This document shows, piece by piece, positions 1 through 64,000 of a stretch of DNA of 64,000 nt. The DNA comes from an uncultured delta proteobacterium (GTDB taxonomy: Bacteria > Desulfobacterota > RBG-13-43-22). The notes below the pieces were generated by a model that made no database searches, was not told the origin of the DNA, and saw only the letters and a list, made by a program, of their open reading frames with translations. The DNA lies in contig CAWBOS010000013.1 of assembly GCA_963790475.1 (NCBI GenBank), positions 224,001 through 288,000 on the forward strand, written 5' to 3'. Position 1 is the first letter of the stretch. Every line of letters starts with the position of its first letter. The translations under genes were made by a program, and so were the position numbers.

Positions 1-366
1 TTTCATCCCCTGGCTGACCAGGCAATTGGCGCCAATCACACAGTAGTTCCCTATCTCCGCGTCATGGAGAAGGGTGGCATTCATACCGATGAGGACATTA
101 CTTCCTATGCTGCTACAATTAATCACCGCACAGTGCCCGATATGCACATTGTCGCCAATCGTCAGGCCGGTACCATGAATGACCGCATTATCCTGGACAT
201 TGGTATTCCGGCCTATTTTTGCATAGCCTTTGTCAGCACGAATTACCGCCCCCGGCCATACACTTGAGTTCTCCCCAATTTCTATATCACCAACAACATA
301 AGCCGCTTCGCTGATAAAAGCTGACTCAGCTATTTTCGGGTCCTGGCCATTGAAACTTCTGATCAT
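1..366 (-). CDS. gamma-carbonic anhydrase family (hexapeptide-repeat) protein, 3' end outside window
   Basis: Manual translation from ATG at 366: MIRSFNGQDPKIAESAFISEAAYVVGDIEIGENSSVWPGAVIRAD...NVQDNAVIH...IGHCAVIN; not in ORF track because it runs off the edge. Confidence 0.9.
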   Translation of the reverse strand, partial: MIRSFNGQDPKIAESAFISEAAYVVGDIEIGENSSVWPGAVIRADKGYAKIGRNTNVQDNAVIHGTGLTIGDNVHIGHCAVINCSSIGSNVLIGMNATLLHDAEIGNYCVIGANCLVSQGMK

Positions 367-428
367 TCCTGTCTCCTTATTTCTTATCTTGATTTAGGGA
401 TGAGCTGATTTCTTCTTGGATTGGTGGT

Positions 429-893
429 CTAGAAGGTCTGCGCCATTTCAGGGGTCAGAATCCAACGAATCGCCCATTGCTTATTCTCTTTTTGCTCCAG
501 GCAATTTATGGCCCCGAAACGAAAGAGTACGGGACGGATATTCTCATCTCCGGTGATCAAATGGGAAGTCAGTTTTTCCAAATGGGGGAGATGTCCGACA
601 AGCATCAGTTCCTTTTCACTTTGATTTATTTTATCAGCCCAGAGTTGTATGTCATCCAGGGGGGCCATACCCTGGGCTGTTTCAATCGATTTGTCCAAGG
701 CCCCTCCCACGATCGCCGCCGTCTGTTCGGCCCTTAGCTTTCCACTATGATAAATTTTGGAAGGATTTAAGGTCATTTTTTGGGCTATGTTAGCCACACT
801 TTTAACTTCATTTTCCCCCTTTGGCGTCAAACTCCGCTGGGGATCTTCGGCCTCTGTTTTGGCTTGGCCATGCTGAACCAGATAAAGTCTCAT
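429..893 (-). CDS. sixA: phosphohistidine phosphatase SixA
   Basis: LYLVQHG, R-x-LT, HSGKLRAEQTA and LVGHLP motifs. Confidence 0.9.
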   Translation of the reverse strand: MRLYLVQHGQAKTEAEDPQRSLTPKGENEVKSVANIAQKMTLNPSKIYHSGKLRAEQTAAIVGGALDKSIETAQGMAPLDDIQLWADKINQSEKELMLVGHLPHLEKLTSHLITGDENIRPVLFRFGAINCLEQKENKQWAIRWILTPEMAQTF

Positions 894-1028
894 GTCCCCT
901 CCCGTTAATTATCTTAGTGAACTTCTCCAATGAAATCCCCGTCCAGTTAAACAATTCCTCCGGTCAAATTCTTCGGTATAACAAATCAGCAGGGACTTAA
1001 TTGTTTTTTCGTTTATCCCGATATTTTA

Positions 1029-1274
1029 CTATTTCTTTCTAAATTTAGGGTCACTTAAAAGTAAGGCAACCCCTGCGATTGCTGTAATTGAAATGATTTC
1101 TAATATTACTCTTTGAAAATCAACCACGGCCGGGGATAAAGGAGACCAAATCAAGGTATAATAATTAATCGAAAACTCTTTCCCCTCGGTTATAAATCTC
1201 CAAGGCACATAAATAGAAACGATAGCCACAAGTAGGCAGTAAACGATTAAGATAATTTTCCTGGTATTATTCAT
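1029..1274 (-). CDS. small membrane protein, hypothetical
   Basis: 81 aa, two hydrophobic segments, AGGAG RBS upstream. Confidence 0.6.
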   Translation of the reverse strand: MNNTRKIILIVYCLLVAIVSIYVPWRFITEGKEFSINYYTLIWSPLSPAVVDFQRVILEIISITAIAGVALLLSDPKFRKK

Positions 1275-1328
1275 TTTCTTTTCTCCTTTTAGGTCCTGAC
1301 CTGATAGGTTATTTTTCCACCAATAAAA

Positions 1329-1512
1329 TTAACGCTCGACTTTTACAATCCCCACCTTGTTGACCCCGCTACAGGCGATGTAAAGAGTTCCTTCCGAGGT
1401 AGATACCCGCTTCACCCTTAAATCCCTTGATCGGGGATCCAACCGACCCACGGAGTTACCTCTTTCAGCCGTAAACCAAATAATACCCTTATGATCAAAG
1501 ACCAGGCTGTTT
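1329..1512 (-). pseudogene. Vgb/streptogramin-lyase-like beta-propeller remnant
   Basis: Manual translation SLVFDHKGIIWFTAERGNSVGRLDPRS...TSEGTLYIACSGVNKVGIVKVER*; no start codon. Confidence 0.65.
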
Positions 1513-1593
1513 CACCAAAAGCGCTTCAAGAAACAGTCCATTCCCTAAAAGGCTTTGGCGACAGTAGCTTATGGATTTTCCCCTATTTCGCAC

Positions 1594-2676
1594 TTAGACG
1601 ATAAGAACGGGGATCGCGTGCTCCAGCACCCCGTTGTTGCCGTATCCCAAAACATTCCACTGCGCGTTATAAGGCTGCTGACGGCCCTCGGTATCCGTTG
1701 CCCGAGACATCAGGGTGTACTCGCCCTTTTTTCCCACTTCCCACAAGTACTGCCATTGTCGCCAAGCGAACGGCTCGTGAGGACCGATAAAGGCCGCCCG
1801 GTTCCATGTTTGTCCGCCGTCCACCGAAACATCAACCCCTTCCACATTGATCGGACCGGCGTAGGCCGCTCCCAGGATTGTCACCATGCCCACAGAAAGT
1901 TTCTCTTCTTTGACCGGTTGGGTGATGATGGACTTTAATTTCAGACGGGTTACCACCTCACCGGATTTGGGATCTTCTTCCTTTTGAAACACGCGATAAA
2001 CCTGGTCCATGAAAAAACCTTCAAAGGGCTTGTCCAAGACCTTGATTTTGCAAAGCCACTTCACACAGTTGGCGCCTGTCCAGCCCAAGGCCAAGGCCCT
2101 TAAAGGAAACCCATGTTTTGGCGGCAGAGGTTCGCCGTTCATCTCGTAGGCCAGGAAGGTTGATGACCTGGCCTTCTCAATCGGGATGCTGCGGATAAAT
2201 TGCACCGGTTTGGCGCCCAGAGGTTTATCCAACCCTTCAAAAGCAACATGCCGCGCGCTTTTTTTCAAGCCAGTTTTGTTCAACAGATCCCTCAGCCAGA
2301 CTCCACCCCAAACGGCATTTCCAACACCGCCGATGGTCCAGGGATTTCCCGAGGCCTTTTCTTGCAGAAGGGAACGGCTGTTCCCTGAACATTCAAGGGT
2401 GTTCACAATGGTTTCCTTGGGCATCCGGTAGATCTGGTCGAAATTGAATCTTAGAGGCTCTTCCACTTCCCCCTCGATGATGAGCTCCCACTCGGAGAGG
2501 GCTATCGGTTTCTCAGGGATTTCACCCTGATTGCGATCGAAAAAGATTGAATTGGCCGTAATCCACGACCGGAGATATTGAATCGGACTTTCCGCGTTTA
2601 ACGGTTTTTCGCTCATCACACGCATTTTCTCTTCCACGCCTGTTCCCTCCTTTCCATAGACCCTTGACCGCATCAA
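1594..2676 (-). CDS. sulfite oxidase family molybdoenzyme (start may be ~50-60 nt downstream)
   Basis: PLNAE, LECSGN (Mo-ligand Cys), HGFPLR, VKWL and C-terminal WNVLGYGNN. Confidence 0.9.
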   Translation of the reverse strand: MMRSRVYGKEGTGVEEKMRVMSEKPLNAESPIQYLRSWITANSIFFDRNQGEIPEKPIALSEWELIIEGEVEEPLRFNFDQIYRMPKETIVNTLECSGNSRSLLQEKASGNPWTIGGVGNAVWGGVWLRDLLNKTGLKKSARHVAFEGLDKPLGAKPVQFIRSIPIEKARSSTFLAYEMNGEPLPPKHGFPLRALALGWTGANCVKWLCKIKVLDKPFEGFFMDQVYRVFQKEEDPKSGEVVTRLKLKSIITQPVKEEKLSVGMVTILGAAYAGPINVEGVDVSVDGGQTWNRAAFIGPHEPFAWRQWQYLWEVGKKGEYTLMSRATDTEGRQQPYNAQWNVLGYGNNGVLEHAIPVLIV

Positions 2677-2910
2677 GGGGTTAGACGATTCATGCGTTTC
2701 TCATAAACGGCCTGATGCCCAAACTGCCCCGCAAGAATCATTGCCGGGCGATGAGGCCTTCCCCATACCGAATCTGTCAAAGGATCACCCCCGTTAAATT
2801 GATTGACAAGAAGTTATTTTTGGATGGGTAGAGTATAAAATAAGAAAATGACCGGGTCAAAGGAAAAAGGCATAAAAAACAAGATTGGGTTGGTGTTTCC
2901 AAATGGTTTT

Positions 2911-3290
2911 TTAAAATTCTGCATATCCCGTACCCAGGTAGGCCTCGATGACAGCCTGGTTGCTGCCTACTTCCATCCGCGGCCCCTCGGCGATTTTCTG
3001 CCCATAGTTGAGTACGACCACCCGATCGGAGATATTCATGACGACCTTCATTTTATGTTCAATCAAAAGAATACTGATTCCCTGTTTTCGCACATTTTGA
3101 ATAAGGGTCATCATACTGCTGTTCTCTTCTTCGGAAAGGCCCCCCATGGGCTCGTCCAGGAGCAGTAGTTTGGGTTGGGTGGCCAAAGCCATACCAACGG
3201 CCAAACGTTTCTGAGACTCATGGGGAATGTTGTTGGCCAGATCCGAGGCCCGCCCCTGAAGGCCGATGAATTCCAGCATCTCTTCAGCCT
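2911..3290 (-). pseudogene. branched-chain amino-acid ABC ATPase (LivG-like), C-terminal fragment
   Basis: PKLLLLDEP, LIEH, VIEAYLG present; Walker A half absent. Confidence 0.8.
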
Positions 3291-3338
3291 TCTGGCGGCA
3301 GCGGCATTCATCCTCTCGGCAGCGGCGAGTTTGGATTT

Positions 3339-3707
3339 AAACAACATAACGGATACATTGAAGCGGAGAGTAAACCCGGCAAAGGGACCACCTTTAATAT
3401 CTATCTTCCGAAAACGGAAACAATAGAGAAGGATATCGGAGAAGCCAGTGAAGACCTCGCCCGGGGATCAGAGACCATCTTGGTGACCGAGGATAGTCAG
3501 GAGGTTAGAAGATTCATCAGGGAGATACTGACTAAGAAAGGCTATGCCGTCATAGAGGCCTTTGACGGGGAACAGGCGGTCCAGAAATACAGGGAATATC
3601 AAAAAGACATCGACCTTCTCCTCCTGGATGTGGTCATGCCCAAAAAGAACGGTCAGGAAGTTTATGAAGAGATAAGGACAATTCACTCCTGTGCCGCGTC
3701 GCATTAA
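3339..3707 (+). pseudogene. hybrid histidine kinase fragment (HATPase tail plus partial receiver domain)
   Basis: KQHNGYIEAESKPGKGTTFNIYLP in frame with ILVTED...LLLDVVMPKKNG; truncated at both ends. Confidence 0.8.
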
Positions 3708-3825
3708 GAGACAACAGCATCGACCCAACGAGTTTTACTGCAATCCGACTTGTCTCCGGAGCGGTAATGCTTTGGCTGGTCGCGCGAAGGGGTCGCCCCC
3801 CCTGCCCTTCATCTTATCTTTCTGC

Positions 3826-3854
3826 TTGATCCTGTTCTTTCCTTGTCTTATACT
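3826..3854 (+). promoter_or_regulatory. sigma70-type promoter TTGATC-N17-TATACT
   Basis: 17-bp spacing; 3' flank TTATACTCTTCCCAT identical to the copy near 43416. Confidence 0.6.
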
Positions 3855-3991
3855 CTTCCCATGAAAAGGTAGCTTTTTGTCAATTAGTGATTCGGGCTTG
3901 CTTGGCCTTTGGCAAATCGAGCGATAATATTTTTCTTATATTTATCTCCAGAAAAATGATCATTTTTGATCAGTGTTAAGGAGGGACCAAT

Positions 3992-5470
3992 ATGGATAAT
4001 CCTGATAAAGGCATGGAAAAGCTTTTAGCTATTGAAAAAAGCCTGAATGGAATGATTGATCTTCATCGGCTGGTTAATGAATTAAAGGAAATGGAAATCA
4101 ATCAACAAAGAATTATCGAGGAACTTCAGGGCAATGTCAACAAATACAAAACCTTCCTCCAAAATATCCCCCTGAGATTCTTTATCAAGAACACGGATTT
4201 ATCCTATAGATACTGCAGCCGGAGCTATGCGGATGACCTGAAAAAACTACCCGAAGAAATTATCGGGAAGACGGATCGAGATTTCTTCCCGTCCGACTTG
4301 GCTGAAAAATTCATGGGAGACGATAAAAAAGTTCTCGAAACCGGTGAGCTGGAAATTATCGAAGACCAATATATCGTTGACGGTCAGGAGTCTATCGTTA
4401 ATATGGTCAAAGCTCCCCTCAGGGATGAGAATAGAAACATTGTTGGCTTGATAGGCATATTCTGGGATATCACCAAAAGGAAAAATAGAGAAGAAGAAGC
4501 ATTGAGATACCGTGCCCAGATCGAAGGCCTTTTGTCCAGCCGAACGGATGAACTGGAAAAAACAAGCCAGCTGCTTCAACAGGAGAGTTCAGAGCGCCGG
4601 CAAGTGGAGGAGAGACTAAGGCAGACGGAGGAAATCCGTCAGACCATTTTTGAAGGGACTGAGGCAGCCTTCGCCGTGCTCAGTGAAGAGGACATGATTA
4701 TAATGCAGGCCAACAGAAAATTTGAGGAAGTCCTGGGAATCCATCGGGAAGAGATGGAAAACAAGAAATCCTTGTTGGAATTCATCGCCGGCGGTGATTT
4801 AGAGAGAATAAAGGAACAGTGTCTGACCATCAGATCAGGTTCGGATAGCCTGCCGGCGGGGGTGCCGGCGGGTCGAGAATATCAGTTCGTTGACCAGCAA
4901 GGGAACCGGAAAGACATCTTGGTGACCATGGCCCTGATTCCGGGAAACAGGAGGATTACGGCCTCTTTCCTCGATGTCACCGAACGCAACCATTTGGAGA
5001 AGGCTCTCCAGTGGTCGGAAGAAAGGCATCGAGGGTTGATTGAAAAGGCTCCTGTGGCCATCGGTGTGATTCAGAAGGGAGTATTTAAATTCATCAACCC
5101 CAGGGTCATTGAGATATTTGGATATTCAGAGGAGGAGCTCACTTCACGGCCGGTATTGGAATTCATTCATACCGATGATCGGAAGATCGACAAACTCCTC
5201 TTCAAAGAATCGAACGATGGAGAACTCCATCACCTCTTTTTCTTCAAAATCGTCCACAAGGATGGAACCATCCGCTGGGTCGAAGATAGGGTGGACTTGA
5301 TTGATTGGGAAGGAAGCCCGGCGACCATAAATTTTTTCACTGATATCACTTTACGAAAGCAGGCCGAAGACGAATTGCTCAACTCCATCCGGCCCTTTCG
5401 CGACCTAATTGAAAAGGCACAAAGGGTCATGACCACGGAACAGGGCCAGGTCGGCGAAAAGCCAGAGTGA
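3992..5470 (+). CDS. multi-PAS-domain protein with no recognisable output domain
   Basis: Three PAS/PAC units ending WDITKRK, LDVTERN, TDITLRKQAE with coiled-coil linkers. Confidence 0.85.
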   Translation: MDNPDKGMEKLLAIEKSLNGMIDLHRLVNELKEMEINQQRIIEELQGNVNKYKTFLQNIPLRFFIKNTDLSYRYCSRSYADDLKKLPEEIIGKTDRDFFPSDLAEKFMGDDKKVLETGELEIIEDQYIVDGQESIVNMVKAPLRDENRNIVGLIGIFWDITKRKNREEEALRYRAQIEGLLSSRTDELEKTSQLLQQESSERRQVEERLRQTEEIRQTIFEGTEAAFAVLSEEDMIIMQANRKFEEVLGIHREEMENKKSLLEFIAGGDLERIKEQCLTIRSGSDSLPAGVPAGREYQFVDQQGNRKDILVTMALIPGNRRITASFLDVTERNHLEKALQWSEERHRGLIEKAPVAIGVIQKGVFKFINPRVIEIFGYSEEELTSRPVLEFIHTDDRKIDKLLFKESNDGELHHLFFFKIVHKDGTIRWVEDRVDLIDWEGSPATINFFTDITLRKQAEDELLNSIRPFRDLIEKAQRVMTTEQGQVGEKPE

Positions 5471-6045
5471 AACGAAATGATTCTGTAAAAAGAACTGTAA
5501 TGCGATTATAGAAGGCAAGAAGGCCCTTTTTCACAGGGGTGAGCCGGCGAAGGTATCTGTGACCTTTTAATCGGGGACCCTTTCATTCCTTTTCCGCCTG
5601 ATAAGGTCGGAATCAAACCCGCTTCAGGTCTGCGGTCCTGCAATTATAAATAGGTGTCGCGTCAATTGACCCTTGGCCGATTGCCTGGCGGATGGTATTT
5701 GGATCTCCATAGAGAGTTGCAGGACGTGGTTTATTAGATCCGACCATCGGGCTAACCGTCTGCCAGAGGACCGGGTCAACGGATTTGCCGTTTTCCCGGA
5801 CCCAGTCAGGAATGGGTTTCCCCGCTTCCTCCCCATTTTTCCATCAACCGGAAATCAATAAATCCACTAACATGACAAAGCGGAGGAAATTTCTTTAGAC
5901 TTCTCCGAAACTATTTGGATTGGCTCCTTTATTAAATAATACTCTATTTCCCCAGCAAAAATACAGCCTTCACCCTATTCACCCTTTTAATGACTGCTGG
6001 TAGGTTAATAAAATATTGATAACCCTATTTACAAGGAGGTTTGTG

Positions 6046-6585
6046 ATGGCCAAAGCAAAGAGCAAAAAAGGCAATATGGACATGGAAGCAGTGATGAAAA
6101 TCTATAGGAAAGTGGGAATTCCGGGTGCGGCTCACCAGCGGCTGGCAAGAATGGAGGGAAGTTGGATCACCAAGATCACGGCTTCGATGGGCCCCGATAA
6201 CCCCCCCATGGAATCCAAAGGCACCTGCAAACAGAAAATGATCCTTGACGGGCGATTCCTGCAGCAAGAGTATACCGGTGATATGATGGGGACTACATTC
6301 AAAGGTATCAACCTCATCGGGTATGACAACCATACCAAGAAGTATGTGTCGATTTGGATCGATTCGATGAGTACCGCCCTTTATTATTTTGAAGGGACTG
6401 CCAGCCGAAATGGGAAGACCATTACCCAGGTAAGCCTCTACGACGACCCGGCCCGGGGTCCCATGACCTGGCGCAGTGTGACCAGGATCGTAAATGATAA
6501 TACCGTGGTCTATGAAATGTATAACAAACCCAAAGGGGGCAGGGAAGAGAAGGAGATGGAGATGACCTTAACCCGGAAAAAATGA
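6046..6585 (+). CDS. DUF1579 family protein
   Basis: PGAAHQRLARMEGSW, GYDNHTKKYVSIWIDSMST; AGGAGG RBS supports start near 6046. Confidence 0.85.
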   Translation: MAKAKSKKGNMDMEAVMKIYRKVGIPGAAHQRLARMEGSWITKITASMGPDNPPMESKGTCKQKMILDGRFLQQEYTGDMMGTTFKGINLIGYDNHTKKYVSIWIDSMSTALYYFEGTASRNGKTITQVSLYDDPARGPMTWRSVTRIVNDNTVVYEMYNKPKGGREEKEMEMTLTRKK

Positions 6586-6626
6586 CGCCCTCTCGGTCGG
6601 ATGAGGCAGGAAGAAGGGGACAGGGA

Positions 6627-7105
6627 ATGAATACCGGAGGATTATCCAGGACGAGGCTCGGCCACATGCACGATGTCATGGCCGGCCATGTCGCGAGGCC
6701 AATATCGACCGGCCGGCCACCTGCTACCAGCCCGATCCCACGACCGGCAGGCTCGCCTTATTCGACGACGCCCGTGGCGGACTGTTTTCCCGCCCTCCCC
6801 TTTTCGAATCCGGCGCCGGCGGGCTGGTCTCAACGGTCGATGATTATCAGGCCTTTTGCCGGATGATGCTCAATTGGGGAAAACACGGCCGCAAGCGCAT
6901 CCTGTCCATGATAACCCGGCGCGACGATCTGGCGGGAGTCCCCGGACGGTTCGGGTGGGACGGCGGCTATGGAACCTCCGGATATTCCGACCCCAGGGAG
7001 GATCTGGTCGCGATCCTGTTGACTCAGGTCCTCTGGCGATCCCCCATCCCTCCGGCTGTCCAACTCGATTTCTGGACCTCGGTCTACCAGGCGATCGACG
7101 ACTAA
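6627..7105 (+). pseudogene. serine hydrolase (beta-lactamase family) remnant with internal deletions
   Basis: N-terminus MNTGGLSRTRLGHMHDVMAGHV, then FESGAGGLVSTVDDY...MMLN, then GRFGWDGGYGTS...DFWTSVYQAIDD*; SxxK region absent. Confidence 0.8.
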
Positions 7106-7324
7106 GGCGGCTCATGGCGAGGGACTCGCGCATTCAGCTCCCCGGATACCGGGTATTGTTACTATTATTTTTCGAAGCTCACCGATCGAATGGAAACAAA
7201 AGACGATAATGAACTTGGGTAGGGATCGCAGCCCCATCAGGCCAACGGTGTGAAGGTATGGGGGATGAGCGAGTGTCTCAAAAACCACGAACATTTCAGG
7301 CGAACCTCATCGATAGGGCTTTAA

Positions 7325-7469
7325 AGAGACCTTTGAAAAATGATCAATTTTGTCCAAGGTCAAGGAAGACTAAAATTTCAACCACAGGAATACATTTTAG
7401 TATTTCGAGGATTAAAATTTGAGTCTGACGCAGAGATTGGGCAAAAGGGGGCCTTTTTCATAGGTCTCT
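7325..7469. mobile_element. ~145 bp MITE, copy 1
   Basis: Terminal inverted repeats GAGACCTTTGAAAAA / TTTTTCATAGGTCTC; near-identical to 63026-63167. Confidence 0.8.
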
Positions 7470-7485
7470 CTTATGGAGTTTGACT

Positions 7486-8232
7486 ATGAAAGTATATATT
7501 GGGACAAGCGGGTTTGGATACAAAGAGTGGAAAGGAATTTTCTATCCGGAAAAGATTTCACCCAGGGAAATGCTCCATTATTATTCGGAACGCCTCAACA
7601 CGGTAGAGATCAACAACACCTTTTATCACCTGCCCACCGAGGGCCTCCTAACCTCCTGGGCGAAACAGGTCCCCGACGGTTTTGTCTTCGCCCTCAAGGC
7701 CCCCCAGATCATCACCCACCTGAAGCGGTTGAGAAATGTTGAGGAGGAGACCGAGTACCTCTTCAGGACTCTGTCCCTTCTGGACAGGAAACTGGGGCCG
7801 GTTCTTTTCCAGTTTCCCAAGAGTTTTCAGGCCGATCGCCCGCTGCTGGAAGCTTTTCTCGATCTGATCCCGCCCAACAGCTCCTGTGCCTTTGATTTCC
7901 GCAGTCCCTCCTGGCAGGGGATTGAAATACTGGACCTCCTTCATCAAAGGAGATGCAGCCTGTGCATCGAGGATACCGATGATAGTCCGATCCAGGAAAT
8001 CACCGGTACGGCATCATGGGGCTATCTGCGCCTGCGCCGTTACGATTATACCGACGGCGAACTGTCACAATGGATGGAAAGAATCTTTTCTCAAAAATGG
8101 GAGAAGGCTTTCGTCTTTTTCAAACACGAAGAAGAGGCCCTGGGGCCCCAAAGGGCCATACGTTTTCAAGAGCTTACCGATTCAAGGGCCAAGAAGTTTA
8201 AAAAAGGAAAGAAGAGCGCCGCAAGAACCTGA
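7486..8232 (+). CDS. DUF72 family protein
   Basis: IGTSGFGYKEWKG, TVEINNTFY, LGPVLFQFP, YLRLR, VFFKHE. Confidence 0.92.
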   Translation: MKVYIGTSGFGYKEWKGIFYPEKISPREMLHYYSERLNTVEINNTFYHLPTEGLLTSWAKQVPDGFVFALKAPQIITHLKRLRNVEEETEYLFRTLSLLDRKLGPVLFQFPKSFQADRPLLEAFLDLIPPNSSCAFDFRSPSWQGIEILDLLHQRRCSLCIEDTDDSPIQEITGTASWGYLRLRRYDYTDGELSQWMERIFSQKWEKAFVFFKHEEEALGPQRAIRFQELTDSRAKKFKKGKKSAART

Positions 8233-8246
8233 AAGGGTAGGCCCCC

Positions 8247-10571
8247 ATGCCCAGGACATCTCAAATAACCCGGGTCGGCAAGCGGAAGATTGAGCTTTCC
8301 AATCTGGAGAAAGTTTTCTACCCCGACGACCATATCCTGAAGGCGGAGCTGATCGAGTATTATCTCAAAGTCGCTCCTACGATCCTTGCCCATGCGAAGG
8401 GACGCCCGCTTTCTCTCGTTCGTTATCCGGACGGCATTGACGGCGAACGATTCTTCCAGAAGAACAGGCCCGAATGGGCACCGGAATGGATAGAGCATGT
8501 CGTCCTGGGGGAATCCGAAAAGGTCGATTATGTGATCGCCAGCGAAGAAGCTTCGCTTGTTTGGCTGGCCAACCTGGCCTGTATAGAGCTTCATCAGATG
8601 CATTGCCGTTCGCCGCACTTCGACAAGCCCGATTACTTCGTGTTTGATCTGGACCCGCCGGAGAACTACCGGTTTGAAAATCTGATTGAAATCGCCCTTG
8701 AACTGAAAGGACACCTGGAGAACTTCGGTTACCGCCCCTTTATCAAAACGACCGGGAGCAAGGGTTTTCACATCCTGGTCCCTATCGAACCGAAGTGGAC
8801 CTTCGATAAAGTCTTTGAGGCCGCGCAGGAGGTGGCCAAACCGTTCGTTGAATCACATCCCCATTCGACCACCTTGAATATCAAAAAGGAGGCCCGTCAA
8901 GGAAGGGTGTTGGTGGACATTTATCGCAACCGGACCTATCAGACCATTGTCTCGGCCTACAGCCTGCGCGGACTTCCGGGGGCCCCCGTTTCGATGCCCC
9001 TGCGATGGGATCAGGTGGCGGGTCTCCGCAGTGCCGCTGACTTTAAACTGCCTGTTGTGTCCGGTCAGATAGTCGGTGAAGGTGACGCCTGGGAGGGGAT
9101 GGCCGCCTATGCCGCCGGCCTGCATACGATGCGGAAAAAGGCGGCAGCCAAAAAGGATCCTCAACCCTCTCCGAAAGACCAGCCTCCCCGGATGCTTAAG
9201 GAATACGCCGGAAAACGAAGCTTTGAGAAAACCCCGGAGCCGCCGCCGGCCATGGCGGCCGGGGAAGGCGAAGACTTTGTCTTGCACCGGCACCACGCCA
9301 CTCGTCTGCATTATGATCTCCGTCTTGAGCAAGGGGGGGTGTTAAAATCCTGGGCTGTCCCCAAGGGACTTCCTCCCCGGCCGGGCATTCTGCGTTTGGC
9401 CATCTCGACCGAAGACCATCCTCTGGAATACAAAAACTTCGAGGGGACCATACCCAAGGGACAATACGGCGGCGGTCAGGTATGGATCTTCGCCCGGGGG
9501 AAATACGAAATCACCAAAGAGAAGAAGGACGGGTTCTATTTTCGGCTCCAGAGCAGTGAGGTGAGCGCCGAGTACCGGATGCATCGCACCAAGGGGAATG
9601 AATGGCTGCTCGAACGCCTGGACCAGCCGCAGGTTGATTGGCTGCGTGATCCCATCGAACCGATGCTGGCCCAATCAGCGGGAAAGCCCCCGGAGGGAGA
9701 AGACTACCTCTACGAAATAAAATGGGACGGTCTGCGGGCCCTGATTGCCCTGGACGAAGGCCAAATCAGCATCCGCAGCCGTAATCAGCAGGACATCACC
9801 GGAAAGTTTCCGGAACTCTTGACCGCCGACCAGGCCTTCAGAGCGGTTTCGGCCCTATTCGACGCGGAGATCGTCTGTCTGGATGACGGGGGGAAGCCCG
9901 TGTTCAAGAATGTTGTACACAGGATGCAGCAAAGTGGCGAAGGGGCCATCCAACGGGCCCGGGCCAAATATCCGGCCGTGTGCTACGTCTTCGATTGCCT
10001 CTATCTCGACGGCCGCCCGATTGTCAATGAGCCGTTAATCCGCCGTCGGGACTGGATGAAGGACGCCATTAAGCAGGAGTCGCCCTATCGGGTCAGTGAG
10101 GTAGTTACCGAAGGGGCCGAGCTGTTCAAGGCCGTGGTGAAAATGGGGCTTGAGGGTATTATGGCCAAAGTAAAAGACAGTCGCTACCGGGCCGGGACAC
10201 GCAGCGGACAGTGGTTGAAAATAAAAAAACGGCAAGCCATGGAGTGTGTGATCATCGGCTATACCGAAGGGAAAGGGGATCGCCGGGGCTTGTTCGGTGC
10301 CTTGCAGTTGGCCCGGCGCGAAGGCAACCTCCTCCGATATGTGGGAAAAGTGGGAACGGGATTTGATGCCAAGTCGATGAAAGAGACCTTCACCTATTTA
10401 GAGAAATTCAAACAGGTAAAGAGACCGATCCAGGAAAAGCCGCTGGACGACAAACAAACCGTCTGGATCGAACCCAAGGCGATTTGCGAAGTGCAGTTCG
10501 CTTCGCTGACCAAAGATGGGATGCTCCGCGAACCGGTGTTTCTCCGGCTCCGCCCGGATTTGGTTGAATGA
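8247..10571 (+). CDS. ligD: DNA ligase D (polymerase-phosphoesterase-ligase domain order)
   Basis: RYPDG/FFQK/FDLDP/KTTGSKGFH (POL), HHATRLHYDLRLE/SWAVPKG (PE), EIKWDG/EGIMAK/LREPVF (LIG). Confidence 0.96.
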   Translation: MPRTSQITRVGKRKIELSNLEKVFYPDDHILKAELIEYYLKVAPTILAHAKGRPLSLVRYPDGIDGERFFQKNRPEWAPEWIEHVVLGESEKVDYVIASEEASLVWLANLACIELHQMHCRSPHFDKPDYFVFDLDPPENYRFENLIEIALELKGHLENFGYRPFIKTTGSKGFHILVPIEPKWTFDKVFEAAQEVAKPFVESHPHSTTLNIKKEARQGRVLVDIYRNRTYQTIVSAYSLRGLPGAPVSMPLRWDQVAGLRSAADFKLPVVSGQIVGEGDAWEGMAAYAAGLHTMRKKAAAKKDPQPSPKDQPPRMLKEYAGKRSFEKTPEPPPAMAAGEGEDFVLHRHHATRLHYDLRLEQGGVLKSWAVPKGLPPRPGILRLAISTEDHPLEYKNFEGTIPKGQYGGGQVWIFARGKYEITKEKKDGFYFRLQSSEVSAEYRMHRTKGNEWLLERLDQPQVDWLRDPIEPMLAQSAGKPPEGEDYLYEIKWDGLRALIALDEGQISIRSRNQQDITGKFPELLTADQAFRAVSALFDAEIVCLDDGGKPVFKNVVHRMQQSGEGAIQRARAKYPAVCYVFDCLYLDGRPIVNEPLIRRRDWMKDAIKQESPYRVSEVVTEGAELFKAVVKMGLEGIMAKVKDSRYRAGTRSGQWLKIKKRQAMECVIIGYTEGKGDRRGLFGALQLARREGNLLRYVGKVGTGFDAKSMKETFTYLEKFKQVKRPIQEKPLDDKQTVWIEPKAICEVQFASLTKDGMLREPVFLRLRPDLVE

Positions 10572-10623
10572 TCGGATCACTTTGGATCGGGAGGGACCAC
10601 GGGGATTATTAAAGGACTCAATT

Positions 10624-10756
10624 GATGAATTCGCAAAAAGTCTCCCAGGCCGTCACCCCGGCGAAAGCCGGGGTCCAGAACAATTTGAAAAGACTGGATT
10701 CCGGTTTTCACCGGAATGACGAAATTCGGATTCCGGGGACTTTTTACGAGACCATC
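10624..10756. repeat. REP-like palindromic element (GTCAxxCCGGCGxAAGCCGG family)
   Basis: Nested hairpins CCCCGGCGAAAGCCGGGG and GTCA...TGAC; related copies at 12631-12709 and ~63168-63318. Confidence 0.7.
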
Positions 10757-10829
10757 TTATAAGACTATTAATAAAGGTCGTTTCATCTGTCTCAGAAAAG
10801 CAAGCATTTCTCGGTTAAGGAGGTAAAAC

Positions 10830-11675
10830 ATGAGATCCATTTGGAAAGGTCACATTCGTTTCTCGCTGGTGACGATCCCGATTCAGGTGTACAACGCCGT
10901 GGATACGGCACAGACCATCAGCTTTCATCTTCTTCACAAGGACGACCACGGGACTATAGCCTACGACAAGCGATGTAAGAAGTGCAATAAGATCGTATCC
11001 AACGAGGAGATTGTCAAAGGTTATCAATATGAGCCCGAAGGGTACGTGATTGTCGAGAAAGAAGACTTCGAGAAAGTAAATCTCAAAAGCACCAAGATAA
11101 TCGAGATCCAGGGGTTCATTAATGCCGGAGAAGTGCACCCCACCTTGTATGAGACCCCCTATTATGCGGGCCCTGACGGGCCGGTCGCGGTGCAGGCCTA
11201 CTCCCTTTTATCCGCCGCCCTGAGGGAGACCGGAAAAGTGGGAATCGGCAAAGTGGTCTTGCATGATCGTGAAGACGTGGTGATGATTGCCCCTTATGAG
11301 AAGGCCATCGTGCTTTACAGACTCAGGTCACCCAAGGAACTCAGAAACATTAATGAGATCCCCCAGCTTGATGGAAAGTCTATCGACCAGGAGGGGCTTA
11401 AGCTGGCCCGCAGCCTGGTCGATTCCATGGCCACCACGCTGGATAAGATTGATCTGACCGATAAATATCATGACGCGCTTAGGGCGATCATTGAGGCCAA
11501 GATTGCCGGAAAAGAGATCGTTACCGTGGAAGAGGAAGAGAAGCCGGTAATGGACATCATGACCGCTCTGAAGCGGAGTATCGAGCAGGCCAAATCGCAG
11601 AAGAAGCCGATGGAAAAGGCCAAGGGGAAGAAAAAAACCGTTGTCTCCAAGGCGGCTAAAGTTAGGTCGACCTAA
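10830..11675 (+). CDS. ku: Ku protein (NHEJ)
   Basis: MRSIWKGHIRFSLVTIP, IVKGYQY, MTALKRS and basic C-terminal tail. Confidence 0.96.
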   Translation: MRSIWKGHIRFSLVTIPIQVYNAVDTAQTISFHLLHKDDHGTIAYDKRCKKCNKIVSNEEIVKGYQYEPEGYVIVEKEDFEKVNLKSTKIIEIQGFINAGEVHPTLYETPYYAGPDGPVAVQAYSLLSAALRETGKVGIGKVVLHDREDVVMIAPYEKAIVLYRLRSPKELRNINEIPQLDGKSIDQEGLKLARSLVDSMATTLDKIDLTDKYHDALRAIIEAKIAGKEIVTVEEEEKPVMDIMTALKRSIEQAKSQKKPMEKAKGKKKTVVSKAAKVRST

Positions 11676-11933
11676 ACCCTCATGCCCTCGTGCCCCGGCA
11701 TCGACGAATCATGAAAATTGGGCTTAATTTTATGTGGGACAGGCGCCCTCGCCTGTCATTTATAATCACAGCCGGGGGCGGCTGTGCTACAACTTCAAAG
11801 CCTAAAAATTTATTTTCAAACTAAACCGCCATGACCCGCCTTTTGGGGCGTGGCACCACGAATCATGAAAATAGACAGGATTAACGAGATACCAAGAAAC
11901 CTATTTCCCTATTAAAGATGAGACCCTGATCTC

Positions 11934-12515
11934 ATGAATAACATTTTAAAGTTCCCTGCAAAACGACCCTCAAAGTTCGGTTTCGAACGGGTTAAGAAAC
12001 TCAAAAAAGACCAATCCTCTCCCGGCCCGGGACGGATTCTGCAACTTCCAACCCATCTCAGCCCTTTTGAGGAAGCTTTGTTATTAGATGAGCGTGAGGA
12101 CCGTCAAGCCGAGGATTCATACCGGAGAGCAATCTCGGAAGGCGACTGCATAGCGGATGCCTATTGCAACCTGGGCATCATCGAATCCAAAGCCGGGAGA
12201 ATGGCCAAGGCCTTCGACTGTTTTACAAAATCACTGGAGCACGACCCGAGGCATTTCGAATCGCATTATAATCTGGGGAACCTTTATTTTGAAGAAGATA
12301 ACCTGCGTCTGGCGAGGATGCACTATGAGCTGGCCACTGAAATCAACCCCGCCTCCCCGAACTTGTATTTTAATCTGGGCCTCGTCTTCGCCCTTCTGGA
12401 TGAAAAAAAAACCGCCGTCGACACTTTCCTCAACTATCAACGCTTGGCCCCTCCGGAAGAACGAAAAAATGCCGATGATTTGATTGCCGGGCTTAAGAGA
12501 TCATTGAATCCTTGA
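11934..12515 (+). CDS. TPR protein
   Basis: AYCNLG, SHYNLG, LYFNLG TPR motifs. Confidence 0.85.
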   Translation: MNNILKFPAKRPSKFGFERVKKLKKDQSSPGPGRILQLPTHLSPFEEALLLDEREDRQAEDSYRRAISEGDCIADAYCNLGIIESKAGRMAKAFDCFTKSLEHDPRHFESHYNLGNLYFEEDNLRLARMHYELATEINPASPNLYFNLGLVFALLDEKKTAVDTFLNYQRLAPPEERKNADDLIAGLKRSLNP

Positions 12516-12630
12516 ACCCTTGGCCCTTTTCTCCCTGGAAGAAGAACCATATTTTATTTTCTGATTAAGCCCTCAGGCCCGTACAGGGCGCCACGAAGGA
12601 TGAAAGTATCGCTTAAACAAGAAGTTAGGT

Positions 12631-12709
12631 CGTCATTCCGGCGGAAGCCGGAATCCAGACTAATGCAAGCAATTAAATTCCTGGATGCCGGATCGAGTCC
12701 GGCATGACG
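12631..12709. repeat. REP-like palindromic element
   Basis: CGTCATTCCGGCGGAAGCCGGAATCCAG...CTGGATGCCGG...CCGGCATGACG between convergent genes. Confidence 0.75.
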
Positions 12710-12743
12710 AAGAACAGACCACCCTGGAGAGTTTAATCAAAGG

Positions 12744-13586
12744 CTATTTTCGGCTAAAATGCATATACCAGGGATAGCGGGTAAATTCCCGGAAACCGAG
12801 GCGAAGGTAAATCGGCTCCCCGAACCGACTGGCCTGGAGAATAACCAGGGAAGCCCCCCTGCGAAAGGCCTCATTGGTGACCATGACTGTACAAGCCTCG
12901 CCCAGTCCTCTTTTTCGGGCCGACTCAACAGTACCCACCCAGTAAATGCCGGCAATGGAGTGAGAAAAAATTATCATGGCCGCTGAAACAGGCTTTTCAT
13001 CAAGATAGGCGACAACCAGATGGTTGTGGGGCCGCAGGATCCTCTCCGGTGTTTCAAAAATTATTTTCCCTGTGTCTTGGGGCATTCCCAGACTTTGATA
13101 GCTGTCAATGACCACCGTAGCAAAATCAACCGCCCCGGATTGGTTTTCTATCGGCCCGACGGTAATCTCAGCCGGCAGGTTCTTCATTCGGATTGGTGCT
13201 TGGATTGCCATTCCCGGAGATTCAGAAATTTGGGCCATTTTTTCCGACCGACAGCGATCTTCAAGATCGGAATCGAGATGCCGGCGTATGTGCACACTGC
13301 AGCCGAAATTCCTGTTGCCGAAATACCCCTTGATCCTGTTCATCACTTCCTCGGCCGGAGGATAGGGCCGGTCTCCAACCCGAATAACCGAATTAGTTAT
13401 CGGAGTTGAGTCCCCCCCGGAGACCAACAAAAGATCATCTTGCTCGATGATCTCGCTGGTAACTCTCCAGCGTGCGATTTCCCGCAGGGATTCCGCTAAG
13501 TTTAAATCAGCCAGATAGATCAGATCGCTATCGTTCACCTTGGCTCCTAAATAAAATACGAAACTATCGTAGTATTTTCCTGACAA
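12744..13586 (-). CDS. GNAT family acetyltransferase (start probably GTG ~13540)
   Basis: AGIYWVGT, ARKRGLG, LQAS, YLRLGF motifs. Confidence 0.85.
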   Translation of the reverse strand: MSGKYYDSFVFYLGAKVNDSDLIYLADLNLAESLREIARWRVTSEIIEQDDLLLVSGGDSTPITNSVIRVGDRPYPPAEEVMNRIKGYFGNRNFGCSVHIRRHLDSDLEDRCRSEKMAQISESPGMAIQAPIRMKNLPAEITVGPIENQSGAVDFATVVIDSYQSLGMPQDTGKIIFETPERILRPHNHLVVAYLDEKPVSAAMIIFSHSIAGIYWVGTVESARKRGLGEACTVMVTNEAFRRGASLVILQASRFGEPIYLRLGFREFTRYPWYMHFSRK

Positions 13587-13860
13587 TCACCGCGGCCATT
13601 TCTTCCTCGGGCACCATTTCCAGGTCAATCATCGGCCCGGAGATCAGGACCCATTCCTTGGCCAGGCCCTTTACTTCCGGCCTGTTGGCACAGGCCACCG
13701 GACATCCGCAAACCAGAAGGGCCATCTCCCAGGGATCGGCCTGCCGCTTCGTTACCAGCTTCCACCCCGGCGGCAGCAATCTTACAATCTCCTGAACCAG
13801 GGCTGCTCGATCGATAAGGGGATTACACCCCCCGCAATATTTAAGACCGATCAAGCCCAT
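13564..13860 (-). CDS. small Cys-motif protein (KYCGGCNP...CGCPVACA)
   Basis: 98 aa, closely coupled between abfD and the GNAT gene. Confidence 0.8.
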   Translation of the reverse strand: MGLIGLKYCGGCNPLIDRAALVQEIVRLLPPGWKLVTKRQADPWEMALLVCGCPVACANRPEVKGLAKEWVLISGPMIDLEMVPEEEMAAVIVRKILR

Positions 13861-13869
13861 ACAGAAGGA

Positions 13870-15321
13870 TCAGTTCTTAACCCCGGCTATCTTTTTGGCC
13901 AGCTTTTTCTTGTATTCCAGGTTACCCTGACGGGCGATCATAACCCGCTGGGCTTGCGGCGACCCGGCCCCGTGCATGGATTCGGTCCGGTAGCCCACCG
14001 CCGCCGTTCCCAGAGTGAGGTTCTCCACCAGCCTTAAGATGCGGCAGCGCTCCTCGGTCGAAATCGAGGCCACCCCCTTAAAATATTTTTCCACCACCTT
14101 GCCGATTTCCGGATTACACAGGTCCTTCTCCGAGGCCAGGGTGACCATAAGGCCGCCGGTGATATCCTCGGCCAGGCGGGCGATCTCGTAAGGGAAACGG
14201 GTGACATTTTGTTTGCAGACGTTGGCCAGCAGCAGGTTGATCAAATAGGTGCCGGAGGCAGTCGGGTGCCCTTCCGCCGAACAGGCGATGCCGCAGGCGT
14301 ACAGGGTCTCATTCAGATGCATCATCTCAATCAGTTTGTCTTTGATATGAGAGGCCTTGGCCACCCCGTTGAAATCGGCGGCCACAGCCGCCGCTCCGAT
14401 GAGCACATCCCCCACACCGGCCTTGCACCCGCCGTAGCTCTGACGATGATATCCGGCGAACCGTTCCACTAAAAGACCGCTGTATTCGTATTCGCCGCAC
14501 ATCAAAACCTGTTCCCAGGGGACGAAAAGATCGTCGAATACCATAAGGGCTTCATGACCGCCGAAGCGGGGGTTGCCCACATCGATTTCACTGCCCTCCA
14601 GTTTGCGCGTGTCGCAGGACTGGCGGCCATAGATGTAGGTAATGCCTTTGGCATCCGCCGGGGCCACGAAGGAAACGGCATAGTCGGCATCCTCTTTTCT
14701 CATGGCTACGGTCGGCATAACCAATATCCAATGGGAATTGACGGCACCGGTCTGGTGGGCTTTGGCCCCACGGACCACGATGCCCTGGTCGTTTTTCTCG
14801 ACGATATGCACATAAAGGTCCGGGTCGGCCTGCTGGCTGGGCAACAGGCCACGATCCCCCTTGGGATCGGTCATGGCCCCGTCCACGGTCAGATCCTCTT
14901 CCTGCATCATCCGCAAGAACTTGATAAAACGTTCATGATAGGAGGTGCCCAGTTTCTGATCCATTTCAAAGGTAACGCTGTCAGCGGCGTTGATGGCGTC
15001 CATTCCGACACAGCGCTGAAAGCAGGAACCGGTCTGCTGTCCCAGCAAACGCTGCATCTTCACTTTCTTGACCAGGTCTTCGCTGCTCTGGTGCAGGTGG
15101 CAGAAGCGGTTGATTTTCTCCCCCGTCAAATGGGAGGTTGCGGTCATCAGGTCCTCGTGCTGCGGGTCCTGGGCCAGGGCATAGGTCATCTTCACCGAAT
15201 TCATCGAGGGCCGGATTATAGGGTGATCCACCGGATTTTTCACCTGCTCTCCCATCAGGTAAATTTTGAAATTGAGCTTTCGCAAACTGGCTTCATATTC
15301 TTCAGGTGTTTTCAGGGCCAT
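13870..15321 (-). CDS. abfD: 4-hydroxybutyryl-CoA dehydratase
   Basis: CFQRC and HRQSYGGCK FeS-ligand motifs, GAMTDPKGDR, ESMHGAGSPQAQ; AAGGAG RBS before MALKT. Confidence 0.9.
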   Translation of the reverse strand: MALKTPEEYEASLRKLNFKIYLMGEQVKNPVDHPIIRPSMNSVKMTYALAQDPQHEDLMTATSHLTGEKINRFCHLHQSSEDLVKKVKMQRLLGQQTGSCFQRCVGMDAINAADSVTFEMDQKLGTSYHERFIKFLRMMQEEDLTVDGAMTDPKGDRGLLPSQQADPDLYVHIVEKNDQGIVVRGAKAHQTGAVNSHWILVMPTVAMRKEDADYAVSFVAPADAKGITYIYGRQSCDTRKLEGSEIDVGNPRFGGHEALMVFDDLFVPWEQVLMCGEYEYSGLLVERFAGYHRQSYGGCKAGVGDVLIGAAAVAADFNGVAKASHIKDKLIEMMHLNETLYACGIACSAEGHPTASGTYLINLLLANVCKQNVTRFPYEIARLAEDITGGLMVTLASEKDLCNPEIGKVVEKYFKGVASISTEERCRILRLVENLTLGTAAVGYRTESMHGAGSPQAQRVMIARQGNLEYKKKLAKKIAGVKN

Positions 15322-15395
15322 TTTTATCTCCTTAAAAGGATTCTCTATTTCCGAATGACGCAGCCCCCCCGAAAGGAGCATCCGTATCAAGAAAA

Positions 15396-15486
15396 GGGCT
15401 ATAGGCTATGGGCCATGGGCTATGGGCGGGATGGTTTCTCTGATCCTGGTTGGCCTATTGCCTCGTGCCTATCGCCCATAGCCTGT
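15396..15486. repeat. inverted heptamer-repeat hairpin (GGCTATR)n...(CCTATYG)n
   Basis: Visible 7-nt periodicity in the thiolase-abfD spacer. Confidence 0.65.
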
Positions 15487-15488
15487 TA

Positions 15489-16670
15489 TTAAATCGATTC
15501 GATAATAAAGGCATGGGCCGGACCGCCGCTGGCACAAAGGGCGGCACACCCATATCTAACCCCGCGCCGCTTCATTTCGTTGCTCATGGTTAGAATCAGT
15601 CTGGCCCCGGTGGCGCCGACCGGATGTCCCAAGGCGATCCCCGAACCCAGGGCATTCAAGCGGTCCAGGGGGACCTTTAATTCCCGGTTGACCCCTAAAA
15701 CCTGGGCGGCGAAGGCCTCATTGAATTCGAAATAATCGATATCGTCCTGTTTGAGACCGGCGAATCGCAGAGCATTCCGAACCGCCGGAACGACGCCCAT
15801 GCCCATAATCCTGGGCTCCACCGATCCGGGGGCCGAAGCGACAACCCTGGCTAAAGGTTTAAGCCCCATTTTTTTGGCCGTGTCCGCATCCATCATAATC
15901 AGGGCTGAACCTCCGTCATTGAGACCGGAGGCATTGCCGGCCGTTACCGTTCCGTCTTTCTTGAAGGCCGGTCTTAATTTGGCCAAGGCCTCCAGGCTGG
16001 TATCGGGCAAGGGATGCTCATCGGTATCAAAAACTACTGTTCCCTTTCTGGTCTTGACCTCGACGGGTACGATTTCATCCTTAAACCAGCCCTCCTTTAT
16101 GGCCCAGCAGGCCCGCTGGTGGCTCATCAAAGCGAATTCATCCTGCTCTTCCCGGTTGATGCCATATTGCTCGGCAATATTGTCGGCGGTGATGCCCATA
16201 TGATAACCGACGAAGTCACAGATGAGACCGCCTTTCATCAGACTGTCGGTGACGGATTCGGCATTGCCTAAACGGTACCCTTTCCGGGCGCCAAAAAGAA
16301 GATAGGGGGCATTGGTCATACTTTCAACACCGACGGCAGCCCCGACGTCGATTTTCCCCAGCATGATTTCCTGGGACAAAAGCTCGGCCGCCCGCATAGA
16401 AGAAGCGCATTGCTGGTGGACGGTGAAGGCTGCCGACTCAACAGAACAACCCGATTTCAGGGCGACATATCTGCTGGTGTTTCCAGGCGATCCGGCCTGA
16501 TTGCATTGACCGCCGATCACCTCCTGAATCAATTCCGCACCGATACCCGCCTTTTCTAAGGCGCCTTTCAAGGCAATGACCCCTAAATCGACGGCACTGA
16601 AACTTTCCAAGGAACCCTGGTAATTCCCTATGGCGGTTCTTGCCCCGCTGACGATAACCACTTCTCTCAT
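15489..16670 (-). CDS. thiolase (acetyl-CoA C-acyltransferase)
   Basis: QQCASS, NEAF, GHPVGATG, CASGG motifs. Confidence 0.95.
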   Translation of the reverse strand: MREVVIVSGARTAIGNYQGSLESFSAVDLGVIALKGALEKAGIGAELIQEVIGGQCNQAGSPGNTSRYVALKSGCSVESAAFTVHQQCASSMRAAELLSQEIMLGKIDVGAAVGVESMTNAPYLLFGARKGYRLGNAESVTDSLMKGGLICDFVGYHMGITADNIAEQYGINREEQDEFALMSHQRACWAIKEGWFKDEIVPVEVKTRKGTVVFDTDEHPLPDTSLEALAKLRPAFKKDGTVTAGNASGLNDGGSALIMMDADTAKKMGLKPLARVVASAPGSVEPRIMGMGVVPAVRNALRFAGLKQDDIDYFEFNEAFAAQVLGVNRELKVPLDRLNALGSGIALGHPVGATGARLILTMSNEMKRRGVRYGCAALCASGGPAHAFIIESI

Positions 16671-16754
16671 ATTCGTTCCCTTCTAAAATTATTCTTTTGC
16701 ATTCAGATTTATAGGCGCTGTTCTCAAAGGATTTACTCTAACATAACCACTGTA

Positions 16755-16821
16755 GCGGGTTGCGGGTTGCGGGTTTTGAACTCGCAACTCCCTGCCCACC
16801 CGCAGGCCCGTAACTCGCAAC
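16755..16821. repeat. inverted heptamer-repeat hairpin (GCGGGTT)n...(AACTCGC)
   Basis: Tandem 7-mers followed by their approximate reverse complements. Confidence 0.6.
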
Positions 16822-16882
16822 AGAAAAATTTCAATCATCTTTGTAAACCTTTAAAAACATTATCCCCTGAAAAAATGATTTA

Positions 16883-18728
16883 TTATTCCCCCTTGTTCAC
16901 GGCTTGTTTAAACCGCTCTTCCTGGGCCTGATAATAGGCCCGGTTGGACGGGTTTTTGGCCAGCACCAGCCGGGCAATCCGGAGGGATATGTCCGGTCGA
17001 CCGTTGGCCATAAAGGCCTCGGCCAGGGTATCCAGAATCATAGGATCGGGATGTAAGGCCGCCGCCTTCTTAGCCAGGGCCAGGGCTTTGGCCGGCTGAA
17101 AAATCCCTGGATCTCTATTGGTGGCCAACAACCAGGCCAGGTTATTTAAGGCCAGATAATGGTTTGGCTCTTTCTGCAAAATCTTTTCGTAAGTCTCCTT
17201 GGCCTGCTGAAAACGTTTCCCTTCATGATAGATCATGGCCAGGGCCATCAAGGTTTTGGTATCTCCCGGATGGGAGCGAAGCTCCCTGTTCAACAGGGAT
17301 TCTAAAACTTGAGGATTCATGGTCGGACCGGTTGAAACCCAGATCCTTTCCTTAACCCCATAAACACTTAACCCGACCAGCAGGAAAAAAAACAGGCCCA
17401 CCGCCCAATAAATTTTTCTATCCTGCCGGCGGACCAGGTCGGGAAAACGGCCGGCCTTTTCCAGGAAGTTCACTCGCTGGGCGATACTGAAATGATGCCA
17501 GCTGGGAAGATCCCGACTTTGACCTGAAGAAAAACCGATTTTTTCCAAAGATCGGATCAAGGGCCCCGGAGACCCCAGGACCTTCAGGGCGTAAAGGTCG
17601 GCCTGTCGTTCAAAATTACGCATAAAAAATCCGAAGAGAAATCGAAAATAGAGGATCAATCCCAAGGCCATGGGCAGGACCATCAAGACGGAAGACAGAT
17701 CCTCCGAAAAGTGTCTCCAGGAATAGAGCAAATTAAGAAAAGCCGGATACTGAAAAAGACGGCTGGAAAGCCACTGCGATATAAAGACCGTCAGTAAGAC
17801 ATAGCCGACGAAAAACCCAAGATAAAAAATGAGATGCTTTTTCCTGATGTGGCCGATTTCATGGGCCACGACTCCCTTTAATTCCTCCGCTTCCAGTAGG
17901 TCCAGCAATGCCGGGGTGATCAGCAGATAGCGAAAACGCCTGATCAGACCCATGACCCCCGCGGTCAGCATGCTCCCTCCGAAAGCCGGCCAGAGAAACA
18001 TCTGTTGAAAGGGAGAACCCATCTCCAGGCAGAATTTCGAAAGCATTTCCTTCTGGGGTCCTTCCGGAATGGGCCGGCATTGCCACCAGGTTTTGATCAG
18101 AAAAGGGAAAAAGATCGACAGGACCGTTAAAAAAATCAGGACATAGGTCATTTCACCGATGGGTTGATTCAGAAAGGAACGCAGACCCGGAAGGGAAACC
18201 AATCCAATAAGGTCCGATATTAAGGTAATTAACAGCCAGGGGAATAATACCGGCAAATTAAACTGGAGTTGGGATCGAAGATAAGGTCCCCTGGCCTGAG
18301 AGGATCGGAAGATCGATTCCTGGGCTGGATAACCAAAAATCCAGATCAAAACCACATGGAGCAAATAAAGGGTGATGCCGATTAGCCCTTCCAGGGAAGA
18401 AAACCGGCCGGTACCCGGGATCAAGGACACCAGGGACTTGAAGTTCAGAAGATAAATTTCAGAAGCAAAAAAGATCAGGGCCAGGATCATCAGGTATTGG
18501 GTGGTCTGCTGAAATCCCCTCTGTAAGGAAAAAGAATCCCTGTCGGTTATGGAGGGATAAAAGATACAGCCGATGATATCGTCTCCAGGTTTCCAATCCA
18601 AAAACGGCCAGAAAAAGGAAAATAGTACCGGCATTCACCCAGAGATCGACCACCGTCAGTCTCGGACCCAGGGAGCGAGTATGATAAATCAACAGGGCTA
18701 AAATAAAAAAGATAATATTAGTGAACAT
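16883..18728 (-). CDS. M48 family membrane zinc metalloprotease with C-terminal TPRs, frameshifted near 18530-18560
   Basis: AHEIGH, FERQAD, HFSIAQR, ALNNLAW; plausible N-terminus MFTNIIFFILALLIY lies in another frame (ORF 18459-18740). Confidence 0.8.
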
Positions 18729-18863
18729 AAGTAGCAGCAAGATTACAGATAATTGGAAAAGATGTCAAGAAAAGGTGCAGGAAAGAAATCTTGACAAATT
18801 GGCAACGACTGTTTATCTTAATTCATCAAAAAGGTTAAAAAATTCGACACCCTATTAACGATC

Positions 18864-19103
18864 ATGATGAATCCAACTTATCGAGTACCGACACAAAAAA
18901 ACAAAAGGCCTTCCCAGTACGATCAATTTGAGGCTACCGAGCTTTATTGTCCAAGATGCCGCCAGTCCATGCCGGTCCGCAAAAGGCTTCTATTGGTTTT
19001 ACCGGAAGGGGACAAATACGAATATCTTTGTGCCGCCTGTCTGACCGCTGTGGGCGACAAGATCGAAAAAAACACCGAAGGCATTACCCTGGTTCGACCC
19101 TGA
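18864..19103 (+). CDS. small zinc-ribbon protein
   Basis: CPRC...CAAC; TTGACA promoter-like box upstream. Confidence 0.75.
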   Translation: MMNPTYRVPTQKNKRPSQYDQFEATELYCPRCRQSMPVRKRLLLVLPEGDKYEYLCAACLTAVGDKIEKNTEGITLVRP

Positions 19104-19174
19104 TAGGACTTTGGACTACTAGGCAATTGGGGTCCAGGAGTTTGATATCTGAGTCTTTTGTAATTCAAATCAAT

Positions 19175-19234
19175 AGTTCGGAGTTAGGAGTTCGGAGTAA
19201 CCGATTTTTACTCCGAACTCCTAACTCCGAACTT
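19175..19234. repeat. inverted heptamer-repeat hairpin (GGAGTTC/GAACTCC)
   Basis: AGTTCGGAGTTAGGAGTTCGGAGT...ACTCCGAACTCCTAACTCCGAACT perfect inverted arms. Confidence 0.75.
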
Positions 19235-19319
19235 ATCCGGCTCTTGACTAATGATTCATACTCCTTTTTGAATTCTTTTTCAGTCTGCGAAGCGCCCCCA
19301 GAGGTCATGGTTATTTTTT

Positions 19320-22319
19320 ATGACGGCCATCCGTCCTAAGTTGATTTCCATCCATAAGGCCCCACTTTTGGCGGCCTTTTTTATTCTTCTTGGCCTTTCT
19401 GCTTGTAATCCTTCCTGGGTAACCGACCCCCTTACCAAATATCTCAAGAAAAAAACCGGAATCGATATCAAGATGGAAAGAATTTCCGCCGGACTCCATC
19501 CTCTTCTGGTGGAAGCCAGGGGGATTCAACTGAATTATAAAAAAGACCCTTTCTCTTGTGAGGTGAAGATACCCGACCTGCGGGTTGCCCTTGACTGGAG
19601 CCTTTCCTGGGAGGGACTCCCCTGGCCCGAAATTCACCTTGAAAAAATCACCATCAACCGGCCTTCGGTCTCGATTCGAATGCCGAAACCCCGGAAAGAG
19701 GGCGATTGGACGGTCTGGCTGAAAAAAATTCCTGCCCTCAAGGAAATTGAAGTGAATGACCTGAAAGGCCGGCTGGAGGTCGGGAAAATGGATTTTAAAC
19801 TGGCCCCGGGGACCAGGGTCGTGGCCTCCTTCTTTCCCGACCAGGGAGGAAAGATCGAATATAAGATCAAAGAACTGCAAGGGGGGTGGACTTCAAAAGG
19901 CGTCAAATTTAAGACCGGCGCCCAAGGTTCCATTGAATTGTTCGACCTTCCCGATCGGCCCAAATGGAAAGGCTCCCTCAGCCTTTCCGCCGGCAGCCTC
20001 CTTTCCGGGGAAGGCAAGCTTGTTGAGGTTTCCGGAACCTTCGGTTTTCTTCATCAAGACCAGCTTCTGGAAATATCCGCCTCTCCGGCTCGGGTTCAGG
20101 AAGTCGGTTGGAGGAAAAAGAACATCTCCTTTGCCGGAAAGGGAAACCTGGCCTGCTCGGGGACCGTTCAGCTTAAAGGCGGCTCCCAAAAGGTCTGGGT
20201 AATATCCGGTATTCATTTGAAGCTTGATGATTTGGATTTTGATTTCCAACATGGAAATCAATTGATCAAAGGCCGGGCCGAGGGTCAAGCCCAACTCCAG
20301 GGCCCTTTATTAACCCCGGTTATCAAGGCCAGACTTTCAACCCGGCAAACGGAAATGGACCTGCCCCCGGTATTTACCAGGGAAATGGAAACAGAAATAG
20401 AGGTTCAAGGAAAACCCCCCGTTTTCTTCTTCCCTACGGTCCGGGGCAGGGCCGCCCAGACCGACTGGCATCTGGCCGCCGGCCCTCTTTCAGTTATCAA
20501 TCCGGAAACCCGCTTCTCTGCCAACATGAGAATGAACAGCCGGCAGATTTATTTAGAGGATATAGACCTGAAAACCGAGAATTGGGGTCCCTTATCCGGC
20601 AGTCTTTTGTTCGACCTGACCAAAGGGCCGGCGCCGCAGGGCAAGGTCCGATCCGAAAATTTTCCATTATTGACCTTCTTGAAACATTTTTTCCCAAAAG
20701 TCGTTCAACCGTTCCCCGAAGAGATTCCCTGCCAGGGAACCCTGGAGTGGTCGCGGGAAACGGCCGGTTCTCCCTTTGACTTTCTGGTTTCAATGGTCCC
20801 GAGGAACCCCTTTATCTTTCAAATTCCGGACACTGATTGGGAAGGAGAAGATCTGAAGGCCCGAATAGAGGCCGGGGGAAAATGGTTTTTTAAAGACAAA
20901 AAGGTTCAGGTGAATTTAAATACCTTTCTTTCAGAAGGAAGTCTTTCCCTGCCCCCGTGGATTTTCACCTTTGACGGAAATCCTCTGCTGGGCCGATTTG
21001 AAGGAACAGTCGAATGGAGAAAACCAAGCGGTTCCGTCATCGGATCTCTTGGGTTCCGGCACGATCCCCTGGGCGAGATAAAAGTTTCCGGGGAATGGCC
21101 TTTCGGCTCCTCCCCCCGGTCTTTTTCGAGTTTCATAGAAATAAAAGATCTCCCTCTTCAGAAGGGATTCCCTCTGTTGGTGGGAATGCCTTTCGCGGAG
21201 GATCATCCATTTTGGGAAAAGGTTTCCCTCCAAGGACTATTGAACGCCCGGCTTTCCATTTTAAAAAAAGAAGCCAGCTACGATTTAAGGGGACGGATTA
21301 TCGGGTCCGGTATTGATCTAAATACTCAAGATTCCGCCTTCTCTTTTCAAAAAGCAGACCTTGATCTCCCGTTTCATCTTTCTTCGCCGGACATCGATCC
21401 CGGGAAAAGTTTATTTTCCGAATCAGGATTCATTCAGGTTGAAAATTTGCATGGACCCCGAATGGACCTTAACAAACTTCACTTTTCTATCCTGGCCGGG
21501 ACCAACCAGTTTGAGATCCCGGATGAGATGGAGGTCCCTCTCTGGGGCGGGGAGGTAAAAGTAAATTCTTTTAAGCTTTCCAATCCCCTGAGAGATGTAA
21601 AGATGGACCTGGCCGTTTCCTTAAAGAATCTGGACCTGGTCCAAATGTTCCCAGGCCAAGGGATCGGCGGCACCATGCAAGGCGATCTGGGGCCCATCCG
21701 GATCGATAAAGAAAAAGCCCGGATCGGAGGGACGTTGAAGGCTGCCGTCTTTGAAGGCACAGTGGAAGGGAAAAATTGGGTCGTTAGGCAACCTTTCTCT
21801 CCGGAAAGGGGTTTCCAGGGTGAACTTTTTTTCAGCCATCTGAATTTGGAACCTATTACCCGGCGCTTTTCATTCGGAAAAATTACCGGCTTTGTTCAGG
21901 GCCGGGTAACGGATCTGGTGGTCCGCGATAACCTGCCGGAGCGATTTGATCTGCGGGTCAATACCCAGGAAATCCCCGGAGTCTCCAAGACCATCAATAT
22001 AAAAGCCATTGAAAATATCGGGATTTTTGGAACGGGTTGGGGAGAATTGGATGTCCTGCGCCAGGGGATCAATCGCTTTATCAGTGAATACACCTATCGG
22101 GAGATAGGCCTGTCCTGCACTTTGCAGGAAGACCTGTTCCATCTTAATGGGACGATTATCGAAGATGGAATAGAATATCTGGTGCGAAAACCGAATTGGT
22201 TCGGTATAGATATCATCAATAAAAATCCTGACAACGAAATTCTTTTTTCTGATATACTGGACCGCATTCGAAGCATAGGGAAAAAACCTCAAGGGGGGAC
22301 CGGAAGTGAAATTAAATAA
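19320..22319 (+). CDS. YdbH/AsmA-like large envelope protein
   Basis: 999 aa, N-terminal membrane anchor, beta-rich, overlaps a YdbL-like gene. Confidence 0.7.
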   Translation: MTAIRPKLISIHKAPLLAAFFILLGLSACNPSWVTDPLTKYLKKKTGIDIKMERISAGLHPLLVEARGIQLNYKKDPFSCEVKIPDLRVALDWSLSWEGLPWPEIHLEKITINRPSVSIRMPKPRKEGDWTVWLKKIPALKEIEVNDLKGRLEVGKMDFKLAPGTRVVASFFPDQGGKIEYKIKELQGGWTSKGVKFKTGAQGSIELFDLPDRPKWKGSLSLSAGSLLSGEGKLVEVSGTFGFLHQDQLLEISASPARVQEVGWRKKNISFAGKGNLACSGTVQLKGGSQKVWVISGIHLKLDDLDFDFQHGNQLIKGRAEGQAQLQGPLLTPVIKARLSTRQTEMDLPPVFTREMETEIEVQGKPPVFFFPTVRGRAAQTDWHLAAGPLSVINPETRFSANMRMNSRQIYLEDIDLKTENWGPLSGSLLFDLTKGPAPQGKVRSENFPLLTFLKHFFPKVVQPFPEEIPCQGTLEWSRETAGSPFDFLVSMVPRNPFIFQIPDTDWEGEDLKARIEAGGKWFFKDKKVQVNLNTFLSEGSLSLPPWIFTFDGNPLLGRFEGTVEWRKPSGSVIGSLGFRHDPLGEIKVSGEWPFGSSPRSFSSFIEIKDLPLQKGFPLLVGMPFAEDHPFWEKVSLQGLLNARLSILKKEASYDLRGRIIGSGIDLNTQDSAFSFQKADLDLPFHLSSPDIDPGKSLFSESGFIQVENLHGPRMDLNKLHFSILAGTNQFEIPDEMEVPLWGGEVKVNSFKLSNPLRDVKMDLAVSLKNLDLVQMFPGQGIGGTMQGDLGPIRIDKEKARIGGTLKAAVFEGTVEGKNWVVRQPFSPERGFQGELFFSHLNLEPITRRFSFGKITGFVQGRVTDLVVRDNLPERFDLRVNTQEIPGVSKTINIKAIENIGIFGTGWGELDVLRQGINRFISEYTYREIGLSCTLQEDLFHLNGTIIEDGIEYLVRKPNWFGIDIINKNPDNEILFSDILDRIRSIGKKPQGGTGSEIK

Positions 22320-22896
22320 AGCTCGCCTGATTATCCCTTTATGGATCTTAAGTATTTTCATGGCCTGTGTGACGGTCAATGTCTATTTCCCGGCCAAGGA
22401 AGTGGAAAAAAAGGCCGGAGATATTGTCGACGATATTCGAAAAACAGAACCTTCTCCCCCGCCTCCCCCTTCCCGTCCTAAAAGTTCCATCGATCAGCTT
22501 TATGAATTTATGGTCTCTAACCGCCTGGCCTATGCCCAAAAAGGAGATGAGGTCTCCCCTCCTGCGATCCAGAGCCTAAAACAACGTATCAGAGATCGGT
22601 TTCCGCGACTGGTCCCCTTTTTCCTAAAAGGGGCCATTGGCGAAGGAAAAACGGGATTTGTTGAGATGCTCGAGAACAAAGGGGGGATGACTGCGGCAGA
22701 AAAAAACGATATGAAATCTTTGGTGGATGCCGAAAATCGGGACCGCCGGGCCTTATATCAGGAGGTGGCCAAGTCTATGAATATTTCTTCCGACCAGATC
22801 GGCAAAGTACAACGCATATTTGCCCAAAAATGGCAGCGTTCCGCGGAGCGTGGCTGGTGGATCCAGAAGGAAGACCTGCAGTGGATCCAAAAGTGA
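22306..22896 (+). CDS. YdbL/DUF1318 family lipoprotein
   Basis: Lipobox MAC-VTVNVYFP, GAIGEGKTG, AENRDRRALY, GWWIQ. Confidence 0.85.
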   Translation: MKLNKARLIIPLWILSIFMACVTVNVYFPAKEVEKKAGDIVDDIRKTEPSPPPPPSRPKSSIDQLYEFMVSNRLAYAQKGDEVSPPAIQSLKQRIRDRFPRLVPFFLKGAIGEGKTGFVEMLENKGGMTAAEKNDMKSLVDAENRDRRALYQEVAKSMNISSDQIGKVQRIFAQKWQRSAERGWWIQKEDLQWIQK

Positions 22897-22980
22897 ACAG
22901 GGAAGAAGCAGGAGGTCAGGGACGCGAGGGAAGAGGCGATAGAGGAAGGGACCCTTTTAAGTAGGGCCCCTCCCCACTTT

Positions 22981-23313
22981 TCAGGCTTTTAAATCAAGGT
23001 CCTGAATGAGCGAGTGGGCAAAGGTTAAAAGATAGGTCTCCTGGGACGGGGTGGCATACTGAACGCAATCGCAGCGAAGCCGTTTTCGGCAGCGGACCAG
23101 AAACTCAAATTTTACAAAGTCCTGACCTGTTTCCACAGCGAGGTAATGGGGGCCGCAACTCTTATGTTCCTCTTGAATCGGCGAAAGCAGCCCATCCGGG
23201 ATTTCCAACCAAAATATTTCTTCCATGACGGAAGAAACGGCCTTTTCCTTTAAATAAACTTCAATTTCCTCCATTTTACGACGAGGAATTTCATCGACCA
23301 AAAATTGCCGCAT
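22981..23313 (-). CDS. conserved hypothetical protein
   Basis: MRQFLVDEI...CGPHY...EFLVR...RCDCVQYAT. Confidence 0.7.
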   Translation of the reverse strand: MRQFLVDEIPRRKMEEIEVYLKEKAVSSVMEEIFWLEIPDGLLSPIQEEHKSCGPHYLAVETGQDFVKFEFLVRCRKRLRCDCVQYATPSQETYLLTFAHSLIQDLDLKA

Positions 23314-23362
23314 CAGGATGAAGCCTTGCCCTTCTTCGAGGCCTCTGAAAAATGTACGTTTT

Positions 23363-23701
23363 TCAAAGGTCTCTCTTTCTGGCCACGGAAAAAGCATCCC
23401 AGACCCCGTAAACCCAGACCCCGGTCAAAAGCAATATCAAAACAATCAATAGCCCGTTATCCTGGTGGGATAAAGTTTGAGCCGCTGAGGACAAAGGTTG
23501 GGAATTTTTTTCATAGGCCTCCGGGGGGAGAGACAAAAAAAACTTATTGAGGTCATAGAGGACCTTAAAAAAAAGGGCCAGGAACAACAACGATACGGCA
23601 GCTATCAATAACCCCGCTTTTCGGAACTGCCCGTTCACCACTTGACCCAACCCGGGCAGAATGAAAGCCGAAAGCAAAGGGGCCAGGATAATTTTTTTCA
23701 T
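23363..23701 (-). CDS. small membrane protein
   Basis: LSAFILPGLGQ motif, WVYGVWDA, three hydrophobic segments. Confidence 0.8.
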   Translation of the reverse strand: MKKIILAPLLSAFILPGLGQVVNGQFRKAGLLIAAVSLLFLALFFKVLYDLNKFFLSLPPEAYEKNSQPLSSAAQTLSHQDNGLLIVLILLLTGVWVYGVWDAFSVARKRDL

Positions 23702-24126
23702 GACGGCATTATAAATTCAAAAGGCCCGAAAAGCAAGAATCGATTCTTTTTGCCTTTCAGATATTGAACGGATTTTCAACCGGCCTCGGGTCAGGACCAA
23801 AAATCGGGGAATCCGGTACTAATGGCCGGGTAATTCCCCGGACCCGATTTTATAGTTCCGATGAAGAACAAAGCCGGAGGAATCAAGGCTGAAATCAACC
23901 CTAGCCCCAGATCCCTATTTTTTGCTTAGTTCAACTCCCAATATCACCTATAACCTCTAACTCGATTCTATATTCTAAAACATCAATTTCCAAAATGGTT
24001 GGTATTCTACCTGAAACAGATCTTCTCTGCAATCGGTCTTGCGCTTCTTATGCTTCATTCCTTGACAGTGACTTTAAAGCCTTTTAATATGGTTTTTAAA
24101 AGAATAAAAATAATTAAAAGGCACCT

Positions 24127-24468
24127 ATGGGGACTTTACGTCAATCCATTATTTTTGTCTTAAAAGAGCAAACAGTCACGGCTAAAGAGATCTCCCAGGC
24201 CGTCGGTATCCGGGAAAAAGAGGTCTATGAGCACCTGGCCCATATTGCTCAATCCCGTTCTTTGGGTGGAAAATTCACGCTTATCCCTTCGACCTGCAAA
24301 GACTGTGGGTTTATCTTTCGCAAAAGGGACCGGCTCACGCCGCCGGGAAGATGTTTTTTGTGCCGAAGTGAAGCCATCACCCCACCCCGGTTCTTGATCC
24401 GAACCGGTCCTTCAAAAACCGCCCGGGCCGACGAATCAGAAGAAGAAACAGAACCGGAATACCTCTAA
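24127..24468 (+). CDS. HTH plus zinc-ribbon transcriptional regulator
   Basis: TAKEISQAVGIREKEVYEHL helix-turn-helix; CKDCGF...RCFLCRSE. Confidence 0.85.
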   Translation: MGTLRQSIIFVLKEQTVTAKEISQAVGIREKEVYEHLAHIAQSRSLGGKFTLIPSTCKDCGFIFRKRDRLTPPGRCFLCRSEAITPPRFLIRTGPSKTARADESEEETEPEYL

Positions 24469-24545
24469 CTTAATATTTTGGTTGAGAATTTAGTAACAAT
24501 TTGTCATTATCCTATTGATCGAGACCGAAATTCTCATGAGGAGTA

Positions 24546-26246
24546 TTGAACATGTCCCAAACCGGTTTTACCTCACCCTCCCATTTTATCAAAGAAATTA
24601 TCCTGGAAGATTTGAACACTGGAAAAAATGAAGGCCGGGTTCACACCCGTTTCCCGCCCGAGCCCAACGGATATCTCCATATCGGCCACGCCAAATCCAT
24701 CTGTCTCAACTTCGGACTGGCGGCCGAATTCCAGGGCCTTTGCAACCTTCGTTTTGACGATACCAACCCCACCAAAGAAGAGGTGGAATATGTCGAATCC
24801 ATAAAGGAGGATGTGCACTGGCTGGGGTTTGATTGGGAAGACCGCCTGTTTTATGCCTCAGACTATTTTGAACAAATATATGACTGCGCCGTCCTATTGA
24901 TCAAAAAAGGCCGGGCCTATGTCTGTGATTTAACCGCTGAGGAAATCCGTGCCTATAGAGGCACCCTGACCGAACCGGGCCGGGACAGCCCTTATCGCAC
25001 CCGCTCCCTGGAAGACAACCTGAATCTCTTCGCGCGTATGCGGGCGGGAGAGTTTGAGGACGGCTCCAGGACCTTACGGGCCAAAATCGATATGGCCTCG
25101 CCTAACCTGAATATGCGCGACCCGGTGATGTACCGTATCCTCCATGCCGACCACCACCGGACCAAAGACCAGTGGTGTATCTATCCCATGTATGATTTCA
25201 CCCACGGCCTTTGCGATTCCATAGAAAGGATCACCCATTCCATCTGCACCCTCGAATTTGAAGACCACCGGCCCCTTTACGACTGGTTTCTGGAAGAAGC
25301 CGCGGTCTATCATCCCCAGCAGATCGAGTTCGCCCGGCTGAACCTGACCTACACGGTGATGAGTAAACGAAAACTTTTGAGACTGGTCCGGGATGGCTAT
25401 GTGAGCGGATGGGATGACCCGAGAATGCCGACGATTTCCGGTTTACGCCGGCGGGGTTACACCCCTGAGTCTATCCGAACTTTTTGCGACCGGATCGGGG
25501 TCTCCAAAAGCAACAGTGTAGTGGATATCGCCCTGTTGGAGCATTGCCTGAGAGACGATTTGAATAAAAGGGCTCGGCGGGTCATGGCCGTGTTGAATCC
25601 CCTGAAGGTGATCATAGACAATTATAAGGATGATCAGGTGGAGGAACTGGAGGCGATCAATAATCCGGAAGATCCGGGCATGGGAACGCGTAAAGTCCCT
25701 TTTTCCAAAGTCCTTTATATCGAGCAGGATGATTTCCGGGAAAATCCCCCCAAAAAGTTCTTTCGGCTGGCACCGGGCCGGGAGGTCCGGTTGAGGTACG
25801 GCTATTTTATCACCTGTGTGGATGTCGTTAAAGATGAACAGACCGGGGAAGTCCTTGAGCTGCACTGTACTTATGACCCCCGCACCCGAGGGGGGGATTC
25901 CCCCGATGGCCGCAAGGTCAAGGCCACTTTGCACTGGGTTTCGGCAGCCCAGGCGGTTGAGGCCGAGGTTCGGTTATACGAGCACTTATTTTTGAAACCC
26001 GATCCTGAAGATGTCGAAGAGGGAGATTTCACCAAGACACTGAATCCCGACTCTCTGACGATTATGACGGCCTGCAAACTGGAACCCGGTCTGGCCGATG
26101 CTCAACCCGGGATGCTCTTTCAATTTGAAAGGCAGGGTTATTTCTGTCTGGATCCCGTGGATTCGAGCAGAGGAAAACGCATCTTCAACCGTACCGTGGC
26201 CTTAAAGGACTCCTGGGCCAAAATTGAGAAAGGAAAAACCAAATGA
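24546..26246 (+). CDS. glnS: glutamine--tRNA ligase
   Basis: [33 protein letters not shown]. Confidence 0.97.
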
Positions 26247-27154
26247 GCTTTGATGAACAGGTAACCCATGGTTATGCTGAAAATGGTGAAGTGAAGATCC
26301 ATTACGCCAGCCTTGGAAAAGGCCCTTTGCTGATCATGATCCACGGATTTCCCGATTACTGGTACACCTGGCGGCATCAGATGGAGGTCTTGTCTGAAGA
26401 TTATCAATGCGTGGCTATTGATAACCGGGGTTACAATCTGAGTGACAAGCCCCAGGGTGTGGACAATTATTCCATGCACTTGCTAATCGGCGACGTGGCT
26501 GCCGTCATCAAGCACTTCGGAAAGGAAAAGGCCGTTATCATCGGTCACGATTGGGGAGGAGCCATATCCTGGGCACTGGCCATGTTGAGACCCGAATTGC
26601 TGGAGAGGCTTATTATCCTCAATGTGGCCCATCCTTCAGCCCTGAGGAGGGAGATCATCAACAATCCGTCTCAGAGCAGGAGCAGTCAATATGCCAGGGA
26701 TTTTCAGGAGCCTGACGCTCACCGGAAATTGGCCAAAATCTTTCAGGACAATAACCTGTTGATGGAATACCATCCCGAAGGAGGATCTCTCGCCCGGATG
26801 AGTGATGCCGAACTCCTTTCCCTGTGGGTCAAGGATCCGCAGGCCAGAAAAAAATACATCGAAGCCTTTGAAAAATCGGATATTGAGGCCATGCTTAATT
26901 ATTATAAGCGGAACTATCCGAAAAAAGACTCCCTGGAGGGTAAAGAGATTCGACCGCTCCCCAAGATTAAGGTGCCGGTCCTGATCATTTTCGGACTCAA
27001 GGATATGGCCATCCTGCCCTCCGCTTTGAATAACACCTGGGAATATTGTGAGCAGGACATGACCCTGGTCACGATTCCCGATTCAGGCCATTTCGTCCAG
27101 CAGGACGCTGCCGATCTGGTGACACGAACCATAAAAATGTGGCTGGGGCGTTAA
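26243..27154 (+). CDS. alpha/beta hydrolase (epoxide hydrolase-like)
   Basis: HGFPD, GHDWGG, GHFVQQD; ATGA overlap with glnS. Confidence 0.92.
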
Positions 27155-27233
27155 GCGTTTGGCCTATCCGGCCGGAAAGGTACCCTTCCGGCCGGATATT
27201 GTTAGAGGACAAGGGGGCAAAAGGAGGAGAAAG

Positions 27234-27431
27234 ATGAATAAAAGAAAGCTGCTCTGTGTGGACTGCTATGACGTGCTGGAAAGGAAGGTCCTGAAAGACT
27301 TGCCTGTTTTTTATTGTAACAATATGAAATGCAGGAGGTTTGGCGTATTAACCCTTGGGGGTCTTTTCGGAGAAAAATGCGAGAAATGCTTAATCATAGA
27401 AGACGAAGAAAATAGAGGGAGAGAGGGATAG
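27234..27431 (+). CDS. small Cys-rich protein
   Basis: AGGAGG RBS; CVDC, CNNMKC, CEKC. Confidence 0.55.
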   Translation: MNKRKLLCVDCYDVLERKVLKDLPVFYCNNMKCRRFGVLTLGGLFGEKCEKCLIIEDEENRGREG

Positions 27432-27704
27432 ATTTATCAAGGAATAAAAATAAGAGTTTCTCCCTTTGTACTCTTCAAAATTCCATTTTTGAAAAAAGAC
27501 AATAGTACAAACGGTAATCAACGAAAAGGAACTTGAAATTTATTGACTTTTTATCAATTTAAGGATAAGTAAAAACTTGTAAATTAAAGAAATTTTTCTT
27601 TTGGCAACCTTTAATCAAGGAATGTCGATGAAAGAAGAGTGAACCTCGCTTTTCAAAAGAATAGCGGGGTTTTTTGTTTTAAAGAGAACGGGAGGGTTAT
27701 TCCT

Positions 27705-27830
27705 ATGAAATGCCCGAAATGCCAGACTGAAAATCCGAAGACAAGGAAGTTCTGTAAGGAATGTGGGGCAAAACTCATATTGGTCTGCCCCAATTGTCAT
27801 TTTGAAAACCTTCCTTGGGATAAATTCTGT
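27705..27830 (+). pseudogene. double zinc-ribbon N-terminus of a truncated cyclase paralog
   Basis: MKCPKCQTENP...FCKECG...CPNC...KFC resembles the N-termini at 29346 and 32769, then similarity stops. Confidence 0.75.
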
Positions 27831-27832
27831 AG

Positions 27833-28330
27833 GGAAGTCCCCCGTGGACAACTTTCCCGGCAGATTTATTCATTACTGAGACTTGGTATGGTGTTGAATA
27901 CCCATGGGCAGTACCTTTAGTTAACCATGATGGTTTCAGTGCTGGGACTATGTATGCAGTTGATACCTTCCACGTTTCGGATTATTATGATCCTTTTGGA
28001 GGTGCTGGATATATATATAATCATAACATGGCCGTAACTATTGCTACGCTAGGGAATAATTATGGATGGTCAAGTTTTCCTGGTGGATCTGTTACATGGA
28101 ACTCACTAGGTCTCCCGGGTAATCCCAATTATAGAATAGATGTAGATATTCCTATATATGAAGATGACCCAAATGGGATATTTGCTCTTAATTGGGGGAC
28201 AGCCACTTGTGCTAATGATGTTGTATCAGGTCAGGTTCCTAATTCTGTTCCAGAACCAACAACCTTGTTGCTGCTTGGTTGTGGAATTGTTGGATTAGCC
28301 GGTTTTGAAAGACGCCGCTTTAAAAAATAA
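27833..28330 (+). pseudogene. PEP-CTERM protein, N-terminally truncated
   Basis: VPEPTTLLLLGCGIVGLAGFERRR; frame stays open upstream (WTTFPADLF) to the junction; no signal peptide. Confidence 0.75.
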
Positions 28331-28558
28331 TCCACCTTTAACAACTTCAAAACACAAATGCAGGGTCGGAAATGTCCTTGCATTTTTTTTGCACAGTTCG
28401 AATGATAATCGTAAAAAGGTGGGGGGGGGATTTAAGCTCCCGCAGGATTTCGCCCAAGCTGAATTCACCTTAACATCTCAGATCTACACCCTACAAAAGA
28501 TTCTTTGCACAACCTCACTTTCCTATTGACATAGACAAATATTCGGCTCAAAGTAAAA

Positions 28559-28577
28559 AGTACCACAATGTGGTACT
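28559..28577. promoter_or_regulatory. perfect palindrome AGTACCAC-N3-GTGGTACT, candidate operator
   Basis: 8-bp arms just downstream of TTGACA (28526), upstream of the Cache gene. Confidence 0.45.
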
Positions 28578-28764
28578 GTCACAGGAGAGGGGAATTAATT
28601 CAATTAGAGATCCCAATGATCCAGAAATGTGGAGGAGGCGTACATAGGAAGAGAGAGATGTGATGAGTAAAGGTGGTTGAAAAAGCCTTTGTTAACAAGA
28701 GATTTTTAGGGAGCACAGTACCTAAAGACAATGAAAACAATGCAATTTCCAAAAGGAGGAGAAT

Positions 28765-29256
28765 ATGAAACGGTTACTATCGGTAGCACTAATGGTCTTG
28801 GTGAGCGTGGTCGGGATATCGATGATCAATCCTGTCATTGCTCAGCAATCTCCACCGACGTCCGAGAAAGCAAAACAGATCGAAATGCTGGTCAACAAAG
28901 CCGCGGCACTGATCGAGAGTACAGGGAAGGCAGCCTTCCTTGAGTTCAGAAAGAAGGATACCGAATGGTTCAGGGGCGACACATACTTGTTCGTCTACGA
29001 TTTGAAGTCGAACGTATTGCTCAATGCCGCTTTTCCAGCGCGTGAAGGGACCAACACCACCGGTCAGAAAGATGCTAATGGCAAGTTGTTTCACCACGAA
29101 TTTATTCAAATGGCTGAATCCAAGGGATCGGGATGGGTCGACTACATGTTCCCGAAACCAGGGCAAACCCAAGCATCGCAGAAATGGGCCTATGTGAAGG
29201 CGGTTAAGGTGGAAGGAGTTCCGAGCTTAGTCGCTTCGGGCTTCTACCCCGAGTAG
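28765..29256 (+). CDS. secreted stand-alone Cache (sCache_2-like) protein
   Basis: Signal peptide; YLFVYD, KDANGK, GWVDY.FPKPG, KWAYV. Confidence 0.88.
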   Translation: MKRLLSVALMVLVSVVGISMINPVIAQQSPPTSEKAKQIEMLVNKAAALIESTGKAAFLEFRKKDTEWFRGDTYLFVYDLKSNVLLNAAFPAREGTNTTGQKDANGKLFHHEFIQMAESKGSGWVDYMFPKPGQTQASQKWAYVKAVKVEGVPSLVASGFYPE

Positions 29257-29345
29257 CCCCTGGAGATCAGCCAGGGTGTTGCAGCCGATATCAGAATTTG
29301 GGTCTATAAACAAGCAATAAATTAGAAATCAGCAAGGGAGTTAGG

Positions 29346-32300
29346 ATGATTTGTCCCAAGTGTCAAACCGACCTTCCTGACTTAGCCAAATTCTGCAAAA
29401 AGTGCGGCCAAAGGATAGAGATGGTTTGTCCTGAATGCGGTAAAAGCATACCTCCTGACAGCATATTTTGTCTCGAATGCGGACACCTATTATCCGACAC
29501 CTCCAAGCCTGCCCTAAAAGACCTGACCTTCGACGAGAAACTGACTAAGATCCAGAAGTATCTCCCCGGCAATATCACAGAAAAGATCCTTTCCCAGCGA
29601 GATCGGATCGAGGGGGAACGGAAACAGGTCTCCGTGCTGTTTACCGACATGTCAGGCTATACTACCATGTCGGAGAAACTCGATGCCGAGGAGGTTTACT
29701 CCCTCATGGATCAGGTCTATGAGATCCTCATCCACAAGGTCACGGAGTACGGAGGGACGGTGAATGAGTTTACCGGTGACGGGATCATGGCCCTCTTCGG
29801 TGCCCCCATCGCCCTGGAGGATGCCCCCCAGCGAGCGATCCGGGCCAGTTCAGCCATCCACCGGGAGATCGTCCAGTTCAATGAGAGGATGAGGAGGGAG
29901 AAACCCGGGCATATTGCTCTCCGGATGAGGGCGGGTATCCATACTGGTCCTGTGGTGGTTGGTACAGTGGGTAACGACCTCCGGGTCACTTTCACGGCTA
30001 TAGGTGACACAGTGAACCTTGCCTCCCGGATGGAATCCCTGGCCGAACCGGGAAGCACCTGTGTAAGTGAGGATACTTTTAAATTGACGGAAGGACTGTT
30101 CCGCTTTGAGGGATTGGGTGAAAAAGAAATCAAGGGTAAGGAGAAGTCTGTCTATGTCTACCGGGTAATAGCCCCCAGTACCAGCCGTACCCGCTTTGAT
30201 GTCAGTGCTGAGCGGGGATTGACGCCCTTCGTCGGGAGAGATCGGGAACGAGAACTTTTACTTGATGGCTTTGAGCGTGCCCGTTCCGGCAGAGGCCAGG
30301 CGGTCTCCATCGTTTCCGAAGCGGGGATGGGGAAATCTCGTCTGCTATATGAATTCCGCAAGGCCATACTCAACGAAGACATCACATTCCTGGAAGGCAA
30401 ATGCCTCTCCTTTGGCCGGAGTGTGGCTTACCAACCCATCACCGACATCCTGAAATCAAACTTCGACATCCGGGAGGGCGATTGGGACCCCGTTATACGC
30501 AAGAAGGTTACCCAGGGCCTTCAAACCATCTCCGTGGAAGAAGGTCCTGCCATGCCTTATATCCTGGAGCTTCTCTCCGTCAAGGACAGCGGCATTGAGA
30601 AGATCACCATGTCACCCGAAGGGAAGAAGGACAAGACTATAGAGACCCTGAAAAGGATCATTCTGAAGGGTTCTGAGATACGGCCCCTGGTCATAGCTAT
30701 TGAAGATTTACACTGGATTGATAAGACCTCAGAAGATGTTCTCAAGTATCTCCTGGAAAGCATCGCCGGTGCCAGGATGCTGTTGATCTTTACCTACCGC
30801 CCGGAGTTCATCCCAACTTGGGGCGCCCGCTCGTACCACAACCAGCTTCTGCTCAACCGCCTTTCCAACCGGGAGAGTCTATTAATGGCCACCCATATAC
30901 TGGATACGGAGGATCTGGAAACCGCCCTGGAAGAGGTCATCCTGGAGAAGACCGAAGGGATCCCTTTCTTTGTAGAAGAGTTCATCAAGTCAATGAAGGA
31001 TTTGGGCTTCATCGAAAGAAAGGACGCCACCTACCGCATCTCTAAAGAGCTCCAAACGATCCGCATTCCCTCCACCATTCAAGACATCATCATGGCCCGA
31101 GTGGACGCCCTGCCCGAGGGGGCCAAGGAACTGCTCCAGGTAGGCTCCCTCATCGAGCGTGAGTTTTCTTATAAACTCATCAAGGCGGCCATGCATCTCC
31201 CGGAAGAAGAACTGCTCCGACGCCTCTCCTTCCTCAAGGATGCAGAGCTGCTCTACGAGCGAGGCTTATTTCCCGATTCCACCTTCATCTTCAAACACGC
31301 CCTGACCCGTGAGGTGGTCTATGACACCCTCCTGGAGAGGAAGAAAAAAGAGATCCACATAAACATCGGGAAAGCCATCGAGGAGGTGTACAAAGACAAT
31401 CTTGAGGAGATGGTTAGCGCTCTGGCGGAACACTTCGAAGAGGGCGGTGATTACGAGAAGGCGGCGACATACTTCCATTTGGCTCAAAGGCGTGCCCGGA
31501 GCACGTCGGCGATCCTTGATTCCATAGCTTTCTCCAGGAAAGAAGTCTCCTGCCTGGAAAAACTCCCCAGCAGCGTTGAAATGCAAAAACGGGTCATCGA
31601 CGCCAGGGTCATCTTGGCCTACAACTGCAATTCTTTTAACCATTATGTTGAGGCCAGGGATGCTGTCACTCCTATCTTCGATCTCGTTCACCAGTTCGAA
31701 TACCGGAAAAGACTTCCCGCAATCTATAGCATTATGGCGACTTATCTCATTATGGTTGAAGAAAGACACAACGAAGCAGAAACTCGTCAGTACCTATTGG
31801 ATGCGCAGAGGCTCGCCTTGGAAGCGAGAGATTACCAATCTCTATGGACAGCGTATAACTACGAGGGTTTTGCATATGGATGTGACTGTGAGTTTGCCGA
31901 GGGAGAATCCCGCTTACTTCGCGTCATAGAGATTTCTGAAGAAATAGCCAAAGTGACAGGGAGCGTGGTGGGGCTGGTATGGGCGAAGTGCAACATCGCG
32001 ATAATGATCTATTGGTTTAATGGAAGTTTAGATAAATGCTTGGGGTGCACTCAAGAGGCCTTGCAGCTCGCTCTCCAAGCCGATGACCTATATCTGAAGG
32101 GTTTGGCATATTCTAATTGCGGTATTGCCTTTTTAAAAAAAGGTTTATTTCCGGAAGCGGAACAACACATGAAACTGGGTATTGAAATGTGTCAGAAAAC
32201 TGATCATGCCAGTCTGCTGCGTACTACCTTTCATAATTTAGAACTACTTTACTATGAGATTGGCAGGTATCAAGAGGCTCAGGAATGCGGAGTCGCCGCT

Positions 32301-32732
32301 CTTATGCTGGCTGAACGTGTTAGGTTTTATCCTTCTATTGACCGAGTATGGCAACTCCGGGAAGTTGCGTTCGAGGTTCAGAGTGGCCTCAATCCCTCAC
32401 TTGATAGGGTTCAAAATTTTGATCTTCGGGAGATAAGAATGAAAATTGCGCAAGGAATGGCAGCTCAGGCCATGGGAGAAATTTATCTCTATCTCGACGA
32501 TAAGCACATGGACGAGGCTGAGGACTGGATCAGAAAAGCCATCGATGGGGATGAACAAAACCGGATGCCCTGGGATCTGGCCAGGGATTACGCCCTCTAT
32601 GCCGAATTCTTTAAGAAGAAGGGTGATCCAGCACAGGCCAAAGAAAAGCTGAGTAAGGCCATAGAACTGATGCGGGGGTGCGGCGCTGATGGGTGGACAA
32701 AGAGATATGAGGAGAGGCTGGCAGGGATGTGA
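29346..32732 (+). CDS. double zinc ribbon-class III nucleotide cyclase-STAND ATPase-TPR protein
   Basis: CxxC x4; LFTD, FTGDG, GDTVNLASR; EAGMGKS Walker A, IEDLHW; FKHALTREV. Confidence 0.93.
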   Translation: MICPKCQTDLPDLAKFCKKCGQRIEMVCPECGKSIPPDSIFCLECGHLLSDTSKPALKDLTFDEKLTKIQKYLPGNITEKILSQRDRIEGERKQVSVLFTDMSGYTTMSEKLDAEEVYSLMDQVYEILIHKVTEYGGTVNEFTGDGIMALFGAPIALEDAPQRAIRASSAIHREIVQFNERMRREKPGHIALRMRAGIHTGPVVVGTVGNDLRVTFTAIGDTVNLASRMESLAEPGSTCVSEDTFKLTEGLFRFEGLGEKEIKGKEKSVYVYRVIAPSTSRTRFDVSAERGLTPFVGRDRERELLLDGFERARSGRGQAVSIVSEAGMGKSRLLYEFRKAILNEDITFLEGKCLSFGRSVAYQPITDILKSNFDIREGDWDPVIRKKVTQGLQTISVEEGPAMPYILELLSVKDSGIEKITMSPEGKKDKTIETLKRIILKGSEIRPLVIAIEDLHWIDKTSEDVLKYLLESIAGARMLLIFTYRPEFIPTWGARSYHNQLLLNRLSNRESLLMATHILDTEDLETALEEVILEKTEGIPFFVEEFIKSMKDLGFIERKDATYRISKELQTIRIPSTIQDIIMARVDALPEGAKELLQVGSLIEREFSYKLIKAAMHLPEEELLRRLSFLKDAELLYERGLFPDSTFIFKHALTREVVYDTLLERKKKEIHINIGKAIEEVYKDNLEEMVSALAEHFEEGGDYEKAATYFHLAQRRARSTSAILDSIAFSRKEVSCLEKLPSSVEMQKRVIDARVILAYNCNSFNHYVEARDAVTPIFDLVHQFEYRKRLPAIYSIMATYLIMVEERHNEAETRQYLLDAQRLALEARDYQSLWTAYNYEGFAYGCDCEFAEGESRLLRVIEISEEIAKVTGSVVGLVWAKCNIAIMIYWFNGSLDKCLGCTQEALQLALQADDLYLKGLAYSNCGIAFLKKGLFPEAEQHMKLGIEMCQKTDHASLLRTTFHNLELLYYEIGRYQEAQECGVAALMLAERVRFYPSIDRVWQLREVAFEVQSGLNPSLDRVQNFDLREIRMKIAQGMAAQAMGEIYLYLDDKHMDEAEDWIRKAIDGDEQNRMPWDLARDYALYAEFFKKKGDPAQAKEKLSKAIELMRGCGADGWTKRYEERLAGM

Positions 32733-32768
32733 TGAACCAAGTTTCTTCCTACTGATGGAGGGATAAAC

Positions 32769-35700
32769 ATGAAATGCTTTAAGTGCGGTTTTGAGAACAG
32801 GAACGGGGCAAAGTTCTGTGGAAAGTGCAGATCAAAGCTCACACAGTTCTGTCCCTCATGTAACGCAGAAAATCCACCGGAGACCATCTACTGCGATCAA
32901 TGCGGCCAGGCCCTGGGAGAAGCCCTTCGCACCTCTCCAACGCCGACCGCTTTTGATAAGGCCCAACCCCAATCCTACACCCCAAAACATTTAGCCGAGA
33001 GGATCCTGAACATCCGCAGTGCCCTGGAAGGGGAGCGTAAGCTGGTCACGGTCATGTTTGCCGATGTGGTGGGCTTCACCAGTCTCTCGGAGAAGCTCGA
33101 ACCAGAAGAAGTGCACCTGATTATGGAAGGCTGCATCAAGATCCTGATGGATGAGATCCATAAGTATGAGGGGACGATCAACCAGTTCACCGGGGATGGG
33201 GTTATGACCCTGTTCGGTGCCCCCCTGGCCCATGAGGACCATGCCCAGCGCGCCTGTTATACGGCCCTGGCCATCCAGAAGGACCTGGCCGAATACAACG
33301 AGAAGATCCAGAAGGATTACGGCCAGGAATTCCGGATGCGTATCGGCCTCAACTCCGGTCCCGTGGTCGTCGGTTCCATCGGGGACGATCTGCACATGGA
33401 TTATACGGCCATCGGAGATACCATCAACCTGGCCTCCCGTATGGAAGGCCTGGCCCAACCCGGGACCGTTCTTCTCTCCAGGCACACCCACCGCCTGGTC
33501 AAGGACTACTTCGATCTGAAACCAATGGGTCCCTTGGAAGTGAAAGGTAAGGAAGAGCCCCAAGAGGCCTTTGAGCTGGTCAAGGTCGGGGGAGCGGCTA
33601 CCAGGCTGGAAGCGTCTATGGCCAGGGGGCTTACCCGGTTTGTGGGCCGACGACGGGAGATCGAAACCCTCCGGGAGGCTTTTATTAAGGTCCAATCAGG
33701 AGAGGGCCAAGTCATGGGCCTGGTCGGCGGAGCCGGGGTGGGAAAATCCAGGCTGATCCTCGAGATGAGGAAGATGTTTCCTCAAGAAGGATATCTTCAT
33801 CTCCAAGGAAGGTGCCTTCACTATGGAAGCTCCATCGCCTTCTCGCCCCTGTTGGACATCCTGAGGTCTTACTTTGAGATCAAAGAGAGCGATCCGGAGT
33901 ATTTAATCAAGCGAAGGATGAGAGAGAAAATCCTTGCCCTTGATGAAAAGCTAAACAATATCCTCCCACCTTTCCAGGAACTTTTATCCCTTATTGGGGA
34001 AGAGGATGCCTATCTGAAGCTTGAGCCCAGGCAGAAAAGAGAAAGGATCTTCGAGTCCCTAAAGGATCTTTTTGTTCGGGAGAGCCAGAACCAGCCCGTG
34101 ATCCTGGTTATAGAGGATCTGCACTGGATCGACAAGACCTCGGAAGAGTTTCTGGATTATTTGATCGGCTGGCTGGCCAATACCTCCATTTTTTTGATCC
34201 TTCTTTACCGGCCCGAGTACATCCACCGCTGGGCCAGTAAATCCTATTACAATAACCTCGGCCTGGATCAATTGTCCGTCAAGGCCAGCGCCGAGTTGGT
34301 TCAGTCCATCCTGGGGGAAGGAGAAATCGTCCCCGAGCTGAAAGACCTGATCCTGGGGAAAGCCGAGGGTAACCCTCTTTTTATGGAGGAGCTGACCCTT
34401 AGCCTGCTGGAGAACGGTTCTATCCTGAAAACCGGAGATCAATATGTTCTGAGCAAAAAGGCTTCAGACATTCAAGTCCCTGATACCATCCAGGGGATCA
34501 TCGCGGCCCGGATAGATCGTTTGGAGGAGAGTCTGAAGAGAATCATACAGGTAGCCTCGGTCATCGGGAGAGAATTTCCGTTCCGTATCCTTCAGGCCAT
34601 TGTGGAGATGAAAGAAGAGTTGAAATTCCACCTCATCAATCTTCAAAGCCACGAGTTCATCTACGAGAAGAGACTTCTCCCGGAACTGGAGTACATCTTC
34701 AAGCATGCCCTGACCCGGGAAGTGGCCTATAACAGCCTGCTTTTAAAAAGGAGAAAAGAGATCCACGAGAAGACCGGCAAGGCCATAGAAGGGCTCTATC
34801 AGGAAAGGCTGGAGGAGTTTTATGAGGTGCTGGCCTATCATTATTCCCGGAGCGATAGCCTGGACAAGGCCTGCCAGTATTTGAAATTATCCAGGAAGAA
34901 GTCCACCCAGAACAATTCTGTTTGGGAGGCCTATCGTTTTTACCAGGAAACACTTAGCCTCCTCAAGCAGATGCCGGAAACGGAGGAAAACAATAGGGAG
35001 CAGGTCGAGGTCATTCTATTAATGGCGGTTCCGATGAGAATGCTGGCTTATCCGGGAGATTCCTTCAAGTTCCTTCAAGAGGGGGAGAGGCTGGTCAAAG
35101 AGCTTAAGGATGGAAAAAGCAGGACATACTTAAAAAACTTCATAGGCCTATATTATTCCCAAAGAGGGGATCCCCTGCTGGGAAGAAAATATCTGGAGGA
35201 TTCTTTTGCCGAGGCCGAAAAGATACAGGATATTGAGATAATCGCCCCGGCCAGCATTGGCCTTTGTGTTTCTTATACAGTTGAAGGAGAGTATAAAAAA
35301 ATAGTACTTATAGCTCCCAAGGCCATCGCCCTGCTGGAGAAAACGCACCGGGAGTCTGAATTTTTTGGGTCAACTGGCAATCCATATTCGCAATTGCAAG
35401 GCTGGTATGGGCGTAGCTTGGCAGCTTTGGGAGAATTCAGGACCGGAGAGCAGTTATTGGAAAAGGCCCTTTCTTCTGCGCAGAAGAGCAATCATCTCTT
35501 TAGCATTGGCGGGGTAGAATTGCAGTATGGGATTCTATTTATGTTTAAAGGGGATGGAGAAAATATCATAAAACATTGTCAGAGTGCCATTGAATATTTT
35601 GAAAAATCGCAAGCGGTTGTCCTTTTACCAAGTGTCTGGAGTTTCATCGGTTTTGGATATTATTTTTTGGGCGAGCTTACAAGCGCTTTAGCGTTCATGG

Positions 35701-36146
35701 AAAAAGGCCTTAAGATGCAACAGGATATCGGATTACCCCTCTATTTGTCCTTGATTCATTCCTGCTTAAGTATGTTTCATGGTGATTCAGGCCATTGGGA
35801 AGAAGCCAAGGTCCAGGCAGAGCAGGCGCTGAAGTTCGCCCAAACAAATTTTGAAAAATTTTTTGAAGGGTTATCATGGCTTCTTCTGGGAAGGACCGTT
35901 GGAAAAATGGAAAAAGCACAACTCGATATAGCAGAGGAGTATATCCTAAAAGGAATGAAGATATTGGAGGAACTGGGGATCAAACCAATTCTTTCCATAG
36001 GCAATTTTTACTTCGGGGAGCTTTATGCCGATGCGGTTCAGAAAGAAAAAGCCCTGGAACACCTAATGAATGCCGAAGCCTTGTTTCAGGAGATGGGAAT
36101 GGATTATTGGCTGGGGAGGACCCGGGAGATGTTGGGGAAGCTCTGA
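32769..36146 (+). CDS. second tandem zinc ribbon-cyclase-STAND ATPase-TPR paralog
   Basis: FADVVGFT, FTGDG, GDTINLASR; GGAGVGKS, IEDLHW, GNPLF. Confidence 0.93.
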   Translation: MKCFKCGFENRNGAKFCGKCRSKLTQFCPSCNAENPPETIYCDQCGQALGEALRTSPTPTAFDKAQPQSYTPKHLAERILNIRSALEGERKLVTVMFADVVGFTSLSEKLEPEEVHLIMEGCIKILMDEIHKYEGTINQFTGDGVMTLFGAPLAHEDHAQRACYTALAIQKDLAEYNEKIQKDYGQEFRMRIGLNSGPVVVGSIGDDLHMDYTAIGDTINLASRMEGLAQPGTVLLSRHTHRLVKDYFDLKPMGPLEVKGKEEPQEAFELVKVGGAATRLEASMARGLTRFVGRRREIETLREAFIKVQSGEGQVMGLVGGAGVGKSRLILEMRKMFPQEGYLHLQGRCLHYGSSIAFSPLLDILRSYFEIKESDPEYLIKRRMREKILALDEKLNNILPPFQELLSLIGEEDAYLKLEPRQKRERIFESLKDLFVRESQNQPVILVIEDLHWIDKTSEEFLDYLIGWLANTSIFLILLYRPEYIHRWASKSYYNNLGLDQLSVKASAELVQSILGEGEIVPELKDLILGKAEGNPLFMEELTLSLLENGSILKTGDQYVLSKKASDIQVPDTIQGIIAARIDRLEESLKRIIQVASVIGREFPFRILQAIVEMKEELKFHLINLQSHEFIYEKRLLPELEYIFKHALTREVAYNSLLLKRRKEIHEKTGKAIEGLYQERLEEFYEVLAYHYSRSDSLDKACQYLKLSRKKSTQNNSVWEAYRFYQETLSLLKQMPETEENNREQVEVILLMAVPMRMLAYPGDSFKFLQEGERLVKELKDGKSRTYLKNFIGLYYSQRGDPLLGRKYLEDSFAEAEKIQDIEIIAPASIGLCVSYTVEGEYKKIVLIAPKAIALLEKTHRESEFFGSTGNPYSQLQGWYGRSLAALGEFRTGEQLLEKALSSAQKSNHLFSIGGVELQYGILFMFKGDGENIIKHCQSAIEYFEKSQAVVLLPSVWSFIGFGYYFLGELTSALAFMEKGLKMQQDIGLPLYLSLIHSCLSMFHGDSGHWEEAKVQAEQALKFAQTNFEKFFEGLSWLLLGRTVGKMEKAQLDIAEEYILKGMKILEELGIKPILSIGNFYFGELYADAVQKEKALEHLMNAEALFQEMGMDYWLGRTREMLGKL

Positions 36147-36321
36147 TGAGAAGAGAACCAATGTCCGGATTAGAAACGGCCCATTTTTTTTGCACAGTTC
36201 AAATAGTAAGTGTTAATTTTTCGGAGTGGCAAGATAAAGCATTGTAGGTGTAAGCGATTGAAGAGTTATCTTGACACTGTCCGTCAACCCCAAATACTGG
36301 TCAGAACAAAAAATTTTAGTA

Positions 36322-36426
36322 AACATCCCAACCGAACCCCAACCTTTTTGGAGCGGGAAATGAAGTGGGAGTTTCAGAAAGTACCAATATGACGCCTCCA
36401 TGAAGGGTCATCCCTTTGTGGAGGCT
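36322..36426 (+). promoter_or_regulatory. conserved leader element, copy 1 (uORF MKWEFQKVPI plus GCCTCC...GGAGGC hairpin)
   Basis: Aligned by eye with copies 2-4; TTGACA-N16-AATACT promoter-like site at 36271-36298. Confidence 0.65.
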
Positions 36427-36537
36427 CTCCGGTTGGTTCGGTGGAAACCAATGGTTCAAATAGCATAAGGATGAAAACAAACCGACATTCATATTACCTA
36501 TCCCCCTAAGAGTGGTGGAATTGAAAAGGAGGTAAAA

Positions 36538-36828
36538 ATGGGAAGATATTTACTAATATGGGAAGCCGATGAGAGCAAAATTCCTATTAATCCTGAAGAG
36601 CGCAAGGTTGGATGGTTGGCTGCGATTGAAATGACAAAGCAGGATATTAAGACTGGGTTGACCAAGGATTGGGGATCATTTCTTGGACAAACCAAGGGAT
36701 TTAGTATCACTGAAGGGACTGAGGACGATGTTATTAGGGAAACCCTGAAGTATATCCCCTACTTTCGATTCAAATTATACCCTTTAGTATCCATTGAAAA
36801 ATTAGAAGCAGCCATAAAAGCTATATAA
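36538..36828 (+). CDS. small DUF3303-like protein
   Basis: AGGAGG RBS; KDWG.F...G..I.EGTE; paralog of 37919-38212. Confidence 0.75.
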   Translation: MGRYLLIWEADESKIPINPEERKVGWLAAIEMTKQDIKTGLTKDWGSFLGQTKGFSITEGTEDDVIRETLKYIPYFRFKLYPLVSIEKLEAAIKAI

Positions 36829-36879
36829 TTGGTTGAATGAAACTATGAACCTTAGGCAGGGTCAAAAGGCCCTGCCTGT

Positions 36880-36970
36880 AATCCTTGTGAAATGGGCTAT
36901 GAAGTGGGAGTTTCGGAAGGTTCCATTGTGAAGCATCTTTGGGGAATCAAACCCTGTAGAGGCTTTTTTG
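36880..36970 (+). promoter_or_regulatory. conserved leader element, copy 2 (MKWEFRKVPL plus terminator-like hairpin)
   Basis: ATG 36899 to TGA 36931, hairpin and T-run ending ~30 nt before the next start. Confidence 0.6.
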
Positions 36971-36998
36971 CTTTAACCATTTAAGAAAGGAATGAGAC

Positions 36999-37286
36999 AT
37001 GAGTGCATATGTAATCTTCGATGTGGAAATCCGCGACCTTGCACGTTATCAGGAGTATATGAAAGCTGTGAAGCCCGCCGTCGAAGCAGCTGGAGGAAAG
37101 TATCTTTCACGAGGAGGAGCACATAAGGTTTACGAAGGGGACTGGCAGCCAAGGCGAGTTGTGCTTCTTGAGTTTCCGTCCATGGCAGCAATTGAAGATT
37201 TCTATAATGGATCCATATACCGCGAACTCAAAAGCATGAGAGACGAGTGCAGTTCTGCTCGGGCCGTAAGTGTTGAAGGCATTTAG
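36999..37286 (+). CDS. DUF1330 family protein
   Basis: GGKYLSRGG, EGDWQP.RVVLLEFPS. Confidence 0.92.
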   Translation: MSAYVIFDVEIRDLARYQEYMKAVKPAVEAAGGKYLSRGGAHKVYEGDWQPRRVVLLEFPSMAAIEDFYNGSIYRELKSMRDECSSARAVSVEGI

Positions 37287-37319
37287 TCAAAATATCACGC
37301 CAATGGCAACAGTGATGCC

Positions 37320-37420
37320 TAACTCAAACCTATTTGAAGAGGGAATGAAGTGGAATTTTCAGAAAGTACCAATACGAAGCCTCCATGAAGGGTTATCCCT
37401 TTGTGGAGGCTTATTTTTTT
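37320..37420 (+). promoter_or_regulatory. conserved leader element, copy 3
   Basis: ATGAAGTGGAATTTTCAGAAAGTACCAATA then GCCTCCATGAAGGG-TTAT-CCCTTTGTGGAGGC and T-run. Confidence 0.65.
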
Positions 37421-37488
37421 AATAACTAATTCTTCTTAATCCCATTTTACATTCAAATTTTTCCATTTAAATGAAAGGAGACAAAACA

Positions 37489-37809
37489 ATGCCTTAACTG
37501 ATAACAACCTTTTTATATCCAACCGATATAGTGCCTAAGGTGAGGGAGAGATATCAAGAAGCGTCAACAAAATATCCTCCTGATGAGAAATTGTATACCA
37601 CGCTTGTTCCAGTCGCTGCAAAAGCAACTCATGAAGGCATGCAGACAATAAATATTGTAGAAGTCAAGAAAGGAAAACTGGATGAAGCCTATCTTTATTT
37701 AGGAAAGATCATGAATATGTTCCAAAGTATCCAGGGTATTGAATACAGACTAGACATTTATGCTACGCTGGAAGATGGGACTAGTATGGTCCCAACTGGG
37801 CAATACTAA
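37489..37809 (+). pseudogene. small hypothetical protein with in-frame TAA at codon 3
   Basis: AAGGAG RBS then ATG CCT TAA CTG ATA..., in frame with ORF 37531-37809. Confidence 0.65.
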
Positions 37810-37918
37810 AATAGAAGACAAGGGGAAAACGCATAATTGTTTTGTATATATGTAATCGTCATCCGGGCTGTGACATTTACCTATAATTATAGATGACCTT
37901 TAAAAGGAGAGAAAAATC

Positions 37919-38212
37919 ATGGGAAAATATTTACTTTGGGAAGCTGACTGGACGAAAGTAGCTGTGGATCCGAAAGAGCGAGGAACTGGATGGAGTGTTG
38001 CGCAGGAAATGGTTTTGCAAAACCTTAAAAAAGGTATAATGAAAGATTGGGGATGCTTCGTATCGGAAGTTAACGGGTATGCCGTCGCTGAAGGAACTGA
38101 GGTTGAAGTTACGAACATGGTACTACAGTATATTCCTTTCTACAAGTTCACGGCAAAACCAATCGCTTCAATCAGTCAAGTAATGGAATCAACAAAAGCC
38201 ATGATGAAGTGA
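37919..38212 (+). CDS. small DUF3303-like protein, paralog 2
   Basis: MGKYLLWEAD...KDWGCF...AEGTE...YIPF aligns with 36538. Confidence 0.75.
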   Translation: MGKYLLWEADWTKVAVDPKERGTGWSVAQEMVLQNLKKGIMKDWGCFVSEVNGYAVAEGTEVEVTNMVLQYIPFYKFTAKPIASISQVMESTKAMMK

Positions 38213-38282
38213 ATGTGCAGTTTCACCGATTGAGCGAGTGATTTTTTTCTGTCCGGATAATAGTAAGCAAACTCTTTTAAGG

Positions 38283-38315
38283 AAGGCAGAGTCATCCTGG
38301 CTCTGCCTTTTTTTG
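38283..38315 (+). terminator. intrinsic terminator
   Basis: AAGGCAGAG...CTCTGCCTT followed by T-run. Confidence 0.7.
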
Positions 38316-38523
38316 CATATTTGAAATGGTAATCCTTAATTTTTAGTCCAGCTCCCAAGCAAGAGTTGTAGGTGTAATGGGTTAATTGGGGGGAGAACGC
38401 AATTTCTCGAGTGATTTAAAGTAGTTCTTCCTGAAATCCTCAAACTAACAATGTGAAAAAAACGCAAGAGTTTAAACCGTAATCAACCTCACTATTCGAT
38501 TAGCCTTCCTTTTTCTCTTAATG

Positions 38524-39790
38524 TTATCGGTTTGGTTTTTGTTGAAAACTTAGATCCGCTCCATAGGATGTTCCTGCACTGTTGGTGGCCACAAGGCGGT
38601 AATGATAAACGGTATAAAATCTCAGTCCGGTTATTCTGGCCGTAGCAGCAACATAACCTGTCCCGCTTCCGGCTGAATTAACCGTCGTGGCAGACCCGTA
38701 GGAAGTGGTCCGCCCCCACTGAAAGATATAGGTCGTTGATAAGCCGTTGGGATTAACCGTTCCATTCAAAGTGGCGGAATTAAAAATCACAGACGAGGCC
38801 GCGCCGGTATTGGCCACCGGTGCCTTGGTAACCGCAGAGAAAGTTGCTGTCACATTGAGATTCGAGTTCATGGTTACCCGGCAGGTGGACAATGTTCCAG
38901 AACAGGCACCTGACCATCCTCCGAAAACAGAGGTGGCATCAGGAATAGCTGTTAAGGTGACTCCCGTACCAGAAGCGAAAGTGGTCCCTACCGGATTAGT
39001 GGAGACATTGCCATTACCTGTCCCATTTTTGCTAACAGTGAGGGTATAAGTTGCTGAGGAAATAAGCGAAAAAAAGCTGCTATGGTGTGATTGGCGCTTA
39101 CGGAAGAAAAGGTGTAGGAAGTAATCGATCCTTTTGAGACACCGTCCACATTCACATTGGCAACCTTGTAACCGGAATTGGGGGTAATAGTGAATGTCTG
39201 TCCGCCCCCTGCCGGAACAGAAACCTGTCCGGAAGGGGAAATAGTCCCGCCAGATCCGGCCGAAGAAGTGATAATGTAAGCGGCCGAACCGTTTTCACTC
39301 ACCGTAAACACATTCCCGGCGACAGTCAGACTGTCTGAGCGGGTAATGCCGGTGTTGGGAGAAACCGTATACCTCATTGTTCCACTTCCAATACCGGACC
39401 CCGAATTAATCGTTATCCAGGAGGCAGAAGCCGAAGTCCCCCAATTACAACCAGCCTGAGTAGTGATGGACACACTTCCCGACCCACCGGAGGAGGGAAA
39501 AGAGGCACTTGAAGGGGATATGGCGTAGGTGCAGGAAGGGACCGTATAAATTACCTCATTGGAGAACCCGCTCTCTAACCCCTGGCTATTATAAGCAGTA
39601 GCCGCAATATAGTAAGTCAGTCCCAAAGTCAGGCCATTTAAAATGTAGGTGGTTACGTTACCCACATCTATTCTATTCTGGTAGTTTCCTGATTGCGTCC
39701 CGGAATAGATCTTATAACCGGCCAAGTCCGATTCGCTGTTGGGATCCCAAGTAAGTGAGACCTGAGCACAATGACCTGGCGGGCCAAGAT
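38524..39790 (-). pseudogene. surface protein (FN3, BACON, InlB-B-type repeats, FN3), frameshifted ~39065-39077 and lacking its N-terminus
   Basis: WDPNSESDLAGYKIY, CTYAISP, GTISPSG, FGGWSGACSG, LNGTVNPNG; break at an A7 run. Confidence 0.8.
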
Positions 39791-39801
39791 TAGAAAAAAG
39801 T

Positions 39802-39911
39802 ACTTCTATTTGTAAAGTACGGCCCGGCATAATCCCGTTTTCTTCAGAAGACCCCCTCCACCCCCCTGCCTTCTTTTTTTTCTTGAGCTTGCCTTTCCCT
39901 TGTTATAGACT
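39802..39911 (+). repeat. ~110 bp promoter-bearing repeat, copy A (TTGAGC-N17-TAGACT)
   Basis: Near-identical to 41778-41892; diverged copy at 43313-43430. Confidence 0.8.
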
Positions 39912-39982
39912 GATTCTATTAAAAGCAATCTCTTATCAAAAATTCATCAGGAGGCATAACAATAAAAAAAGGAGGAAAAAAT

Positions 39983-41698
39983 ATGAGCCCAAAGACCTTT
40001 TATCCCGAGTACAGTAAAAATTACCCTCTTCTGATCACGAACTTTATGAAAAGACCGCTAAGCATGTATCCGGATGATATCGCTACCGTCTATCGGAACG
40101 ATGATGGCAAGTATTTCCGGTTCACCTGGAGGGAATGGTACGCGCGCACCTGCCAGCATGCCCACCTCCTCAAGGCCTTAGGGGTTAAAGAGGGTGACCG
40201 GGTCGGCGCCATGGCGCTGAATCACCACCGCCATCTGGAGAACATTTTTGCCACCGTTGGCATAGGGGCGATTTCCCACCCCATCAATATCAGACTTTCA
40301 TTGGATCATATTGGCTACGTCATCACTCATGCCGAGGATTATGTCATCTTTTTTGATGAGATCCTCCTGCCTTTGGTCGAACTCCTTTACGACCGAATCA
40401 AGCCGGCCGTGAAAAAATTTGTCTATATGTCCGATAAACCGGGCCTGCCCAAGACCAAGATCGAGCCTCTGGTCGAATTCGAGGCCTTATTGAAGGAACA
40501 GCCGACCACCTTCGATTGGCCGGAATTGAGTGAAGACACGCATGCTGCACTTTATTACACCACCGGCACGACCGGTCTGCCTAAAGGGGCGCTGTACACC
40601 CATCGCCAGATTTATCTGCAATGTATTCATTCACTAGAAAGGGTGGGCAATTCGGTAACGCTGCCTGACGACCCGCCGCGACCTAATCAAACAAATTTTT
40701 TCGCAGTTATCCCCTTTTTCCATATCCATGCCTGGGGAACGCCCTTCATGATGGTTCATTCGGCGGCCAAGATGGTTTTTTCGAGCAAATATACCCCGGA
40801 TAGTTTCTGCGAGCTCATTCAGAATGAAAAAGTAAATGCCGCTGTGATGGTGCCGACCATGCTGGCCATGCTTTTGGAATACCCGGATCTCGATAAGTGG
40901 GATCTTACCAGTCTGGCCAGCATAACCATCGGAGGAGGCGCCTTACCACTTGGTTTAAAGAACAAAGCCGAAAAGCTTTTCCCCCATATGAGGGCCTCAT
41001 CCGGCTACGGTATGTCGGAAACGATGGCCGGTGTTATCACCGCCGTATTAAAAAGAGACATGGAGACTTGGCCGAAAGAGGAGATTGACAAGGTCCTGGT
41101 CAAGACCGGATTGCCGATGCTTCCTGCGATAGACGCCCGTGTCGTTGATGAGAACGGCAAGGATGTGCCTCACGATAACGAAACGATCGGCGAGATCATC
41201 CTGCGGGGCCATTGGATAACGGAACAGTACTTCAAAGATCCGGAGAAGACGGCCGTTGCCTGGCGGGGCGGTTGGTTCCACACCGGCGATGCGGCCAAAA
41301 TTGATCGGGACGGCTATATTATCATCGCGGATCGAATAACCGATGTCATCAGAAGCGGCTCCGAAATGGTACCCACGGTTCTTCTAGAGAATTTGACAAG
41401 CAATGCCGATTTCGTCTTGGAGGCCACCTATGTCGGTATCCCTGATGAAAAGTGGGGAGAAATACCGATGGCCCTGGTAAAGACAACGACCGGATCGAAC
41501 AAGAAAGAGGAGGATATCCTCAGTTTCCTCCAGGAAGAGGGCGTTGACAAAGGAAAGATTACCAAATGGATGCTTCCTGTATATGTCGCCTTTGTCGACG
41601 ATATCCCCAAGACAAGCGTTGGCAAATACGACAAGATAGCCGTCAGGAAGCAAATAGAGGAGTTTAAAGCCAAAGCCAAAAAGGTGCGTTCGGTATAA
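39983..41698 (+). CDS. fatty-acyl-CoA synthetase (AMP-binding)
   Basis: YTTGTTGLPKG, GYGMSET, WFHTGD, PKTSVGK. Confidence 0.95.
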   Translation: MSPKTFYPEYSKNYPLLITNFMKRPLSMYPDDIATVYRNDDGKYFRFTWREWYARTCQHAHLLKALGVKEGDRVGAMALNHHRHLENIFATVGIGAISHPINIRLSLDHIGYVITHAEDYVIFFDEILLPLVELLYDRIKPAVKKFVYMSDKPGLPKTKIEPLVEFEALLKEQPTTFDWPELSEDTHAALYYTTGTTGLPKGALYTHRQIYLQCIHSLERVGNSVTLPDDPPRPNQTNFFAVIPFFHIHAWGTPFMMVHSAAKMVFSSKYTPDSFCELIQNEKVNAAVMVPTMLAMLLEYPDLDKWDLTSLASITIGGGALPLGLKNKAEKLFPHMRASSGYGMSETMAGVITAVLKRDMETWPKEEIDKVLVKTGLPMLPAIDARVVDENGKDVPHDNETIGEIILRGHWITEQYFKDPEKTAVAWRGGWFHTGDAAKIDRDGYIIIADRITDVIRSGSEMVPTVLLENLTSNADFVLEATYVGIPDEKWGEIPMALVKTTTGSNKKEEDILSFLQEEGVDKGKITKWMLPVYVAFVDDIPKTSVGKYDKIAVRKQIEEFKAKAKKVRSV

Positions 41699-41740
41699 AA
41701 CGCATCTTCCGACATTCACATTATTTAACTTGATAAGCTC

Positions 41741-41773
41741 AAAGCCGCCATATTAACCTATGGCGGCTTTTTT
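41741..41773 (+). terminator. intrinsic terminator
   Basis: AAAGCCGCCATA...TATGGCGGCTTT plus T-run. Confidence 0.8.
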
Positions 41774-41777
41774 ATTG

Positions 41778-41892
41778 ACTTCTATTTGTAAAGTAAGGCC
41801 CGGCATAATCCCGTTTTCTTCAGAAGACCCCCTCCACCCCCCCTGCCTTCCTTTTTTTTCTTCTTGAGCTTGTACCAACCTTTCCTTATACT
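41778..41892 (+). repeat. promoter-bearing repeat, copy B (TTGAGC-N17-TATACT)
   Basis: Direct repeat of 39802-39911. Confidence 0.8.
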
Positions 41893-41998
41893 CTTTCCAC
41901 CAAAACAATTTGTTTCAAATATTAAACCTGTTTGTTTCGCGGCAATAGACTCACGACTTATTAACCAATAATTTAAATGATAAAGCGAGGGATTGGAA

Positions 41999-42508
41999 AT
42001 GGCGAGAATAGCTTATGTGGAGAAAGAACAGGCGACTGAGAAAACCCGAGATATCCTGAATAAGAACAACTGGAGCAATATCTTTCGTATGCTCGGGCAT
42101 TCGGAATCACACCTTTATAACTATTGCCGGCTGGGTAATGCCATTCGTTTCAAGGGCGAGCTTGATCCGGGTTTGCGGGAAATCGCCATTACCCGGACCG
42201 GCATACTTTGTCATTCAGATTACGAAGTCATAGCCCACAAGCGTCTGTGTGCTGCCGCCGGGGTCTCACAAGAAAAAATCGACGCCCTGGAAAAAGGGGC
42301 TGAGGCGGATGTGTTTACCGATGCCGAAAAGGATGTCCTTCGTTTTACCGACGATGTGGTTAAAAACGACCGGGCTGGCGATGAAACCTTCAATGCCGTG
42401 GCGAATCGCCTGACCCCCGGGGCACTGGTCGAACTCCACCTGGCCATCGGATTCTACATCATGACTTCGAAATTCCTGTTGACCTTTGATGTTGATTTGC
42501 AGTCCTGA
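41999..42508 (+). CDS. carboxymuconolactone decarboxylase/AhpD-like protein
   Basis: NIFRMLGHS, LREIAITR, YEVIAH, IGFY. Confidence 0.88.
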   Translation: MARIAYVEKEQATEKTRDILNKNNWSNIFRMLGHSESHLYNYCRLGNAIRFKGELDPGLREIAITRTGILCHSDYEVIAHKRLCAAAGVSQEKIDALEKGAEADVFTDAEKDVLRFTDDVVKNDRAGDETFNAVANRLTPGALVELHLAIGFYIMTSKFLLTFDVDLQS

Positions 42509-42655
42509 GACCACCCCCTCTTCGTAGGGGAGAGGGAGTATCTCCGGACGAACTTTACCTGGTCATTGAAGAACCGTTATATTCCACCCTTTTAATTATA
42601 TTGACAATTTTCTTCAAAAATGCGACAGACTTATTCCTATACTAAATTATTGAAT

Positions 42656-42771
42656 AACATCCCAACTTAACCCCAACCTGCCTGGAGTGGGTAATGAAGT
42701 GGGAAGTTTCAGAAAATTCCAATATAAAGCCTCCCATGGGTCTTTCAGTTCCATAGGAGGCTTCTTTTTTT
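42656..42771 (+). promoter_or_regulatory. conserved leader element, copy 4
   Basis: AACATCCCAAC..AACCCCAACCT shared with copy 1; ATGAAGTGGGAAGTTTCAGAAAATTCCAATATAA then hairpin and T-run. Confidence 0.65.
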
Positions 42772-42803
42772 ACCAACATTTCATTTCTAAGGAGGTATCA
42801 AAA

Positions 42804-43109
42804 ATGATCAAAGTCAGCGTGTTGTATCCGAATGAAGAGGGCAAGAAATTTGACATGATCTATTACTGCAATAAACACATTCCCATGTGCCAGGAAAAGT
42901 TAGGGTGTATTCAAGTGGCTGTAGAACAGGGATTGGCCGGTGCGGCCCCGGGAACCCCAGCTCCTTATATCGCCATGGGCCATCTGTATTTCGATTCCCT
43001 GGAGGCGTTGCAGGTCGCCTTTGAACATCACGCCGCAGAGATCATGGCCGATATTCCCAACTACACTGAAATCGCCCCTGTGATGCAGATCAGCGAGGTA
43101 AAAATGTAG
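42804..43109 (+). CDS. EthD family protein
   Basis: MIKVSVLYP, FDMIYYCNKHIP, ADIPNYT, QISEV; AAGGAGG RBS. Confidence 0.92.
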   Translation: MIKVSVLYPNEEGKKFDMIYYCNKHIPMCQEKLGCIQVAVEQGLAGAAPGTPAPYIAMGHLYFDSLEALQVAFEHHAAEIMADIPNYTEIAPVMQISEVKM

Positions 43110-43312
43110 CTATACCGGATACTGGATAATCCGAATGTCCTGGTTTTGCTTCAAACGGGGACGTCAGAGGCGGGGCCATCCTGGCCCTGCCTCTTTCCCA
43201 CATTTCAATCCGTAATGCTTAACATTTCTTCAAACTCCATAGGCTTGACTCGTAGGTGCAAGTTCCCAAGCAGGAAGAGTCTGCTTCTTTCTTTCCTCTT
43301 ACCCCATTCGAT

Positions 43313-43430
43313 ATGTAAAGTCCGGACCGGCAAAGTTCCATTTTCTTCACAGGACACCCCTCCGCCCCCTGGCCTTCTGCTGTATTTTCTGCCATAATTC
43401 TGCCTTTTCCTTCAATTATACTCTTCCCAT
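43313..43430 (+). repeat. promoter-bearing repeat, diverged copy C
   Basis: TGTAAAGT.CGG.CCGGCA...TTTTCTTCA...CCCCTCC.CCCCCT...TTATACTC. Confidence 0.65.
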
Positions 43431-43450
43431 CAATAAAAAAATCCTTCCGG

Positions 43451-43624
43451 ATGAACAAGTATTCAAAGGACCAGACGCTGGTCTTCTACTGTGCCTGACC
43501 GAACGAGGCGACGAGTGCCAGGGTGGCACGGCAATTGACGACCAAAGGGTATTCCAAGGTTTACGCTTTGAAGGGAGGCTGGCATGAATGGTTCAATGCC
43601 AAATTCCCGATAGAGAATAAATAG
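43451..43624 (+). CDS. rhodanese-like selenoprotein, C-terminal half (in-frame UGA 43496-43498)
   Basis: MNKYSKDQTLVFYCA-U-PNEATSARVA...VYALKGGWHEW; hairpin GTGCCA-GGG-TGGCAC at 43515-43529. Confidence 0.8.
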
Positions 43625-43668
43625 AACCTACTCCCCGCTCTCAAGAACAACTTCCTCATTTTTACCCA

Positions 43669-43911
43669 CTAACGAAGCAGTTCCTGTTTTAATTGGCTGG
43701 CCATGATGGTCTCATACAGACCCGGAGCCAACCGGGAAACCCAATAAGTCATTTTTCCCACCGGGGTGAGCACCAGTATCCGCTTTTTCTTATTAACACC
43801 CCGAAAAACCATTTCGGCCACGTGCTCCGGTGTATCCTCCCGGCCCACCTTTGATTGCGGATGCCAGGTTACCTCTCCGTTTCCGTCGAGAGCCCGATCC
43901 TGGAGGTTTGG
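43669..43911 (-). pseudogene. SDR oxidoreductase C-terminal remnant
   Basis: NLQDRALDGNG...TPEHVAEMVFRG...RLAPGLYETIM...LLR* directly abutting the MFS stop. Confidence 0.65.
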
Positions 43912-45216
43912 TTACCTTTCCTCCAGGCCGATGGATATTTTTTCTACTTTAGCCAGATCCCTTTCATAAAAGTGAGAACCGGCATAGAAAAAAATTCCGG
44001 CCAGGATGGGAGATAAAGAGACCAGGATCAGAGCGGTCCTGATATCGTACCGGTCCGAGATAAATCCGGTAAAGATCGGACCCAAAGAACTGCCCAGTAA
44101 ATTTTGAACGATGACGCAAAAACTGTAGGAAGTGGCCCTTAGGCCCGGATGAACTACGTCTTGAGTAACGGCGATGGCCGAAGAAGCAAAGGCAATGGCC
44201 GAAATTCCGCCCAGTAAAAAAAAGCCGTATTGAATGTTTCCGGAAAATAAAACGAAGGCTGAAACAAAGATAACGGCGGTTACGATAGAGGAAAGGGCGC
44301 TGAACAACAAACGGGCATTGGCCTTCTTCTTGAGCCATTTATCCGCCAGAAATCCGCCCAAAGGGGAACCGACAATGGCCATCAGCAAGACCAGACTGCC
44401 TTTAAAGGAAGCCTTTTCCATGGGCATATCTTCGAAACGGTGAAGGAAGGTAGGCAGCCAGCTCAGGATGGAGGTGGTCAGGAAGGTGCTGCCGGCAAAA
44501 CCGATATACGTAAAAAGAAGGGAGGGGGTTCGGCTGAATTCCCGGGCGATATCCCAGGTCTTCATTTTCAAGGGTTCCGGGCCATCGGCTTTCTGTCCCT
44601 GAGATTTAATCAGTTGTACGGTTTTATAATCTCGGATAAAAAAGAAAAGCAGGGCAATAATCAGGCCGGGCAAAGCCACCAGTCCGAAGGCCTGCCGCCA
44701 TCCGTAGCGGACGGCAATAAAGCCGCCCAGGGCCACTCCCAGGGCACTGCCTAGAGGAATGGACATATTCCAGATTCCGACCAGCATGGCCCGTTTTTTT
44801 TCAGGGAACAAGGCCGAGATCATGGCTGTTCCTCCCGGGGCATAACCGGCTTCTCCGATGCCTATGGCTGAGCGGGCGACAAAAAGATGAGTAAAATTTT
44901 GGGCAAAGGCACAGGAGGCGGTGGCTAAGCTCCATAAGATCGCCATTAAACCGATACTTCTTTTTCGACTCCAACGGTCTATGATTATCGAAACGGGAAA
45001 GGAAAAAAGAACGATTGACCAGTAAACCGCCGACACCAGCATACCGCATTGGGTGTCCGTTAGTCCCCAATCCTTTATTAAGTAAGGGAACAGGGAAACC
45101 ACCACCAGGCGGTCGATATAGTCGAACATGTATAAAAGAAAGAGCAGGGAAAAGATATAATAAGATTGGCCTTTGGAAAGCAAATATCCTTCGGCCGGGC
45201 TGTTATTCTTTGGCAT
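43912..45216 (-). CDS. MFS transporter (spinster-like)
   Basis: DYIDR, DRWSRK, GIGEA, multiple TM segments. Confidence 0.93.
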   Translation of the reverse strand: MPKNNSPAEGYLLSKGQSYYIFSLLFLLYMFDYIDRLVVVSLFPYLIKDWGLTDTQCGMLVSAVYWSIVLFSFPVSIIIDRWSRKRSIGLMAILWSLATASCAFAQNFTHLFVARSAIGIGEAGYAPGGTAMISALFPEKKRAMLVGIWNMSIPLGSALGVALGGFIAVRYGWRQAFGLVALPGLIIALLFFFIRDYKTVQLIKSQGQKADGPEPLKMKTWDIAREFSRTPSLLFTYIGFAGSTFLTTSILSWLPTFLHRFEDMPMEKASFKGSLVLLMAIVGSPLGGFLADKWLKKKANARLLFSALSSIVTAVIFVSAFVLFSGNIQYGFFLLGGISAIAFASSAIAVTQDVVHPGLRATSYSFCVIVQNLLGSSLGPIFTGFISDRYDIRTALILVSLSPILAGIFFYAGSHFYERDLAKVEKISIGLEER

Positions 45217-45241
45217 AACCCCTCCTTAAAAGACAGCGTTT

Positions 45242-46936
45242 TTACGCCTTATAGGCCCCCAGATTGGCCAGGGCCACGCTGCCCGGACTGATGGTCGTTG
45301 GATCGGTCATGACATTAATGCAGGTCGTCTTCCCGGAAGCAAAGGCCTCTTCCAAAGCCGGACGAATATCCTCCGGATGTTCAACCAGCATTCCTTTACC
45401 GCCCAGGTCCTCCACCAACTTATGATAATTGACCCGGCCGATATAGGTGCCATCAGGAATAGCATGCCCTATTTTCAATTCCTGGCTGTGCCGGATCATG
45501 CCCCAGCCCAGATCATTACTGATCACCGCCACAATAGGCAGGTTCTTGCGTATGGCCGTTTCAAACTCCATAAAATTGAAGCCCACCGATCCATCACCGA
45601 TAATCAGGCAGACCCTTTTCCGGGGATAAAGATATTGGGCGGTGTTGGCATAAGGAATTCCAACTCCCAGGCAGCCATATAGGCCGGAATCGAGATAGTG
45701 GCCGGACTGCCGGACCGTCCGGGTCATGCCCATCCAGATCTGGGTATCACCGCCGTCGGCTACGACAATATCATCTTCCCGGTCCATAAAGTGATTGATC
45801 TCGGCCGCCAGACGTAAAGGGTGGATGGGGGTTTCGGTGCTTTCCCACTGGGTTTTGGCCTCGGCTTTTCCGTCTTGTCCGGCCTTTCTTAAGGTAGAGA
45901 CCCAATCTTCAAATCTTTTTTGAAGGCCCGAATTAAGATTTTTTCCCTCGATGAGGCGGTTGCAGACAGCCAGCAAGCCTTGAATATCGCTGACTACCGA
46001 TAGATCCACCGAACGATTTCTTCCGATTTCTTCGGCTTCAATATCCACCTGGATAATTTTGGCTTCCTTGTTAAAAAGCTCCCCGAAGATATAAAAGAGG
46101 CTCATGCGCGCCCCCAGAAACAGGACCAGATCGGCACTCATATTGGCAAAAAGGGCCGCACCGGGGCGAACGGCCAGAGAGGATTCAAAACATAGCGGAT
46201 GGGTGTCGGGAATAGTCCCCCGGCCGAGAGAGGAGGTGAAGGCCGGTATTCCGGTCTTTTCCACAAATTCAATCAGCTCCTGCCCGGCCCCGGAATACCA
46301 GGTCCCGCTGCCGGCAATGACGATAGGCTGGGAGGACTGTTGAAGCAACTCGATGATTTTCTGGCACTGGTCCAGGTCCACCGGATGAGATTGGATCACA
46401 CTGTAGGTCCTTTTAACGGCTGTCGGATCAGTCTGGGCGTTAAGCACATCCACGGGCAGTTCCAAATAGACCGGTCCCGGGCGACCGCTGGCGGCAATAC
46501 GATAGGCCAGGTCAATAAACTCCGGGATCCGCTCCGGCTTATGACAAACCAGGGCCTTCTTGACCATGGGCTCGATTACCGGGGCCTGACGCATGTCCTG
46601 CAAATCCAGCTTTTCGATGCATTCCACGCCCACGCACCCTGAAATAAGGACCAGCGGTGAATTGGCCAACCGGGCATTGGCCACAGCCGACAGGGCATTG
46701 GTGAAACCCGGCCCGGCTGTGACCATGGCCGTTCCCGGCTTTCGCCTCATTCTCCCCCAGGCCTCGGCCATAAAAACCGCGCCCTGCTCGTGGCGGGTAT
46801 CAAACAGCTTAATGGGTGAGTCCTCCAGGTATTGGTAGATCGGGGTGATATGTCCGCCGCTTAAGGTAAAAATCGTTTCCACGCCTTGCCGAATCAAGGC
46901 TTCGGCCGTGAGTTGTCCTCCGGAAATTTTTCCCAT
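45242..46936 (-). CDS. thiamine-diphosphate enzyme (acetolactate synthase-like / 2-hydroxyacyl-CoA lyase-like)
   Basis: TRHEQ, GPGFTN, GRPGPV, GDGS...ND ThDP motif. Confidence 0.92.
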   Translation of the reverse strand: MGKISGGQLTAEALIRQGVETIFTLSGGHITPIYQYLEDSPIKLFDTRHEQGAVFMAEAWGRMRRKPGTAMVTAGPGFTNALSAVANARLANSPLVLISGCVGVECIEKLDLQDMRQAPVIEPMVKKALVCHKPERIPEFIDLAYRIAASGRPGPVYLELPVDVLNAQTDPTAVKRTYSVIQSHPVDLDQCQKIIELLQQSSQPIVIAGSGTWYSGAGQELIEFVEKTGIPAFTSSLGRGTIPDTHPLCFESSLAVRPGAALFANMSADLVLFLGARMSLFYIFGELFNKEAKIIQVDIEAEEIGRNRSVDLSVVSDIQGLLAVCNRLIEGKNLNSGLQKRFEDWVSTLRKAGQDGKAEAKTQWESTETPIHPLRLAAEINHFMDREDDIVVADGGDTQIWMGMTRTVRQSGHYLDSGLYGCLGVGIPYANTAQYLYPRKRVCLIIGDGSVGFNFMEFETAIRKNLPIVAVISNDLGWGMIRHSQELKIGHAIPDGTYIGRVNYHKLVEDLGGKGMLVEHPEDIRPALEEAFASGKTTCINVMTDPTTISPGSVALANLGAYKA

Positions 46937-47001
46937 ATTTTTTACTTTTCAGATCAATATCGAAGATTCGTAACAGTTTAGCTTCTTGAAATAACTGTTT
47001 C

Positions 47002-47178
47002 CACCGCAAAGGCGCAAAGGGCGCAAAGAAGAAGATATATTATTGATTGTCCCGCGGGACAATCAATAACCCCCGCTACCCTGCGGGTAATTGTTTGGCC
47101 GGAGGCCAGAGCTGTTTTATTCAATCCCGCCTCTCACGGGATTGAACAATAATGATTCACTCTGCGTTCTTTGCGTCT
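47002..47178. repeat. ~185 bp palindromic repeat (CACCGCAAAG...CTTTGCGGTG), interrupted by IS110; last bases at 48779-48786
   Basis: Inverted copy at 50875-51056; partial copy ~60886-60952. Confidence 0.8.
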
Positions 47179-47241
47179 GGTTTATTGTTGTCAAGAGTTT
47201 TTTAAATATTATTAAACAAACTGGTAACTATCTTAGAGTGA

Positions 47242-47389
47242 CACCTTGCCCAACTCTGGTAATTTGAGAGTCTCAACAGAGCTCTAACCTTGCTTTATTG
47301 GGGTTAAGGTGCAAGCGGAGAGTTATTTAAGCTCTGCGAGAAGGTCGACTTAGTCGCCTTAGATGCCGCAAACGATAATCTCTCCGCTT
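47242..47389 (-). ncRNA. predicted IS110 bridge RNA (target loop ~47313-47389, donor loop ~47242-47311)
   Basis: Two stem/internal-loop/stem units whose loop strands match target and donor flanks. Confidence 0.7.
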
Positions 47390-47404
47390 ACACGCTAAGA
47401 AGGT

Positions 47405-48664
47405 CTAAGCAGCCAGTTTTAACGTTGCTCCTTTTGAATAATTTTCCATATATTCGTTATGATCACGCACCAAGGCAAAAATAACACCGAGAAGCTTCCG
47501 GGCAATGGCTACCAGGGCCTTGATCTTGGGCATTCCTTGATCCAGATGCCTTTGATAGGCCGTATGCATCACTCCCCCTTTTCGAACCGTATTGATAGCG
47601 GCAAAAAAGAGGATTTTCCTAAGAAGCGACCGGCCTCTTTTGGATATATGACGATTCCCTTGGTGCCTTCCAGAACTGATTTCAAAGAGGTTCAGTCCGG
47701 CCAACTTCAGGACTTCAGCCAGCGTATGAAATTTACGAAAATCCCCGACTTCTCCAATCAGTCCGGCGGTGGTAACCTCTCCTATCCCTTTCAAGGACAG
47801 AATCGAATGACTATAGGGGATCTCGGGAAGAAGGGCCGCCATCTCCTGTTCCGCCTTCTCAATAAACTGGTCAGAAGATTCAATCTCAGAAAGAAGTTCT
47901 CGTATCTCAAAAAGAATCGCCTTGCGGCCTTCTTGAAGACCTACGGAATGGCCAGCGGCCGCATAAAGGGCCGGGGCTCGCTCTTTATCCAGCTTCCCTC
48001 GGCTAACCCGTCTCAGCGTGGCCCTCAAGGTCCCAAGACCACATTGGATAATATCTTCCGGGCACGGATAATGCCGCAACAGATATTGGGCACTGCGGGT
48101 TTTAATATTCTTCATCACTTGCAGAAACTCGGGGAAGACAATAAAGACCAAATCCTGAATCTGGTTCAAAAGGCCCGTTCGTCTTCGTATGGCTCTCTCC
48201 CTGGCATGGGTCAGTCGGCGAAGTTCAGCTGCCGCGCCTTCGGGAATGACCACGGTAAGGGCATGACCCAGCTCAATAATATCCGCAATGACTTTGGGAT
48301 CTTTCCTATCCGTCTTATTGGGCGAGTTACCCTGGACTTCCTTCAACTTCTTCGTATGCATAGGATTAACCTGAACCAGTGTCACCGGCCGTTTCATCAG
48401 AAAATGTTGCAAGGGTTCTCCATAAGACCCGGTGGATTCAAAACCAACCACGATTTCTTCCAAGTGATTGGCCTCTTTGGCCTCAACCATCCGATTCCAA
48501 AATTTCGTAAATCCTTGATCATTATTGAAAAACTCAAAAGGTTTGATTTCCGTCCGGTCTGGACAGCGGCCATATCCCATATTGGTCGTTTTGCCTATGT
48601 CCACGGTACCGATAAGGGTTTTTTCATTGACCTTCTTAAGTTTTTTTGTTTCAATCTTATTCAT
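47405..48664 (-). CDS. IS110 family DEDD recombinase/transposase
   Basis: VDIGK, FESTGSY, KTDRKD, SSG, ISKRG, VAIARKL. Confidence 0.96.
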   Translation of the reverse strand: MNKIETKKLKKVNEKTLIGTVDIGKTTNMGYGRCPDRTEIKPFEFFNNDQGFTKFWNRMVEAKEANHLEEIVVGFESTGSYGEPLQHFLMKRPVTLVQVNPMHTKKLKEVQGNSPNKTDRKDPKVIADIIELGHALTVVIPEGAAAELRRLTHARERAIRRRTGLLNQIQDLVFIVFPEFLQVMKNIKTRSAQYLLRHYPCPEDIIQCGLGTLRATLRRVSRGKLDKERAPALYAAAGHSVGLQEGRKAILFEIRELLSEIESSDQFIEKAEQEMAALLPEIPYSHSILSLKGIGEVTTAGLIGEVGDFRKFHTLAEVLKLAGLNLFEISSGRHQGNRHISKRGRSLLRKILFFAAINTVRKGGVMHTAYQRHLDQGMPKIKALVAIARKLLGVIFALVRDHNEYMENYSKGATLKLAA

Positions 48665-48896
48665 GGCTATACTCCTTTCCTTGGTTTGGGTTTAACCAAC
48701 TTGCAAATTGGACCTCAAATCAAGAAAGAGTATAGCCTTTTTTGTACGGCTTAACTACTTTCTAAAATATAGCAAGCTTTGCGGTGAGCAAAAACTCTTT
48801 TTCAAAAACTTAAAGTGTTACAAAAGCTCAAAGAAGATTTTGGCCCGGCAAAAGGTGTTTGGTTCTTCCTTGAACCTTGAACCTCGCACCGTTTAT

Positions 48897-49733
48897 CTAT
48901 ATTTCCATTAACTGTCCCCCGGTCACATTGACGGCCTGACCGGTCATGTAGGAAGAGGCCTCGGAGGCCAAAAAAGCCACCAGATTGGCCACTTCATCTG
49001 TGGCACCGATACGGCCCAAGGGAATCATCCGGCACATTTCCTGTTCCCGTTCTTCCGGCGTGGACCCGAAAAACCGGGCCTCCAGTTCAAATCGCCATTT
49101 TTCCAGATCAGTTTGAATTTGTCCCGGACAAACGGCATTGACCCGGATCCCGGACCCGGCCAGTTCTCTGGCCATGACCTTGGTCAGCATTATCACACCG
49201 GCCTTGGCTACGGCATAGGCGCCATTAAACAGAGGGGGGACTTTGCCGGCCCGGGAAGCGGTGTTGATGATGCTCCCCGATTTTCCGGTCATTAGAGGCA
49301 GGACGGCCCGGGAGACCCGAAAAACCCCATGGAGATTGACATCAATCGTTCTCATCCAGGCCGATTCTTCATATTGCTGAACCGTGTTGGGGACGCCGAA
49401 GGATGCCCCGGCATTATTACAGAGGATATCGATCCGGTCGAACCGGTCTTTGATCCTCTCCACCATCTCCAAAATGGAATGGTTGTCGATGACGTTTACC
49501 GGCACGGCCAGGGTCTGAACGGCGAACCGGTTATTCAGTTCCCGGGCCAGTCCCTCCATTTCCTCCAGCGTTCCGGTGCCGACTTCGCTGGATTCTTGTT
49601 GAATATTTCCCAGATCAGCCAGAATCACCTGGGTTCCCAATGACGCCAATTTTCGTCCTATAGCAAACCCGATCCCGGACCGCTTCCCGGCGCCGGACAC
49701 CAGGGCTGTTTTTCCTGCCAAATCCTGCAACAT
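48897..49733 (-). CDS. SDR family oxidoreductase
   Basis: SG...GIG, NNAG, YAVAK, VNAVCPG; AGGAGG RBS before MLQDL. Confidence 0.93.
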   Translation of the reverse strand: MLQDLAGKTALVSGAGKRSGIGFAIGRKLASLGTQVILADLGNIQQESSEVGTGTLEEMEGLARELNNRFAVQTLAVPVNVIDNHSILEMVERIKDRFDRIDILCNNAGASFGVPNTVQQYEESAWMRTIDVNLHGVFRVSRAVLPLMTGKSGSIINTASRAGKVPPLFNGAYAVAKAGVIMLTKVMARELAGSGIRVNAVCPGQIQTDLEKWRFELEARFFGSTPEEREQEMCRMIPLGRIGATDEVANLVAFLASEASSYMTGQAVNVTGGQLMEI

Positions 49734-50011
49734 GGAAATCCTCCTGTTGTGGGGGATGGGTTCAATTCGAAGCCTATCCTCTAACCCAAAATAATTCGAT
49801 AAGTGGATAATAGTCAATTCAATTTTATTAAGTATCTTTCTTTTGAGAAATTAGTCGATATTCTCCTTGACCCCTCATGGGGCATATTTTATACTCTCTC
49901 CACCCAAAAAGGAAATTCATGTCAAAAAGAAAACGCGAGGCTTGACGGCCTTGTCCTCCCTTATGGAAGCCCCGCAGGCGGAAGAATTGAAGAAGTGTAA
50001 AGCGTAAGCCG

Positions 50012-50752
50012 ATGCAAACTACATTTATTGTCTATGGAATCATCGTCTGTTTTTTCTCGGGTCTTATAACGGGAATAACGGCTTTCGGATTTGCTCTTGT
50101 GGCCATCCCCTTCCTCATGCTTTTTTTTGACCCTAAAGCGGCGGTGCCAATCGTCACCATAAGCAGCGTCCTGACGGGGATATATCTTTTCTTTGAATTA
50201 AGGAAGAAGATGCAGGTAAAGAAGATCATTCCCCTGATCATCGGCGGGATAATCGGCCTTCCTTTCGGCGTCTATATTCTGGTTGTTCTTGATAAGGATG
50301 TTCTGAAAATTTCAGTAGGGGCGCTCATATCGGTTTTTGCGATTTTTCTCGCCTTGGGCATTAAGAAAGAAATAAAGAACGAGAAAAACACTTCCGTATT
50401 GATCGGCATGGTAAGCGGGTTACTGAAGGGAAGCACTTCTCTGTCAGGCCCTCCAGTGGTCCTGTTCTTAATCAATCAGGACCAGGAAAAGGAGGTTTTC
50501 AGGGCCAACCTTACCGGATACTTTATGATCATGGGAACTCTGGCCGTTATCGCCCTTACCATCGGAAAACTGGTGAGTTTAACTGTCCTGGAATACTCGG
50601 CCTGGTTTATTGTCCCGACGATTTTGGGCACCGGATTAGGGTCAAAGATCTGTCCTCGTGTAAATCCCATCCCCTTCAGGTATCTTTCGCTGGCGGTTGT
50701 TATTATTGCCGGGACACTATCTATCCTTTCCGGATTGAAGGTGTTCGGTTAA
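50012..50752 (+). CDS. TauE/SafE family membrane protein
   Basis: GITAFGFAL, SLSGPP, FRANL; multiple TM segments. Confidence 0.88.
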   Translation: MQTTFIVYGIIVCFFSGLITGITAFGFALVAIPFLMLFFDPKAAVPIVTISSVLTGIYLFFELRKKMQVKKIIPLIIGGIIGLPFGVYILVVLDKDVLKISVGALISVFAIFLALGIKKEIKNEKNTSVLIGMVSGLLKGSTSLSGPPVVLFLINQDQEKEVFRANLTGYFMIMGTLAVIALTIGKLVSLTVLEYSAWFIVPTILGTGLGSKICPRVNPIPFRYLSLAVVIIAGTLSILSGLKVFG

Positions 50753-50874
50753 GAATCGGCCTTTCTCCAGGAAGGGATCCTGGAGGATCGACCACGGCTA
50801 TGAAGTGGGTGGTCACGCCGGAGCAAAGTTGAAAAGAAGTGACACTTTAATTGTTTGAAGAAAGAGCTATTATT

Positions 50875-51056
50875 CACCGCAAAGCCGCAAAGATCGCAGA
50901 GAGAATTATTTTTATTCAATCCCATGAGAGGTGGGATTGAATAAAACAGCTCAGGCCTCCGGCCAAACAATTACGCGCAGGGTAGCGAAGATTATTGATT
51001 GCCGGCCACTCACCGGCAATCAATAAAAATATTTCTTCTTTGCTCAGCGTCTGGTG
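50875..51056. repeat. palindromic repeat, inverted copy of 47002-47178
   Basis: Shared ATTCAATCCC...GGGATTGAA, GGCCTCCGGCCAAACAATTAC and TTATTGATTG...CAATCAATAA blocks. Confidence 0.8.
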
Positions 51057-51137
51057 AAAATATTTATTTCAAAAAGCTAAACTGATACGAAAAGAAGAAC
51101 CCGCCCCGAAATTTATTCACGAAGACTTGAGGTAAAT

Positions 51138-52010
51138 ATGAAAATCGATTTATCGAAAGTAAAAACCATTGGATCAGGGCTTCTGAGACCGGAAGGAATC
51201 ATGGCCGCCGACGACGGCACGATCTACGCCGCGGATGGGCGGGGCCAATGCGCCCGAATTGAAAAAAACGGCAAAACGACCTTCTTCGGCGAATTGGATG
51301 GCCTGCCCAATGGCCTTTGCCTGGATAAGGAAGGCAACTGTATCGTCGCCAACATCGGCAACGGCCAGGTTCAATCCCTCTCCCCTGACGGAAGGCATAA
51401 AGTATTAATGACCGAAGCCGATGGAAAACAAATGTTCACACCCAACTTTCCTTTTATCGACCTCCAAAATCGACTTTGGGTTTCCAACTCCACCGACCAT
51501 AAGGACCTGGATGCCGCCTTGCGGGGCCCCGTTCCGGATGGGTGCGTCGTGCTTATTGAAAAAGGCCAAGCCCGCATCGTTGCCGGAGGGATTTGTTTTG
51601 CCAATGGATTGACTCCCAACGCCGATGAAAAATATCTCTATGTAGCCGAGACGATGAAAAGGAGGATTCTACGTTATCAGATCGCTCGGGACGGCTCTCT
51701 GTCCGGGGTGGAAGTGTATGGTCCGAATATCCTCGGAGCTCTGGGATACCCTGACGGAATTGCATTTGATGATGCGGGTAACTTGTGGATAACCTTTCCA
51801 AGCTGGAATGCGGTCGGATATTTGACCCCCCGGCAGGAACTGATTATGGTCCTGGAAGACCCGGAAGGAAAAATCCTCAAACGGCCGACCAATATCTGCT
51901 TCGGTTGGGAGGAAAGAAGAACCGCCTTTATCGGCAGTCTGGCTGGAACATCCATTCCCTATTTTCAGGTTCAGTATCCGGGAATGAGACTTATTCATCA
52001 AAAAAGTTAG
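51138..52010 (+). CDS. SMP-30/gluconolactonase family protein
   Basis: RPEG, PNG, FANGL, YPDGIAFD, PTNICFG. Confidence 0.9.
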   Translation: MKIDLSKVKTIGSGLLRPEGIMAADDGTIYAADGRGQCARIEKNGKTTFFGELDGLPNGLCLDKEGNCIVANIGNGQVQSLSPDGRHKVLMTEADGKQMFTPNFPFIDLQNRLWVSNSTDHKDLDAALRGPVPDGCVVLIEKGQARIVAGGICFANGLTPNADEKYLYVAETMKRRILRYQIARDGSLSGVEVYGPNILGALGYPDGIAFDDAGNLWITFPSWNAVGYLTPRQELIMVLEDPEGKILKRPTNICFGWEERRTAFIGSLAGTSIPYFQVQYPGMRLIHQKS

Positions 52011-52398
52011 CCCATTCGAAAACGGGTAAATTTGAAAAAAGAAAATGAAAACATCCCGCGTCTTTATCCGAAAACTTCTTTCTGTATTCCTCATCAAGTT
52101 GGTAGGAGATTTAAGCCATTGGCAAGCCAACCAGATACTACACATTCAAAAGTAAAGCCCCCGCATTTCAGACTAGTCAGATTTTCGGATTCCTTTTACT
52201 TGGTTACCTAATTGTTTTAACCTTGATTTTTTCTTTTTCTTTCCTTACACTAGTGTAATACAAAAGAAAATTATAATCATAAGTTAATAATTATTGTTAA
52301 TATCTGAAATAATAATTAAATTGGGGGTTCCATGAATCCACAATGTTCTTTTATGATAAACCGATTATCACAGAAACCCATCTGACAGGAGACTTGCT

Positions 52399-53007
52399 AT
52401 GTCAAGATTGATGGTAGTGGTATTTGTATTATTCGTCTTACTGAGTTTCAATTCGGCACAGGCCAATAGCCTCATCAATAATGGCAACAACCTCATCTAT
52501 GACTTTGACCTTGGTATCACCTGGTATAATCCAAGTTCCACCAACATGACCTGGGACCAGGCAATGTCGTGGGCAGAGAACCTGGCTATAGGGGACGCGG
52601 CAGACTGGCGGCTGCCCACAGCGTTTAACAGGGATGGAAGCCCTCCCACAGGGAATTATCCTCAAGACGCAAATGAATTGGGGTATTTGTACTACAAGGA
52701 ATTGGGTAATGTTGCAGACAATGCCAACCTAAATTCAGGCCCCTTTTCCAATCTTCAATCAATCAACTACTGGACAAACACGGAAGTGACAAGTTATAAA
52801 AGCAATGCGTGGGCTTTCAGCTTCAAGTATGGCTATTTAGGCTTTGCCGATAAGAATCCGAATAGCACCATTATCCAGTACTATTCCGCTATGGCCGTTC
52901 ATTCAGGCAATATCAGCGTCACTCAAATCCCCGAACCCGCTACCCTTCTTCTTCTTGGCTCCGGACTGATTGGGCTTTTGGGATTCAAAAGGAAGTTTAG
53001 GAAATAA
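52399..53007 (+). CDS. secreted DUF1566-like PEP-CTERM protein
   Basis: Signal peptide, DWRLP, YWT, AWAF, IPEPATLLLLGSGL and basic tail. Confidence 0.88.
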   Translation: MSRLMVVVFVLFVLLSFNSAQANSLINNGNNLIYDFDLGITWYNPSSTNMTWDQAMSWAENLAIGDAADWRLPTAFNRDGSPPTGNYPQDANELGYLYYKELGNVADNANLNSGPFSNLQSINYWTNTEVTSYKSNAWAFSFKYGYLGFADKNPNSTIIQYYSAMAVHSGNISVTQIPEPATLLLLGSGLIGLLGFKRKFRK

Positions 53008-53049
53008 TTTCATCATCATCTCTTTACTCAAAGGGATGGTCATTTTCAG

Positions 53050-53445
53050 ATTCCCGAAGGGCTCAAAGATCTACGCTGCCTGCGTTTGTTTTTTGATGCC
53101 GAAGACTCTGTAAAGCGAAAAAAAAGCCTGTTTGAAAAGGAATATGGGGTTGTGCCGGAATTTAAGGCCGGGGTGCACTGTGGAAAAGTCGTGTCGGGGG
53201 AGATGGGCAGTACCAAGATGGAAATTGCTTTCCTGGGAGACGTCATTAACACTGCTGCCCGAATCGAAGGTGAATGCAATCCTCACCGGAAGCCATTGCT
53301 AATTTCGAATGATCTGCAGCAAAAATTGAGTCTGGAGAAAGAGTATCGGAGTGAGAAGATAGGGAATATCAACCTACGGGGCAGGATGGAAAAAATCGAA
53401 TTGTATGCCATCGAAAGGGATCCCGCGCCGCAGGGGACGTTGTAA
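53050..53445 (+). pseudogene. class III cyclase C-terminal fragment
   Basis: FKAGVHCG, GDVINTAAR, LLIS; metal-binding Asp half missing. Confidence 0.8.
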
Positions 53446-53639
53446 CCTCCAGGCGAACCTACTGCTCTTGAATTTCAGACAGACTCAGCAGATTCAGCTT
53501 CCTTCCACCTCGTTTCCGAATTGCTTTCACCTTGACCGAGTCTTTTTCTTTTCTTATAATCTTTTGATCAAAAAGAAATTTCTCACCAAATCGTACTTTA
53601 GTAATTCTACGATCAATATGAATATTTACTAAGTGGAGG

Positions 53640-54860
53640 ATGAAATTTTCGCCTGAAAGGAAAAAGGCAATGAGAATCGGAATAAACCTGCTCTTGGCCA
53701 TAATGCTGTTGGTCTGTGTTTGTTCAAGCCAGGCCCGGGAGGCGTCAGTACCGAGGTTATACCGGGATCTTTATCAGAGCCTGGACGCGAAACTAACCCA
53801 GGCGGCGCGAGTTTTCGGGAAACCGGATAAAGCATTTCAGCCGACATTTGGTGTTGAGTTGACCGCGGCTAATGGCAATCGCGGACTTCAGTTGCTGAAC
53901 CCCGGTATACGGCAGGGGGTTTCGCTGAACCTTGACGCCTTTCAGTCAATGGGGGTGACCGGCGTCACGGTGGCTGTCTGTTTTCCAATGTTCTTGAAGG
54001 ACTTCCCAAACTCGGCTGACTATCTGGCTTTCTATAAGTGGGTCATTACCGAGGCCCGTCAGCGCCACCTCAAGGTTCTCTTCAAGATTGGCGAGGCCTT
54101 TCATGATCCCGTGCATGGTCACCTGCCCGTCAGCGAATTTTACAGGAATCTAACGCCGGAACGCTTCATGCGCCAAAAACGGGAAATGATCGAGATCGCG
54201 CTCCGTGAATTACAGCCGGATTTTCTCACCGTGGCCAACGAACCGGACACTTCGGCCATGAACACCTCTCTTGATTTCTCGCCGGATCACTATATTCGAT
54301 ATGTGCAGGCCTTCACCAAAGGCCTGACGCGTGGAAAGACGAAGATCGGGGCCGGTGCGGGAACCTGGAGTCCGTTGACCTATTGGACCCGACTGGCCCG
54401 GGAAACGGATGTGGATTATCTGGATATGCACATTTATCCGGTAAACTTTGATTTTTTCGCAAGTCGGCCGCTGGAAGTCGCCGACTTGGCGGCGAAAAAC
54501 AACAAGTCGCTCGTCATCGGTGAAGGCTGGCTTTACAAAAGCCGTGACAGAGAACTCGGCAAGTCCGGGTTGAGCTATCTGGAATTATATTCCCGCGATG
54601 TGTTTTCCTTCTGGGCACCTTTGGACTCCAAGTTCATTGGCGATCTGGTCCAATACAGCCGCGCCCATCAGGTCGAATATATGTCCCTCTTCTGGGTGCA
54701 GTATCTTTTTGGTTACCTGGATTACACACCGGCCCTGGCCCAGGCAGCGCCGGGCGAGTTGCAACAGCTCGGCGTTCGATCAGCCGTCGGCAATATTGTT
54801 GCCAAGAAGCCCTCGTCAACGGGAAAGGCCTATCAAGGTTACATCTCTGGGCCACAGTAA
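53640..54860 (+). CDS. secreted glycoside hydrolase-like (TIM barrel) protein
   Basis: Signal peptide; NEP, DMHIYP and IGE motifs resembling clan GH-A. Confidence 0.65.
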   Translation: MKFSPERKKAMRIGINLLLAIMLLVCVCSSQAREASVPRLYRDLYQSLDAKLTQAARVFGKPDKAFQPTFGVELTAANGNRGLQLLNPGIRQGVSLNLDAFQSMGVTGVTVAVCFPMFLKDFPNSADYLAFYKWVITEARQRHLKVLFKIGEAFHDPVHGHLPVSEFYRNLTPERFMRQKREMIEIALRELQPDFLTVANEPDTSAMNTSLDFSPDHYIRYVQAFTKGLTRGKTKIGAGAGTWSPLTYWTRLARETDVDYLDMHIYPVNFDFFASRPLEVADLAAKNNKSLVIGEGWLYKSRDRELGKSGLSYLELYSRDVFSFWAPLDSKFIGDLVQYSRAHQVEYMSLFWVQYLFGYLDYTPALAQAAPGELQQLGVRSAVGNIVAKKPSSTGKAYQGYISGPQ

Positions 54861-55027
54861 GATTTAAAAAAAGTGAAGAAATTAGTTTCAAATAGAGGTA
54901 TAGTTGTGCACCATCAAAAAAAAGTCTTTTGTAACAATTTAGACCTATGAAAAAAAGTATTTAGAATTTCCAAAAGACAAACAGATACATTTCTTCTATA
55001 GTACCGGGAGGAACCTAAGAAATCAAA

Positions 55028-55699
55028 ATGCAATCCGAACTGGAAAAGGATCTTGTTTATTTAGGGCTGATGGATAAGGCCAGAGAGATCTATGATGAGC
55101 TGGGAGAGCAGGCGGCTCTATCTTATATCAAGTCCAGCTATCGTCTTCTCAGCAAAGTATATCATCCCGATTTGAACCCCTTGAACGGAGAGAAGGCCCT
55201 GAAAGCGCAACAAAGACTAAACCAGATCAGTGAACGGATCAGCCGGCTGAAAGATGAAGAGATTATCGAGGTTCTTTTAAAAAGAGAAACTCCGGCCATC
55301 GTTCAGGACGTTCAAGAAAAACAGGACAAAAAAAAGATCCTGGTCGTGGAAGACGAATTTGGCCTTCATGAAATTTTCCGAGAAATTTTCCACATGGAGG
55401 GCTACGAGGTTCGGATCGCTACCAATGGCCTGGAGGGTTTTGAAATTTACAAGCAGTTCAAGCCGGACCTGGTCTTTACCGACATTATCATGCCTGAAAT
55501 GGACGGACTGGAGCTGGTCAGTAAAATAAGGGAAATTGATCCGCGAATAAAAGTCATTTATATGAGCGGTTTCTTCGGAATAAAGAATTTAAAGGAAAAA
55601 ATTAGAGAAGACGTTGAACAATATGGTTATCTTACTTTTTCAAAGCCATTCAAACTCAGCACTATGCTCGAAATTGTCAAAGAATATCTAAACCCTTGA
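55028..55699 (+). CDS. J-domain-like plus receiver domain protein
   Basis: IKSSYRLLSKVYHPD; ILVVEDE, TDIIMPEMDG, MSG, KPF. Confidence 0.85.
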   Translation: MQSELEKDLVYLGLMDKAREIYDELGEQAALSYIKSSYRLLSKVYHPDLNPLNGEKALKAQQRLNQISERISRLKDEEIIEVLLKRETPAIVQDVQEKQDKKKILVVEDEFGLHEIFREIFHMEGYEVRIATNGLEGFEIYKQFKPDLVFTDIIMPEMDGLELVSKIREIDPRIKVIYMSGFFGIKNLKEKIREDVEQYGYLTFSKPFKLSTMLEIVKEYLNP

Positions 55700-55854
55700 G
55701 CCTCTTGTAAAAGTCGAGAAAATATGAATTTCTCATTCAATAGGGCAGCCCCGCCCAAGCGGGTCTGACATCTATTGATTTCAACCCATTGTCAGGCAAT
55801 CCCGCCAAAGGCGGGACTGACCTATTTTAAAATAATGGACTTCTGCAAGAGACT
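55698..55854. repeat. MITE-like element with imperfect inverted ends; partial inverted copy at 57812-57866
   Basis: AGCCTCTTGTAAAAGTC / GACTTCTGCAAGAGACT ends; TGACCTATTTTAAA shared with 57812 in reverse. Confidence 0.6.
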
Positions 55855-55943
55855 ACCTGGAATCAAAAAAACCAAGAAGTTCCCGATTCACCAGTGCCGA
55901 GAGAAAGAATCGGTTTTGATGAATTGAAGAATATCACTCTTAA

Positions 55944-56540
55944 ATGGAGGAAGAAAAAGTGGAAGAAAAGTCATCGAAAAAGCAGGTCCTGGTCATTCTC
56001 GGAAGTCCCCGGAAAAAAGGGAACAGCGCCATATTGGCCGAACAAATTTCCAAGGGAGCCCGGTCTACCGGGGTAAAAGTGGAAACCATATTTCTGCAGG
56101 GCCTTAAGATCGCTCCCTGTCAGTCCTGCTATGCCTGCCAAAAACATAACAGCAAGGGTTGTGCGATCAAGGACGACATGCAGTCTATATATTTAAAGCT
56201 GATTAAAGCGGAGGCCTGGGTCATCGCCAGCCCGGTTTACTGGTTTACCATGTCCGCGCAAACCAAGATTTTTATGGACCGTTGTTTCGCCCTGGCCGCT
56301 TATGCCAAAAATGCCTTTTTAGGCAAGCGTATTGCCATCGCCATGAGTTACGGCGATACGGATCCCTTTTCTTCCGGGGGGGTGAATGCCCTGCGCACTT
56401 TTCAAGATGCTTTCCGGTATACCGGCTCCAAGATTGTCGGGATGGTCTATGGGAGTGCCATGAACGCCGGGGATATTAAATTGAATGAGGTTTTGATGCA
56501 AGAAGCGGAAAATCTGGGGAAACGGTTGGTTAAAAATTAA
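55944..56540 (+). CDS. iron-sulfur flavoprotein / flavodoxin-like FMN reductase
   Basis: GSPRKKGNS, CQSCYAC...C, SPVYW, KIFMDR. Confidence 0.9.
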   Translation: MEEEKVEEKSSKKQVLVILGSPRKKGNSAILAEQISKGARSTGVKVETIFLQGLKIAPCQSCYACQKHNSKGCAIKDDMQSIYLKLIKAEAWVIASPVYWFTMSAQTKIFMDRCFALAAYAKNAFLGKRIAIAMSYGDTDPFSSGGVNALRTFQDAFRYTGSKIVGMVYGSAMNAGDIKLNEVLMQEAENLGKRLVKN

Positions 56541-56553
56541 AAGGCGGCCGAAA

Positions 56554-57171
56554 ATGAATAATCCGGTCAGGGCCGATCAGTTTTATGTTTGGTTTGACAC
56601 CGAGTACTCCACTTTGGAACTGGAAACCGCCTTACTGCTGCAAGTGGCGGCCCTGGTCACCGATACCTCGCTCCAGCGGGTGTTGCCCCCGGAGCAGGAT
56701 ATCCGGTTGACCATAAAGGTCCCTGCCGGTGGAACACTCAGCCCCTGGGTTGAGCAGCATCTGCCGGATTTAGTTAGGGCCAGCAGATCTTCAGAGGCGG
56801 TGGATATCGAAGTTGCCGATAGACGCCTTTCCGCCTATGTGGATGCGGCGGTTGGTTTTCCTGCCGAGCGGGAGAACCAGCGACCGGCACTGGCAGGTAA
56901 CACGATCCATGCCGACTGGTGGTTAATCCGCCGCTTCCTGCCCCGATTCCTTAGCCGCTTGCATTACCGCCATCTGGATGTGACCGCATTCAAATTGGAA
57001 TGGAAGCATCTCCATCCCGAAAAGGAATTTGAAAAGGAAAATCCGGAGATCATCGGCCGCTATTTTCCCGAGGCCGTTTTACCTGCTTCAGACGGGCGCC
57101 ATGACGCCTACTATGACCTGCAGGCCTCGGTTGCCGAACTGGCCTTTTATCGCCGGTTTCTCTTTCGGTAG
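56554..57171 (+). CDS. oligoribonuclease-like DEDDh exonuclease
   Basis: WFDTE, LAGNTIHAD, LHYRHLDV, HDAYYD. Confidence 0.85.
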   Translation: MNNPVRADQFYVWFDTEYSTLELETALLLQVAALVTDTSLQRVLPPEQDIRLTIKVPAGGTLSPWVEQHLPDLVRASRSSEAVDIEVADRRLSAYVDAAVGFPAERENQRPALAGNTIHADWWLIRRFLPRFLSRLHYRHLDVTAFKLEWKHLHPEKEFEKENPEIIGRYFPEAVLPASDGRHDAYYDLQASVAELAFYRRFLFR

Positions 57172-57277
57172 ATTACCTTTACGCTTGACTATCCCCCCAC
57201 CTGGTGAGGTATAATTTTATCCTCAACGTTGCTTAGACCTGAAATTATTTTTATCCTAAACAGGATATTATGTATCT

Positions 57278-57718
57278 ATGAAAAATCCCGAAACTGGACT
57301 GATGGAAGATAGACGGAAAAAACCGACCCCCATGCTGAGTCCCTACACCTTGAACGGACGAAGAAAGGGATTCTCTAACCAAAATGGTTTTCCAAAAGAG
57401 GGGTATGTGGATCACTATGGTCCCACATTGCTGGTTTTTTTGGTTTTGATCTTAGGGTTGAATTGTCTTGACTCCTTCTTCACCCTGAAGATTCTGCAAT
57501 ATGGGGGCCGGGAATTGAATCCCATTATGGAATCGATCATTGCTCTTTTGGGTGAAAAATTTTGGGTCTGGAAATTTGCGATCATTTCCTTTTCTTCCAT
57601 TATCCTTTGTCTCCACAGCCAATATAAAGGGGTCAAAACCGCCATCTGGCTGCTTTGTTTTATATATATCGGATTAATAGGCTACCAGCTTATCGTCATC
57701 ACGATCAATAACCTTTAA
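57278..57718 (+). CDS. DUF5658-like membrane protein
   Basis: LDSFFTL, GGRELNP, WKF. Confidence 0.8.
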   Translation: MKNPETGLMEDRRKKPTPMLSPYTLNGRRKGFSNQNGFPKEGYVDHYGPTLLVFLVLILGLNCLDSFFTLKILQYGGRELNPIMESIIALLGEKFWVWKFAIISFSSIILCLHSQYKGVKTAIWLLCFIYIGLIGYQLIVITINNL

Positions 57719-57873
57719 CGTCAAGAATTGTCTTCGGGAAGCAACACTTCCTTTAATGCTGATGTCTTGTTTTCCTCCTTCCCCCTTCATAGGATTTATT
57801 TGTTGATCTTCGAGCCACTTGCAAAAGTCCATTCTTTTTAAAATAGGTCAAATAGATGTCAACTCACCGAACC

Positions 57874-58302
57874 TCAGGTAGACGACCCGACCGATCCTGA
57901 CGAATCATCAATTTTAATCATCAGGGCTATCGTATGCAGGTCTTTAGAAACCGGCCGGGTTTGGCCTAAAGACCATTCCCCAAATCCGAAACCATTCCCG
58001 AGGAGTTGTTCCAATTCTTTAACCAACCCCTTGATATTGATGATCGGGTGACGGGAAAAGACTTCCGGAAGCCCATAGGTGAGATTACAGACCAGACATT
58101 TTCCCGGTCGTTCTTTCAATTCCAGCTCAAACAGGAGTATTCCGCGGGTTGAATCATATTTTTTGAACTTCAAGCCGATGGTATAGGCCCCCTCCTGGAT
58201 GTCTCCGTAAAGGGCCTCAAAGAATTGATCCGCCCGAGCCTCCGGAAAAATATTCCCCAATACCTGATCTGAAAAAATTGCACTGAATTCCTTTCCTTCC
58301 AT
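57874..58302 (-). CDS. conserved hypothetical protein
   Basis: FFEALYGD, RPGKCLVCNLTYGLPEVFSRHP; GGAGG RBS. Confidence 0.8.
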   Translation of the reverse strand: MEGKEFSAIFSDQVLGNIFPEARADQFFEALYGDIQEGAYTIGLKFKKYDSTRGILLFELELKERPGKCLVCNLTYGLPEVFSRHPIINIKGLVKELEQLLGNGFGFGEWSLGQTRPVSKDLHTIALMIKIDDSSGSVGSST

Positions 58303-58334
58303 GATTTATCCTCCATCCCCCTCCTGGTCCACAA

Positions 58335-58493
58335 TCATCTGGCAGCCATGCGCATCCCGTCATCCAGGCGGATGACCTCACCGTTCAACAGGGGATTCTC
58401 GATGATATGGGCAGCCAGCCGGGCATATTCCACGGCCCGCCCCAACCTTTTTGGAAAGCCGGTGATTAAAGCCACCCGATCTTTGATTTCCAT
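58335..58493 (-). pseudogene. collapsed SDR (3-hydroxyacyl-CoA dehydrogenase-like) gene
   Basis: [12 protein letters not shown] joined in frame to FPKRLG...[20 protein letters not shown]; RBS present. Confidence 0.8.
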
Positions 58494-58620
58494 CAAGTCT
58501 CTCCTTCCCCATTTTTCGCTTGCTTCAGGCCGGCGCCTATCTTATACTTCTTCGTTCCAAAAGCCAATTATTTTCATTCCCCAAATTGAGTCACCAGCCC
58601 TGACAACGACAGGAGGTTTA

Positions 58621-59781
58621 ATGAAATATCGAAAATTTGGAAAACTGGATTGGGAGGTTTCTGCCCTGGGTTTCGGGGCCATGCGTCTGCCGGTCCTGGG
58701 CCAGAACCCGGCAGCCGGAAATCCGGATATCAATGAACCCGAAGCCATCAGGATGATTCGTCAGGCCATCGAACAGGGTGTAAATTACCTGGATACGGCC
58801 TATCCCTATCACGGCGGGAAAAGCGAGGTGGCTGTTGGTAAGGCCTTAAAGGACGGTTACCGTGAAAAAATAAAACTGGCCACCAAAATGCCATCCTGGT
58901 TTATTTTAGAATATACGGATTTTGATAAATATTTAAATGAGCAACTGACAAAACTACAGACCGACCGTATTGATTTCTATTTATTACACGGTTTGAATAA
59001 ACAGCATTGGCCGAAATTGCGCGACCTGGAGGTCTTGAAGTGGGCTGACAACACCATCAAAGACGGCCGGATCGGCTACCTCGGCTTTTCGTTTCATGAT
59101 GACCTGGCTACTTTCAAACAGATCATTGACGGTTATGACCGCTGGACTTTTTGTCAGATTCAATACAATTTTATGGATATTGAATACCAGGCCGGAACCA
59201 GCGGATTGAAATATGCGGCCGATAAAGGCCTGGCCGTGGTGATTATGGAGCCTTTGAGGGGCGGACAAATATCCAAAGAGCCGCCGGATTCCGTTAAAGA
59301 AATATGGAAAAGGTCACCGATAAGAAGATCAGCGGCGGATTGGGCCTTGCAGTGGCTTTGGAATCAGCCGGAGGTATCCGTGGTCCTCAGCGGAATGACC
59401 ACCATGGAGCAGGTTATTGAAAATACTGCCAGCGCCGAACACTCCGCCATCGGTTCCCTGGGGGCTGAGGACTTGGCGCTGATCGATGAAGCCCGTAATC
59501 AATACCGAAAACTCAGCCCCATCCCCTGTACCGGCTGCGAGTATTGCATGCCCTGTCCGAACGAGGTAAACATTCCCCATGCCTTTCATTACTACAATGA
59601 TGCCATAATGTACGATGACCCTCGAACGGCCAGATTCCGCTATCGTGAGAAATCCAGGGAAGCCTGGGCGGACAATTGTATCGAATGCCTCGAGTGCGAG
59701 GAGAAATGCCCCCAGCAGATCCCCATTGCCGAATGGCTTAAGAAGGCCCATGAATATCTGGGACCCAGGAAAAAAACATAA
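58621..59781 (+). CDS. aldo/keto reductase with C-terminal 4Fe-4S domain
   Basis: LGFGAMRLP, DTAYPY, CTGCEYCMPCP, CIECLECEEKCP; AGGAGG RBS at true start. Confidence 0.93.
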   Translation: MKYRKFGKLDWEVSALGFGAMRLPVLGQNPAAGNPDINEPEAIRMIRQAIEQGVNYLDTAYPYHGGKSEVAVGKALKDGYREKIKLATKMPSWFILEYTDFDKYLNEQLTKLQTDRIDFYLLHGLNKQHWPKLRDLEVLKWADNTIKDGRIGYLGFSFHDDLATFKQIIDGYDRWTFCQIQYNFMDIEYQAGTSGLKYAADKGLAVVIMEPLRGGQISKEPPDSVKEIWKRSPIRRSAADWALQWLWNQPEVSVVLSGMTTMEQVIENTASAEHSAIGSLGAEDLALIDEARNQYRKLSPIPCTGCEYCMPCPNEVNIPHAFHYYNDAIMYDDPRTARFRYREKSREAWADNCIECLECEEKCPQQIPIAEWLKKAHEYLGPRKKT

Positions 59782-59960
59782 GAATATCCTCAAGAGAGTG
59801 ATTTTAAACAACGGATTGAAGGGCTCAGTTTTTAGTTTGGAGTCTTTAGTTCGGAGTAAAAACTCAATACCCCGAACTCTGAACTAATCACTTATCTGCA
59901 AACCAATTGATGGAAAAACCAAACTATAAAACAAAAACAGTTAAGAAACGGGAGGAATGA

Positions 59961-60833
59961 ATGAATTGGGTAACGATAGATCAGGAAAAATGCAACCAAT
60001 GCGGGATATGCGCCAGAAGGTGTCCGCGGTGTTATACGAATACCGACGGAGTGATTACCGTTCAGGCCGATGAAGAATGCTGCAACCTGTGCGGTCACTG
60101 CGTGGCCCTTTGTAAAACCTCGGCCATTACTCACAGCCGGATGGACATGGACAATTTCCCTCCGGTCGGCGCTCCGGTTCCATTGGAAGCGGATGATTTC
60201 ATCCGATTGGTCCGACAGCGAAGAAGCTACAGGGCCTATAAGAGCAAGGCCGTTCCCCGTCAGGACCTGGAAAAATTAATGGAAATGTGCCGTTATTGTC
60301 CCACCGGGAGCAACCTCCAGACCGTGCAGATCAAGATCATCACCGACGGTGGAAAGATTAAAAATTTATCCGATCTTACGGTTGACTATTTTATGGAGAT
60401 GATCAATCAGGTGGATAGAATAATAATGGAGATGACTTCGCAGGGCCGGAAAATTCCCAAGGATCTGGCTGAACAGAAGTTTTTCGTCGATCGATATCGA
60501 CGGCTGGAAATGGCCAAGGAACTGGGGATCGACCCCATTTTACATAAGGCCCCGGTGGTGTTGATTTTCCACTCACCCCCCAACCCCAGTACACCCAAAG
60601 ATGATTGTGTGATCGCCGCCCAGACCGTGGTCCTGGGCGCGATGACTATGGGTCTGGGTACCTGTTATATCGGTCTCTTGACCAAGGCCGCTATCGACTA
60701 TCCCCCGCTTCAAAAGGCCCTGGATCTGCCTCCGGGAAACACGGTCCATAGTGTCCTGGTTCTGGGGTATCCCCGGCTCAAGTTCCAGAAAGCCGTGGAT
60801 CGAAAACCCTTGACGATTCAGTGGGAAGAATAG
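59961..60833 (+). CDS. nitroreductase with N-terminal ferredoxin domain
   Basis: CNQCGICARRCP, CNLCGHCVALC, RRSYR, LGTCYIG. Confidence 0.92.
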   Translation: MNWVTIDQEKCNQCGICARRCPRCYTNTDGVITVQADEECCNLCGHCVALCKTSAITHSRMDMDNFPPVGAPVPLEADDFIRLVRQRRSYRAYKSKAVPRQDLEKLMEMCRYCPTGSNLQTVQIKIITDGGKIKNLSDLTVDYFMEMINQVDRIIMEMTSQGRKIPKDLAEQKFFVDRYRRLEMAKELGIDPILHKAPVVLIFHSPPNPSTPKDDCVIAAQTVVLGAMTMGLGTCYIGLLTKAAIDYPPLQKALDLPPGNTVHSVLVLGYPRLKFQKAVDRKPLTIQWEE

Positions 60834-60964
60834 ATAACCAGGCTATAGGCAAGAGGGAGTGCAGGAAGGTTGGTCATTGAAGGCTATCTATTGTCCCACC
60901 AACGGGACAATAGATAGATTTGTTTCTTTGCGCTCTTAGGGTTTTGCGGTGAATGACCAGTCTT

Positions 60965-62141
60965 CTATTTCAATTGGGTCCGATTAAATCCCAGGATCTG
61001 GCGGCAGACCACCAGCATCTGGATCTGACCGGTTCCCTCATAGATATCGTTGATCTTGCAATCCCGCATCCATTTCTCCACCAGCCAGTCGCGGGAGTAG
61101 CCGAGTGGTCCCAGCAGGGCTACGCATCTCTGGCAAATCTGGGTAATGGCCCTGCCGGCTTTGGCTTTTCCCATGGAGGACTCCAGCGAGTTTCTCTGCG
61201 CCTTGTCAAGCATCGATGCCGACTGTCTGACCAGAAGCCTGGCCGCTTCCAGGTTGGCCTCCATGTCCAGTATTTCTTTCTGAACGGCGCTCAACGAATG
61301 AATGCCCCGGTCATAGGGGAAGGTAACTCCGGCCTCTTCCAGTTTTTCCTTTGGTGAATTCTAAAGCCGCCCTTCCTACACCGATACCCTGAGCGGCCAC
61401 TCCCGGGCGGGTGGCATCAAAAGTAGCCAAAACCCCTACCTGTCCGCCTTTGGCTTCTTTGATCTCCGGGGAACCCAGAATGTTGTCATAAGGAATGCGG
61501 CAGTCTTCGAAAACGATCGAGGCCGTATCTGAGGCCCTGATCCCGAGTTTGTGCTCCAGTTTGGTCAGGGTCATCCCTTTTCGGAACTTTTCGACCACAA
61601 AACTTTTAATGGCCGCCCGACCCTTGCTCTTGTCCAGTGTAGCCCAGGCGACGACGGCATTGCATCGCTTGCCGGAGGTTACAAAGATCTTCTCACCATT
61701 CAAGATCCACTCGTTCGTTTCCGGATCGAGTTTGGCTGTTGTGGCCACTGCCGCGGTATCGGAACCAAAACCGGGTTCGGTGATGGCCATGGCGCAATGC
61801 AAATTGTCAAAACGGGCCTTTTGTTCCGGCGTAGCCACGGCCCTGATGGCGGCGTTGCCAAGACCCACGGTGGCTATGGCCCCTGCCGTTACCGGGTCTC
61901 CCCAGGAGCGTTCCTCGCCCAGGATAATATTGGTAAGGAACTGCCCTTCACCTTGTCCCGGCTCGGCCAAAGCTTTCAAAAGTGCGGCATTATTTCTTTT
62001 TAACTGTTCCTTTTCATCTTCTTTGAATTCGGCATGTTCGTTTTCGTCATAATAGCGTGCCAGAGTCCTGACATATTCAGCATTTTTATGGGCGATCTTT
62101 ACCGCTTTCAATGTTTTTGGTGATAATGAAAAATCAATCAT
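60965..62141 (-). CDS. acyl-CoA dehydrogenase, frameshifted near 61345-61352
   Basis: ITEPGFGSD, NGEKIFVT, DIYEGT; removing one base restores EFTKEKLEEAG...SAVQKE. Confidence 0.85.
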
Positions 62142-62282
62142 TTTCTCCCTCCATTTGATGAAGCCTACGAATGCTTCGTTCTATAATCAAAAGGTTTAAG
62201 GTGTACGGTGTAAGGTATAAGGTATAAGATTTTTTTGGACCTTGAACCTCAGACCTTAAACCTCGGACCGTGTACCTTTCTT

Positions 62283-62826
62283 TCAGCCGATGGCCAGACC
62301 TTCCATGGTGTCAAAACCCCGGCCGTTTCTGAACCACAGCTCCACCGGATGTTCCCGGATATAACCGTGTCCGCCCAAAACCTGCACCCCGTAATCCGTC
62401 ACCAGCATCGTCTTGTCGGCGCAATACCTCTTGGTCAGCCCCGCATCCCGCGTGGCATCCTCATGCCGGTCCAGCCGCCAGGCCGTCCGCCAGACCATCA
62501 GCCGCATCCCGGCCACTTCTATCGCTGATTCCCCCAGCATCCAGGCCACCGCCTGCCGGCTGGCTATCGGCTCTCCAAAGGCAAAACGTTCCTTGGCATA
62601 CTTGATCGCATATTCATTCGAGGCCCGGGAAACCCCCACTGCCATGGCACACAGATTGGCCCGGGACAGGTTCAGCAGCCTCATAAAATTGATCCCATTC
62701 TCTCCGCCCAGCCGCCTGTTCAGGGGCACTTCCACATCTTTGAAGGTCACCGGAAAAAGAGGCAGGGGTTTCAATCCCATATTCTTCTCCCGTTCCCCCA
62801 CCGTCACTCCGGGGGTGTTCCGGTCG
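62283..62826 (-). pseudogene. acyl-CoA dehydrogenase C-terminal fragment
   Basis: YAKERFAFG, VQVLGGHGYIREHPVE; N-terminal half absent. Confidence 0.8.
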
Positions 62827-63025
62827 AAATGTTTCCGAGCGCTCGTTAACTTTTGAAATATTTTTACCACAATCAAATTTCTCAAGTCAAGGCAAAAACT
62901 AATTTTAGAACCACTATTGAGCGGCTTTGGCCTGACGATAAAGAAGGAATAAAATATTGAACGGGGAAGGCTTGCAATTCTTTTTGAAAACTGCCATGAT
63001 ATATTTTATGAAGGATTACGGTTTC

Positions 63026-63167
63026 GAGACCTTTGAAAAATATTCAATTTTGTCCAAGGTCAAGGAGGACGAAAATTTTAACCACAGGAATACATTTAGT
63101 ATTTCGAGGATTAAAATTTGAGTCTGACGCAGAGATTGGGCAAAAGGGGGTGTTTTTCAAAGGTCTC
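63026..63167. mobile_element. ~142 bp MITE, copy 2
   Basis: GAGACCTTTGAAAAA...TTTTTCAAAGGTCTC perfect 15-bp terminal inverted repeat. Confidence 0.82.
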
Positions 63168-63382
63168 TCGTAATAAGTCGCCGAATTCCAAGCACCGTCA
63201 TATAGACGAAAGCCTGAGTCCAAGAATAATAACTTCTTATGGACCCCGGCGCCTGTCCCGGACCTGATCCGGGATTCGACGGGGTGACGACCTTGGTGAA
63301 TTTTTACGAACTTATCAAGGTTCACCCCTTCGAAATAAACAGTCTTGCCGTTCATCGGCAAATGATATGGAGAAACCATTTA

Positions 63383-63709
63383 ATGAAGATCCACTTCAAA
63401 GTCTGGCTGGAAAAAGATAACCGAGTCCTATTCGGGGAGGGCCGGAGTCAACTTCTCCAAGCCATTGAGGACTATGGGTCCCTGGCCCAGGCGGCCAGGA
63501 AGATGAATATGTCTTATCGGGCGGCCTGGGGACGGTTAAAGGCCTCTGAGGATCGATTAGGCTATCCCTTGGCTGAAAAGGATTTAGAACAAGGGAAAAA
63601 AGGGGGACTGCGGTTGACCCCTGACGGAAAAGACCTCCTTAACAAATACAAAACTATTCATCAGGCCCTGGATTCGCTGGTGAATGAATTGGAGCGGAAA
63701 TCTTTTTGA
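63383..63709 (+). CDS. ModE-like winged-helix regulator (HTH only)
   Basis: FGEGR..LL.AI..GSL..AA..M.MSYRAAW; GGAG RBS. Confidence 0.88.
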   Translation: MKIHFKVWLEKDNRVLFGEGRSQLLQAIEDYGSLAQAARKMNMSYRAAWGRLKASEDRLGYPLAEKDLEQGKKGGLRLTPDGKDLLNKYKTIHQALDSLVNELERKSF

Positions 63710-64000
63710 AACGGAAAAGCCAAAGCGGAATCTCGGATCTGGAAAAATCGATTATCCGAGAACTGACCGGAGATCTTCCCGTCACCTCCCAACCTTTTGC
63801 CCCGATTGCCCGACAATTGGGAATCTCTCAAAGACGTCTTTTAAATATCGTCAAGAGACTGAAAGACGAAGGTTATATCCGCCGTTTTGGGGCCACCCTC
63901 CGCCACCGGAATTCGGGGTTTTCCGCCAACGCCATGGTGGTCTGGAAGATTCCCGATGAAAAAATTAATCAAGTGGGGCAGGTAATGGCCTCTTTCAAGG
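63706..64000 (+). CDS. ahbB: siroheme decarboxylase beta-subunit-like (Lrp/AsnC fold), partial
   Basis: Manual translation: GDLPVTSQPF...IRRFGATLRHRNSGFSANAMVVW; runs off the window. Confidence 0.8.
   Translation, partial: MKRKSQSGISDLEKSIIRELTGDLPVTSQPFAPIARQLGISQRRLLNIVKRLKDEGYIRRFGATLRHRNSGFSANAMVVWKIPDEKINQVGQVMASFK

Follow-up and report, generated by a model that had tools for sequence, protein, structure and literature searches.

What is the role of a short sequence element that recurs, together with a hairpin, in front of several small genes of one genome? This question is raised by a region (36322..42771) of the window analyzed here, i.e., the whole stretch of 64,000 nt from contig CAWBOS010000013.1, in which an initial annotation had described a four-copy leader element and offered two ways of reading it: either a 10-codon leader peptide with its ribosome-binding site, placed before a terminator, or a TGAAG/TTTCA hairpin whose TGG loop could form a pseudoknot with a downstream CCA. 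Comparison of copies from genomes and metagenomes argues for the first of these readings and leads us to favor, with modest confidence, a cis-acting ribosome-dependent transcription attenuator that would share the geometry of MsrDL and would be reused at multiple loci as a "ribulon".

The element in the window and in other genomes

A covariance model and nhmmer (E-values of 5e-24 to 8e-31 for the window copies) agree in placing the four copies at the positions first described, all on the + strand (Table 1). Their common motif is found three times in the window vs 0.02 expected from shuffles; copy 2 differs from the pattern used by three mismatches. The GCCTCC...GGAGGC hairpin is present in all four copies, with inner sequences that vary and pairing that is kept, and a T-run follows copies 2-4 and is absent after copy 1. 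The peptides of copies 1 and 2 had been read correctly, and the sequence also bears out the lost stop codon of copy 3 as well as the extra A of copy 4, which comes after codon 4 and shifts the frame. Copy 2 sits between two co-directional genes.

Table 1. Positions of the element copies, their parts and the genes that follow them in the window
Feature	Position	Strand	Remarks
Sigma-70-like promoter before copy 1	36271..36298	+	TTGACA, 16 nt, AATACT; top site of the 36100-43300 scan, 10/12 matches
Copy 1	36319..36434	+	Covariance model match
Copy 1, 5' leader	36319..36359	+	C/A-rich, G-poor, AACC motifs, then GGAG and spacer; from covariance model and composition
Copy 1, short ORF	36360..36392	+	MKWEFQKVPI and TGA stop; ATG 36360
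Copy 1, hairpin	36393..36427	+	Directly 3' of the stop codon; arms 36394-36407 and 36412-36425; without T-run
Gene after copy 1	36538..36828	+	96 aa; no Pfam family; paralog at 37919-38212
Copy 2	36858..36973	+	Short ORF 36899-36931 (MKWEFRKVPL and stop; ATG 36899), hairpin, T-run; without C-rich leader
Gene after copy 2	36999..37286	+	DUF1330, Pfam E 7e-29
Copy 3	37305..37420	+	Short ORF from 37345; CGA replaces the stop; read-through past the terminator to 37422
Copy 3, terminator	37377-37412	+	16-pair stem in terminator scan, T-run
ORF after copy 3	37489..37809	+	ATG 37489, in-frame TAA at codon 3; open from GTG 37531; no Pfam family
Copy 4	42653..42771	+	C-rich leader, ATG 42694, hairpin 42727-42763, T-run
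Gene after copy 4	42804..43109	+	EthD, Pfam E 1.5e-8

Regarding the size of the family, the four copies are real and the label understated its extent, with 14 copies in the source genome, up to ~10 in relatives and more than 100 further copies on metagenome contigs. Among the genomes examined from the order, 17 of 21 contain the element at E<=1e-6. The element is missing from four nearly complete genomes within the same genus and is thus dispensable, which counts against an attenuator. An Rfam 15 scan of the window gave no hits at gathering thresholds and only unrelated families at chance level at E<=10.

The short open reading frame and the hairpin

The core of the element consists of GGAG as ribosome-binding site, 6 nt of spacer, the start codon and an ORF of 10 codons of the MKWEFQKVPI type. 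The phase of the start codon and of the ribosome-binding site offers one unbiased test that separates, in raw sequence, a translated leader from an apparent riboswitch. The 107 unique metagenome copies were retrieved by a pattern that covers codons 7-10, the stop codon and the initial bases of the stem and that names neither the start codon nor GGAG; in 99 of them codon 1 is, exactly in frame, ATG (93) or GTG (6), and other offsets never hold more than two ATG, except for the ATG embedded in AAATGG. GGAG is found in 81 of these copies, and for 77 of them the gap between its last base and the start codon is exactly 6 nt, filled by a spacer that varies freely (54 distinct sequences). A single copy out of 107 has an in-frame stop within the short ORF, although frame 2 is nearly as stop-free (four copies with a stop), which has to be counted against an attenuator. 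Moreover, replacements are more conservative in the ATG frame, with a mean BLOSUM62 score of -0.14 vs -0.62 and -0.72 in the other frames, a value reached by 5 of 300 column shuffles; taken by itself, the excess of synonymous changes lacks significance, being matched in 48 of 300 shuffles. The changes in the peptide are of the K/R, Q/R, F/Y/I, E/D and I/L/M kinds, third positions vary in AAR, CAR, CCN and GTN codons, and the consensus reads M-[KR]-x-x-[FYI]-[QR]-K-V-P-I.

Codon, spacing, orientation, terminator and promoter counts were made on 75 genome copies, in 70 of which the start codon is ATG (68), GTG (1) or TTG (1). Several features of the copies speak against an attenuator: the start position holds ATA in four genome copies and AAG in one, some copies (including copy 4) are frameshifted, the ORF has at least 12 codons in 41 and fewer than 9 in 7 of the 75, and the isoleucine of codon 10 is encoded by ATA in 39 of 41 cases, which suggests that the nucleotide sequence is constrained as well, or else that the copies share a recent ancestor. 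Taken together, start phase, GGAG spacing and conservative changes support the leader-peptide reading and mark the short ORF, by comparative evidence, as a conserved unit of translation.

Stem and ATG are 33 nt apart, the canonical spacing, in 61 of the 75 genome copies, the stop codon abutting the 5' arm. With a median energy of -20.8 kcal/mol, the hairpin is a strong one, and a T-run comes after it in 66 of 75 copies; pairing in its helix reaches 92%, and 11 of the 14 pairs show compensatory changes. When all column pairs were scanned, clear covariation (high mutual information and pairing) appeared only in this terminator. Upstream of it, strong conservation is observed, and 13 of 16 leaders adopt the same nested fold, with C-rich segments paired to GGAG..GGG and UGGGA; both features would suit a structured RNA that binds a ligand or a protein, such as a riboswitch, with leader and ORF region as the aptamer and the terminator as the expression platform. 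However, the second of the initial readings finds no support, its hairpin having compensatory changes in 0 of 4 pairs and its pseudoknot in 0 of 3. Leader helices are 72-73% paired and devoid of compensatory changes, and leader folding energies do not differ from those of shuffled sequences (z-scores from -1.56 to +0.74). The C-rich leader, that is, a whole half of the supposed aptamer, is absent from 27 of the 75 genome copies, no metabolic theme unites the downstream genes (see below) and Rfam provides no match. Because the hairpin and the pseudoknot are without compensatory changes and covariation is confined to the terminator, we regard a structured-RNA sensor as very improbable.

Regarding a classical trp-type amino-acid attenuator, it was also considered and is ruled against by the lack of a regulatory codon run and of competing covarying helices: each ORF has one Trp codon at most, which is not conserved in metagenome copies, the codon table of the genome copies contains no run of regulatory codons, and neither the column-pair scan nor the candidate helices revealed a covarying alternative antiterminator helix; the absence of both also weighs against an attenuator of the favored kind.

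Position, downstream genes and the proposed mechanism

In the genome copies the next gene lies on the same strand in 64 of 75 cases, on the opposite strand in 6 and is unclear in 5, so the position before co-directional genes, as initially noted, holds and orientation is not random relative to the next gene. The upstream gene is divergent in 10 genome copies, and the element cannot therefore be the terminator of that gene. In the window, 104, 26, 69 and 33 nt separate the end of the model from the next start codon for copies 1-4, respectively (111 nt for copy 3 if counted from the GTG). Among the Pfam-confirmed genes, several start at most 60 nt past the model end, i.e., DUF1330 (26 nt), EthD (33 nt), a sigma-54 activator (36 nt) and cyclases (56-60 nt), which is too close for a promoter of their own, so that they can be transcribed only through the terminator.

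The downstream genes are functionally unrelated and have no common metabolic theme. Their Pfam families include adenylate cyclases, hydrolases, regulators, DUF1330, EthD, tautomerase, GYD, thioredoxin-like proteins, GroES and a sigma-54 activator, and 65 of 97 downstream ORFs on metagenome contigs have no Pfam family. The tie to small alpha+beta barrel genes that had been proposed is hence valid in part, since cyclases, hydrolases, regulators, GroES and many unknowns are also found downstream. Within the window, the DUF1330 and EthD assignments and the nonsense-broken ORF after copy 3 proved right, whereas the "DUF3303-like" label for the gene after copy 1 could not be reproduced, no Pfam family being found even at E<=1.

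The transcription context of the element is diverse: many copies have their own promoter, others are internal to an operon. A TTGACA motif, together with an extended -10 box, is seen in many other copies at a place similar to that in copy 1, and a search with a strict sigma-70 pattern gave matches for 21 of 75 copies on the strand of the element vs 6 of 75 on the other strand. Copies inside operons do without the C-rich leader and retain GGAG, the short ORF and the terminator. Together with a terminator in nearly all copies, a conserved peptide and C-rich leader motifs that presumably resemble the seed regions of C-rich small RNAs, the promoters could indicate stand-alone small genes, whose free 10-residue peptide or ~140-nt small RNA would act in trans, any effect on the neighbors being incidental. 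We consider this unlikely. Of the 61 copies that keep the canonical spacing, no more than 26 have a stop at codon 11; the other 35 have lost it to CGA (15 copies) or other sense codons, and a free peptide would thus gain arbitrary tails. The same loss also counts against an attenuator. The contact between stop and stem at fixed spacing, the orientation strongly tied to the downstream gene, the downstream genes without room for their own promoter and the copies without C-rich leader equally speak against independent small genes.

A selfish or passively spreading intergenic repeat, namely a promoter-plus-terminator module of ~260-300 bp with no sensing function, also has to be weighed. Indeed, paralogs remain similar over ~140-190 nt before the model, a stretch that includes the promoter, and their similarity stops sharply at the terminator, the copy number spans 0 to 14 inside one genus, other intergenic repeat families of the source genome adjoin the element, and the neighbor genes are accessory and mostly of unknown function. 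In two relatives, synteny breaks off at the stop codon of the gene that lies upstream of copy 4, which leaves no clean empty site for comparison. Nevertheless, we judge such a repeat quite unlikely: terminal inverted repeats are absent in all four modules examined, which contain only the terminator hairpin and inconsistent internal repeats, the same core is common to at least two different promoter contexts and to promoterless copies, and the elements point towards the downstream gene. The copies within the source genome are, judging from their mean column identity of 59% (n=14), old. In addition, distant lineages agree in the in-frame start, in the distance of GGAG from it and in the conservative nature of the peptide changes, which the drift of a selfish repeat would not maintain.

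A ribosome-dependent attenuator is supported by a leader in which a start codon follows a ribosome-binding site, by a terminator within the reach of the ribosome and by a co-directional downstream gene. We infer that termination is conditional. A ribosome located at the last codons, or waiting at the stop codon, would cover the 5' arm of the hairpin; the terminator could then not form and RNA polymerase would continue into the downstream gene. If no ribosome arrived in time, transcription would end at the T-run. In stop-less copies, the ribosome would translate through the hairpin, with the same outcome. Since a genome can have the same module in front of as many as 14 unrelated genes, these genes would share a single signal brought by the ribosome, in other words form a "ribulon". 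Concerning the nature of this signal, the conserved peptide (a basic residue at position 2, an aromatic or hydrophobic one at position 5, Q/R at position 6, then K-V-P-I) suggests nascent-chain-dependent pausing at or near the stop codon; alternatively, ribosome loading could be controlled through the G-poor, AACC-rich leader. A bolder proposal, which we find rather doubtful, is that the 10-residue peptide would be a new arrest peptide that senses, from within the ribosome, a small molecule or the state of translation, holds the ribosome at the stop codon over the terminator and thereby turns on as many as 14 unrelated operons together, and that it would be widespread in uncultured sediment and wetland bacteria. 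Under this arrest-peptide proposal, the G-poor, AACC-rich leader may serve as a second input through, for example, a binding protein or Rho.

Relation to known systems

Attenuators with leader peptides are usually single loci that serve one pathway or one resistance gene. Here, one conserved 10-codon ORF with a fixed terminator geometry is reused in front of many unrelated genes, including on more than a hundred metagenome contigs. The trpL, hisL and pheL leaders likewise combine a short ORF in the 5' leader with an intrinsic terminator, but their function requires regulatory codons in runs as well as competing 1:2, 2:3 and 3:4 helices, whereas the element has at most one Trp codon, no codon run and no covarying alternative helix that could be found. 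The pyrBI and rph-pyrE attenuators of E. coli have no alternative antiterminator, and in them a ribosome close behind the polymerase, translating as far as the terminator region or across it, suppresses the hairpin, a likeness that fits the copies whose ORF runs through the terminator. These attenuators are single loci that sense UTP via pausing of the polymerase in U-rich stretches, and the sequences of their leader peptides are not conserved as such. TnaC and SpeFL are metabolite-sensing arrest peptides of 24-34 residues that act at single loci through Rho-dependent termination, TnaC stalling at a UGA stop codon. The peptide of the element shares with them a conserved nascent chain, and a conserved Trp and a Pro near the C-terminus make for a loose likeness. 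As for small non-autonomous repeats that carry promoters or terminators, such as Correia elements and MITEs, they are also multi-copy intergenic modules with patchy copy number that alter the expression of neighbor genes; in contrast, the element has no terminal inverted repeats, consists of old, diverged copies and possesses a conserved translation start and peptide.

The solved precedent for the geometry is the MsrDL leader of the mef/msrD macrolide-resistance operon, which acts by ribosome-mediated transcriptional attenuation. It has in common with the element a very short leader ORF, a Shine-Dalgarno site and a stop just before an intrinsic terminator. MsrDL is a hydrophobic peptide of 6 residues that occurs once, before a resistance gene, and senses macrolides, whereas the peptide of the element has 10 residues, is basic and aromatic and stands before up to 14 unrelated genes per genome; stalling is, in its case, a proposal.

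If the attenuator reading is true, the element would represent a second example of a ribosome-directed regulon and would supply a candidate new short arrest peptide, as well as a simple handle on gene regulation in a lineage without a cultured member among the records examined. The likeness is to the mycobacterial polycysteine short-ORF "ribulon" (Canestrari et al., bioRxiv 10.1101/834739), in which the same kind of sensory short ORF is found at several loci of one genome and ribosomes coordinate a regulon. Those ORFs are described as leaderless and rich in Cys codons, and as acting on a structure that hides the next ribosome-binding site in the control of cysteine metabolism (10.1101/834739). 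The element, in contrast, has a GGAG site and no codon run, its proposed target is a terminator, and the genes placed behind it are unrelated.

Distribution of the element and its copies in the window

The element, which consists of a GGAG motif, a ten-codon ORF (MKWEFQKVPI type) and an intrinsic terminator, is real, widespread, undescribed and absent from Rfam. In the window, a covariance model placed four copies where the initial annotation had located them (Table), with nhmmer E-values of 5e-24 to 8e-31 and three pattern matches to their shared motif vs 0.02 expected by chance. Their peptides read as first proposed; a CGA where copy 3 should have its stop codon, one extra A in copy 4 and the lack of a T-run in copy 1 are likewise confirmed. 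An Rfam scan of the window, run with gathering thresholds and also with a limit of E<=10, returned nothing relevant to the element.

The host genome (6.34 Mb, 20 contigs) contains 14 copies on four contigs. The model, built from 13 host-genome copies and run over 60 related genomes, had a match in 19 of 20 same-family genomes at E<=0.01 and, outside that family, eight matches in one genome and two in another. Of the 21 genomes of the order in the collection searched, 17 match at E<=1e-6, the highest copy number being 14. Because the copies are related, counts of them, here and below, are not independent. Four nearly complete same-genus genomes have no match at E<=1e-6, and degenerate relatives of the short ORF and stem are visible in them. 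When the model was rebuilt from 75 copies, the count in the host genome did not rise, and the four genomes without strong matches gave one weak match only. The organisms concerned are known from assembled genomes alone, and the sequencing runs listed for this DNA are five DNA runs, the best of which contains 0.35 of the sampled words. At least 120 metagenome contigs, from sediment and wetland samples, have matches, and a pattern scan of named genomes gave matches in records titled 'uncultured delta proteobacterium'. Five loci from Acidobacteria- or Bacteroidia-titled records were rejected as chance, two being weak 5'-half matches without terminator and three no match at all.

Table. Coordinates of the element copies and neighbouring features (window positions)
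Feature	Position	Strand	Basis or remark
Element copy 1	36319-36434	+	covariance model
Element copy 2	36858-36973	+	covariance model
Element copy 3	37305-37420	+	covariance model
Element copy 4	42653-42771	+	covariance model
Candidate promoter of copy 1	36271-36298		promoter scan
1125-aa ORF	32769-36146		directly upstream of copy 1
Paralogous genes, 96-97 aa	36538-36828; 37919-38212		no Pfam family
Second intergenic repeat family	36185-36310; 38283-38487; 43190-43270		
Third repeat family	39803-39944; 41772-41924; 43252-43446		
171-aa gene	41993-42508		third-family repeat upstream

Architecture and evidence for translation

Across 75 copies aligned with the covariance model, the core runs in the order GGAG, spacer, start codon, ten codons, stop, hairpin and T-run, the latter present in 66/75. 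The stop codon abuts the first base of the hairpin, whose stem has about 14 pairs and a median energy of -20.8 kcal/mol (75 copies). An upstream leader of ~45 nt, C/A-rich, G-poor and with repeated AACC motifs, precedes 48 of the 75 copies and is absent from 27, among them copies 2 and 3, which lie between genes of one operon. Its G content is 10% vs ~20% in the flanks (metagenome loci L120-L239; genome copies in alignment A5), and AACC motifs number about two per 52 nt vs 0.37 in a downstream control. With such a composition, the leader might serve ribosomes as an unstructured standby site, be bound by a protein or load Rho.

In many leader-bearing copies, TTGACA and an extended -10 box stand 50-75 nt further upstream, and the leader is thus likely transcribed. 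A strict sigma-70 pattern occurs on the same strand in 21/75 copies vs 6/75 on the opposite one; over the whole window, the promoter scan gave 12 sites vs 10.5 expected from shuffles, which is not above chance, and the case for promoters is based on their conservation from copy to copy. Between paralogous copies, similarity sets in ~140-190 nt before the model starts and ends sharply at the terminator. A passively spread promoter-plus-terminator repeat would fit the patchy copy number; however, terminal inverted repeats are lacking in 4/4 modules and the copies are old, making this explanation quite improbable.

Judged by sequence comparison, the evidence for translation is stronger than that for RNA structure outside the terminator. 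The start codon is ATG in 68 of the 75 genome copies and GTG or TTG in two, codons for K, Q, P and V differ at their third positions, and amino-acid changes in the ATG frame are conservative, their mean BLOSUM62 score being -0.14 (a value reached by 5/300 column shuffles) vs -0.62 and -0.72 in the other frames. The clearest test comes from the metagenomes, which were searched with a pattern limited to codons 7-10, the stop codon and the first bases of the stem. In 99 of the 107 unique copies among the matches listed, ATG or GTG falls exactly on codon 1; a single copy contains an in-frame stop. GGAG occurs in 81 and, in 77 of these, ends exactly 6 nt before the start, the spacer taking 54 different sequences. 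In-frame length variants, one codon longer or shorter, occur as well. On these comparative grounds, the start phase, GGAG spacing and in-frame variants are the signature of a translation start region and not of an aptamer.

Several features argue against a reading at the peptide level alone. Of the 61 canonically spaced copies, only 26 retain the codon-11 stop and 15 have CGA instead; the ORF extends into or through the terminator in 41/75 copies, frameshifts affect some copies, and ATA occupies the start position of four. Moreover, the codon-10 isoleucine is ATA in 39/41 cases, the synonymous excess alone is not significant (reached by 48/300 shuffles), and frame 2 is likewise nearly stop-free in the metagenome copies among the matches listed.

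Orthologous copies (L008, L022, L062 and L065) in the host (C10 near 1577k) and in three relatives have a stop at codon 6, leaving a 5-residue ORF, but retain all other parts of the element, the terminator included; they may represent a decayed or differently used variant. By eye only, the C-terminus of the protein encoded before them is cold-shock-protein-like.

Tests of RNA structure

The terminator alone shows compensatory change (11/14 pairs, 92% of cells paired), and a scan of all column pairs found high mutual information together with pairing clear in the terminator only. RNAalifold recovered just 4 pairs from a MAFFT alignment because the hairpin had been misaligned, and covariance-model alignments were used instead for structure analysis. 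Two leader helices recur in single-sequence folds (72-73% paired); 16 leaders folded singly have z-scores of -1.56 to +0.74, no better than shuffles. The initial annotation had offered, besides a leader peptide, a TGAA/TTCA hairpin with a UGG:CCR pseudoknot, for which we found compensatory change in 0/4 and 0/3 pairs, respectively. With clear covariation confined to the terminator and an in-frame start region instead of an aptamer signature, the riboswitch interpretation is very improbable. An antiterminator pairing GGAG/GGGAG with CUCC of the 5' arm would offer at most four pairs, and its two sides are invariant.

Genomic context and candidate mechanism

The placement of copies ahead of genes, noticed in the window, extends to the family: by simple ORF calls (>=90 aa), the gene that follows shares the strand of the element in 64/75 copies, is opposite in 6 and not assignable in 5, copy 4 being among the latter though its EthD gene is actually same-strand. 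A divergent gene lies upstream of 10 of the 75. Pfam-confirmed genes begin 26-60 nt past the element, leaving no room for a promoter. It is unlikely, given this arrangement, that the copies are stand-alone small peptide or small RNA genes.

For the genes downstream in the window, Pfam confirmed DUF1330 and EthD, and the ORF after copy 3 is interrupted by TAA at codon 3; for the gene after copy 1, initially called DUF3303-like, a Pfam search relaxed to E<=1 gave no family. The small alpha+beta proteins first emphasized are present (DUF1330, EthD, tautomerase and GYD, to which metagenomes add DUF3303, NIPSNAP and dodecin), but together with many other kinds: class III adenylate cyclases (6/104 ORFs of genome loci; 8/97 metagenome ORFs among the matches listed), esterases, other hydrolases, cupins, nitroreductase, thioredoxin-like proteins, a sigma-54 activator, GroES and a majority without any Pfam family (65/97 metagenome ORFs among the matches listed). 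Adenylate-cyclase genes recurrently adjoin the element; the 1125-aa ORF, by eye and by likeness to locus L052, would combine zinc-ribbon, cyclase, ATPase and repeat protein features.

Together, the two paralogs, DUF1330 and the broken ORF make up an array of four small genes in one orientation; a copy of the element stands before each of the first three. Integron attC sites, an idea prompted by this array, were rejected on inspection of the sequence, as the hairpin ends have no core/inverse-core sites and copies are scattered over four contigs, some before large genes.

Two further repeat families occur nearby. The second follows gene-end hairpins, contains GTAAT..TTAA and TGTAGGTG motifs, and has many short matches in related genomes (query positions ~3480-3630 and ~5580-5790), one of which is without the leader element; one copy lies immediately upstream of the copy 1 promoter, and many other element copies have a similar motif ~95 nt ahead of their promoter. 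The third, with a C-rich stretch, then a T-run and promoter-like TTGAGC..TATACT, lies upstream of an acyl-CoA synthetase-like gene and the 171-aa gene and downstream of EthD, with many matches in four related genomes. Finally, in one related genome, loci L009 (1864-2312) and L040 (1-449) have a 449-nt segment in common (93% identity). It lies beyond the element, within the gene that follows one copy and precedes the other, and suggests segmental duplication around element modules.

From its sequence, the element is best interpreted as ribosome-dependent transcription attenuation in a new, multi-copy form, and we consider it somewhat probable that it functions as such an attenuator. Because the stop codon directly adjoins the stem, a ribosome positioned over the final codons, or pausing at the stop, would have to cover much of the hairpin 5' arm and, in copies without stop, a ribosome translating through would have to unwind the hairpin, a step that we infer from geometry. 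The conserved peptide would point to nascent-chain-dependent pausing, and the leader, poor in G and rich in AACC, could act by tuning ribosome loading or by binding a factor. The geometry corresponds to that of MsrDL, the leader of the mef/msrD macrolide-resistance operon, and reuse at many loci agrees with the 'ribulon', many loci with the same short ORF coordinated by ribosomes, as outlined in a preprint proposing it for mycobacterial polycysteine short ORFs (bioRxiv 10.1101/834739).

Follow-up and report, generated by a model that had tools for sequence, protein, structure and literature searches.

A predicted bispecific bridge RNA in the 3' non-coding end of an IS110-family insertion sequence from an uncultured delta proteobacterium

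The insertion sequence and its insertion sites

The window, that is, the whole stretch of 64,000 nucleotides that was analysed, carries on its minus strand an IS110-family insertion sequence in which the transposase gene lies between a 5' non-coding end of 112 nt and a 3' non-coding end of approximately 226-227 nt; the features discussed here are listed in Table 1. The element starts with CTTGCTATATT at 48776 and ends with ...AATAAACC at 47179 (minus strand), and the genome holds 10 copies of this 1598-bp element, nine of them identical and one with one substitution. Judging from the sequences of these 10 near-identical insertions, the element is apparently active. A search of the same genome for a second, differently programmed relative returned only these 10 copies and distant IS110-family genes (29% identity). 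Four such distant transposase matches, all over the C-terminal part, lie at C1:240541-240996, C13:479327-479785, C12:172307-172642 and C12:1483740-1484075.

Table 1. Features of the insertion sequence, its predicted RNA and its insertion site (window coordinates).
Feature	Position	Strand	Basis
IS110-family insertion sequence body, 1598 bp	47179..48776	minus	CTTGCTATATT... to ...CTTGACAACAATAAACC; 10 genomic copies with these ends; both ends kept in homologues
Transposase/recombinase gene, 419 aa	47405..48664	minus	Pfam PF01548 E 2.5e-24, PF02371 E 5.7e-20
Left core dinucleotide AG (plus strand CT)	48777..48778	minus	AG before CTTGCT in 10/10 copies and in every homologue locus including the left junction
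Right core AG	47177..47178	minus	AAACC-AG closes 10/10 copies and most homologues; single AG at uninterrupted sites
Target left half, ACCGCAA before core	48779..48785	minus	copy junctions
Target right half	47169..47176	minus	ACGCAAAG in 9/10 copies, ACGCAGAG in 1/10
MITE-like repeat carrying the target, larger part	46967..47176 (remainder 48777-48824)	minus	42 BLAST rows span the reconstructed empty site
Predicted bridge RNA domain: outer closing helix and two stem-loops	47228..47399	minus	single fold, consensus fold, pair counts, outer helix
Stem-loop 1, target-binding loop (predicted)	47313..47389	minus	helices 1-3; internal-loop strands differ between homologues
Outer stem of stem-loop 1	AAGCGGAGAG 47389-47380 / CTCTCCGCTT 47322-47313	minus	pairing read from sequence
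Inner hairpin of stem-loop 1	47360-47341	minus	read from sequence
Target loop 5' strand, UUUGCGGC	47365..47372	minus	cognate Watson-Crick run 6.76 vs 3.21, 21 families
Target loop 3' strand, CGCAG-AG	47332..47338	minus	cognate 4.74 of 7 vs 1.92, 23 families
CU after target-loop AG, handshake-guide position (inferred)	47330..47331	minus	analogy with IS621 positions 81-82
Stem-loop 2, donor-binding loop (predicted)	47242..47311	minus	helices 4-5
Stem of stem-loop 2	CACCUU 47311-47306 / AAGGUG 47247-47242	minus	read from sequence
Donor loop 5' strand AGCAAG	47289..47294	minus	complementary to the element's first six bases, CTTGCT
Donor loop 3' strand ACC-AG and handshake A	47255..47260	minus	ACCAG (47260-47256) in 26/26 RNAs equals the element's last three bases and core
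TTGACA, -35 half of end-joined promoter	47189..47194	minus	joined ends; TTGACA-like hexamers kept in homologues
TATATT, -10 half of junction promoter	48766..48771	minus	joined ends
5' UTR hairpin, GGCUAUACUC pairs with GGAGUAUAGCC	48665..48737	minus	predicted fold z = -4.07, 0/200 shuffles; both arms conserved across homologue loci

The transposase has the two domains that mark the IS110 family, an N-terminal DEDD RuvC-like domain (PF01548) and a C-terminal Tnp domain (PF02371) with a conserved Ser-Gly, and it reaches 216 bits, against a cut-off of 140, with the NCBIfam model NF033542, 'IS110 family RNA-guided transposase'. Residues D22, E76, D119, D122, S331 and G332 are invariant in 22-23 of the 23 aligned homologues. 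Among solved structures only the IS621 and ISCro4 recombinases are related, and the similarity to them is weak (E 4.2e-8 and 1.3e-5); E76, D119, D122 and S331 align with E60, D102, D105 and S241, the residues named as catalytic in IS621 (PMC11208158), with D22 falling outside the alignment, a mapping for which an offset of two residues between solved-chain and native numbering is assumed. The best named plasmid match is ISBth13, at 27.5% identity.

Homologues were collected in a scan of one genome per species that gave 43 loci, 42 of which were used (L021-L062, 46-67% identity), while L063 (26% identity, partial) was left out. At least 170 nt of downstream sequence is present in 40 of the 42, and together with the window these represent 34 distinct sequences of 255 nt; 26 RNAs were aligned after L026-L030, L032, L040 and L052 had been dropped as near-copies of L025, L038 and L051. 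The flanks have gaps at some loci: L041 and L049 stop at a contig edge, L024 and L047 come without downstream DNA and L056, L061 and L062 without a left flank, the right end of L022 is masked by N, and for L060 no right end was found within 1500 nt.

On the minus strand, the left junction reads ...CACCGCAA-AG followed by CTTGCT and the right junction ...AAACC-AG followed by ACGCAAAG, the same two junctions that an earlier note on this DNA had reconstructed from the window itself. The left end, AG and then CTTGCTAT, is identical in all homologue loci that reach it, and the right end, ...TTGACA..AATAAACC-AG, is present in most homologues. We found no sub-terminal inverted repeat, in agreement with that note: between the first and the last 62 nt there is no exact inverted run of 6 or more, and the best 12-nt inverted window between the element ends scores 9/12, which 263 of 300 shuffles reach.

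When the two flanks are joined with a single AG, the resulting sequence aligns unbroken elsewhere in the genome, with 42 BLAST rows spanning the joint, and the uninterrupted copies of the site read CACCGCAAAG-N-CGCAAAG, with one AG each. Since AG stands at both junctions but only once in the empty sites, insertion uses a defined site, with a shared core of two bases, and produces no duplication; sequence-specific insertion with a short shared core and without target duplication, as is expected of the IS110 family, is thus found here. The left halves of the 10 copies are CGCAAAG in four, CGCAGAG in three, and CACAGAG, CACAAAG and CGCGGAG in one each. As the flanks of the 10 copies differ, they represent separate, independent insertions.

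The sequence that hosts the insertion is a MITE-like, intergenic repeat of approximately 255 bp. It is bounded by imperfect inverted repeats, each about 65 nt long (score 49; the best shuffle scores 27), and the insertion sequence sits within one of these terminal repeats. One of the 10 copies, in C6, lies outside the repeat altogether, and its site still fits both guides described below. The terminal repeats contain three tandem CGCAAAG-type units, and the MITE-like repeat also has two internal perfect hairpins. The opposite terminal repeat of the copy that bears the insertion sequence has AG-G and is unoccupied. An empty MITE-like copy is present at 50839-51091 on the plus strand; the long terminal repeats were not called in this in-window empty copy because its far end is degenerate, and the copy bearing the insertion sequence has them.

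Many relatives of the element (L042, L046, L061, L031, L051, L054 and L058) are also located between short tandem repeat units of 7-9 nt, for example GGTTCAG, present about 5 times in L061, the GATTCAAGG units in L046 and the CACGAAG units in L058. At such tandem repeats the half-sites are near-copies of each other, and as a consequence both target-loop strands are mutually complementary.

The predicted RNA, its two loops and its expression

The 3' end folds at -67.9 kcal/mol (z = -4.91), and none of 200 shuffles was as good. The consensus fold of the 26 homologous RNAs contains two stem-loops that both comprise a large internal loop and an inner hairpin; 26 of the 39 base pairs show compensatory double changes and 98.5% of the cells pair. 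The covariation score is 0.335, compared with 0.173 in shuffles (0/500 shuffles reach it), and when the partners are slid by 1-3 columns pairing falls to 35-49% and at most 9 pairs have double changes. A structured RNA in a long non-coding end, with stems kept by compensatory changes, is what a bridge RNA is expected to be, and folding and aligning the 3' ends of homologues is the check that the earlier note had proposed; the stems and loop strands drawn in that note are all where it had placed them on the minus strand. The RNA domain probably extends slightly further on both sides than was described there, from about 47399 to 47228, because a UCUUAG/CUAAGA helix closes both stem-loops. This outer helix is found in the window's sub-clade, and its two strands change together in relatives such as L025 and L059. 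G.U pairs occupy 51 cells and A.C only 5, which favours an RNA of the transposase sense. An Rfam scan of 46500-49500, with E up to 10, returned no bridge RNA family, and the two matches it gave (MIR529 and RT-6) are at chance level.

The internal loop of stem-loop 1 is the predicted target-binding loop. Its 5' strand, UUUGCGGC, can pair with the right flank (CGCAAA) and the core G on their coding strand, and its 3' strand, CGCAG-AG, has the same sense as the left flank and core and is hence complementary to the opposite strand; each loop strand had already been assigned to the correct half-site in the earlier note. In the window copy the guide is imperfect, since the G at 47366 faces an A at the first flank base, beside the core, and together with one G.T wobble this accounts for the two differences counted previously, which are real. 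CGCAG-AG matches perfectly at 3/10 local sites, those with the left flank CGCAGAG, and with one G.T wobble at 5/10, and the G at 47366 would pair better with AG-C sites, which are abundant and unused. The two target strands can pair with each other in the free RNA, because the target is itself a direct repeat.

The loop strands were compared with the flanks of their own and of other families. For the 3' strand, where the seven bases ahead of AG were set against the seven ahead of the core in the cognate left flank, a mean of 4.74 of 7 positions are identical in cognate comparisons against 1.92 in non-cognate ones (23 families; 0/20000 permutations), and for the 5' strand the mean Watson-Crick run against core G and right flank is 6.76 against 3.21 (21 families; 0/5000 permutations); since the families are related, these permutation tests overstate independence. 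The 3' strand always ends in AG, and 20/23 families pair at 5 or more of the 7 positions, wobble allowed, as in L060 (CAATTTTAG against ...CCAATTTTAG), L033 (ATGCGGAG) and L054 (TCACGAAG). Runs of at least 7, with wobble, are formed by the 5' strand in 15/21 families, for example in L042 (UUGAAUCCU against AG-GATTCAA) and in L038 (10 nt), and runs of only 5-6 in six families. With its own flank, L033 has a 5'-strand run of only 5, and its sister copy L036 one of 8; the register of the 5' strand is shifted by 1-2 nt in some families (L033, L037, L038, L051 and L054). Close relatives with different guides are found at correspondingly different sites (L043 and L045; L048 and L062). These results show the covariation that had been named as a further check and that is expected of a bridge RNA, with both strands of the first loop changing together with the left and right target halves, on opposite DNA strands.

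In one Nitrospiraceae genome, copies are present at AG-GGTCTGTGAG (L038 and L040, with a common left flank) and at AG-TCTGTGAG (L039). The guide of these three copies fits both sites in different registers and the base at its handshake position (U; see below) fits L039 only, a pattern that suggests off-register insertion or a duplicated segment.

The internal loop of stem-loop 2 is the predicted donor-binding loop. The GCAAG of its 5' strand is invariant in 26/26 RNAs, and the leading A is replaced by G in L023 alone (GGCAAG); AGCAAG is complementary to the first six bases of CTTGCTAT, which is itself invariant at the left end. Both AGCAAG and ACCAG match invariant element ends, the donor-junction match described in the earlier note; since the ends do not vary within the clade, covariation is limited to the handshake base (20/22 families).

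As to expression, the joined ends of the element read TTGACA-17 nt-TATATT, and both halves of this putative promoter are kept in most homologues. Joining of the ends would create a promoter driving the transposase and, by read-through, the RNA; a circle-junction promoter has been reported for ISEc11 and ISEc21 (PMC11187229). In the integrated copy the -35 half would be lost, and the predicted 5' UTR hairpin, which covers the ribosome-binding site up to the start codon, would hide that site. A promoter scan called no sigma-70-like promoter directly upstream of the RNA on the minus strand, so that the simplest guess is that the RNA arises by read-through from the transposase transcript and is then processed. 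A conserved motif of the 5' UTR, GCAAGUUGGUUAA at 48691-48705 (minus), is similar to the joined donor ends of the opposite strand (GCAAG-CT-GGTTTA) and may be just part of the UTR hairpin.

No circle junction was found among the contigs of the sequencing runs. In one metatranscriptome library (run X19) one contig covers 47169-47382 with three differences, the gene being uncovered in that run, and in an RNA library (run X20) a piece of the gene and a piece of the flank are covered; both runs cover small shares only, and as they consist of contigs, no start, end, strand or level can be read from them. The X19 contig is the only hint of expression, a weak one, and may derive from DNA. Loose contig ends at 47175 correspond to uninterrupted AG-C copies of the repeat.

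Handshake position and choice among sites

The handshake guides of IS621 form pairs with the partner DNA once the strands have been exchanged, and the complex becomes locked when they pair with the cognate DNA (PMC11208158). At the corresponding position of the first loop, the CU at 47330-47331 could pair with the two donor bases that directly precede the core (CT frame); the base after the loop-1 AG is C in 25/26 RNAs, and the first base of the element is C in all loci. In the second loop, the base after ACCAG is the same as the first right-flank base in 20/22 families, whether A, G or T (permutation 1/100000), the exceptions being L061 and L038, and the next handshake base matches in 9/22 families.

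In this genome, the empty sites that fit CRCARAG-N-CGCARA have C as N in 23 cases, G in 13, T in 7 and A in 4, and occupation is seen at 10/14 AG-A sites against 0/43 AG-C, AG-G or AG-T sites (Fisher p = 2.3e-8). By analogy with IS621, A47255 would select AG-A sites through handshake pairing, and at AG-C sites C47331 would pair with its cognate target and block exchange; handshake guides of this kind, C in loop 1 and A in loop 2, would explain why AG-A sites alone are used. It is possible, if somewhat doubtful, that the preference for A after the core has instead to do with other pairing, protein contacts or chance history and not with the A at 47255. The handshake role is taken from the IS621 analogy only, the second handshake position follows the flank in a minority of the families (9/22), and L061 and L038 break the rule at the first. 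However, the first position holds in 20/22 families with at least three base identities (A, G and T) across the clade, the 10 insertions have different flanks, and the target loop's own base at that position is G, which is unable to explain a preference for A.

The role of the RNA as a whole could also be read otherwise. One alternative is that only stem-loop 1 guides, as a short seekRNA, that the protein recognises the ends, and that stem-loop 2 is a scaffold or a processing signal whose matches to the ends are otherwise caused. IS1111 transposases do co-purify with short seekRNAs of 82-96 nt, for which the text of PMC11187229 describes target matches only; moreover, the donor-loop guides never vary, hence no covariation stands behind them, and the core-facing base of AGCAAG-G/A-U is mismatched in 26/26 RNAs. 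We nevertheless hold this to be improbable: in loop 2 the 6-mer and the 5-mer equal to the two ends stand where loop 1 has its target guides, a two-loop plan is likewise found in the IS621 bridge RNA (PMC11208160), and the base that follows ACCAG goes with the first target base in 20/22 families, which argues for a reading of DNA by loop 2 at the crossover. Less credible still is an ordinary 3' UTR element (terminator, stability or translational control) whose loop-flank matches come from a simple-repeat target. The strong structure does lie directly after the stop codon, short matches are easily found with the tandem CGCAAAG-type target of this genome, and neither a terminator-like site nor a promoter for the RNA itself was called; but each family's loops match its cognate flank rather than those of other families, as the permutations indicate (0/20000 and 0/5000), non-repeat targets such as CCAATTTTAG (L060) and ATGCGGAG (L033) are matched too, and the site of the C6 copy, outside the repeat, fits both guides as well.

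Relation to known systems and proposed mechanism

The predicted RNA resembles the bridge RNA of IS621 (PMC11208160, PMC11208158) in having two stem-loops with internal loops, of which the target loop precedes the donor loop, and the two systems also share the CT core, the DEDD and Ser catalytic residues and handshake positions after the AG of each 3' strand. In the CT-core frame, where the plus strand of the window is the top strand, the 5' strands read the left half on the bottom strand and the 3' strands the core and right half on the top strand, as in IS621, whose loop strands pair with opposite DNA strands, core included (PMC11208160). Members of the IS110 group (IS621-like) have a short inverted pair of 2-3 bp around the donor sequence, and in the window copy a 3-bp ATA/TAT pair stands there, ATA-GCAAG-CT-GGTT-TAT; homologues with ACA or GTA opposite keep TAT, without covariation. 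In contrast to IS621, the RNA is here downstream of the gene, and RNA and gene are inverted relative to the ends, both pointing to the left end in the CT-core frame. The recombinase has 419 aa against 328 in the solved chain, with the weak similarity (E 4.2e-8) concentrated in residues 265-400, and complementarity is only partial at the core-facing bases of the 5' strands. The upstream 112 nt hold the ribosome-binding-site hairpin and not the bridge RNA, which in the IS110 group (IS621-like) lies in a long left end upstream.

With the IS1111 seekRNAs (ISEc11, ISPa11 and ISKpn4; PMC11187229) the element has in common a long non-coding stretch after the transposase gene, insertion into repeats at specific sites, a circle junction at which a promoter would form, and a match to the transposase-sense (top) strand that is located 5' of the match to the bottom strand. 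A 3' location of the RNA as in the IS1111 group had been proposed in the earlier note, and it is indeed the downstream 226-nt end that carries it. In the IS110-type ISEc21 the strand order is the reverse of that of the IS1111 seekRNAs (PMC11187229), and as the order here, in the transposase frame, is that of the IS1111 seekRNAs, the element works like an IS1111-type system in layout. Thus, a downstream non-coding region with a guide RNA and the IS1111 strand order are present, whereas sub-terminal inverted repeats of 7-17 bp are absent, the transposase has 419 aa and not the approximately 330-350 aa of the IS1111 group (PMC11187229), and the donor loop is a simple internal loop, as opposed to the multi-loop reported for many IS1111 orthologues. 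The combination of a large transposase (395-455 aa in the IS110 subgroup) and a downstream region is shared with the IS110 members with a 3' non-coding region, which the text of PMC11187229 gives as exceptions and leaves unnamed. Insertion into the terminal inverted repeat of another mobile element is also known for an IS110-family element, the host here being the repeat of approximately 255 bp with its tandem CGCAAAG units.

Taking into consideration the anatomy of the element, the structural covariation, the covariation of guides and flanks and the site preference, all of them observed, we consider it very likely, with a probability of roughly 90%, that an active insertion sequence of the IS110 family lies at this locus and that its 3' non-coding end encodes a bispecific bridge RNA (seekRNA) transcribed in the transposase sense. 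Transcription, RNA-protein binding, a circular intermediate and handshake gating are what we infer from these observations. In the proposed mechanism, stem-loop 1 would bind the target, with its 5' strand on the coding strand of core G and right flank and its 3' strand, CGCAG-AG, on the opposite strand of left flank and core. Stem-loop 2 would bind the donor, with AGCAAG on the first bases of the element and ACC-AG on the strand opposite its last bases and core. The recombinase, with D22, E76, D119, D122 and S331, and the RNA would then pair the circular element with CRCARAG followed by ACGCAAAG, and strand exchange at the AG/CT core would leave the target unduplicated. C in loop 1 and A in loop 2, each of them next after an AG, would act as handshake guides to the partner DNA after exchange.

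A guide RNA in the 3' end of IS110-family elements is already established (PMC11208160, PMC11187229). Bridge RNAs have been predicted in 93% of IS1111 and 85.7% of IS110 entries (Durrant et al., PMC11208160), and a 2026 preprint gives 32,190 predicted bridge RNAs from 86 models (10.64898/2026.10.21.760802). We found no name or description of the present clade in the papers searched, the supplementary listings of which may contain the family, and the clade is apparently an unnamed branch of the known RNA-guided recombination systems. The label of a candidate new programmable recombinase ortholog, given in the earlier note, is fair.

Among RNA-guided recombinases the locus represents a further, well-defined branch, for which more than 20 natural guide-target pairs and clear element ends are available. 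It also provides a natural test of handshake guides, in which the sites that best fit the target loop (AG-C) are never used and those that fit the donor-loop handshake (AG-A) are mostly occupied, and this site pattern bears on the tuning of specificity in programmable bridge recombinases. The mixed layout and the natural handshake data are the parts that deserve specialist attention. We raise, as a tentative suggestion only, that the clade may be a third IS110-family layout, in which an IS621-style RNA with two internal loops is combined with a long IS110-type recombinase and the inverted downstream arrangement of IS1111, without sub-terminal repeats, and in which a single handshake base of the donor loop, and not the target loop, picks among near-identical sites. 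If true, this third layout would offer an example of handshake gating in nature and might link the IS110 and IS1111 groups.
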